Source: an uncultured Clostridium sp. (lineage in GTDB: Bacteria > Bacillota > Clostridia > TANB77 > CAG-508). Taken from it: DNA of 64,000 nt. This document shows positions 1-64,000 of the stretch, piece by piece. Each line of letters opens with the position of its first letter. Position 1 is the stretch's first letter. The stretch covers positions 242 through 64,241 of the forward strand of contig CANBES010000007.1 in NCBI GenBank assembly GCA_947367845.1, written 5' to 3'. The notes below the pieces were generated by a model. The model saw nothing but the letters and a program-made list of their open reading frames with translations, was not told the origin of the DNA and searched no databases. The translations under genes were made by a program, and so were the position numbers.

Positions 1-1
1 A

Positions 2-934
2 AATTCACTTGATAAGCTTCAAAATATGGATAATAATACTGCACCAAAAGTTGATTATAGCCAAGTAAATGTTGATAGATTTTTTTACAATCAACTAGAA
101 GAAGAGTCAAAGACAATATATAAAGCATTAGAAGCAAATAGAGAAAATATGAAAACAGGAACACATAAGATAGAGCTTGGAGATACTTTTTCAGATTTAT
201 TAAGTACTGAAAATGGTCAAACTAAATTGGGCGAATATTATCAATCTGCAATTGAAGCATATACATATGATAATCCAGATATATTTTATTTAAGTCCAAA
301 TAAAATGTACCTAAATATAGAAAAAACAACTAGCCTTTTTAAAACGACTTATAATGTGTTTATAAATAATGGGGAACAACCAAACTATTTGGTTAATGAA
401 TTTTCTTCTAGATCAGAAGTGGAAGATGCAATAAATAAAGTGGAAAGTGTGAAAAAAGATATTATCTCAAAAAGGACAGGGGATATATATGATGATATAA
501 GAATTGTGCATGATTACTTAGTTGATACAATAGAGTATGATACAAGCATTTCACAACATAACATTTATGATGCTTATGGTGCGTTAATAAATCGTTTATG
601 TGTGTGTGAAGGTTATGCAAGAGCGTTTAAATATATTATGGATGATATGAATATTCCTTGTGTGTTGGTAATTGGAAAAGCTACAAATTCAAAAGGTGAG
701 ACAGAAAATCACGCTTGGAATTACGTGAATGTACAAGGTGCTTGGTATGCGATTGATACTACATGGGATGATCCTGTTGTGTTAAATGGCGGAAAGGCAA
801 CTTATGCTTCAAAGTATAAGTATTTCTTAAAGGGTGCTAATACTATGAGTAAGGACCATGCTCCTAGTGGACAATTTACAGAAGGGGGAAAAGTATTTAA
901 TTATCCAACTTTGAGTAATTATAATTATCAATAA
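2..934 (+). CDS. transglutaminase-like cysteine protease domain protein (5' end probably upstream of the window)
   Basis: Frame is open to the window edge. Cys-His-Asp core motifs are present: CEGYARAF, ENHAWNYV, DTTWDD. Confidence 0.7.
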   Translation, partial: NSLDKLQNMDNNTAPKVDYSQVNVDRFFYNQLEEESKTIYKALEANRENMKTGTHKIELGDTFSDLLSTENGQTKLGEYYQSAIEAYTYDNPDIFYLSPNKMYLNIEKTTSLFKTTYNVFINNGEQPNYLVNEFSSRSEVEDAINKVESVKKDIISKRTGDIYDDIRIVHDYLVDTIEYDTSISQHNIYDAYGALINRLCVCEGYARAFKYIMDDMNIPCVLVIGKATNSKGETENHAWNYVNVQGAWYAIDTTWDDPVVLNGGKATYASKYKYFLKGANTMSKDHAPSGQFTEGGKVFNYPTLSNYNYQ

Positions 935-935
935 A

Positions 936-1018
936 GCTGTTTTTGGGGACGGAGCAAAAAAACATCAATTAAATTTTTTTAAAGCGATGTATTTTTGCTC
1001 CGTCCCCAAAAACATCGC
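936..1018. repeat. two inverted copies of the GGGGACGG-loop hairpin (type A: gatgttttt-GGGGACGGAGCAA-aaaaacatc)
   Basis: 936-966 (+) and 984-1018 (-) lie just after the stop codon at 934. The same unit recurs at 6589-6620 and 24003-24034. Confidence 0.8.
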
Positions 1019-1128
1019 TTTTAAAAAAATAAAACTAAAACTTGTCATATTACCAAATCAGCCTAAATATATATTAATTAAAGAATTTAAGAAACAAGCA
1101 TTTCGAATATAAATTTAGGAGGTATATA

Positions 1129-2607
1129 ATGGAAAATACGAGATTGTATCAAGACATCGCAAAAAGAACAGACGGAGACATTTACGTTGGGGTGGTAGGA
1201 CCAGTAAGAACAGGAAAATCTACATTTATTAAAAAATTTATGGACTTACTGGTAATTCCAAACATTGACAATGAATACAAAAAAGAAAGAGCAAAAGATG
1301 AACTTCCACAAAGTGCTGGTGGAAGGACTATAATGACAACAGAGCCAAAATTTGTGCCAAATGAGGCAATTGAAATCACTTTGGATAACAACTTAAAATT
1401 CAAAACAAGATTAGTTGATTGTGTTGGTTATCTAGTCGATAATGCAATTGGTTATTTAGAAGACGATATGCCAAGAATGGTAAAAACACCTTGGTCAGAT
1501 GAGGAGATACCTTTTGAGACTGCGGCAGAGATAGGCACGAAGAAAGTAATAGATGAGCATTCTACAATAGGAATATTAGTTACAACAGATGGAAGTGTTA
1601 CAGATATTCCAAGAGAAGATTATATCAAGGCAGAAGAAAGAGTGGTTTCTGAATTAAAAGCTTTGAACAAACCATTTATCATATTGCTAAATTCTGCTGA
1701 ACCTAATTCATCTTACACACAAGAATTAGCGAATACATTAAGTGAAAAATATAAAACTTCTGTTGTGCCAACAAATTGTGAGTATTTATCAATTGATGAT
1801 ATTAACAACATGTTTTCAAAGTTATTATATGAATTTCCAGTTGAACAAATTAAAATTAAATGTCCAAGGTGGATTGACGGATTAGAATTTACGCATCCTT
1901 TAAAAACTGAGTTGTATAATGAAATTAGAGAAGCTTTTGAAAATGTCAATGTTTTAAAAGATGTTTCTGATTGTGTTTCATCAATTAATCAAACGGAAAT
2001 AATTGAAAGAAGCTTGCTTAGTGATATTCAACTAGGTACAGGTAGTATTAATGTAGAAATCACTTTAAAAGAGAATTTGTTTTACAATGTGCTTACAGAA
2101 ATTACCGGTGTTAAAGTTGATAATGAAGGAGATTTGTTTAGTATTATTTCTGAATTATCTGTTACAAAGAAAAGATATGATAAAATTGCATATGCACTAG
2201 ATGAAGTTGAACGTAAAGGTTATGGAATTGTAACACCTTCAATGGATGAGCTTATTTTAGAAGAACCTGAAATGGTAAAACAAGGCTCTAGATTTGGTGT
2301 TAAACTTAAAGCGACGGCACCTTCTATCCACTTAATTAGAACAAATGTGGAAACTGAAGTGTCTCCAATTGTTGGCTCTGAAAAACAATCTGAAGAACTT
2401 GTTAATTATTTGTTATCTGAGTTTGAAAGTGACCCTAAGAAAATTTGGGAGTCTAATATTTTCGGTAAGAGTTTACATGAACTTGTTAATGAAGGGCTAC
2501 AAACTAAATTGTCTAAAATGCCAGAAGATGCACAAATTAAGCTACAAGAGACTTTGGAGAGAATTGTTAATGAAGGTAGTGGCGGTTTAATTTGTATAAT
2601 TTTATAG
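1129..2607 (+). CDS. spoIVA: stage IV sporulation protein A (spore coat morphogenetic ATPase)
   Basis: 492 aa. N-terminus DIYVGVVGPVRTGKSTFIKKF (Walker A) and overall SpoIVA-like sequence. AGGAGG RBS. Confidence 0.92.
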   Translation: MENTRLYQDIAKRTDGDIYVGVVGPVRTGKSTFIKKFMDLLVIPNIDNEYKKERAKDELPQSAGGRTIMTTEPKFVPNEAIEITLDNNLKFKTRLVDCVGYLVDNAIGYLEDDMPRMVKTPWSDEEIPFETAAEIGTKKVIDEHSTIGILVTTDGSVTDIPREDYIKAEERVVSELKALNKPFIILLNSAEPNSSYTQELANTLSEKYKTSVVPTNCEYLSIDDINNMFSKLLYEFPVEQIKIKCPRWIDGLEFTHPLKTELYNEIREAFENVNVLKDVSDCVSSINQTEIIERSLLSDIQLGTGSINVEITLKENLFYNVLTEITGVKVDNEGDLFSIISELSVTKKRYDKIAYALDEVERKGYGIVTPSMDELILEEPEMVKQGSRFGVKLKATAPSIHLIRTNVETEVSPIVGSEKQSEELVNYLLSEFESDPKKIWESNIFGKSLHELVNEGLQTKLSKMPEDAQIKLQETLERIVNEGSGGLICIIL

Positions 2608-2810
2608 GAATTAAGGGGATATCTATTTTGATATTCCTTTAAAAATGGATGGAAATAATTGGCATAATTCCACCAAAAAAGGCATTTAAGTGTGATAAGA
2701 GGAAAAAGAAGGTCGAAAAAGGTTGATAAATAAAAAAAACTATGTTAAAATGACAAAAGCACAGACGACAGCATATAATAGAGTATACTAAGTAGGAAGG
2801 AAAGATAATT

Positions 2811-4061
2811 ATGGATAAAGAGCAAGAACTAATACAACTATTAGAAAAATACAACCAAGACCATATTATAAAACTATTAAAAAAAATAGACGGAGCAAAA
2901 AGAAAAGAATTAATAGACCAAATAGAAAACATAGATTTTAACCAAATAATGGAACTATATGAACACACAAAAAAGCCAGTAGAAATAAAAGAAAATAAAA
3001 TAGAAGCCACATCATATTTAGACAAATCAAAACTAACAAAAGATCAAAAAGAAAGATTTGACGAATTAGGAGAGCAAATAATAAGAAGCGGAAAATATGC
3101 AGTAGTAACAATGGCAGGTGGCCAAGGAACAAGACTTGGACATAGCGGCCCAAAAGGGACATTCAAATTAGATGTATATGGAAAAGGAAAATATTTATTT
3201 GAAATATTAGCAGATAACCTAAAAGAAGCAAATAAAAAATATAACACAATAATTCCATGGTACATAATGACAAGCAAAGAAAATAATCAAGATACATTAG
3301 ATTTTTTAGAAAAACACAATTACTTTGGATATGACAAAAACCAAGTAACAACATTTATACAAGGTGGATTACCATTAATTGATAAACAAGGAAAAATGTT
3401 AATAGGAAAAGACCTAAAAATAAGAGAAGCATCAGACGGAAATGGTGGAACATATGCAGCTCTAAGACAGAATGGCTGTTTAGCAGATATGAAAGAAAAA
3501 GGAATAAAATGGGTGTTTATTGGAAGCGTTGACAATGCTTTACTAAAAATGGCAGATGTAACACTACTTGGAATGGCAATAGACAAAGATGTAGAAATAG
3601 CATCAAAATCAGTAGTAAAAGTAAACCCACATGAAAGGGTAGGCGTATTTTGTAAAATGAACAAATGCCCAAAAGTAATTGAATATACAGAACTACCAGA
3701 AAAAATGGCAGAAGAAACAGATATGAATGGAGAACTAAAATATGGGGAATCTCACATAATGTGTAATTTATACACAATAGACGCAATTGAGAAAATCAGC
3801 AAAGAGCCATTAATATATCATAGTGCATTCAAGAAAAACTCATATATAGACGAAAATGGCAAAGAAGTAGTGCCAACAGAGCCAAATAGCTATAAATTCG
3901 AATCTTTTATATTTGACGCATTTGAATTTTTTGACGATATAGCAATTTTAAGGGGAAAAAGAGAAGACGACTTTGCACCTGTAAAAAACAAGGATGGTGT
4001 AGATAGCCCTAAAACAGCTAAAGAGTTATACGAAAAATACTGGGAAAGACAAGGCAAATAA
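2811..4061 (+). CDS. UDPGP-family (UAP1-type) UDP-N-acetylhexosamine / UDP-sugar pyrophosphorylase
   Basis: MAGGQGTRLG nucleotide-binding loop and a 416 aa UDPGP-like layout. Confidence 0.75.
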   Translation: MDKEQELIQLLEKYNQDHIIKLLKKIDGAKRKELIDQIENIDFNQIMELYEHTKKPVEIKENKIEATSYLDKSKLTKDQKERFDELGEQIIRSGKYAVVTMAGGQGTRLGHSGPKGTFKLDVYGKGKYLFEILADNLKEANKKYNTIIPWYIMTSKENNQDTLDFLEKHNYFGYDKNQVTTFIQGGLPLIDKQGKMLIGKDLKIREASDGNGGTYAALRQNGCLADMKEKGIKWVFIGSVDNALLKMADVTLLGMAIDKDVEIASKSVVKVNPHERVGVFCKMNKCPKVIEYTELPEKMAEETDMNGELKYGESHIMCNLYTIDAIEKISKEPLIYHSAFKKNSYIDENGKEVVPTEPNSYKFESFIFDAFEFFDDIAILRGKREDDFAPVKNKDGVDSPKTAKELYEKYWERQGK

Positions 4062-4062
4062 A

Positions 4063-4157
4063 GGTGTTTTTGGGAGAACCCTGCCAATGGGGACGGACCT
4101 TTTTGGCAGGGATATATTTTTAAAGGATGTTTTTAAGGACTGTCCCTAAAAACACCC
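4063..4157. repeat. composite nested hairpin repeat (type B unit ccctgccaa-TGGGGACGGACCTTT-ttggcaggg inside a ggtgtttttggg/ccctaaaaacacc outer stem)
   Basis: Inverted repeats read directly. GGGGACGG box at 4089-4096. Confidence 0.7.
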
Positions 4158-4173
4158 AAAAGGAGAAAGTGTT

Positions 4174-4839
4174 ATGGAAGAATGTAAAGTAAAAAATTTA
4201 TATAATTTAGAAGAAACAATTGCCAAAGATTTGTTAGGAACAGTAACATATCCATGGGAAGCACTACCAAAAATTGCAGATTTTATAATAGAATTAGGAA
4301 AAAGTTTAGACAAAGAAAAATATGAAGAAGTAGAAGAAAATATATGGATAGCAAAAACTGCAAAAGTTGCACCAACTGCTTACATAGCAGCACCTTGCAT
4401 AATTTGTGAAAATGCAGAAATTAGACATTGTGCATTTATTAGGGGAAAAGCGATTGTTGGTGAAGGTGCAGTTGTTGGAAACTCTACAGAACTTAAAAAT
4501 GTAATTTTGTTTAATAAAGTTCAAGTGCCACATTACAATTATGTTGGTGACTCGGTTTTAGGATATAAAGCTCATATGGGAGCAGGTTCAATAACTTCTA
4601 ACGTTAAATCTGACAAAAAATTAGTTGTAGTAAAAAATGGAAAAGAACAAATTGAAACTGGAATTAAAAAATTTGGTGCAATGCTTGGTGATGAAGTAGA
4701 AATAGGTTGCGGAACTGTTTTAAACCCAGGAAGTGTTGTAGGGAAAAATTCTAATATTTATCCACTTTCTTCTGTAAGGGGAGTTGTACCTGAAAAATCA
4801 ATCTATAAAAATCAAAATGAAATAGTAATAAAAAAATAG
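4174..4839 (+). CDS. left-handed beta-helix (hexapeptide repeat) acyltransferase, GlmU C-terminal-domain-like
   Basis: Repeated [LIV]G-x4 hexapeptide pattern (VGEGAVVGNSTELKNVILF..., IGCGTVLNPGSVVGKNSNI). Confidence 0.65.
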   Translation: MEECKVKNLYNLEETIAKDLLGTVTYPWEALPKIADFIIELGKSLDKEKYEEVEENIWIAKTAKVAPTAYIAAPCIICENAEIRHCAFIRGKAIVGEGAVVGNSTELKNVILFNKVQVPHYNYVGDSVLGYKAHMGAGSITSNVKSDKKLVVVKNGKEQIETGIKKFGAMLGDEVEIGCGTVLNPGSVVGKNSNIYPLSSVRGVVPEKSIYKNQNEIVIKK

Positions 4840-4842
4840 AAA

Positions 4843-4894
4843 AATCAGCCTAAATTATACTGTTACAAAACAATATAATTTAAGCTGATTTTTT
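4843..4894. terminator. bidirectional rho-independent terminator between convergent genes
   Basis: 17-bp stem aatcagcctaaattata / tataatttaagctgatt followed by a T-run. Confidence 0.7.
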
Positions 4895-4895
4895 A

Positions 4896-5270
4896 CTACA
4901 TTGATTGATTTCCAGGTAGGAAGTAATCAACAATACCGTAAATTAAAGCACCTATAATAGCGGCCATCCACGAGATTGAGTAACCAGCAACGAAAAATTG
5001 AGTAACATATAATGTAATTGCTGCTAACGCAAATCCAACAAAGCCTTTACCAAAAGGACTAGCATGTAAGCCCGTAAATTTGACTACTAAGTAATCTATT
5101 ATAGTTAAAACTATAGCGGCTATTGCTAAAGTCCAAATACTATTTATAGTAAATCCAGGTGTAAAAAATGCAGTAATAGCAAGTACAACAGCAGCACCAA
5201 TTAATCTACCAACTATTTGCCATACAGTAGAAGTACCACTATTTGCACGACTCCCTTGAGCTTCTGACAT
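4896..5270 (-). CDS. small 4-TM membrane protein (DUF360 / phage-holin-4_2-like)
   Basis: 124 aa with four hydrophobic helices. The family call is by resemblance only. Confidence 0.45.
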   Translation of the reverse strand: MSEAQGSRANSGTSTVWQIVGRLIGAAVVLAITAFFTPGFTINSIWTLAIAAIVLTIIDYLVVKFTGLHASPFGKGFVGFALAAITLYVTQFFVAGYSISWMAAIIGALIYGIVDYFLPGNQSM

Positions 5271-5414
5271 AGGTTCAACCTCCTTAGTTTTTTTTATTTT
5301 AATGTAAATTTTTCAAAGGTTCTAAGCTTATTATTTACAAAAAAAATTTATTTATACAAATAGTATAAATTGGTTAAAATTTGTAAAAAATAAAAATAAA
5401 AAAGGAGAATTTAA

Positions 5415-6086
5415 ATGTTAATTACTTTTTTTAGAGCGATAGTTTTATATTTGGTAGTTTTAATAGTAATGAGACTAATGGGAAAAAGAGAAATTGGACA
5501 ACTACAGCCATTTGAGCTAGCAATTTCTATTATGATTGCAGATTTAGCATCTATTCCAATGACTGAGATTGGAATTCCTATTTTTAATGGAATAATACCA
5601 ATTTTAGGACTTCTTGTTATGCATTTATTAATTTCTGTTATTAATTTAAAAAGCTTAAGAGCAAGAGAAATAATTTGCGGAAAGCCTAGTATTTTAATAT
5701 ATAGGGGAAAAATAAATGAAAAAGCATTGTTAAAAGAAAGATTTACTATAAATGAACTAGAAGAACGATTGCGTGGCAACAATGTAGTAAATTTGGGCGA
5801 TGTGGAATATGCAATTTTAGAAACAAGTGGACAAGTGACTGTTATACAAAAGCCTGAGAAAAGAACAACAATACCCGAAGACTTTAACATTTTGCCAGAG
5901 TATGAAGGGATTCCATATGATTTAGTTATTGATGGAAAAGTAATGGAAGCAAACTTACAAGCTATTGGTAAAAATTATAATTGGTTAAAAAAACAAACTG
6001 AAAAATTTGGAATAGAGCCAGAGGAAGCATTGGTAGTAACATTAGATGGAAAAGGCCAAATTTTCTGTCAAAAAAAAGAATCTTAA
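5415..6086 (+). CDS. DUF421 (YetF-like) membrane protein
   Basis: N-terminus LVVLIVMRLMGKREIGQLQPFELA is typical of DUF421. Good RBS. Confidence 0.7.
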   Translation: MLITFFRAIVLYLVVLIVMRLMGKREIGQLQPFELAISIMIADLASIPMTEIGIPIFNGIIPILGLLVMHLLISVINLKSLRAREIICGKPSILIYRGKINEKALLKERFTINELEERLRGNNVVNLGDVEYAILETSGQVTVIQKPEKRTTIPEDFNILPEYEGIPYDLVIDGKVMEANLQAIGKNYNWLKKQTEKFGIEPEEALVVTLDGKGQIFCQKKES

Positions 6087-6156
6087 TAATAAATGAAAAT
6101 TAGAGATTGAGAAATGCTTAGTAAATTTGTGCTTTTGAGAAAGGATTAAATCGAAT

Positions 6157-6558
6157 ATGAAAAAAGAAATTATTATATGCATATTTATAGTAATAATAAT
6201 TGTAATTGCAAATATTATTACTCAAAATTATACAACTAAATCAGTAACAGAATTAAATAATAAACTAGAAACATTAGAGACAGAGATTACCGATATTGGC
6301 GAAAGTGGAGAAATTGACAAAGATAGCATTAAATCTAAAATAAAGGAAATTGAAAAATATTGGGAAGACGTTCATGGTAAACTTGCATATTATATTGAGC
6401 ATGATGAACTTGAAAAAGTTGAAACAGATATTGTTGGTATAAACAGTAGTATTGAGACTGATGATTACGAACAAGTTCTTAGTAAAATTGATGAAAGTAA
6501 ATTTATTTTGCGACATATTGAGGATAAATATGCATTTACATTAGAAAATGTATTTTAA
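6157..6558 (+). CDS. DUF4363-like small membrane-anchored protein
   Basis: N-terminal TM helix followed by a helical domain. The DUF421-DUF4363 pairing is common in Clostridia. Confidence 0.55.
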   Translation: MKKEIIICIFIVIIIVIANIITQNYTTKSVTELNNKLETLETEITDIGESGEIDKDSIKSKIKEIEKYWEDVHGKLAYYIEHDELEKVETDIVGINSSIETDDYEQVLSKIDESKFILRHIEDKYAFTLENVF

Positions 6559-6588
6559 AACAGATTACAAACCGGCATAAAGCTTAAT

Positions 6589-6620
6589 CGATGTTTTTTT
6601 GCTCCGTCCCCAAAAACATC
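6589..6620 (-). repeat. GGGGACGG-loop hairpin, type A (reverse orientation)
   Basis: cgatgttttttt-GCTCCGTCCCC-aaaaacatc sits 30 nt after the stop codon. Confidence 0.8.
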
Positions 6621-6712
6621 AAAAAAAATCATAATTATTCTTTACATTTAGAAAGAACTAATATAAAATAAACGTAAATAGGACATACTAAGAAAAAATA
6701 TGGAGGAAACAA

Positions 6713-9103
6713 ATGAAAAGAAAAAATGAATTAAGTTATAAAGATTTAAAAATGACTTGTAATCCATCTGTTTTTGATTTTGACACAACTGAAGAGTTAG
6801 ACCCAATAATAGAAGGAATTGGTCAAGAACGTGGAATAAAAGCACTAGAATTTGGACTAAAGGTAGATGTAAAAGGATATAACCTATACTTAGAAGGTCC
6901 AAGTGGTGTAGGAAAGACAATGTATACAAAAAATTATTTGGATACAATAGCAGCGAAGAAAAAAGTGCCTTCAGACTGGTGCTACGTATATAATTTTGAT
7001 AATCCTAATCAGCCTGTGGCAATCGAGTTACCTGCTGGACAAGGTAAACAATTTAAAGATTCAATGGAAGGCTTTATAAAAGAGATTAGAAAAGACATCA
7101 GAAAAACTTTTAATAATGATGATTTCGAAAAGGAAAAAACCTTAATAAAACAAGAATTTGAAACAAAACGTACAGAGTTATTAGATAAATTAAACAAAGA
7201 TGCATCAAAACACAATTTCCAAGTAAAAACAGCACAAAATGGAATTTATATGACACCAATTGTGGATGGAAGAGCGATTGAAGAAGAAGAATTTGAAAAA
7301 TTGGCAGAAGAAGTTAAAAAAGCATATGAAGAAAGAGCTGTAATTGTGCAAGAACAAATTATGGCCACAATAACTCAGATAAAAGAAATAGAAAGATTAT
7401 CAGACAAAAAAATATCAGAATGGCAGTCAAATGTTGCGCTTCTTACAGTAAATGCGCATATTAATTATTTGAAATCACAATATAAAAGAAATAAAAAAAT
7501 AACAAAATTCTTTAATGATGTTAAACAAGACGTTTTGAGAAATATACCTGCATTTTTAGAAGATAACTCAAAACAACCACAACAACAACCAGTTCAAGGC
7601 CCTGTACAAAGAAAACCAGATCCAAGCGAAAACTATCGAGTAAATCTGTTTGTTGATAATTCAAACCGAGAAGGTGCTCCAGTCATAATGGATTCAAACT
7701 ATTCATACCATAATATTTTTGGAAGTTTGGAATACGAAAATTACTATGGAGCGTTAAAAACAGATCACACAATGTTAAAGCCAGGACTTATGCAACAAGC
7801 AAATGGCGGATATATAATTTTCCAAGCAAAAGACTTGTTAACAAATGGCGCTTGTTATGAAGCTCTAAAAAAAGCATTAAGAGTAAAACAAATAGCAATA
7901 GAAAATACAGCAGACCAACGTTCTTCAATGGTTATGGTTTCTCTAAAACCTGAACCAATACCACTAGACTTAAAAGTTATTTTAATTGGTAATGCAAATA
8001 TTTATCAAACATTATTAGCTATGGATTCAGACTTTAGAAAATTATTCAAAATAAAAGTTGAATTTGAAGAAAGTGCCGAAATTAACAAAGATAATGTTAA
8101 CAAATTAGCAAGAATTATATATAGCTTCTGTGAAGCAGAAGAATTGCCACACCTAGACAAAGAAGCGATGGCAAGATTGGTAGAATACGCATCTAGATTA
8201 GCTGGAAGTCATAGTAAAGTTTCTACAAGATTTAATGATCTAATGCAAGTAGTAGCAGAAGCTGCAACTTGGGCAAAAATGTCAAAATCAAAAGTTGTAA
8301 CTGCGAAATTCATTGACAAAGCATTAGCAGAAAGAGTTGAAAGGGTAAAAAAATATGACGAAAGATATCTAGAAATGATAAAACAAAACTCATTACTAAT
8401 AAATACTACAGGATATGAAGTTGGAGAATTAAACGGTTTAACAGTTATGACAATAGGAGATTACACATTTGGAAAACCAGCCAAAATAACTGTAAACACA
8501 TACACAGGAAAAAGTGGTATAGTAAATATAGAAAGAGAAGTTGAAATCTCTGGGCCTTCACACTCTAAAGGTGTATTGATTTTAACAGGATATTTAGGAG
8601 AAATGTTTGCACAAGACATTCCACTATGTTTAACAGCAAGTATCTGTTTTGAACAATTATATAACGGAGTTGACGGAGATAGTGCTTCTAGTACAGAGTT
8701 ATATGGATTACTTTCAAGCTTGTCAGGAATACCAATAAATCAAGCAATTGCCGTTACTGGTTCTGTTAATCAAAAAGGACAAATACAACCAATTGGTGGC
8801 GTAAATGAGAAAATAGAAGGGTATTTCCAAGTATGTAAAACTCGTGGACTAGACGGAACTCATGGAGTTATGATACCTATTCAAAATGTTGATAATTTGC
8901 AACTATCAGCTGAAATTATTGAAGCTGTTAAAGAACAAAAATTTCATATTTATTCTGTTTCTACAATTGAAGAAGGAATTGAAGTTTTAACAGGAGTTCC
9001 AGCTGGTAAGAAGGATAAAGACGGTCATTTTCCAGCAGGTACAGTAAATTATCTTGTTTATGAAAAACTTAAAAAATATGCAAAAGTAAGTTCAAAAAGT
9101 TAA
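6713..9103 (+). CDS. Lon-related AAA+ ATPase / S16 serine protease
   Basis: P-loop GPSGVGKT. C-terminal S16 motifs GDSASS (Ser) and GGVNEKIEG (Lys). 796 aa. Confidence 0.8.
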   Translation: MKRKNELSYKDLKMTCNPSVFDFDTTEELDPIIEGIGQERGIKALEFGLKVDVKGYNLYLEGPSGVGKTMYTKNYLDTIAAKKKVPSDWCYVYNFDNPNQPVAIELPAGQGKQFKDSMEGFIKEIRKDIRKTFNNDDFEKEKTLIKQEFETKRTELLDKLNKDASKHNFQVKTAQNGIYMTPIVDGRAIEEEEFEKLAEEVKKAYEERAVIVQEQIMATITQIKEIERLSDKKISEWQSNVALLTVNAHINYLKSQYKRNKKITKFFNDVKQDVLRNIPAFLEDNSKQPQQQPVQGPVQRKPDPSENYRVNLFVDNSNREGAPVIMDSNYSYHNIFGSLEYENYYGALKTDHTMLKPGLMQQANGGYIIFQAKDLLTNGACYEALKKALRVKQIAIENTADQRSSMVMVSLKPEPIPLDLKVILIGNANIYQTLLAMDSDFRKLFKIKVEFEESAEINKDNVNKLARIIYSFCEAEELPHLDKEAMARLVEYASRLAGSHSKVSTRFNDLMQVVAEAATWAKMSKSKVVTAKFIDKALAERVERVKKYDERYLEMIKQNSLLINTTGYEVGELNGLTVMTIGDYTFGKPAKITVNTYTGKSGIVNIEREVEISGPSHSKGVLILTGYLGEMFAQDIPLCLTASICFEQLYNGVDGDSASSTELYGLLSSLSGIPINQAIAVTGSVNQKGQIQPIGGVNEKIEGYFQVCKTRGLDGTHGVMIPIQNVDNLQLSAEIIEAVKEQKFHIYSVSTIEEGIEVLTGVPAGKKDKDGHFPAGTVNYLVYEKLKKYAKVSSKS

Positions 9104-9111
9104 TTATAAAA

Positions 9112-9140
9112 TTGCCAAGAGGGATGGACCTTTTTGGCAA
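9112..9140 (+). repeat. GGGGACGG-loop hairpin, type B variant
   Basis: ttgccaa-GAGGGATGGACCTTT-ttggcaa lies directly after the lon-like stop codon. Confidence 0.7.
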
Positions 9141-9155
9141 TTTTTTGATGCAAAT

Positions 9156-9682
9156 CCTGCCAACGGGGACGGACCTTTTTGGCAGATTTCTGCCGTTGGG
9201 GGACGGTTCTTCCTAAAATTGGCGATGGTTTCCTTCCGCCGTATATGTGCAAAATTTTGATTTTGCTTGCTTGAATGAAGAAAAATTTAAAATTTGTAAG
9301 TTTATATAAAAAGTAATGTTCGCGGGCAAATTCTTATTTTTATTTTTCATAAATTCTTAGGTTCCTTACATAAGAAAAGAAATTCTAAAATCTTTTTATG
9401 GCACCCTTCCACAGCAAGTGTGAACTCTTTCCATAAAAAGATTAAAGAATTTCTATTTTTTTATTTCAGTCACATTCATCATTTATTCAAAATATAAAAT
9501 AAGAATTTGAGCCTGAGTGAAAGCTCCTTTTTATATAAACATACAAATTGTTATTGAACGTAATGAACAAAAGCAAAATCAAAATTTTACACATATACGG
9601 CGGAAGGAAACCATCGCCAATTTTAGGAAGAACCGTCCCCAGTGGCAGAAACCTGCCAAAAAGGACCGTCCCCGTTGGCAGG
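9156..9682. repeat. giant imperfect palindrome (~527 bp), copy 1 of a structured repeat family (MITE-like element or large hairpin RNA)
   Basis: Arms pair end to end around a centre near 9419. A conserved ~255 bp core spans 9293-9548. The outer arms contain GGGGACGG boxes. Confidence 0.85.
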
Positions 9683-9780
9683 GTAGATAACAATTTTGTA
9701 CTATGTAGTCAAAATAACATAAAAGTATTGCAAAAATTAGTAAAAATATATATAATATAGCTAATTGAAAGGGTGAAAAA

Positions 9781-10347
9781 ATGAATAAAACCAAGAGAAA
9801 AATATTTGAAGCTTCAATGAAATTGTTTGCAGAAAAAGGATATGACGCAACAAGCATAGAAGAAATAACTGCAACTGTAGGTGTAGCAAAAGGAACGCTA
9901 TATTATCATTTTTCAAGCAAAGAAGAAATATTCAACTTTTTAGTAGAAGAAGGAATGAAACTACTACATAACAGCGTAGACTTAAAAATAGATAAATTGC
10001 CTAATTACATAGATAAATTAAAAGCAATTGTGTTAATACAAATAAAAATAGTAGTAAAATATGAAAATTTAATAACAATATTACTAAATCAATTTTGGGG
10101 AAGTGAAGCAAGAAATCAAATGTGCAAAGAACAGATTGGTACATACATTGAAAAAATTGAACAAATAGTAAAAGCAGGAATAGAAAAGGGCGAAATTAAG
10201 CAAGGAAATCCACAAGCAATAGCGTCTGAAATATATGGGTTAATATGTTCAAGCCTAGTATATAAAACAAGATGTAAAGAAGAAATGGATATAATGGAGC
10301 TATACAAAGAGTTTGAAAATACAGTAATAAAAGGATTAAAAAAATAA
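9781..10347 (+). CDS. TetR/AcrR family transcriptional regulator
   Basis: N-terminal HTH: FAEKGYDATSIEEITATVGVAKGTLYYHF. Confidence 0.85.
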   Translation: MNKTKRKIFEASMKLFAEKGYDATSIEEITATVGVAKGTLYYHFSSKEEIFNFLVEEGMKLLHNSVDLKIDKLPNYIDKLKAIVLIQIKIVVKYENLITILLNQFWGSEARNQMCKEQIGTYIEKIEQIVKAGIEKGEIKQGNPQAIASEIYGLICSSLVYKTRCKEEMDIMELYKEFENTVIKGLKK

Positions 10348-10355
10348 TGTTTAAA

Positions 10356-10395
10356 GTGTCTTTGGGGATGTCTTTGGGACAGTCCCCAAAAACAC
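10356..10395. repeat. GGGGA-box hairpin (gtgtctttgggga ... tccccaaaaacac)
   Basis: Inverted repeat read directly. It is related to the unit at 4063-4157. Confidence 0.6.
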
Positions 10396-10423
10396 CCAAG
10401 TGTGAAATAAAAGGAGAATAGAA

Positions 10424-12139
10424 ATGAGAAAGCCAATACATAAATTTGAGAACTTTACAGACTTAAGAGATATGTTAAAACAATCAGAAGAAAAATTTGG
10501 AGATAGAGCAGCATATGTATATAAAACTGATAAACCAGGAGTTTTTAGAGAAATTACATACAAAGATTTTGCGAAAGATATAAGAGATTTTGGAACAGCA
10601 TTAGTAAGTTTAGGACTAAAAGGTAAGAGAATAGCAGTAATATCTGACAATAGATATGAATGGTGTGTTACATATTTAGCTGTAACAACAGGTACAGGGG
10701 TAGTTGTGCCGCTTGATAAGGCATTACCAGCAAATGAAATTGAAAGTTTGATTATTCGTTCAGAAGTTGAAGCGATTGTGTATTCAAGTAAATATGATGA
10801 AATAATGAATGAAATAAAAGATAAGAAAACATCAAATGTAAAATATTTCATTTCTATGGATTTGGATAAAAAAGAAAACGATATTTATTCACAAAAAGAG
10901 TTAATGGAATATGGAGACAAGCTTTTGAAAGAGGGAAATACAGAATATTTAGATAGTGAAATAAATGTTGAAGAAATGGGAATAATGTTATTTACATCTG
11001 GAACAACAGCAATGTCAAAGGCTGTAATGTTATCACAAAGAAATATTTGTGCGAATTTAATGGATATAGCATCAGTAATAAAATTAGTACCAGAAGATAG
11101 AATGTTGTCATTTTTACCATTACATCATACTTTTGAGTGTACAGTTGGATTTTTATATCCAATATCAAAAGGGAGCTCAATAGCATTTTGCGAAGGAATA
11201 AGACATATTGCAGACAATGCAAAGGAATATCAAGTAACAGCGATGATATCAGTTCCAATTCTATTTGAAACAATGTATAAAAAGATAATGAAAGGAATTG
11301 AAAAAAAGGGAAAATTAGAAACAGTTAAAAAAGGTATAAAGATAAGTAACTTTTTGTTGAAATTTGGTATAGATATAAGAAGAAAATTATTCAAAGAAGT
11401 AATTGATAATTTAGGTGGAAAAGCTAGATTGTTTGTTGCTGGTGGTGCAGCATTAGACCCGGTGGCTGAAAAAGGATTTAATGAGTTAGGCGTAAAAATG
11501 ATACAAGGATATGGATTAACAGAAAGTTCACCAGTAATTGCAGCAGAAGATGATAAATATCAAAGATTAGGGTCAATAGGAAAAGCATTTCCAAGTTTAG
11601 ATGTAAAAATAGCTGAGCCAAACGAAGAAGGAATAGGAGAATTGCTAGTTAAAGGTCCAACAATAATGCTTGGATATTACAATAATGAAGAAGCAACAAA
11701 AGAAACTTTGGAAGACGGATGGCTACATACAGGAGATTTAGCAAAAATTGATAAAGATGGATTTATATTTATTTCTGGTAGAAAGAAATTTGTTATAGTA
11801 TTAAAAAACGGAAAAAATATTTATCCAGAAGAATTAGAAACAATTGTTAACAAAATTGAAGGTGTAACAGAAAGCTTTGTTTATGGAAGACCTGAAGACG
11901 ACGGAGATTATAAAATTTGTGCTAAGATAGTGTATGATAAAGAAACTGTTGAAGCAATTTATGGAACAAATGATGAAGAAAAATTGAAAGATTTAATATG
12001 GCAAGAAGTTAAGAAAGTAAATAAAACTATGCCTGCTTATAAATATATTAGAGAAATTTCAATAACAGATAAAGCTTTAATAAAAACAACTACTCAAAAA
12101 ATTAAAAGATTTGAAGAAATTAAAACAGTACTAAATTAA
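10424..12139 (+). CDS. AMP-dependent synthetase / long-chain acyl-CoA ligase
   Basis: AMP-binding motifs FTSGTTAMSKAV and GYGLTESS, plus GWLHTGD. Confidence 0.85.
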   Translation: MRKPIHKFENFTDLRDMLKQSEEKFGDRAAYVYKTDKPGVFREITYKDFAKDIRDFGTALVSLGLKGKRIAVISDNRYEWCVTYLAVTTGTGVVVPLDKALPANEIESLIIRSEVEAIVYSSKYDEIMNEIKDKKTSNVKYFISMDLDKKENDIYSQKELMEYGDKLLKEGNTEYLDSEINVEEMGIMLFTSGTTAMSKAVMLSQRNICANLMDIASVIKLVPEDRMLSFLPLHHTFECTVGFLYPISKGSSIAFCEGIRHIADNAKEYQVTAMISVPILFETMYKKIMKGIEKKGKLETVKKGIKISNFLLKFGIDIRRKLFKEVIDNLGGKARLFVAGGAALDPVAEKGFNELGVKMIQGYGLTESSPVIAAEDDKYQRLGSIGKAFPSLDVKIAEPNEEGIGELLVKGPTIMLGYYNNEEATKETLEDGWLHTGDLAKIDKDGFIFISGRKKFVIVLKNGKNIYPEELETIVNKIEGVTESFVYGRPEDDGDYKICAKIVYDKETVEAIYGTNDEEKLKDLIWQEVKKVNKTMPAYKYIREISITDKALIKTTTQKIKRFEEIKTVLN

Positions 12140-12157
12140 TAAAGTGTAAAAGAAGCT

Positions 12158-12179
12158 AACCCCTAACAAATTTGGGGTT
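12158..12179 (+). terminator. possible terminator hairpin
   Basis: aacccc / ggggtt stem followed by T-rich sequence. Confidence 0.4.
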
Positions 12180-12321
12180 TGTAATATTTTTGTAATATTT
12201 TTGTAACCAAAACTTAAAGAAAAAATAGAAATATAATCTTGTAGTTTTTTGTTAGATAATGTATAATTATAAAGAACGAAGCAAAAAGCAAACACGCGTA
12301 AGATAAAGGAGGTACATTACA

Positions 12322-13164
12322 ATGTCTAGATCTGGCATAGTAAATGTGAGAATGGTTATCACAGAAGAAAAAATATTATCAAATATAGATAAAGTACAAA
12401 AATTAATAAATCCAAAAAGTAAAAAACAAATTGTACAATTAGAAGATGATGGATACTTTAAAGATTTAGTAGAATCAATAAAAACATATTTAATTGAATA
12501 TCCAAAAAAGAAAAACTTCCCAGCAAGCGTATATAAAGCTGCTTATGGGCTAGTTGAATTTGCGACGAATCAATTTGAAGAAAATACAAAGAAAATAGAA
12601 GAATTAATTAGACAAAGAGAACAAAATATAGCATTAGCAGGAACATTAAAAGAAGTAATGGAAGCAGCTATAAACAAAGAAAAAGATTGGAAAGACCAAG
12701 TTAAAAAAGCTGAAGATAGTTTTGGAGAAGATATAACAGAAACATTAACAATAATAGGAAAATCAAAGAGTGACAAAACAGAAAATTACCAAGATGCATT
12801 AAAATTGCTAAATGCAAGAATAAATAATCTAGAGTCAAACTTACACATCGAAATAGATATGGAAAGAATAGAAGATCGTTCAAAAGCACTAAGCTATATA
12901 GGAATAGAAATAGCAGATGCACTAAAATCAATACCAACACCAGTAGAAGAAACAATTGAAGAAGTTGTAGAACAACAAGTACAAGCCATAGAAGCAGAAC
13001 AACAACAATATGTTGAAGAAACAACATTTGAAGCTAAGCCAAGTTTATGGCAAAGAATAAAAAGTAGCAAAGTAGTAAGAGCAATAAAAGCTATAACAAA
13101 AATAAGAATAGTTTTAGATTATTCAGATGCACTTCCAGAAGGAAGAGGAGAAAATAATCAATAA
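12322..13164 (+). CDS. hypothetical coiled-coil protein
   Basis: AGGAGG RBS and a 280 aa ORF. No recognisable domain. Confidence 0.5.
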   Translation: MSRSGIVNVRMVITEEKILSNIDKVQKLINPKSKKQIVQLEDDGYFKDLVESIKTYLIEYPKKKNFPASVYKAAYGLVEFATNQFEENTKKIEELIRQREQNIALAGTLKEVMEAAINKEKDWKDQVKKAEDSFGEDITETLTIIGKSKSDKTENYQDALKLLNARINNLESNLHIEIDMERIEDRSKALSYIGIEIADALKSIPTPVEETIEEVVEQQVQAIEAEQQQYVEETTFEAKPSLWQRIKSSKVVRAIKAITKIRIVLDYSDALPEGRGENNQ

Positions 13165-13175
13165 AATAGAAAAAG

Positions 13176-13201
13176 CATCCCAAATTAATGGGATGTTTTT
13201 T
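13176..13201 (+). terminator. rho-independent terminator
   Basis: catccca / tgggatg stem followed by TTTTTT. Confidence 0.7.
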
Positions 13202-13244
13202 GCGGATTAGAGACCAAAGTAGCTATCAATTACTTTTGAAAAAT

Positions 13245-13273
13245 TTGACTTTTTTTTTAATTTATAGTATAAT
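13245..13273 (+). promoter_or_regulatory. sigma-A type promoter upstream of rnj
   Basis: TTGACT, exactly 17 nt, then TATAAT. It leaves a leader of roughly 230 nt. Confidence 0.6.
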
Positions 13274-13509
13274 AAAAAACAGTCGTTAGCAAAAATTGCT
13301 AAAAATGAGAGTTTTTTATAAATTTAGAATTATATGTATTAAAAAGATAAGAGAGAGAAATAATATTAGGAACGGAACAAAACTAAATATTAGAAAAGTT
13401 TATAAAAATATGGAATGGAAAGAGAGAAAACCATATAGAATATAAACTTTATTAATGCGTATAAAAAACAAATAACGGTAAATTAAATTAAAAAATGGAA
13501 GGAGAATTT

Positions 13510-15432
13510 ATGACAGAAGAAAATAATATACAAAAAACAAACAAAGCTCAAAAAACAAGCACAAAAAGAGGTGCAGAAAAGAGAAATACAGCAGGAAAGG
13601 AGAGAAAGACAGGATATAACAAAAAGAGAGAAAACAAAAGTGGCGAAGAAGCAAAACAAGAAGTAAAAAGAAATAAAAGAAAAAATGAGACGCCAAGACA
13701 AGAAGAAACATCAGTTGTAAAAACAAGAACAAGAAGAAACAACAAGAAAGTAACTGAAGATAGCATATTCAAAAAATCAAAATTAAAAATAATCCCATTA
13801 GGTGGATTACATGAAATAGGAAAAAATATAACTGTTTTTGAATATGAAAATGAAATAATAGTTGTGGACTGTGGATTATCATTCCCAGAAGATGATATGC
13901 TTGGAATTGACTTAGTTATACCAGACATAACATATTTAGAAAAAAATGTAGACAAAATAAAAGGATTAATAATAACACATGGACACGAAGACCATATAGG
14001 GTCAGTTCCATATTTATTAAAGAAAATAAATATACCAATTTATGCACCAAGATTAGCAGCAGGGCTAATCAGAAATAAATTAGAAGAGCATAAATTATTA
14101 AGAAGTACAAAATTAACAGAAGTTATGCAAGGGCAAACTTTAACTCTTGGAAAGAACTTTAAAGTAGAATTTATAAGAAGCTCACATAGTATACCAGACT
14201 CAGTAATGCTAGCGATAACGACACCAGCAGGAACTGTATTACACACAGGAGATTTTAAAATAGACTATACACCAATTGACGGAAAACTAATGGATTTTGG
14301 AAGAATAGCAGAGTTAGGAAATCAAGGAATATTAGCATTAATGTCAGACAGTACAAACGCAGAAAGAAAAGGATTTACAATGTCTGAAAGTTCAGTAGGA
14401 GAAGTTTTTGATAAACTATTCTTACATTGTACAAAAAGAATTGTGGTAGCAACATTTGCTTCAAACGTACACAGAGTTCAACAAATAGTAAATTCAGCAG
14501 TAAAATACAATAGAAAGATTGCTGTGTGTGGTAGAAGTATGATAAATATGATAACAACAGCAAGAGAATTAGGATATATAGAATGTCCAGAAAACATATT
14601 TATAGATATAGATATGATTAAAAATTATACAGATGACCAATTAGTAATTATAACAACAGGAAGTCAAGGAGAACCAATGTCAGCATTAACAAGAATGGCA
14701 GCAGGTGACCACAGAAAAATAAAAATAACACCAAATGACTTAGTTATAATATCAGCAACACCAATACCAGGAAACGAAAAATTTGTATCAAAAGTAATTG
14801 ATGATTTAATGCAAATTGGTGCAGAAGTTGTATATAGCTCACTAGAAAATATACATGTATCAGGACATGCTTGCCAAGAAGAACAAAAATTAATTCTTGC
14901 TCTTACAAAGCCAAAATATTTTATACCAGTTCACGGTGAATATAGACAACTTATAGCACATAGCGAAACAGCCCAAAGTATGGGTGTTGACAAAGATAAT
15001 GTTATAATGTTATCAAATGGTAGAGTATTAGAAATTGACGAAAATGGAGCAGAGTTTACAACTACAGTACCAAGTGGCAGAATATTAGTTGACGGTCTTG
15101 GCGTTGGAGATGTTGGAAACATTGTTTTAAGAGATAGACAACATTTATCTCAAGATGGTTTAATTGTTATTGTTTTAACAATGGACTCTCAAACAGGTGA
15201 AGTTGTTGCAGGTCCTGATGTTATATCAAGGGGATTTGTTTATGTTAGAGAGTCAGAAAATTTAATGGATGATGTAAAATCAGTTGTTAGAAATGAGATT
15301 AGAAAGTGTGAAGAACGCGGTATTCGCGATTGGGCTACAATTAAGTCAACTACTAGAGAGACTTTAAGAGATTATATTTTTATGAAGACTAAACGTAATC
15401 CAATGATTATACCAATTATAATGGAAGTTTAG
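13510..15432 (+). CDS. rnj: ribonuclease J with a ~90 aa Lys/Arg-rich N-terminal extension
   Basis: The beta-CASP/MBL core begins at KLKIIPLGGLHEIGKN and includes HGHEDHIG. The ATG at 13510 follows a GGAAGGAG RBS (the track ORF starts at 13495). Confidence 0.9.
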   Translation: MTEENNIQKTNKAQKTSTKRGAEKRNTAGKERKTGYNKKRENKSGEEAKQEVKRNKRKNETPRQEETSVVKTRTRRNNKKVTEDSIFKKSKLKIIPLGGLHEIGKNITVFEYENEIIVVDCGLSFPEDDMLGIDLVIPDITYLEKNVDKIKGLIITHGHEDHIGSVPYLLKKINIPIYAPRLAAGLIRNKLEEHKLLRSTKLTEVMQGQTLTLGKNFKVEFIRSSHSIPDSVMLAITTPAGTVLHTGDFKIDYTPIDGKLMDFGRIAELGNQGILALMSDSTNAERKGFTMSESSVGEVFDKLFLHCTKRIVVATFASNVHRVQQIVNSAVKYNRKIAVCGRSMINMITTARELGYIECPENIFIDIDMIKNYTDDQLVIITTGSQGEPMSALTRMAAGDHRKIKITPNDLVIISATPIPGNEKFVSKVIDDLMQIGAEVVYSSLENIHVSGHACQEEQKLILALTKPKYFIPVHGEYRQLIAHSETAQSMGVDKDNVIMLSNGRVLEIDENGAEFTTTVPSGRILVDGLGVGDVGNIVLRDRQHLSQDGLIVIVLTMDSQTGEVVAGPDVISRGFVYVRESENLMDDVKSVVRNEIRKCEERGIRDWATIKSTTRETLRDYIFMKTKRNPMIIPIIMEV

Positions 15433-15456
15433 AAATAGAAATAAGGAGAGATAAAA

Positions 15457-17112
15457 ATGGATTATAAAGACTTAGCAAATTTAATATTCCCAGAAGCAAA
15501 AGAAATAACATATTACGAAGAAAAATATCCAAGAAGAAACCTAAAAGAAGGAGCAATAGTAACAAGATACGCACCAAGTCCAACAGGAGTAATGCACATA
15601 GGTGGGTTATACCAAGCCCTAATAGCAAAAAAAATGACAGAACAAACAGAAGGCGTATTCTTCTTAAGAATAGAAGACACAGACCAAAAAAGAGAAATTG
15701 AAAATGGCGTAGAAGGAATAGTAAGCAGTTTGGTAGAATTTGAAATAGAGCCAGACGAGGGAATGACATCAACTACAGAAAGCAAAGGAAACTATGGACC
15801 ATACAAACAATCAGAAAGAAAAGACATCTACCAAGCATATGCAAAATACCTAATAGAACAAGGAAAAGCATATCCATGTTTCTGTACACCAGAACAATTA
15901 GATGAAATTAGAAGCAAACAAGAAGCAGCCAAAATAAGACCAGGATACTATGGGGTATGGGCAAAATGCAGAAACCACACAGTTGAAGAAGCAGCAGAAA
16001 AAATTAAAAATGGAGAAAATTATATAATTCGTTTAAAATCACCAGGAAGAGAAGATAAAAAAATAAGACACAAAGATGTAATAAAAGGAAATGTAGAATT
16101 CCCAGAAAATGACCAAGACGTAGTAATAATAAAAGCAGACGGATTACCAACATATCACTTTGCACACGCAGTTGACGATCACCTAATGGGAACAACACAC
16201 GTAATCCGTGGAGATGAATGGCTATCTTCAATACCATTACATTTACAATTGTTCCAAGAATTAGGATTTAAAGCACCTAAATATGCACATATTGCACCAA
16301 TTATGAAAAATGATAATGGAAATAAGAGAAAACTAAGTAAAAGAAAAGACCCTGAAGCTGCAACAAGCTATTATGAAGAAGAAGGAATTCCAGCACAAGC
16401 GGTAAAAGAATACTTGTTAAACATAGCAAACTCTACTTTTGAAAACTGGAGAAGAGCAAATCAAGATAAAGATATGTCAGAATTTGAACTTCAATTAAAC
16501 AAGATGAGCGTAAGTGGAGCGCTATTTGATATGGTAAAATTACTAGATGTTGGAAAAACAGTAATATCAAAATATACAGCTGAGAGAGTTTACGAAGAAG
16601 CTTACAATTGGGCAAAAAAACATAACGAAGAATTAGTGAAAATGCTAGAAGATAAAGAATATGCATTAAAAGTATTTGGAATAGAAAGAGGTAATAAAAA
16701 ACCAAGAAAAGATATTTCAAAATGGGCAGAAGTAAAGGAAAACATAGAATATATGTATGACGAAAACTTCTATGCAAAAACACAAGAATATCCATATCAA
16801 GTAATAAATGAAAAAGCAGATATTGAAAAAATATTAGACTTATATATAGAAAAATATTATGATGAAAATGATGATAAACAAACTTGGTTTGACAAAATAA
16901 AGGAACTTGCAGGAGAAATGGGATATGCTAAAGAAGTTAAAGAATTTAAGGCAAATCCAGATGCTTACAAGGCTCATGTTGGTGATGTTAGTACTTGTCT
17001 AAGAGTTGCTTTAACAGCTAGAACTAATACTCCTGATATGTATGAGATTATGAAAGTTCTTGGAAAAGAAAGAATTGCAAAAAGATTTGAAAAAGCTAAA
17101 GAACAATTATAA
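15457..17112 (+). CDS. gltX: glutamate--tRNA ligase
   Basis: Class I HIGH (MHIGG) and KMSKS-like (KLSKR) motifs. 551 aa. Confidence 0.85.
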   Translation: MDYKDLANLIFPEAKEITYYEEKYPRRNLKEGAIVTRYAPSPTGVMHIGGLYQALIAKKMTEQTEGVFFLRIEDTDQKREIENGVEGIVSSLVEFEIEPDEGMTSTTESKGNYGPYKQSERKDIYQAYAKYLIEQGKAYPCFCTPEQLDEIRSKQEAAKIRPGYYGVWAKCRNHTVEEAAEKIKNGENYIIRLKSPGREDKKIRHKDVIKGNVEFPENDQDVVIIKADGLPTYHFAHAVDDHLMGTTHVIRGDEWLSSIPLHLQLFQELGFKAPKYAHIAPIMKNDNGNKRKLSKRKDPEAATSYYEEEGIPAQAVKEYLLNIANSTFENWRRANQDKDMSEFELQLNKMSVSGALFDMVKLLDVGKTVISKYTAERVYEEAYNWAKKHNEELVKMLEDKEYALKVFGIERGNKKPRKDISKWAEVKENIEYMYDENFYAKTQEYPYQVINEKADIEKILDLYIEKYYDENDDKQTWFDKIKELAGEMGYAKEVKEFKANPDAYKAHVGDVSTCLRVALTARTNTPDMYEIMKVLGKERIAKRFEKAKEQL

Positions 17113-17156
17113 TTATAGTAAATGTAAATTTATAATAGAAGTGTTAGAGTGTAGAT

Positions 17157-17366
17157 GTGAGAAAGGACGAAGATACTTTGGAATATAATGTAGGAGATAT
17201 TGTAAGAACTAAAAAACAACATCCTTGTGGAAGCAAGCTATGGGAAATAACTAGAGTTGGAGTAGATTTTAAATTGAAATGCTTAGGTTGTGAACATGTT
17301 GTTGTTTTGGAAAGAGAAAAGGCTAAAAAAATAATTACAAAAATAGAGAAAAAAGTTGGCGAATAA
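17157..17366 (+). CDS. DUF951 family small protein
   Basis: GDIV..KK.HPCGS..WEI.R.G.D.K.KCLGC.H pattern. GTG start. Confidence 0.7.
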   Translation: MRKDEDTLEYNVGDIVRTKKQHPCGSKLWEITRVGVDFKLKCLGCEHVVVLEREKAKKIITKIEKKVGE

Positions 17367-17375
17367 CCAACTTTT

Positions 17376-17558
17376 TTAATGTTTTGGATGTTTTTTTGAA
17401 ATTTTATTTTGTTTATGAGATTCTTCTGGAACTACAACATTTTTTGTTTTTTTAGTAGCAGATTTTGGTTTTGCGTCTTTTATATTGTCATATACAGGAG
17501 AAATATTCAAATTTGAGCTATCACCAGTAACTACTTCTATTTTTTTATTTTCTTCCAT
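17376..17558 (-). CDS. small lysine-rich hypothetical protein
   Basis: 60 aa ORF with a GGAGG RBS 8 nt upstream. Confidence 0.4.
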   Translation of the reverse strand: MEENKKIEVVTGDSSNLNISPVYDNIKDAKPKSATKKTKNVVVPEESHKQNKISKKHPKH

Positions 17559-17688
17559 AAAATTACCTCCGAAACGATTTTTTTACATCTTATCATATAT
17601 CTATGAAAAGTGCAAGAAAATATTGACATATTAACGTTTTTCTGACATAATATATAGGTCAAAACTTTACAAAAAAGGAAGAGAAGAA

Positions 17689-18318
17689 ATGGAAATTGAG
17701 CAAAAAAAATCAATAATAGAAGCAATACTTTTTGCAGCAGGAAGACCAGTAAGTAAAAATGAATTTGTACTAGCACTTGAGTTACCTGAAGAAGATATTG
17801 AGAACATTATAAATAAGATGCAAGAAGAATATAAAAGTGAAAGCAGGGGGATAGAGCTAATCAAAATAGAGAATTCATATCAATTATGTACAAAAAAGGC
17901 TCTATATGAATATGTATATCCTGTGTTAGACAAACGAACAAAACCTAATTTGTCAAATGCAGCATTAGAGACTTTAGCAATAGTAGCATACAATCCACAA
18001 ATAACTAGAGCAGAAATAGAAGCTATACGTGGAGTTTCAGCAGATGCGTGTGTGTATAAATTATTAGAATATGGATTGATAGAAGAAGCGGGAAAAATTG
18101 ATTTACCAGGTAAGCCAATGTCTTATAAAACAACAAGTGATTTTTTAAGAATGTTTGGTTACAGCTCTTTAGATAATTTACCAGAACTTCCAAAATATAA
18201 ATTAGATGAGAATAAACAAATTGTAATTGACGACCTAATGGAAGGAAGTCAAGAGGCTCCAATGCCCGAAAGGGAAGATGATATGGAAACAGAGCAAAAA
18301 AATGAAGAGAATGAATAG
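17689..18318 (+). CDS. scpB: segregation and condensation protein B
   Basis: IEAILFAAGRPVS N-terminus and winged-helix repeats (TRAEIEAIRGV). Confidence 0.85.
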   Translation: MEIEQKKSIIEAILFAAGRPVSKNEFVLALELPEEDIENIINKMQEEYKSESRGIELIKIENSYQLCTKKALYEYVYPVLDKRTKPNLSNAALETLAIVAYNPQITRAEIEAIRGVSADACVYKLLEYGLIEEAGKIDLPGKPMSYKTTSDFLRMFGYSSLDNLPELPKYKLDENKQIVIDDLMEGSQEAPMPEREDDMETEQKNEENE

Positions 18319-18333
18319 AAAAGAGGAATAATT

Positions 18334-19617
18334 ATGAGATTATCACAAACAGGAATGGGAACAATAAAATTAAACAATATAGACGAAATGTATCCAGGGC
18401 AAAGTATATTATTACAAACTGGACAATTAGTACAATATGGTGCAGGGCTATTTGCGTATAATACAGTTCCATTATTAGTAAGAAGAAAAATAGAGCAAAT
18501 AATTGTAGAAACATTAAACAAATATGGATGTATAGAAGTATTACTTCCAACATTACAACCAGATACAATATGGAAAAATTCTGGAAGATACGATCACTAT
18601 ATAAATGACGGAACAATGCTAATTACAGAAAGCAACAAAGGAACATTTTGTTTAGCACCAACAGGTGAAGAAGCAATGTTAGAATTTGCAAGAGAAAAAT
18701 TAAAATCTTATAAAAACTTACCAGTAACATATTATCAAATTGGAGAAAAAGTAAGAAATGAGATAAGAACAAGAGGATATTTATTAAGGGGAAAATCGTT
18801 CCCAATGCTTGATGCATACAGCTTTGATGTTGATACAGAACAAATGGCAAAATCATATGAAAATGTAAGAGCGGCATTTTTAGAAATATTTGAAAAAATA
18901 GGTATGAAAGTAATTCCAATTGTAGCTGATAATGGTGCAATGGGTGGAAAGAAATCAGAAGAATTTATGCTAATATCAAACCAAGGTGAAGATAAAATTT
19001 TATATGATGAAACAACAGGAATAGGGCTAAATACAGAAATTCTAGAAAAAGAAAATTATCAAGAATATTTAAAAGAAGAATATGGAATTGAAGATATATC
19101 TAAATTCAAAGAAATAAGAACAATGGAATTAGGGCATATATTCCAATTGGGAACTAGATATTCAGAAATGATGAACGGAAAATTTACAGATAAAAATGGA
19201 AAAGAGCAACTTTATTATATGGGATGCTATGGAATAGGTGTAAGTAGAACAGTTGCGGCATTATATGAACAATGCTTGATAAATGACCCTAAATGGGGAG
19301 CTTGCGGATTTTCTTTACCTGAGCAAATAGCACCATATAAAGTGCAAATTGTACCAAAAATGGATAATGAAGAAAAAGTTAAATTGGCAAATGAATTATA
19401 TGCAGAGCTTCAAAGCCAAGGAGTTGGAGCGATAATAGATGATAGAGAAAATTTAAATATCGGTGCTAAGATTAAGGATTGTAAAGTTCTTGGAACACCA
19501 TATGTACTAGTTTTAGGGGATAAACAAGAAGGCGAGAATTTTGAACTAGAGAATACTAGAACTGGTGAAAAAATTACATTAACTAAGACTGAGTTATTTA
19601 ATAGATTTAATTCTTAA
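18334..19617 (+). CDS. proS: class II aminoacyl-tRNA synthetase, bacterial ProRS-like but lacking the INS editing domain
   Basis: N-terminal and motif 1-3 similarity to ProRS, plus a C-terminal anticodon-binding domain. It is only 427 aa. Confidence 0.6.
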   Translation: MRLSQTGMGTIKLNNIDEMYPGQSILLQTGQLVQYGAGLFAYNTVPLLVRRKIEQIIVETLNKYGCIEVLLPTLQPDTIWKNSGRYDHYINDGTMLITESNKGTFCLAPTGEEAMLEFAREKLKSYKNLPVTYYQIGEKVRNEIRTRGYLLRGKSFPMLDAYSFDVDTEQMAKSYENVRAAFLEIFEKIGMKVIPIVADNGAMGGKKSEEFMLISNQGEDKILYDETTGIGLNTEILEKENYQEYLKEEYGIEDISKFKEIRTMELGHIFQLGTRYSEMMNGKFTDKNGKEQLYYMGCYGIGVSRTVAALYEQCLINDPKWGACGFSLPEQIAPYKVQIVPKMDNEEKVKLANELYAELQSQGVGAIIDDRENLNIGAKIKDCKVLGTPYVLVLGDKQEGENFELENTRTGEKITLTKTELFNRFNS

Positions 19618-19627
19618 TAAATGATTC

Positions 19628-19758
19628 TGCCAAAGGTTATATATATAATTTTTACCGTTCTCCCCATTCTAAAAATTCTAACAAAAGTTTTTAACTTTTG
19701 AGAATTTTTGAACGGTCCCCACAAACCACTTAAAAAATTATATATATAACCTTTGGCA
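19628..19758. repeat. 131-bp imperfect palindrome with CGGTCCCC-type boxes in internal loops
   Basis: tgccaaaggttatatatataattttt ... aaaaaattatatatataacctttggca. Boxes at about 19654-19665 and 19712-19720. Confidence 0.8.
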
Positions 19759-19788
19759 AAATAATAAATAAAGAAAGGATAATAGATA

Positions 19789-20694
19789 ATGGGATTTTTC
19801 GACAAACTAAAACAAGGGATGAACAAAACAAAAAGTTCATTTGACGAAAAAATAAGCAACGTATTCAAAAGCTTCAAAAAAGTAGACGAAGACTTCTTAG
19901 ACGAACTAGAAGAAATACTAATAATGTCAGACATAGGAATGGACACATCAGTAAAAATAATAAACAATCTAAGAACAAGAATAAAAAAAGAAAAAATACA
20001 AGACGAAGAAGATGTCAAAAAAGCATTAAGAGAAGAAATGCAAAAAATACTAGACATAACAGACATAAGCTTACATTTAAATACAAAACCATCAGTAATA
20101 TTAGTAGTAGGAGTAAATGGAGTAGGAAAAACAACATCAATAGGAAAAATGGCAAACAGACTAGCAAAAGACGGAAAAAAAGTAGTAGTTGCAGCAGCAG
20201 ATACATTTAGGGCAGCAGCAGTAGAGCAACTAGAAATTTGGGCAAAAAGAGCAGGTGCAGACATAGTAAAAAGAGAAGAAGGTGTTGACCCAGCTTCAGT
20301 AGTTTATGACGCGATAAAAATAACAAGAGAAAAAAATGCAGACATATTAATTGTAGATACAGCAGGAAGATTGCACAATAAAAAATACTTAATGGATGAA
20401 TTGAATAAAATACAAAAAGTAATAAACAAAGAAATGGCAGAAGCAGACAAAGAAGTATTACTTGTAATAGACGGAGCAACAGGTCAAAATGCTATTTCTC
20501 AAGTAAAAGCTTTTAAAGAAGAAACAAATTTAACAGGACTAGTAATTACAAAATTAGACGGAACAGCAAAAGGCGGAGTGGCAATAGGAATAGTTGAGGA
20601 AAATCAAATTCCAATTAAATTTATTGGTGTTGGAGAACAAATTGACGATATGGAAATTTTTAATTCAGAAGATTTTGTAAAAGCTATAATTTAA
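19789..20694 (+). CDS. ftsY: signal recognition particle receptor FtsY
   Basis: SRP GTPase motifs GVNGVGKTT, DTAGR and TKLDG. Confidence 0.92.
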   Translation: MGFFDKLKQGMNKTKSSFDEKISNVFKSFKKVDEDFLDELEEILIMSDIGMDTSVKIINNLRTRIKKEKIQDEEDVKKALREEMQKILDITDISLHLNTKPSVILVVGVNGVGKTTSIGKMANRLAKDGKKVVVAAADTFRAAAVEQLEIWAKRAGADIVKREEGVDPASVVYDAIKITREKNADILIVDTAGRLHNKKYLMDELNKIQKVINKEMAEADKEVLLVIDGATGQNAISQVKAFKEETNLTGLVITKLDGTAKGGVAIGIVEENQIPIKFIGVGEQIDDMEIFNSEDFVKAII

Positions 20695-20704
20695 GAAATA
20701 AGGG

Positions 20705-23608
20705 ATGTTTAAACTTATGGGAGGTAAAATTGTGGATAATAATACAAAAAAAGTAGAAAAAACTACAATTGAAACAAAGAAAAATAAAATAAGAATGATT
20801 TTAGTTATACTATTTTTAATAGTATTTGCTGGAATAACTTATATTGGACTAAGGGGAAGTTACTTAGAATACTTAGAATTAGGAGAAAACTACACAAGCA
20901 TATTTAAGACAAATCAGATATATAAATATGGAATAATGGCAATTAATTTTGTAGCATTATATTTTATAATATATTTCACAAATAGAGGAATAAAAAAAGG
21001 CCTAAAAGTATTTTTCGAAAAAGAAAAGAAAGAAATGCCTAAATTACTAAATAAATCACTAGCATTAGTAATATCATCAATTACAAGTCTAGCTGTATCA
21101 AATATATTTGTACAAAAAATAATGTTAGTAGCAAATAGCACAGCATTTGGAATGCAAGACCCAATATATGGTCTAGATATAGCATATTATATATTCCAAA
21201 AACCACTAATAGAGTTAGCTTTAGTGTATGCAATAGTACTTCTAGTTGGATTATCAATATATACAGCTTTATATTACATAATAGTACTAAATAGGTATTT
21301 TGACGGCGTTGAAGGCAAAATGCTAAAAGAAAGTTTATTTATAAAAAAATTGATAAGAAACGTATTTCTAATTATACTATGTGTCGCAGCTATGACAGTG
21401 CTAAATACACAAAACATATTATATGGAAAAATATTATCTGTAAATGACGACATCGAAATAATAGGTGCTGGAATGACAGAAGCTACTGTTAAATTGTGGG
21501 GATTTGCAATATTTGCAGTTGTAATAGTAATATTTGCATATAGAGCAATAAAATACTTTAAAAAGGAAAATACTAATAGAGTACTAAGAAATCTTGCGGT
21601 TATACCAGGATATTTAGTAGTGCTATTTATAGTAATGTCCTTATTTGACCTAGTTTACGTGCAAAAAAATGAATTAGACAAAGAGAAAAAATACATACAG
21701 GAAAATATAGTAAATACAAAAAATGCTTATAATATCAACATAGAGGAAGAAAACTTAGAAAATTCAGGAACTATAACAAATTGGGAAGTAGAAGAAAGTA
21801 GCAATGTGATAAATAATATTCCAATTATGAGCAAAGAAACAGTATTAACAGCATTAGAAGATAGTCAAACTGGAACAGGATATTTCAAATACCCAAATGC
21901 AAATTTAGCAAAATATGATGTAAATGGAACAGAACAATTAGTATATGTAGCTCCAAGAGAAATTAAAAGTTCAGGAAGAACATACAATAACAAAACATAT
22001 GAATATACACATGGAATGGGTACAATAATTGCTTCAGCAACAAGGGCAAGTGAAGCGGGAAATGTTCAATACATACAAAAAGATGTATCAGGAAAAGATG
22101 AAGTAATAAATATTTCTGAGCCACGTATATACTTTGGTTTAGAGACAAAAGAAATTATAGCAACAAATGCTAAAAATAAGCAAGAATATGATTATACAGA
22201 TGAAAATGGAACAGATTATGCATCAACATATAATGGAAAAGCTGGAATGCAACTAGGATTTTTGGACAAGTTAATACTAGGAATTACAAAAGGAGACATC
22301 AACTTAGCATTCTCAGGAGAGATAACAAGTGATAGCAAAATTCTAATGAACAGAGAAATTAGAACAAGAGCTAAAAAAGCATTACCATATCTAATCTATG
22401 ACGAAGACCCATATACAGTAATAACAGATGAAGGTAAAATTGTGTGGGTATTAGATGCATATACAGTGTCTTCTAGTTATCCATATTCACAATACACAGC
22501 TATTGAACATGACGGAGTAAAAGAAAAAATAAATTACATTAGAAACTCTGTAAAGGTATTGATAGATAGCTATGACGGAACAATGACATTCTATATAACA
22601 GATAGAAATGACCCAATTGCAGTTGCATATCAAAAAATCTATCCAGAATTATTTATGCCATTAGGAACTGAATTACCAAAAGATATTGCTGAACATACAG
22701 TATATCCAGAATTTTTATATAACGTACAAGCAGAAGTACTAAAAGTATATCACAATGTAAAGCCAGACGTATTATACAGAGCAGACGATTTATGGGATAT
22801 ATCAAAACATAATTCGGCAAAGACTACTAAAGCAACAGGTACATATATGAAACCATATTACACAATGTTAAACACAGTTGACGGAGAAAAGTTCGGCTTA
22901 GTACAAACATACACGCCAAATGAAAAGCAAAATATAATATCATATTTAGTAGGAAGTACTGAAAATGGAAACAATCAATTGAAACTATACAAATTTTCAG
23001 CAGATAGCAATTTAGTAGGTCCAATGCAATTAGACAAACAAATAGAAGAAGATGAAATTATATCATCAGAATTGGAAGCATTAAACGTTACAGGAACAAG
23101 GCTAACTAAACAAATGCTTATAGTTCCAATAAAAAATACATTATTATATGTAGAACCAATTTACCAAACAATGCTAAATGAATCTGAAGTACCAATTCTA
23201 AAAAAAGTAATAGTAGCATCAGGAAACAAAGTAGCAATTGGAGATAACTTAAGTGAAGCGTTAGAAAATTTACTTTCTAAATATGCAGTTGACATACAAA
23301 TAGAAAATACAGATGATATTGAAGGACTAATAGAAGCAATTATAAAAGCAAATACCAATTTAACAGAATCCAACAAAAATGGGGATTGGGAAATGGTAGG
23401 TAAGGACATAAAGAAACTTCAAGAATTAATTGACTCTTTAGAAAAATTAAAGGAAGAAGAAGATAAGAAAAAAACTGATTTAGATAAAACAGACACAACA
23501 GAACAAATGCAAGATGACGAAAAAAACAATAATAATATTGTAGGTGTTGTTAATACATTAAATGGTTCTAATACTACAAATAATGTAAATAATACGAATA
23601 ATAGATAA
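20705..23608 (+). CDS. UPF0182 family large membrane protein
   Basis: ~960 aa with an N-terminal multi-TM region and a large soluble part. The start is ambiguous (ATG at 20705 or 20717, or GTG at 20732 after GGGAGG). Confidence 0.7.
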   Translation: MFKLMGGKIVDNNTKKVEKTTIETKKNKIRMILVILFLIVFAGITYIGLRGSYLEYLELGENYTSIFKTNQIYKYGIMAINFVALYFIIYFTNRGIKKGLKVFFEKEKKEMPKLLNKSLALVISSITSLAVSNIFVQKIMLVANSTAFGMQDPIYGLDIAYYIFQKPLIELALVYAIVLLVGLSIYTALYYIIVLNRYFDGVEGKMLKESLFIKKLIRNVFLIILCVAAMTVLNTQNILYGKILSVNDDIEIIGAGMTEATVKLWGFAIFAVVIVIFAYRAIKYFKKENTNRVLRNLAVIPGYLVVLFIVMSLFDLVYVQKNELDKEKKYIQENIVNTKNAYNINIEEENLENSGTITNWEVEESSNVINNIPIMSKETVLTALEDSQTGTGYFKYPNANLAKYDVNGTEQLVYVAPREIKSSGRTYNNKTYEYTHGMGTIIASATRASEAGNVQYIQKDVSGKDEVINISEPRIYFGLETKEIIATNAKNKQEYDYTDENGTDYASTYNGKAGMQLGFLDKLILGITKGDINLAFSGEITSDSKILMNREIRTRAKKALPYLIYDEDPYTVITDEGKIVWVLDAYTVSSSYPYSQYTAIEHDGVKEKINYIRNSVKVLIDSYDGTMTFYITDRNDPIAVAYQKIYPELFMPLGTELPKDIAEHTVYPEFLYNVQAEVLKVYHNVKPDVLYRADDLWDISKHNSAKTTKATGTYMKPYYTMLNTVDGEKFGLVQTYTPNEKQNIISYLVGSTENGNNQLKLYKFSADSNLVGPMQLDKQIEEDEIISSELEALNVTGTRLTKQMLIVPIKNTLLYVEPIYQTMLNESEVPILKKVIVASGNKVAIGDNLSEALENLLSKYAVDIQIENTDDIEGLIEAIIKANTNLTESNKNGDWEMVGKDIKKLQELIDSLEKLKEEEDKKKTDLDKTDTTEQMQDDEKNNNNIVGVVNTLNGSNTTNNVNNTNNR

Positions 23609-23645
23609 ATAAAGTTTTTACAGATGTATAAAAATTAAATAAAAA

Positions 23646-23682
23646 ATCCACCATAAATATAATAAATAAAGGTGGATTTTTT
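23646..23682 (+). terminator. terminator hairpin
   Basis: atccacc / ggtggat stem followed by a T-run. It overlaps the RBS of the next gene. Confidence 0.5.
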
Positions 23683-24004
23683 ATGTTTATAAGGAAGAAT
23701 AAAGTAGGAAAAAAGGAAAATTTGAAAGAAAAAATGAATATTTTGACATTTGCTATTGATAGTTTGAGTAGGATTTTAGAAGAAGGGAATTTTATTGAAC
23801 TTACGTATATATTAGGAAATAAAAAGGAAATTATAAAAAGAAATTTGCTTGCTGGTATATTTAGAGGAATTGGTATACGGCATAGGTGTTACTGTTATTA
23901 CTGCAGTTCTTATAATTTTGCTTCAAAAAATTGTGACGTTAAATATTCCTATTATTGGTGAATATATTGCTGATATTGTTGAAATTGTGGAGAAGAGCAG
24001 ATGA
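23683..24004 (+). CDS. DUF5665-like small membrane protein, frame interrupted at in-frame CGG 23878-23880 (a pseudogene by standard rules)
   Basis: Skipping C23878 gives ...FRGIGI|GIGVTVITAVLIILLQKIVTLNIPIIGEYIADIVEIVEKSR*, with the stop at 24002-24004. Confidence 0.6.
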
Positions 24005-24034
24005 TGTTTTTGGGGACGGAGCAAAAAAACATCG
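24003..24034 (+). repeat. GGGGACGG-loop hairpin, type A
   Basis: gatgttttt-GGGGACGGAGCAA-aaaaacatcg. Confidence 0.8.
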
Positions 24035-24071
24035 ATTTTAAACGTTTCTGTTTGTCAAAAAAATCCAACAA

Positions 24072-24123
24072 GGAGTGTCCCCAATGGCAAAAAATTGCCA
24101 AAAAGGACCGTCCTATTTGGCAA
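24072..24123 (-). repeat. GGGGAC-box hairpins (type B variants, reverse orientation)
   Basis: ggagtgtcccc...tggcaaaaaattgcca...ttgccaaaaaggaccgtcctatttggcaa. Confidence 0.65.
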
Positions 24124-24132
24124 TTTTAGTTA

Positions 24133-25347
24133 TTATTTTTCTAATTTATGAAATATTTTTTTACCTTTTTTCAAGATTGCAAAGCCTTGATCTAAATCTT
24201 TTTCAGATAATTTATAGTTAATGTCAGAGATTTTTTCGTCATTCAAAGATATAGCTCCTTGATTAATTAAAGTTCTAGCTTGACTTTTTGAAGGAGCAAT
24301 TCCTGTTAATACAATTGCATCTACAACAGAAATATTTACATCTTCTAATTTTGTAGTTGGCATATTTTCTAAACTTCCTTGACCATTAAATAGGGCATTA
24401 GCAGCTTCTTCAGCTCTTTTTGCTTCTTCTTCGCCATGGATTAGCTTAGTAATTTCATATGCTGCAATTTTTTTTGCTTCATTTATTTTTTCGTCTTTTA
24501 AATTAGCTAGTTCATCTATTTTTTCTGTTGGTAAAAATGTAAGCATTTTTAAAACTGTACCAACACTTGCATCTTCAACATTTCTCCAATATTGATAGAA
24601 TTCATATGGTGATGTTTTTTCTGGATTTAGCCATAATGCACCTTTTTCAGTTTTACCCATTTTTTTACCCTCTTTTGTTGTAAGAAGTTTAAATGTTAAA
24701 CCAAAAGAATCATCTTTTCCAATCTTTCTGATTAAATCAACTCCACCAATAATGTTAGACCATTGGTCATTTCCACCGATTTCTAATTTACATCCATATT
24801 CATTATATAAGTGCCAGAAATCATATGATTGCATTAACATATAGCTCATTTCGAAAAATGTTAATCCTGTTTCTAATCTTTGTTTATAACATTCTGCTGC
24901 AAGCATTTTATTTACTGAAAATAGACTTCCAATTTCTCTCATAAATTCTACAAATTTTATATTTGAAAACCAATCAGCGTTATTTACCATAATTGCAGCA
25001 TTTTCGCCTTCAAAGCTAATTAATTTAGATATTTGTTGCTTTAGACATTCAACATTATATGCAAGTTCTTCTTGAGAAAGCATTTTTCTCATATCTGTTT
25101 TTCCAGAAGGATCACCAACTGCTGCTGTTGCACCACCTACTAAGATGATTGGTCTATGTCCAGCTTTTTGTAAATGGCTAGCAACCATTAACGAAACAAA
25201 GTGACCAATATGTAAGCTGTCTGCTGTTGGGTCTATTCCAATATAAAATGATATTTTTTCTTTTCCTAAAAGTTCTTTTATTTCTTTTGGATGTGTCAAT
25301 TGTTCAATATAGTTTCTTTCCTCTAATATATCCATTACGTTTTGCAT
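24133..25347 (-). CDS. tyrS: tyrosine--tRNA ligase
   Basis: HIGH motif (SLHIGH), KMSKS-like KMGKT, and a C-terminal S4-like domain. The start is taken at MQNVMDIL. Confidence 0.92.
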   Translation of the reverse strand: MQNVMDILEERNYIEQLTHPKEIKELLGKEKISFYIGIDPTADSLHIGHFVSLMVASHLQKAGHRPIILVGGATAAVGDPSGKTDMRKMLSQEELAYNVECLKQQISKLISFEGENAAIMVNNADWFSNIKFVEFMREIGSLFSVNKMLAAECYKQRLETGLTFFEMSYMLMQSYDFWHLYNEYGCKLEIGGNDQWSNIIGGVDLIRKIGKDDSFGLTFKLLTTKEGKKMGKTEKGALWLNPEKTSPYEFYQYWRNVEDASVGTVLKMLTFLPTEKIDELANLKDEKINEAKKIAAYEITKLIHGEEEAKRAEEAANALFNGQGSLENMPTTKLEDVNISVVDAIVLTGIAPSKSQARTLINQGAISLNDEKISDINYKLSEKDLDQGFAILKKGKKIFHKLEK

Positions 25348-25408
25348 AATTTTCAGTCCTTTCTTGTGGCACAAGCTTATATGAATTTTAGTGATAATTC
25401 TTGTGCTA

Positions 25409-25693
25409 TTAATTAAATGTTATTCCTGTAAAACCAAAGTTGCTTTCTGCATCTATGTTGTTTAGTTCTTTTCCATAGTTTTTTAGTTCATCATATCCTA
25501 AAAAACGATTTAGGTTTTTTATTGATATTCCTGTTTCTCCTGATATTGTTTCTAGTGAATTTGTTAGTCCATTTTCTTTTATGTATGTTTTAAATGTTGA
25601 TAATTCGAAGTTGTCTTTACTACTACATTTTGGGCATACGTTTCCTTCTGCTACATAAAAGTTTCCACATCTTGTACATCTATTGAATTCCAT
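25409..25693 (-). CDS. small zinc-ribbon protein (YvyF/TIGR03826-like)
   Basis: CTRCG...CPKC N-terminal ribbon. GGAGGG RBS. Confidence 0.45.
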   Translation of the reverse strand: MEFNRCTRCGNFYVAEGNVCPKCSSKDNFELSTFKTYIKENGLTNSLETISGETGISIKNLNRFLGYDELKNYGKELNNIDAESNFGFTGITFN

Positions 25694-25889
25694 GTTTTAT
25701 TCCCTCCATTTTTTCTTTTGGTATGTTTTTCCTAAAATTTTCTACATTGTATCATAGTTTTTTGTAAATTTAAAGGTTTTTGTGAAATTTTGAGATGAAA
25801 AAATGAGGATTTTTTGTGAAAATAAAAAATAGACAAAAAATAACTAAAAAGACTAAAATGGCATAATTAAAAAAATTTCCCTGTAAGTA

Positions 25890-25918
25890 TTGACAAATTG
25901 CCATTTTTGTAATAAAAT
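25890..25918 (+). promoter_or_regulatory. sigma-A type promoter of the rplM-rpsI operon
   Basis: TTGACA, exactly 17 nt, then TAAAAT. The ~110 nt leader contains the hairpin aaatttataac/gttttaaattt. Confidence 0.6.
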
Positions 25919-26031
25919 AATTTGGTACTATGAGATAATATGATTTAAATTTATAACTTCTCCCCGGTAGTTTTAAATTTAGACTTCATATATAAATAAA
26001 AAATAAAATATATAGGAGGGTAACTATTACC

Positions 26032-26472
26032 ATGAATAATACTACATACAGTGCAAAAAAAGGTGAAGTTGAAAGTAAATGGTATATAATAGATGCAGCT
26101 AACAAACCATTAGGTAGAGTTGCAACAGAAGCAGCTTCATTATTAAGAGGAAAACACAAACCAACATTTACACCAAATATCGATATGGGAGACCATGTTA
26201 TAATACTAAATTGCAAAGATGCAATATTAACAGGAAACAAAATAAACCAAAAAGTTTACAGACACCACTCAGGTTATATTGGAGGAATGAAAGAAGTTTC
26301 TGCCAAAGTAATGCTTGAAAAAAATCCAGAAAAAGCTATGACATTAGCAGTAAAAGGAATGCTACCACACAACTCTTTAGGAAGACAAATGCTTAAAAAA
26401 CTAAGAGTATATGCAGGAGCTGAACACGAAAATCAAGCACAAAAACCAGAAGTATGGGAGGTAAGAAAATAA
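26032..26472 (+). CDS. rplM: 50S ribosomal protein L13
   Basis: 146 aa. [16 protein letters not shown] is typical of L13. Confidence 0.95.
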
Positions 26473-26873
26473 TGGCAAAAAAAGAAAATATCGTTTACTA
26501 TGGTACAGGAAGAAGAAAAAATGCAATTGCAAGAGTTAGATTAGTAGAAGGAACAGGAAAAATAACAATAAACAAAAAAGACATCGAAGAATTCTTCGGA
26601 TTAGAAACATTAAAAGTAATCGTTAGACAACCACTTACAGTTACAAACACATTAGCAAAATATGATGTAATTGCTACTGTAAAAGGTGGAGGATTCACAG
26701 GTCAAGCAGGAGCTTTAAGACATGGAATAGCTAGAGCTTTAAATGAAGCAAACAGCGAATACAGACCAGCTCTTAAATCAAACGGATTCTTAACAAGAGA
26801 TTCTCGTATGAAAGAAAGAAAAAAATACGGTCTTAAAAAAGCAAGAAAAGCTCCACAATTCTCAAAAAGATAG
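26472..26873 (+). CDS. rpsI: 30S ribosomal protein S9
   Basis: [14 protein letters not shown]...[16 protein letters not shown] overlap with rplM. Confidence 0.95.
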
Positions 26874-26903
26874 AAATTATATCAAATCAGATATACTTAC
26901 GGA

Positions 26904-26938
26904 AGAGCTACGAACACAGCAGTTTGTAGCTCTTTTTT
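26904..26938 (+). terminator. rho-independent terminator
   Basis: agagctac / gtagctct stem followed by TTTTTT. Confidence 0.75.
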
Positions 26939-27061
26939 GCATTATTTAGTAACTATATTAGGCAGGAAAAAGTTGCAAAACTTGACAAAAAATGAAAAAT
27001 AATATATACTAGGAACGTTAAACCAAAGGATGTAATATAATATAGTAAGGAGTAATACAAA

Positions 27062-28366
27062 ATGAAAAGTAAAAAGAATATAAAAAGCATTGTAATGCTT
27101 GCGGGTATAAGCATTGTAGCATTGTTTTTTATAAATATTAGTTTTGCTGCAAACACAGCCAAAGTAAGTGTCGAAACTGCTAACCTAAGAGAAACAGCAG
27201 ATACAAACTCTAAAATTCTAGAACTACTATCACAAAATCAAGAAGTAACAATACTAGAACAAGAAGGAGAATGGTACAAAGTAAAAGCACAAGGGATAAC
27301 AGGATATCTTAGACAAGATGTAATAACATTAAATGGAAGTGTACAAAACAATGCAGAACCAACAACAAGCAAAACTCAAGAACAACAAACAACAAACAAC
27401 GAAGAAAATCAAACAAACGAAACAGAAACACCAAAAGCAAACACAGAAAGCCAAACACAAAATAAAGACGAAAAAACAAAAAAAGTAGCAGAAGACACAA
27501 AACTAAAAATAGTACCAGCAATTAATGCAACAGAAACAATCGAAGTAAAAAAAGACCAAGAAGTAGTTATAATAGAAAAAATTAATGGTTGGGTATGTAT
27601 AGAAGTAGAAACAGTAAAAGGTTGGATAAGAGAAGAAAAGCTTAAAGCAGAACAAGAAGAGCAACAAACAATCAATCAAGAACAACCAACAGAGCAACCA
27701 GCTGAAAAAGTGTTAAAAACATTATATGTAAATACAGAAACAGTAAATTTAAGACAAGAAGCAAATACAACATCAGAAATAGTATCAAGACTAAAACTAA
27801 ATACAACAGTAGAAGTCTATGAAGAATTAGACGGCTGGTATAGAGTAAAAGTAGAGGGAAAAGCTGGATACATATCAGCATCACTACTATCAGATAAAAA
27901 ACAAGAAGTAACATCAAGAAGTTCAACAACATCAAGACAAAGCAATAATACAAATACAAATAAACCAGCAGAAACACAAAGCACAGCAGATCAAACGACA
28001 TCAAAAAAAGGAGCAACAGTAGTACAAACAGCAAGCAATTATATTGGATACAGTTATGTATATGGAGCTTCAGGGCCAAACAGCTTTGACTGTTCAGGAT
28101 TTACATCATATGTATACAGACTACACGGTGTAAACTTGAATAGAACAGCAGCAGGGCAATACAGCAACGGAACAGCAGTTGCAAGAAGTGACTTACAACC
28201 AGGAGATCTAGTGATGTTCGGAAAATCAGGAATAAACCATGTTGGAATATATATTGGCGGTGGAAACATAGTCCACGCAGCAAATAGACAAAGAGGAGTA
28301 ACAATAGACACAATAAACTCAGGTTACTACAATAACAACTATGTAGGAGCAAGAAGAGTAATCTAA
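27062..28366 (+). CDS. secreted cell-wall hydrolase with three SH3b domains and an NlpC/P60 domain
   Basis: Signal peptide, three SH3_3-like repeats (GW..V), and the C-terminal motif FDCSGF...HVGIY...H. Confidence 0.85.
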   Translation: MKSKKNIKSIVMLAGISIVALFFINISFAANTAKVSVETANLRETADTNSKILELLSQNQEVTILEQEGEWYKVKAQGITGYLRQDVITLNGSVQNNAEPTTSKTQEQQTTNNEENQTNETETPKANTESQTQNKDEKTKKVAEDTKLKIVPAINATETIEVKKDQEVVIIEKINGWVCIEVETVKGWIREEKLKAEQEEQQTINQEQPTEQPAEKVLKTLYVNTETVNLRQEANTTSEIVSRLKLNTTVEVYEELDGWYRVKVEGKAGYISASLLSDKKQEVTSRSSTTSRQSNNTNTNKPAETQSTADQTTSKKGATVVQTASNYIGYSYVYGASGPNSFDCSGFTSYVYRLHGVNLNRTAAGQYSNGTAVARSDLQPGDLVMFGKSGINHVGIYIGGGNIVHAANRQRGVTIDTINSGYYNNNYVGARRVI

Positions 28367-28419
28367 CAAAATAAGCAATTGAAAGGAAGATAAAAATAGA
28401 AACACAAAGGAAACAAACA

Positions 28420-37813: not shown

Positions 37814-38732
37814 TTATAAAACAGATCCAAGAATTAAAATTCCAATATTATCACGATAAATTTTGTCGAATTGAGAAATAGGAAGTGGATTTACACCAAT
37901 GCCAGCTTCAATAGTAAATCCAGGTCTATTATAATTCTGAATAAACCAATCTTTATAACCAGCAAAACTAGAGTTGTATGGTGTATCAGCCAAAATATAG
38001 CCACTAGATTGGGCAAATCTAGTTCCAATGTAAAGACTTTGTGGTGGTCTGAAATTTTGAAATTGCCAATAGATTTCTTGCCCTTGTGTATGGTAAGCTA
38101 TAACTAGCCTAAAATTGTGTAGTAATGTAAAGTTATATATTGATAAACTTTCAGGTTCTGTTAGAGGACCAAAACCAACGAAGTCACGTGGAGCAGGAGA
38201 AGTAAAACCCTGTTCATACTTTATTTTTTTTGCATTTTCCCAACCGTGCAGAAAATTGCAAATTTAAATCTACACCATTGAAATTTGCTCTCCAACCATC
38301 AGGAAAAGGGATATCAGGATATTTATCAGAAATAGTTTTAAAAGAATTATATATAAGACTATTAGGTTGATAAAATCCAGTTACTAAGTCTACACCATCA
38401 GGATTAACCATAGGCATAATATAAATAGATGTACTACGAAAAATACTTCTAATCTGATAGCCATAAATGCTACCATTATTAACATATGCACTACAGTAAT
38501 CTTCAATAAATTTCATAAGTATAACAGTTGTAATCCATTCTTGGGCATGAAAAGAAGCGGAGTAGAAGACTTCTTTTGATCCGTGTCCTAGTCTTATTAC
38601 TGGAAGTTTTTTTCCAAGCACACTGTATCCTGTGTTTTGTATTTGCAAAAATGGATATGTAGAGTTTAATTTGTGTAAGTCAGAAATCATAGTCTCATAT
38701 GTGTAGTTAATACTTGTTTGAACAATCGCCAT
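37814..38732 (-). CDS. M14 zinc carboxypeptidase (gamma-D-glutamyl-meso-diaminopimelate peptidase-like), frame interrupted at an in-frame CGG (a pseudogene by standard rules)
   Basis: HAQEW...NPDG...DLNLQFSA|GWENAK...AYHTQGQEIYW...AGYKDWF...TIEAG. The break is at the minus-strand CGG at 38246-38244. Confidence 0.75.
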
Positions 38733-38894
38733 AAAATCACCTAATATAAGATATGACAGATATAAAAAATTGTTACAAAAAGTCAATCATATAAAATAAA
38801 AAAAACCACAAATGTGTAAAAAATATTGAAAATGAAAAAGAGAAATGATATAATCCACATAAAAGTTAGCCATAATGGAAAGGATTATATTAAT

Positions 38895-40622
38895 ATGAAA
38901 AATGAAAAAACAAACAAAAAGAAAATTTTAATAGTAACAGCATTTCCTACACACGGTGCTGGAAGTGGAGCATTAATTACAACACAAGCAAAATCATATG
39001 TAGAAAATGGAGATGAAGTTGTAATAATAACAGGGAACAATAGGACAGATTTTGATAAACTAGAAGGGGTAAAATATCATGTGGTGCCATTTACAGCAGA
39101 AAGTGAAAATGCAGAAAAAATAGAAGGGCAATGTCCATTCAATTATTTAATGTTTACAACACATACAGAAAGCACAGCGAATTTTTGGAATGTAGGACTA
39201 GAAGAAATAGAGAAATATAACAAAATGTTTGAAGAAGCAATAAAAGAAGAAGTAGAAGAATTTAAGCCAGATATAATACATGCACAACATAACTGGCTAA
39301 CAAGTAGTATATGTAATAACTTTGGCAAACCAGTTGCACTTACAATACATGGAACAGATTTAATGGGATATAAGAAAGCAGGAGAAAAACTATCAGAAAT
39401 AGAAAAAGAATTAAAAAATAAAAAGGTTAACTTAAATTCAAAAGAACTAAATAATATAAAAAATATTGAAGAAATATATGCAAAATCAACATCAAAAGCA
39501 GAAATAATGAGAGAACTAAAAAATGCTATTCAAAATAAAAGAATAGATATATCAAAAGAAGACATGGGAAGCTTAATAGATATATATGACAAAAAGAAAC
39601 TATATGAATTATACAAGCAAGAAGCTGAAAAATCTGCAAAACAATCAGAAAGAATAATAGTAATTTCTGATGCACAAGAGAAAGACTTTAATGAGTTATT
39701 CCCAGGAAACGAAAAAAGAGTAAGACTTTTAGAAAATGGATATGATGCAAAAGTATTTTATCAAAAACAAGGAGTAAACAAAGAAGAAATATTATCAAAA
39801 TTAATAGGTGAAGAAAACAGTAAATGTGATAATTTAGCATTATTTGTTGGAAAATTTGCAGACTTTAAAGGAATAGACGCATTATTAGATGCAACAAGAA
39901 TTTATGAAAAACAAGCAGAACAAAAAGGCAGAAGCATTGAAACAATAATAGTAGGTTCTGGAGTATTAGATGAAACATTAAGAACTCAAGCAGAAACATT
40001 AGGATTAAAACATACTCACTTTGTAGGAAGAAAAAATCATAGTGAAATTTGCGATTTACAAAATATAGCAGATGTTTCATTAATACCATCAAGAAACGAA
40101 CCTTTTGGATTGGTTGTAATAGAAGGAACATCATGTGGACATCCAGTAATTGCAACTAATTCAGGCGGAATACCTGGAATATTAAATGTGAACAAAGAAG
40201 ATTTGTCAGATGGTGAAAAAACATATACAACAAAATTAGGAGTTCTAGTTCCACCACTTCCAGAAAGACCAAGTCAATTAGACGATGGAGCAAAAAAAGA
40301 ATTAGATGTAATGACTACACAATATTCAATTATAGAAGATGAGCAAGAAAAAGCAAATTTTGTAAAGAAAATGGCAGTAGCATTAAATTTAGAAGAAGAT
40401 GGTGTATCAAAGTATTTAAACCAATATATGAACACAGTAAATGGAATTAGTGAATCTGTAATAGATATCTGTGAAAAGAATTTGGAATTTAATAATGACG
40501 AGATTGCACAATATACAGAAAAGACATATTCTCAAGAAGTTATAAGAGATAAAATAATGGGAATATTTGAAGAAGCGGAAGTTGAACATAAAGATAAAAG
40601 AGAAAGTGATTTGTCTTTGTAA
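38895..40622 (+). CDS. GT4-family (GT-B) glycosyltransferase with a long helical insertion
   Basis: KILIVTAFPTHGAGSG N-terminus and the C-terminal motif EPFGLVVIEGTSCGHPVIATNSGGIP. The ATG at 38895 follows GGAAAGGA. Confidence 0.75.
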   Translation: MKNEKTNKKKILIVTAFPTHGAGSGALITTQAKSYVENGDEVVIITGNNRTDFDKLEGVKYHVVPFTAESENAEKIEGQCPFNYLMFTTHTESTANFWNVGLEEIEKYNKMFEEAIKEEVEEFKPDIIHAQHNWLTSSICNNFGKPVALTIHGTDLMGYKKAGEKLSEIEKELKNKKVNLNSKELNNIKNIEEIYAKSTSKAEIMRELKNAIQNKRIDISKEDMGSLIDIYDKKKLYELYKQEAEKSAKQSERIIVISDAQEKDFNELFPGNEKRVRLLENGYDAKVFYQKQGVNKEEILSKLIGEENSKCDNLALFVGKFADFKGIDALLDATRIYEKQAEQKGRSIETIIVGSGVLDETLRTQAETLGLKHTHFVGRKNHSEICDLQNIADVSLIPSRNEPFGLVVIEGTSCGHPVIATNSGGIPGILNVNKEDLSDGEKTYTTKLGVLVPPLPERPSQLDDGAKKELDVMTTQYSIIEDEQEKANFVKKMAVALNLEEDGVSKYLNQYMNTVNGISESVIDICEKNLEFNNDEIAQYTEKTYSQEVIRDKIMGIFEEAEVEHKDKRESDLSL

Positions 40623-40643
40623 AATTAAAATGTAAATAAAAAA

Positions 40644-40670
40644 GCATCAATTAAATTTGATGCTTTTTTT
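40644..40670 (+). terminator. rho-independent terminator
   Basis: gcatcaa / ttgatgc stem followed by TTTTTTT. Confidence 0.75.
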
Positions 40671-40787
40671 GTGGAGCGGGTAGTCGGAAACAACTATCCA
40701 CATAAATAACCCGATGCATTGATATTACTATAATACATCGGATTATAATTTTTGTGAAATTATATTTTAATGCAATTTTAATGCATT

Positions 40788-42197
40788 TTATGCACACAAT
40801 TTCATTTTTAGTTTTTGTTTTCCATAATAAGAACGGCAATCTTTTAACTGTCTATTTCTATATCTTGCAAGAATATGTCCATAAGTTTCTTTTATTTGTC
40901 TATCATCTACATGTCCAAGTATAGTAGCAATAACAAGTAAATCCATTCCTGCTTCAATCATTCTAGTAACAGCAGTATGTCTACACATATGGGTATGGCA
41001 TCCTTTTGGAAGTTCTAGTTTTACACCTGCTTCTCTACAGATTCTCTTAAATATATTGTTTAAACAACGATGATCTATATAACTTCCATCTTTTTGACAG
41101 AACAATAGATTTTCTTTATTATTCGGATTACTTTTTGCATTTTTAATTTGGTCTTTTACGATAGCAAGCATAAGTTCTTCATCAAATATGTCAAATGGTA
41201 CAAACCTCTCATCTAATAATCCTTGCTCTATTTTCTTATGGCCAGTTTTAGTAGTATCGCCCATGATAACTTTTCCACCATCACAAGATAGAGTTCTGTT
41301 TATTACAAATCCATTAGCTTTAAAATCAATATGTTTAGTAATGTCAATAGCACCAAGTTCTCCAATTCTAGCTGCAGATAATAATGCACATATAAATAAA
41401 TTTCTTAATGTTCTTTCATCATAATTACACCTAGAGCTTTTTACCAAAGGTTTAGTTAATAGATGTTCCATAAGTTTTTTCTGCTCTTCTACTTCAAATG
41501 CTTGTACAGGTTCTTTTTTCTGCAGAGAGACAGGGGTAAAGGTTCGTAACATAGGATTATCTGGATATGATATTATTTTATCCATTACACATTGCATGAA
41601 TCCTGCTTTTAGTTTTGCAACAATTTTATCTATTTCTCCTTGTGATAGATGCCTTATAGAATTAAGAAAATTCTGTATTTCTTCATAAGTAACCTTTTGG
41701 ACTGGTTTCTTAAAATCTTTCCAATTTTCAATATAGGCATAGTGGTATTGATCTTTATCTTTTGTATTTTTTATTATCTTTCCTGCTTCAAATTTAACAT
41801 TACCTATTTTTTTAACTACTTCTATAATAGTGATTCCATTTTTCTTTACATATGTTTTGGTTTGAATTTTAGCTTCTACATCTTTTTTCTTTTCAACAGA
41901 TGCAGTTCTAGTAGACTCGTTTGCTACAGTAGTTCTAGAACCATCATCAAGTGTAATTTGGGCAGGGTATCTATTATAACAATAAAATCTATCGCAAACT
42001 CCTTTTTTTAGGCAAATAGTACATTCTTTACATTTGGAACATTTTTCCCAATTAGTTCTATTGGAGCAAAAACTTCTGTCTGTACATTCTGCACAAATAG
42101 GACACATTTTACTATTATCAAATTTTTTCTTTCCTTTTTGAATAGTATTATATACAGAGCCTTCTCCGTTACCATTCCTTCCAAGTTTTTTTGCCAT
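40788..42197 (-). CDS. tyrosine-type site-specific integrase with a Cys-rich N-terminal insertion
   Basis: C-terminal catalytic R...HMCRHT...GH......Y. The N-terminus has CPICAEC...C...CSKCKECTIC...C..FYC. The start is MAKKLG after GGAGG. Confidence 0.85.
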   Translation of the reverse strand: MAKKLGRNGNGEGSVYNTIQKGKKKFDNSKMCPICAECTDRSFCSNRTNWEKCSKCKECTICLKKGVCDRFYCYNRYPAQITLDDGSRTTVANESTRTASVEKKKDVEAKIQTKTYVKKNGITIIEVVKKIGNVKFEAGKIIKNTKDKDQYHYAYIENWKDFKKPVQKVTYEEIQNFLNSIRHLSQGEIDKIVAKLKAGFMQCVMDKIISYPDNPMLRTFTPVSLQKKEPVQAFEVEEQKKLMEHLLTKPLVKSSRCNYDERTLRNLFICALLSAARIGELGAIDITKHIDFKANGFVINRTLSCDGGKVIMGDTTKTGHKKIEQGLLDERFVPFDIFDEELMLAIVKDQIKNAKSNPNNKENLLFCQKDGSYIDHRCLNNIFKRICREAGVKLELPKGCHTHMCRHTAVTRMIEAGMDLLVIATILGHVDDRQIKETYGHILARYRNRQLKDCRSYYGKQKLKMKLCA

Positions 42198-42346
42198 AAA
42201 AAAACCTCCATTTTTCAAATAATTTTTACATAAAACTATTGAAAAATGGGGGAATTTTGTATATAATACAAAAGTAAGCACTTTCAATAGTGTTTATGCC
42301 TTTGGATAATGTGTTGAGCGGCAAACTACATCACATTATCCGCTTT

Positions 42347-42634
42347 TTATTTATATGTAATTAAAGTATGAAATCCATCTGTTTGACCAGGTAAATTTTG
42401 AAATGAATTGAATTTAATATCTATAATTTCATATCCATCATTTTGCATATTAGTTAATATTTCATCTATTTGAATGGTATAATTATCTACACATTGAAAA
42501 TTTTTATTAATATATTTACTAAGATTATTAATTAGTATTATATGAATTTTGTTATCTTTTGGCTTTAAAAATTTCTTTACATTCTCATAGATTGTGTTAG
42601 TTGAGTCATTTGTTTCTTTAGAAAATAATCCCAT
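42347..42634 (-). CDS. small hypothetical protein (moron position between int and repressor)
   Basis: 95 aa with a GGAGG RBS. Weak DUF4177-like C-terminus. Confidence 0.45.
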   Translation of the reverse strand: MGLFSKETNDSTNTIYENVKKFLKPKDNKIHIILINNLSKYINKNFQCVDNYTIQIDEILTNMQNDGYEIIDIKFNSFQNLPGQTDGFHTLITYK

Positions 42635-42646
42635 AAAAATTCCTCC

Positions 42647-43390
42647 TTAATTTTTTTCATATCCGATGTATCCTATTACAGTACCTAATATTTTAACATT
42701 TTCTTTTGGACATGCTTGTGTTTTATATTTAGTAGTATTGGATGACAAAGGCTCTAATAATAATAAATCTCCTTGTAGAGTGATTTTTCTAATAAGAGTG
42801 GTATTATCTAAAATAATAAGGGCAATAGTATCATTTTTTATTATTGAGCTTTTTTTCATTAAGATATAATCGCCTTCTTGATATTTTTTGTCCATACTAT
42901 CATCATACATTCTAAAATAAAAGTAATCATCTGGATTTTTCATATTATACATATGAGGATTCAAGGGGATATAACCTTCTATATATTCCTCAGATACATC
43001 TAAACTTTTTTCTATCTTTTTATATAAAGGGACTGCGAATAAACTTTCAATATTATTTTTACTAATGTATTCTAATAATTTCTTTTTCTTTTCATCTATA
43101 GAAGTTAAATTAGATTTGTTTTTTGCAATTTCGATTTCTTCATTAGATACAGTATCATTTAGGTAGCCACAAGCAGACATCATTTTTGAGTAGTATTCAT
43201 CTTTATGTAAGATAGAAGTATTAGATAGTTTTTCTAAAATGCTAGGAGTAGGGGGATTAGTAGTCCTCTTATTAAGAATCTTGGATATATATCCTGCATT
43301 AACATCCGATTTCTTTGCAAATTCATTGAGAGATGGGTAATTACTTTTTAATTCAGTAATAATATTTATTAAAATATCTTGATTATACAT
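42647..43390 (-). CDS. CI-like repressor: XRE-type HTH plus an S24 (LexA-like) peptidase domain
   Basis: N-terminal HTH (LNEFAKKSDVNAGYISKILN). The C-terminus has a DDSM Ser motif and a downstream Lys. The ATG at 43390 follows GGAGG. Confidence 0.75.
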   Translation of the reverse strand: MYNQDILINIITELKSNYPSLNEFAKKSDVNAGYISKILNKRTTNPPTPSILEKLSNTSILHKDEYYSKMMSACGYLNDTVSNEEIEIAKNKSNLTSIDEKKKKLLEYISKNNIESLFAVPLYKKIEKSLDVSEEYIEGYIPLNPHMYNMKNPDDYFYFRMYDDSMDKKYQEGDYILMKKSSIIKNDTIALIILDNTTLIRKITLQGDLLLLEPLSSNTTKYKTQACPKENVKILGTVIGYIGYEKN

Positions 43391-43437
43391 ATCTAAAACC
43401 TCCATGGATATAGTATAAAACAATTATTGAAAAAAAA

Positions 43438-43501
43438 CAATACTTTTTTTGAAAAAAGTATTGACAATATGAAATAAATATTATATATTTCCTATAGGAA
43501 A
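43438..43501 (+). promoter_or_regulatory. early rightward promoter with operators
   Basis: TTGACA (43461-66), exactly 17 nt, then TATATT. A 12-bp inverted repeat caatactttttt/aaaaaagtattg overlaps the -35. The palindrome TTTCCTATAGGAAA lies at 43488-43501. Confidence 0.55.
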
Positions 43502-43522
43502 CAGAAAGGAGGAAATAAAGAA

Positions 43523-43744
43523 ATGGAATTGAACATTAAAAAACTAGAAGATACAATCGCAGAAATAAAAAAGAAGTACAAGCTATCAAATGATGAAATC
43601 GCAGAAGTTATGGGGATAAATTATTCCTATTTGTTTAAAATTCTAAACAAGACTGCAACACCAGGGAAGAAGATTTTTGATGCTGTTAATAATCTATGCA
43701 AAGCATATAATTTAAATCCAAATGACTATATTTTTTTAAACTAG
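43523..43744 (+). CDS. Cro/XRE-like HTH regulator
   Basis: 73 aa with the HTH LSNDEIAEVMGINYSYLFKILN, divergent from the repressor. Confidence 0.6.
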   Translation: MELNIKKLEDTIAEIKKKYKLSNDEIAEVMGINYSYLFKILNKTATPGKKIFDAVNNLCKAYNLNPNDYIFLN

Positions 43745-43747
43745 TCG

Positions 43748-43761
43748 TTTCCTACAGGAAA
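43748..43761 (+). promoter_or_regulatory. second copy of the TTTCCTNNAGGAAA palindrome
   Basis: TTTCCTACAGGAAA lies immediately upstream of an RBS, as at 43488. Confidence 0.5.
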
Positions 43762-43776
43762 CAAAAGGAGGGAAAA

Positions 43777-43902
43777 ATGGGTTACAAAAAAGAAGAAATT
43801 GTACTTTACACAAAAGAGGATTTAAAGGAAATACAGAATGATAAAATCACAAAACAAAAATTACTTGTTAATAAAAAAGTTGCCGCTCAACACAAAAAAT
43901 AA
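43777..43902 (+). CDS. 41-aa hypothetical protein
   Basis: Strong AAGGAGGG RBS. Not in the supplied track because of its length. Confidence 0.4.
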   Translation: MGYKKEEIVLYTKEDLKEIQNDKITKQKLLVNKKVAAQHKK

Positions 43903-43916
43903 AAGGAGGGAGGAAT

Positions 43917-44234
43917 TTGAAAAAGAAGATAGAACCTTCGATGACCTGGGATGAAGCTCCAGACACTATTGGTCCAGATGAACTTGCAAAAATTTTAGGA
44001 GTAGGAGAACCAAATGCCAGAAGCAAGTTTGATGAAAAGGGCTTCCCACGAATACCAGGACTAGGAAATTTGAGAAAAGCAGACAAAGAAGCTGCAAGAC
44101 TCTATCTACAAGGTATAAACATTAAAACGAATCAAAAAGAGGCAATTACAGGATTATTGCTATTTGAATTAAAAAAGCTCAACACAAAATTGGATGAGAG
44201 AAATAAGGAGGAAGTAGAAAGTGCGAATTGTTAA
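43917..44234 (+). CDS. excisionase/MerR-like HTH DNA-binding protein
   Basis: IGPDELAKILGVGEPNARSKF helix-turn-helix. TTG start after AGGAGGGAGG. Confidence 0.45.
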   Translation: MKKKIEPSMTWDEAPDTIGPDELAKILGVGEPNARSKFDEKGFPRIPGLGNLRKADKEAARLYLQGINIKTNQKEAITGLLLFELKKLNTKLDERNKEEVESANC

Positions 44235-44517
44235 TAAAAGAAAATTCACAAAAAGTATTTTGATTTTAATATTCATCATAGTAATTACTATCATTTGTAT
44301 TAGTCAAATTTTTAATAAACCAAAATATAACATAGAAACAATAGATTATATCGTTTCAAAAAATGAAACATTATGGGGAATAGCAGAACAATATAAAATG
44401 CCTGATCAAGATGCTAGGGATTACATAGATAAAATAAAAGAACTTAACAACATGAAAACAGCTACTATATACGAAGGACAAGCAATAACAATAATAATTT
44501 ATGAGGAGGTAAAGTAG
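44221..44517 (+). CDS. membrane-anchored LysM domain protein
   Basis: TM helix followed by YIVSKNETLWGIAEQY...ATIYEGQAITI (LysM). Confidence 0.65.
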   Translation: MRIVNKRKFTKSILILIFIIVITIICISQIFNKPKYNIETIDYIVSKNETLWGIAEQYKMPDQDARDYIDKIKELNNMKTATIYEGQAITIIIYEEVK

Positions 44518-44518
44518 A

Positions 44519-44794
44519 ATGCCATTAAATAGTAAGATATTAGATAAAATTAGATGCCTATATGAAATAGCAAATAAACTTACTAAATACTGGGTGCATA
44601 TAGAATCATATAAATTTGATGCATATAACACATATTCGTTAAAAGTAGATGTCTATGCATTTATTGATGGAAAACAAGCATCATTTTATAGCAAAGAAAT
44701 TCAAATAAATAAAGATGATGCAGAAGCGGAACTACAATATGCTATAGACAATATAAAAGAGCTAATCACTCCCACCGAAAATGACAATGATTAA
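44519..44794 (+). CDS. hypothetical phage protein
   Basis: ORF coupled to neighbouring genes in the operon. Confidence 0.45.
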   Translation: MPLNSKILDKIRCLYEIANKLTKYWVHIESYKFDAYNTYSLKVDVYAFIDGKQASFYSKEIQINKDDAEAELQYAIDNIKELITPTENDND

Positions 44795-44878
44795 CTCTAT
44801 ACAGAAATATTTTTGCAAACACTTCTATTGCTTATTATAGCACAATGGCAGTAGAAGTCAAGCGGAAAGGAGAAAAAA

Positions 44879-45733
44879 GTGCATGATATAAAGCAAATCA
44901 ATTACATTAAGCAGCTCAATGAGTTCTATTCTATTTTGGATTATAAGCCTTTATCATCTAATGCTATATCTTTATATGGATTTTTATTGCATGTAGCAAA
45001 TAAGACTGGTTGGCTCAATGAGTTCAGAGTAGCTAATACTACGATTATGAGTAAATGTAAATTGAATACATCAGCTCTACAAAGAGCAAGAATGGAATTA
45101 ATAAACAATGGATATATCAGATATAAAAAAGGAAGCAATCAAAACGAAATGCCTAGATACAGCTTAGTTATACTATATTTTGAACAAGCAAATGCACAAG
45201 CGGATAAACAAGCAGATGAACAAGCAAACAATCAAGCAGAAGATATACCGAACACTACACCGAACGCACAACCAGGCGAACACAATAATAAACAAAACAA
45301 TACAAAACAAAACACAAATAATAAACTAAACCAAACTAAACTAAACTTGTTTTTTAATTATATTTCTAATGAAGAAGCGGAATTCGATGGAATAAGTCAA
45401 TCACAAAAAGAGGGCATTATTGGGATTTTGAAAGGTCTAGAAATATATATAAATCCATTAGCAAATTTATCTTGTTTACCATCAAGTTATATTGAGGATG
45501 CCAAAGTACAATATTGGGTGATTAAAGAAATATATTTTAGCGAATATAAAGTCTATTTAAATGAATTAACAAGAAATGACTTTATGTTTAGGTATTTGAA
45601 AACACAGAAATATATGGAAGCAAAAGAAAACTATGATGAAGAGGAATTTGTAAGCTATTTCATTACATGCTTACATGATGAAATGAAGGGAGAAAAAAAT
45701 GTGGTTAAAACAAGAAATAGGAAGATGGTCTAG
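44879..45733 (+). CDS. phage replication initiation / replisome organizer-like protein (DnaD-type N-terminal winged helix)
   Basis: N-terminus FYSILDYKPLSSNAISLYGFLLHVANKTGW...ALQRARMELINNGYI, followed by a Q/N/A-rich linker. Confidence 0.5.
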   Translation: MHDIKQINYIKQLNEFYSILDYKPLSSNAISLYGFLLHVANKTGWLNEFRVANTTIMSKCKLNTSALQRARMELINNGYIRYKKGSNQNEMPRYSLVILYFEQANAQADKQADEQANNQAEDIPNTTPNAQPGEHNNKQNNTKQNTNNKLNQTKLNLFFNYISNEEAEFDGISQSQKEGIIGILKGLEIYINPLANLSCLPSSYIEDAKVQYWVIKEIYFSEYKVYLNELTRNDFMFRYLKTQKYMEAKENYDEEEFVSYFITCLHDEMKGEKNVVKTRNRKMV

Positions 45734-45998
45734 TAGAGAAAGTGTTCCCAAGTATGTGAAATACAAGAAAAAACCAGATGGAAGTCATCTAGTGAATTAT
45801 AAACAACAAAAAGACTATGAATACTACAAATGCGATTATTGTGGAGAGGAGATTATTATAAAAGACAAAGCAGATGAGCAAGATGGAGGAATTGCAATAT
45901 TACCAAACACAATAACAAATAGAGGAAATATAAAAATTGCATTACACAACAAATGTTTAAATCCATTATTAAGAGCAATAGAAAAGGGGGAAGGTTGA
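45699..45998 (+). CDS. hypothetical zinc-ribbon protein
   Basis: CDYCGEE ... HNKC. Confidence 0.4.
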   Translation: MWLKQEIGRWSSRESVPKYVKYKKKPDGSHLVNYKQQKDYEYYKCDYCGEEIIIKDKADEQDGGIAILPNTITNRGNIKIALHNKCLNPLLRAIEKGEG

Positions 45999-46324
45999 TG
46001 GCCAATAAGGTATATTTTGCAGAAACAGATGCAGATTATGGAGGCATATATATAGCAGCTAGAACAGCAAAAGAAGCTAAAACTTTTGCACAAGGTACTT
46101 GGATAATGGACCATGCATATAGTTGGATAGATTTAAGAGTAACTAGATGTTGGAGTGTGAAAGAAACGAAGTATGAAGGAATATTGGATATATTCCAAAT
46201 AAATGAATTAGGTCTAACTTGGTGGTGTTGTGAAAAGTGTCATGATGATAAATTCAAAATTATAAATGAACACGAATACATGTGTACTAGCTGCGGAGCT
46301 AGACTTAAAATACCATATATTTAA
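45998..46324 (+). CDS. hypothetical protein with a C-terminal zinc ribbon
   Basis: The start at MANKVYF follows a GGGGGAAGG RBS. CCEKC...CTSCG. Confidence 0.45.
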   Translation: MANKVYFAETDADYGGIYIAARTAKEAKTFAQGTWIMDHAYSWIDLRVTRCWSVKETKYEGILDIFQINELGLTWWCCEKCHDDKFKIINEHEYMCTSCGARLKIPYI

Positions 46325-46341
46325 AGGAGGACAAGCCGATA

Positions 46342-47031
46342 GTGGAAGTAAAAGAGAAAATTGTTGAAAAGATAAAAAAAGCATTAGCTCTTGCAAATAA
46401 CAACAAGAATCCTAACGAAGCACAAGCAGCAATGTTAATGGCTCAAAAAATGATGGCAAAATACCACATAGAAATGCAAGAAGTAGAAGAGGTAGAAGAA
46501 GCGGAAGTACAAGAGAATGAAGTGAATGTCAAAAAAGGTAGTTGGAGAAAATCACTAATGAAAGTAATTTGCAACAATTACAGATGCGATTGCTTCTTAA
46601 GGGGAAATACAGGGAAAAGGATAATAATTGTAGGAGCTAAAGAGGATATAGAAATAGCGAAAACAATATACGAATTTGCAGAGAATCAGTTATTAGATGG
46701 ATTTAATAGTTATTTTAAAAACAATTATGAGGAATATACAGAAATAAAAATAAAAAATGCAGTAAGAAAAGACTATGCAGATGGATTTATTAAAGGATTA
46801 AAGGAAAAATTTGCAAAGCAAAAAGAGGAAGAAATAAAGAAGAATGAACAATATGCATTGGTAGTAACTAACAAAAAAGTAGAAAAATATATGGGGGAAT
46901 TAAATATTACAGGTCATTACAGAGCAACAAGAGAAAATAGTTCATTTATAGACCCATATGCATTTGCAAAAGGAAGAAACAAAGGATTAAATATGCGAGA
47001 TTTACATTCTTGCATTGAGGAGGAAAAATAA
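46342..47031 (+). CDS. DUF2786-domain phage protein
   Basis: IKKALALANNNKNPNEAQAAMLMAQKMMAKY is typical of the DUF2786 N-terminus. Confidence 0.6.
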   Translation: MEVKEKIVEKIKKALALANNNKNPNEAQAAMLMAQKMMAKYHIEMQEVEEVEEAEVQENEVNVKKGSWRKSLMKVICNNYRCDCFLRGNTGKRIIIVGAKEDIEIAKTIYEFAENQLLDGFNSYFKNNYEEYTEIKIKNAVRKDYADGFIKGLKEKFAKQKEEEIKKNEQYALVVTNKKVEKYMGELNITGHYRATRENSSFIDPYAFAKGRNKGLNMRDLHSCIEEEK

Positions 47032-47032
47032 C

Positions 47033-47455
47033 ATGGAAGAAAAAAAAGTTTATGAATTGGAAATTCAAGAATCTATAATAGGTAAGCAAAGACCTAGAAT
47101 GAATACATACACAGGAAGAGCTTATACTCCAACAAAAACTAAAAATTATGAATACCTAGTAAGGCAATTATTTGTATATAAATATCCACAATTCGTTCCA
47201 ATAGAGGGGAGAGTTAGGATGACTATTACTGCTTATTATGAATTACCAAATAAGAGAAGCAAATTACAAGAAGCGGAAATGTTGGCAAATATAATAAGTC
47301 CTACTAAAAAACCAGATTGGGATAATATAGGAAAAATTGTTAGTGATGCCTTAAATAAGTTTGCATTTAAGGATGATGCACAAATAACAGAGGCTACAAT
47401 TATAAAGAAATATGCTAGAACTCCAAGGGTTTTAGTAAGAATTGAAGAGTATTAA
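47033..47455 (+). CDS. rusA: RusA-family Holliday junction resolvase
   Basis: GKQRPR...TP.KT..YE...PDWDNIGKIVSDALN...F.DD.QI. Confidence 0.8.
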   Translation: MEEKKVYELEIQESIIGKQRPRMNTYTGRAYTPTKTKNYEYLVRQLFVYKYPQFVPIEGRVRMTITAYYELPNKRSKLQEAEMLANIISPTKKPDWDNIGKIVSDALNKFAFKDDAQITEATIIKKYARTPRVLVRIEEY

Positions 47456-47470
47456 AGGAGGAAAATAAAA

Positions 47471-64000: not shown

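Follow-up and report, generated by a model that had tools for sequence, protein, structure and literature searches.

A giant intergenic palindrome in an uncultured Clostridium is probably built around a small non-autonomous DNA transposon

The palindrome between the lon and tetR genes

The spacer between a gene for a LonC-type protease and a gene for a TetR_N regulator in an uncultured Clostridium holds a 527-bp imperfect palindrome, which spans positions 9156-9682 of the window (the whole stretch of 64,000 nucleotides that was analysed) and is symmetrical about position 9419. A preliminary description of this DNA, made from the sequence letters, had named lon-like and tetR flanks, a giant palindrome with a series of stems, and asymmetric loops between them. 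All of these were recovered where it had placed them, the loops moreover being conserved among copies (see below), and the region can be drawn as one giant imperfect hairpin with the following parts.

9156-9201 / 9637-9682: stem arms of 46 nt, 91% complementary (inverted repeat I2)
9199-9268 / 9571-9640: stem arms of 70 nt, 99% complementary
9291-9313 / 9527-9549: stem arms of 23 nt, 96% complementary
9314-9327, + strand: left asymmetric loop TAATGTTCGCGGGC, opposite 9509-9527
9509-9527, + strand: right asymmetric loop GAGCCTGAGTGAAAGCTCC, which can pair with itself through GAGC/GCTC
9327-9347 / 9489-9509: stem arms of 21 nt, 86% complementary
9348-9371, + strand: left side of a central bubble, opposite 9461-9488, conserved in sequence (folds, alignments)
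9461-9488, + strand: right side of the central bubble, with the motif TTTCAGxCACATTCAT, which is present in the Bacteroidota copy L004 too (alignments)
9372-9401 / 9431-9460: stem arms of 30 nt, 87% complementary
9411-9423, + strand: apical hairpin CACA-GCAAG-TGTG

The predicted folding of a 541-nt segment goes far past chance. As RNA, the + strand reaches -280.8 kcal/mol, compared with -112 ± 6.7 in shuffles (z = -25), and the - strand reaches -289 kcal/mol (z = -29.8); with DNA parameters the value is -182 kcal/mol (z = -25.8). The small open reading frames that run across the palindrome arms are unconserved, and the minus-strand frame at 9487-9693 has zero homologues among 5.8 billion proteins in a protein search, in agreement with the earlier view that the frames predicted at 9487-9857 are artefacts.

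The outermost parts of the palindrome, and the DNA directly beside it, carry a short box, GGGGACGG, arranged in hairpin units as follows.

9156-9204, + strand: left outer arm, two GGGGACGG-box hairpin units, pairing with 9634-9682
9634-9682, - strand: right outer arm, two GGGGACGG-box hairpin units, inverted
9113-9147, + strand: extra unpaired box hairpin TGCCAAGAGGGATGGACCTTTTTGGCA followed by a T run, directly 3' of the lon stop codon (direct repeat D1, inverted repeat I7)

Within the palindrome the box occurs at 9165, 9199, 9633 (-) and 9666 (-), and the window as a whole holds nine occurrences against an expectation of 0.03. Units of the outer-arm type are found without any mobile element at 4077-4109 (94% identical) and 24070-24122 (81%), and a second type of hairpin bearing the same box is present, singly or as inverted pairs, at 925-1027, 6586-6621 and 24002-24037. 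The extra hairpin at 9113-9147 with its T run looks like a terminator; in L050, a locus from another assembly, this hairpin and the same left arm lie beside a different gene.

Because the same box hairpins occur elsewhere without the element, the outer arms of the copy under study (copy 1) belong to a separate family of GGGGACGG-box repeats that lies outside the mobile element. The 527-bp palindrome is thus a composite, formed by an element of ~429 bp and an inverted pair of an unrelated GGGGACGG-box repeat. Its symmetry is real, but its full extent does not hold as one unit as had been proposed, since the mobile element comprises 9205-9633 only. The box units resemble extragenic hairpins of the REP/BIME type in being short, in lying just 3' of genes and in occurring singly or as inverted pairs; they differ in that the box sits in the loop or upper stem, whereas REP/BIME-type hairpins have a G+C-rich stem. 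This likeness concerns the GGGGACGG-box units and not the mobile element, outside which they lie.

Copies, ends and insertion sites of the element

The window contains two copies of the element in the same orientation, with the following boundaries.

9205-9633, + strand: body of copy 1, 429 bp, corresponding to profile positions 7-424 of the ~424-bp element
9245-9587, + strand: conserved core of copy 1, with all internal stems, the bubble and the loops, common to every other copy (BLAST, alignment)
35333-35756, + strand: copy 2, 424 bp, a typical member with terminal repeats ATTACTAGTTAATGG ... CCATTAACCAGTAAC

A profile of nine copies matched 9205-9633 of the window with E = 1e-104 (nhmmer), which makes copy 1 a homologue of the element over its full length. 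By BLAST, positions 90-432 of copy 1 align to window positions 35370-35710 and to the copies L001-L008 at 81-85% identity, and the core that copies 1 and 2 have in common extends over ~340 nt at ~81% identity. Copy 1 represents a divergent subfamily, with a core 82-85% identical to the others.

It had been suggested that the genome and its relatives be searched for copies, and such a census was productive beyond the window. Among one genome per species, probed with the 19-nt right loop, seven full copies were found in two MAGs of uncultured Clostridia (five and two copies; ~29% G+C). One more copy, L004, cut by a contig end, was found in a Sangeribacter MAG (Muribaculaceae, Bacteroidota; 48% G+C), and two further matches, both inside genes, are due to chance. 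Additional copies are present in other assemblies beyond the census. The distribution thus comprises at least five copies in one MAG, two in another and two in the 64-kb window, all of them intergenic.

Typical copies measure 423-439 bp from tip to tip and end in GTTAC-N2-3-GTTAATG(G) ... (C)CATTAAC-N2-3-GTAAC, a pattern that includes the right end of the Bacteroidota copy; the terminal inverted repeats of the family are 15-20 bp long. Stretches free of stop codons do not exceed 65 codons, indels between subfamilies break the frames, and translations of the longest frames match none of 5.8 billion proteins, which indicates that the element is non-coding.

Sequence is conserved in the unpaired loops. 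The right loop is identical across all copies, the Bacteroidota copy included, and the left loop is invariant among full copies save for one base, G to A, in L006. The half-copy L004 is ~75% identical overall and its stems differ, and it retains TTTCAxGGCACATTC, TTGAGCCTGAGTGAAAGCTCCTTTTT, ACAAATTCTTATCA and AATGxAxTGAACAA. The apical hairpin exists in other copies as an alternative allele, CGTG-TCAAG-CACG, in which three base pairs are changed on both sides (pairs 217-219 / 226-228 of the alignment).

Copy 1 departs from this norm at its margins. Its sub-terminal arms cannot be aligned with those of other copies, and at its two tips CCTAAAATTGGCG and the complement of this stand in place of GTTACTGGTTA, so that the ends are perfectly inverted yet non-canonical (~60% match to the terminal consensus by eye). 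Membership of copy 1 in the family follows from homology only, and because its canonical tips are lost and no target duplication flanks it, it is probably immobile now. L050 holds a copy of the same subfamily beside tetR with a different upstream gene; its left arm no longer matches its right arm, and 113 nt are lost at the apex. In L051 and L060 the contigs break at or near the element.

Copy 2 is a chimeric joint of two ancestral copies, with a left arm orthologous to a copy at a site beside clpC and a right arm orthologous to L003. Its recombinant origin accounts both for the mismatch between its arms and for the absence of a target duplication around it.

Direct repeats of 8 bp flank L001 (CATTCTAT/CATTCTAT) and L006 (TCTTTTTT/TCTTTTTT), and L007 and L008 are flanked by AAATTTCT/AAATTCCT, which match at seven of eight positions. 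Filled and empty versions of the same site were found on three occasions. The spacer between rpsI and nlpC reads TTTTGCATTCTAT[428 bp]CATTCTATGTAGG, with the octamer CATTCTAT present twice, where it is filled (L001 and L065), and TTTTGCATTCTATACAGG, with the octamer present once, in six empty loci (L055, L061, L062, L063, L066 and L067). The clpC-side spacer is filled in L005/L056, L061, L062, L063, L066, L067 and the window and empty in L064, and a site upstream of a phosphotransferase gene in Muribaculaceae holds the element in L004 and lacks it in L058, a locus sampled elsewhere. The DNA that receives the insertions is AT-rich and intergenic, and at least two of them lie directly past the T-tract of a terminator. 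For copy 1 no empty lon-tetR site was obtained: a look-up of the TetR gene returned only filled sites or broken contigs, the Lon protein has no record, and a contig reached through the neighbouring DUF4363 gene runs out into Nextera adapter sequence at the lon 3' end.

Two other candidates for traces of the element were set aside. A possible excision footprint at 26940-26953, matching the terminal repeat at 12 of 14 positions, was dropped on finding that the element-free locus L064 has similar spacer sequence, and two weak matches to the terminal repeat, lying inverted to each other at 43860 and 44536, proved to be ordinary prophage coding DNA.

A search of the window, of ~230 kb of fetched host loci and of collections of plasmids, phages and viral contigs found no transposase gene bounded by the terminal repeats of the element. 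A tyrosine integrase of a prophage, at 40788-42287, is the sole recombinase in the window, and the gene tables of the copy loci list no HUH, integron-integrase, invertase or other candidate gene adjoining any copy.

A scan of metagenomes with the loop pattern, leaving stem positions free, gave 39 matches, none of which can be aligned to the element; this collection is an incomplete census, as the JGI contig L056, which bears the element, was not returned by the scan. Among viral contigs, the loop probe had no matches and the terminal-repeat probe had three chance matches within phage genes. BLAST searches of plasmids and phages with copy 2 and the Bacteroidota half-copy as queries gave no matches, and a literature search found no paper in which the terminal-repeat or loop sequences are printed.

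Most of the sequences compared come from short-read metagenome assemblies, so that core identity and some mosaic differences may be effects of assembly. L005 and L056, for example, represent the same strain, with four mismatches and one gap in 7169 nt, and all five differences are confined to 70 nt at the centre of the element. They reflect either patchy conversion from another copy or mis-assembly of a metagenome repeat, and near-identical cores within a MAG call for caution on that account. Among copies with intact duplications and cores ~98-99% identical, divergence is 30-40% in the sub-terminal ~35 nt, a pattern that could arise from unsampled source copies, from conversion of the core only or from regeneration of the arms at transposition.

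Pairing, inversion and deletion in the arms

Covariation among copies, which had been proposed as a check on the structure, was assessed in an alignment of nine copies for which RNAalifold predicts 161 pairs. Paired bases fill 96.1% of the cells, compared with 89.4% in shuffles and 40-50% when partners are slid. Changes on both sides are seen in 47 of the 161 pairs, well beyond the 17.6 ± 2.7 of shuffles (0/500 reach 47) and the 9-21 obtained with slid partners. Covariation is densest in the arms (32 of 49 pairs) and extends to the variable positions of the terminal repeats, as in the pair GTTACAAG/CTTGTAAC of L006. By these comparisons, the pairing of the palindrome is clearly being actively kept.

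The kinds of change are informative as to the molecule in which pairing may be kept. Double changes account for 96 cells as against ~13 for one-sided changes, and 28 of the 47 covarying pairs need transversions, for which there is no G.U intermediate. Outside four invariant G.U pairs, the varying stems hold ~14 G.U cells versus 14 A.C cells. Watson-Crick pairs make up at least 96% on either strand, and in six of the nine copies the fold of the - strand is equal or superior to that of the + strand.

Rearrangements of the element in place were also observed. At the clpC-side site, five assemblies have both flanks in common at 1-2.5% divergence; the core points one way in L061, L062, L066 and L067 and the opposite way in L063, whose orientation is that of the window copy. 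The distinguishable tips (14 nt on the left, 15 nt on the right) are unmoved in the L063 flip, and confusion by the assembler could not have produced its orientation, since mismatches between the arms lie close to the asymmetric part. L063 also carries GGGGAATAATGGGC in both arms where its relatives have ...AACAAT..., at ~2% flank divergence. The orthologues L007 and L008 differ by two compensated pairs, with flanks 2.7% and elements 4.9% different. L065 consists of the two arms only, joined at a GAACAA microhomology into a mini-palindrome of 112 bp. Across the family, orientation relative to adjacent genes varies among copies.

Origin and upkeep of the palindrome

Non-autonomous DNA transposons of the MITE class are typically under 500 bp long (50-800 bp in prokaryotes) and are defined by terminal inverted repeats of at least 10-15 bp and target duplications of 2-10 bp (PMC10969869, PMC11602168). 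The element agrees with this description in size, in its terminal inverted repeats, in its 8-bp duplications with single-copy empty sites, in its non-coding character and in its dispersal as multiple copies through AT-rich intergenic DNA. Because it combines terminal inverted repeats, 8-bp duplications, and filled and empty sites with a lack of coding capacity, copy 1 at 9205-9633 is probably a degenerate copy of a ~424-bp non-coding, non-autonomous DNA transposon of this class. A DDE-type transposase supplied in trans would make staggered cuts in the target and thereby give rise to the 8-bp duplication. According to the preliminary description, flanking duplications together with a cognate transposase would reduce the palindrome to a simple MITE with no selected structure. 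Terminal repeats, 8-bp duplications and empty sites were indeed found, but the transposase was not, and, given that the palindrome is clearly maintained, one cannot conclude that no structure is selected.

How the palindrome persists is a separate matter. Template switching at quasipalindromes (PMC7202029) and gene conversion between arms (PMC8600007, PMC8981503) are established elsewhere, and we infer that arm-to-arm recombination or gene conversion, together with template switching during replication, would be the main means by which the palindrome is kept here. Such processes would transfer a change from one arm to its partner and, on occasion, turn the core round in place or remove it. Because double and transversion changes prevail, G.U and A.C pairs are balanced, the core flips in place and deletion derivatives exist, we lean towards upkeep at the DNA level rather than as RNA. 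The conserved unpaired loops probably serve the propagation of the element itself, for example as putative binding sites for the transposase or for a host protein.

The asymmetric loops had earlier been taken to point to a structured RNA or single-stranded DNA. In an RNA reading, the element would contain or itself constitute a structured non-coding RNA, made from one transcribed strand and folded into a long rod with the loops as functional sites. This RNA could, for example, serve as a substrate in double-stranded form, act as a sponge for a protein or have a regulatory role, and the mobility of the element would be the spread of a gene. Strong covariation combined with conserved unpaired loops would suit such a molecule, as would the retention of the loops across two phyla while the stems differ, the switch of the apical stem by three pair changes of the transition type, and the four invariant G.U pairs of the + strand, which would let the two asymmetric loops pair together; transcripts of MITEs are also known to fold into stable stem-loops (PMC10969869). 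The covariation of the stems is, however, equally expected from conversion between DNA arms, and the overall pattern of pairing fits homogenisation of the arms in DNA at least as well as it fits selection on a folded transcript. G.U pairs are not in excess in the varying stems, the need for transversions and the equal or better folding of the - strand are as set out above, and the core changes direction relative to adjacent genes and even within a single site. Promoters and terminators are not conserved, their counts being those of the shuffled expectation. Rfam 15 contains no match at gathering score anywhere in the window, and at the locus itself hits at E up to 10 amount to hairpin-shaped noise; a resemblance to 6S RNA, prompted by the large central bubble, fails for want of an Rfam match, on length and on mobility, and a hammerhead-like reading of CUGAGUGAAA fails for want of a stem II by eye and of an Rfam match. 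Thus the repeat, its conserved loops and its maintained pairing stand as parts of the original proposal, but without a known RNA family, a promoter or terminator, a strand bias in G.U pairs or a fixed orientation the structured-RNA reading is not supported, and we consider it unlikely.

If a folded single DNA strand were instead the working form, as a substrate for a recombinase or transposase in the manner of integron attC sites or IS200/IS605 ends, the loops would set the choice of strand. The fold is equally strong with DNA parameters, pairing that is almost purely Watson-Crick and without tolerance of wobble suits DNA, the covarying termini of L006 are what is expected if the ends must pair, and the asymmetric loops are conserved. 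Yet 8-bp duplications with clean empty sites indicate that a double-stranded target was cut in a staggered way, whereas HUH transposition of single strands and attC recombination, as in IS200/IS605 elements and integrons, leave no such duplication, and the lack of an HUH or integron-integrase gene next to any copy adds to what makes this reading very unlikely. The in-place flip could also bring to mind a mobile invertible switch (inverton), in which the arms would be the inversion sites and the core would carry a signal, for example a promoter, that is directed at one or the other adjacent gene according to orientation. In L063, and in the window, the core is inverted relative to the four assemblies that have the flanks of L063, some copies lie between divergent genes, and the apex allele CGTGTCAAGCACG gives a perfect TTGACA on one strand with AATAAT 16 nt away. 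That TTGACA is missing from the other apex allele, however, promoter-like matches number five against 4.0 expected in AT-rich DNA, no invertase gene lies near any copy, and long inverted repeats can invert the DNA between them without a dedicated system; a switch of this kind is scarcely to be expected here.

What sits least easily with a plain MITE is that the unpaired loops are conserved while the stems differ, even in the Bacteroidota copy at ~75% identity. A plain MITE requires only its ends. Loops conserved across phyla are the hallmark of a folded molecule with a function, and conversion between arms does not account for them; they are the best remaining argument for such a molecule. It is conceivable, if rather improbable, that a folded form of the transposon (single-stranded DNA or RNA) is required for propagation, that the asymmetric loops are putative recognition sites kept in two phyla, and that the terminal and sub-terminal arms are regenerated by fold-back templating at or between transpositions. 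Fold-back templating would account for arms that differ and yet remain self-complementary around a near-identical core, and dependence of a DNA transposon on its hairpin, together with target duplications, would be a combination not so far described.

Bacterial MITEs that are palindromic over their whole length include the Correia elements of Neisseria, ERIC of enterobacteria, RUP of pneumococci, QMITE of Coxiella and bcr1 of Bacillus cereus. These are the closest known things to the element, which has all of their defining features that were tested, a helper IS being the one part not found. Like them it is small, non-coding, AT-rich, intergenic and multi-copy, with terminal inverted repeats, a short target duplication, a stem-loop formed by the whole element and insertions that are polymorphic among strains. 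It differs in lying at the large end of their size range, in its 8-bp duplication and lack of a known parent IS, in arms that evolve in concert out to the terminal repeats, in a core found in both orientations at one site and in having a relative in a different phylum. A 2024 census found MITE families to be largely confined to a genus, with cross-phylum relatives rare (PMC11602168).

The arms also invite comparison with palindromes of sex chromosomes, the inverted repeats of plastids with their flip-flop isomers and the quasipalindromes of E. coli, with which they have arm-to-arm copying, inversion of the spacer and deletions at short repeats in common (PMC8600007, PMC8981503, PMC7202029). 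As in gene-converted palindromes, identity between the arms is far above the level predicted by divergence between copies. Here, in contrast, the palindrome covers a few hundred base pairs inside a bacterial transposon, large asymmetric loops survive the proposed conversion, and the mechanism is drawn from comparisons. Integron attC sites and the hairpins of IS200/IS605 elements (PATE) are likewise imperfect palindromes in which unpaired bases give direction and structure is kept despite variable sequence, but they are 57-141 bp long or short and sub-terminal, work in single-stranded form and leave the target without a duplication, whereas this element has its duplication of 8 bp.

For annotation, these results mean that the small open reading frames over 9487-9857 should be dropped and that repeat insertions should be annotated in the lon-tetR and clpC-side spacers. 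The family marks joints of rearrangement, as in copy 2, and provides insertion polymorphisms that can be used for typing strains of uncultured Clostridia from the mouse gut. Knowledge of how such elements work would be unchanged unless the conserved loops prove functional. The element offers a clear bacterial case of a transposon with concerted evolution of its arms and in-place flipping of its core, and for a MITE it is unusual in having a relative from another phylum in the same habitat, the mouse gut.

Insertion sites and ends of the palindromic element

In the window, the insertion site between rpsI and nlpC (26930-26965) is unoccupied by the palindromic element and holds 14 extra nucleotides relative to the clean empty site. 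AGTAAC is among these nucleotides, and 12 of the 14 match the element's terminal repeat, as an excision footprint might. A similar sequence is present in L064, a more distant relative that lacks the element, and the extra nucleotides therefore probably represent ancestral spacer variation rather than such a footprint. Variation within the element itself occurs at the right end of the copy in L002, a locus from another assembly (positions 4849-4890), where 11 nucleotides are duplicated inside the right terminal repeat (CATTAAACTATTAAATTAAACTATTAACTAGTAAC), bringing this copy to 439 bp.

In the publicly deposited contig ERZ14241383 NODE_30, the 3′ end of lon runs into Nextera adapter sequence (CTGTCTCTTATACACATCT...), with which the contig terminates (L060, positions 7370-7444). 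This fusion is an assembly artefact in the public record.

Other repeats in the window

The hisS-ftsY spacer (19623-19763) carries a palindromic insert of ~140 bp that is separate from the element. Its 43-nucleotide arms are 88% complementary; it begins with CTGCCAAAGG and contains GGGGACCGTTC. The insert is found in the related assemblies L061, L062 and L067, while in L063 most of it has been deleted at a TATATATATAA repeat. L065 lacks the insert, and a ProRS-type gene there precedes ftsY in place of hisS.

A prophage-like block of ~30 genes, all on the same strand, spans 43900-63600 and adjoins an integrase gene:

40788-42287, minus strand, tyrosine integrase (499 amino acids)

The block includes a tape-measure-sized ORF of 935 amino acids (60748-63555) with an internal 120-nucleotide tandem duplication (62848-63087, 80% identical). 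At 52216-52530, ~16 units of a 15-nucleotide tandem repeat (ATGAAGATACAACAR) lie in an ORF (52125-52523) and encode a run of N/D/E-E-D-T-T units.

Short hairpins and known RNA families

T-boxes are frequent beside genes such as tyrS and hisS in Firmicutes. Searching all 64 kb of the window against Rfam at the gathering score recovered no family, and thus no tRNA, riboswitch or T-box leader, the surroundings of tyrS and hisS included.

Short hairpins whose loop or upper stem carries a GGGGACGG box form a repeat family:

925-1027, GGGGACGG-box hairpin
4078-4156, GGGGACGG-box hairpin
6586-6621, GGGGACGG-box hairpin
9113-9147, GGGGACGG-box hairpin
24002-24122, GGGGACGG-box hairpin

Exact boxes number nine in the window, against 0.03 expected. 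The hairpins lie directly 3′ of stop codons as single units or inverted pairs, with stems of two types (TGCCAA.../...TTGGCA and GATGTTTTT.../...AAAAACATC). Their stems contain G.T pairs on the plus strand and are therefore strand-specific. The hairpins resemble repeats of the REP-like or terminator kind in the source genome.
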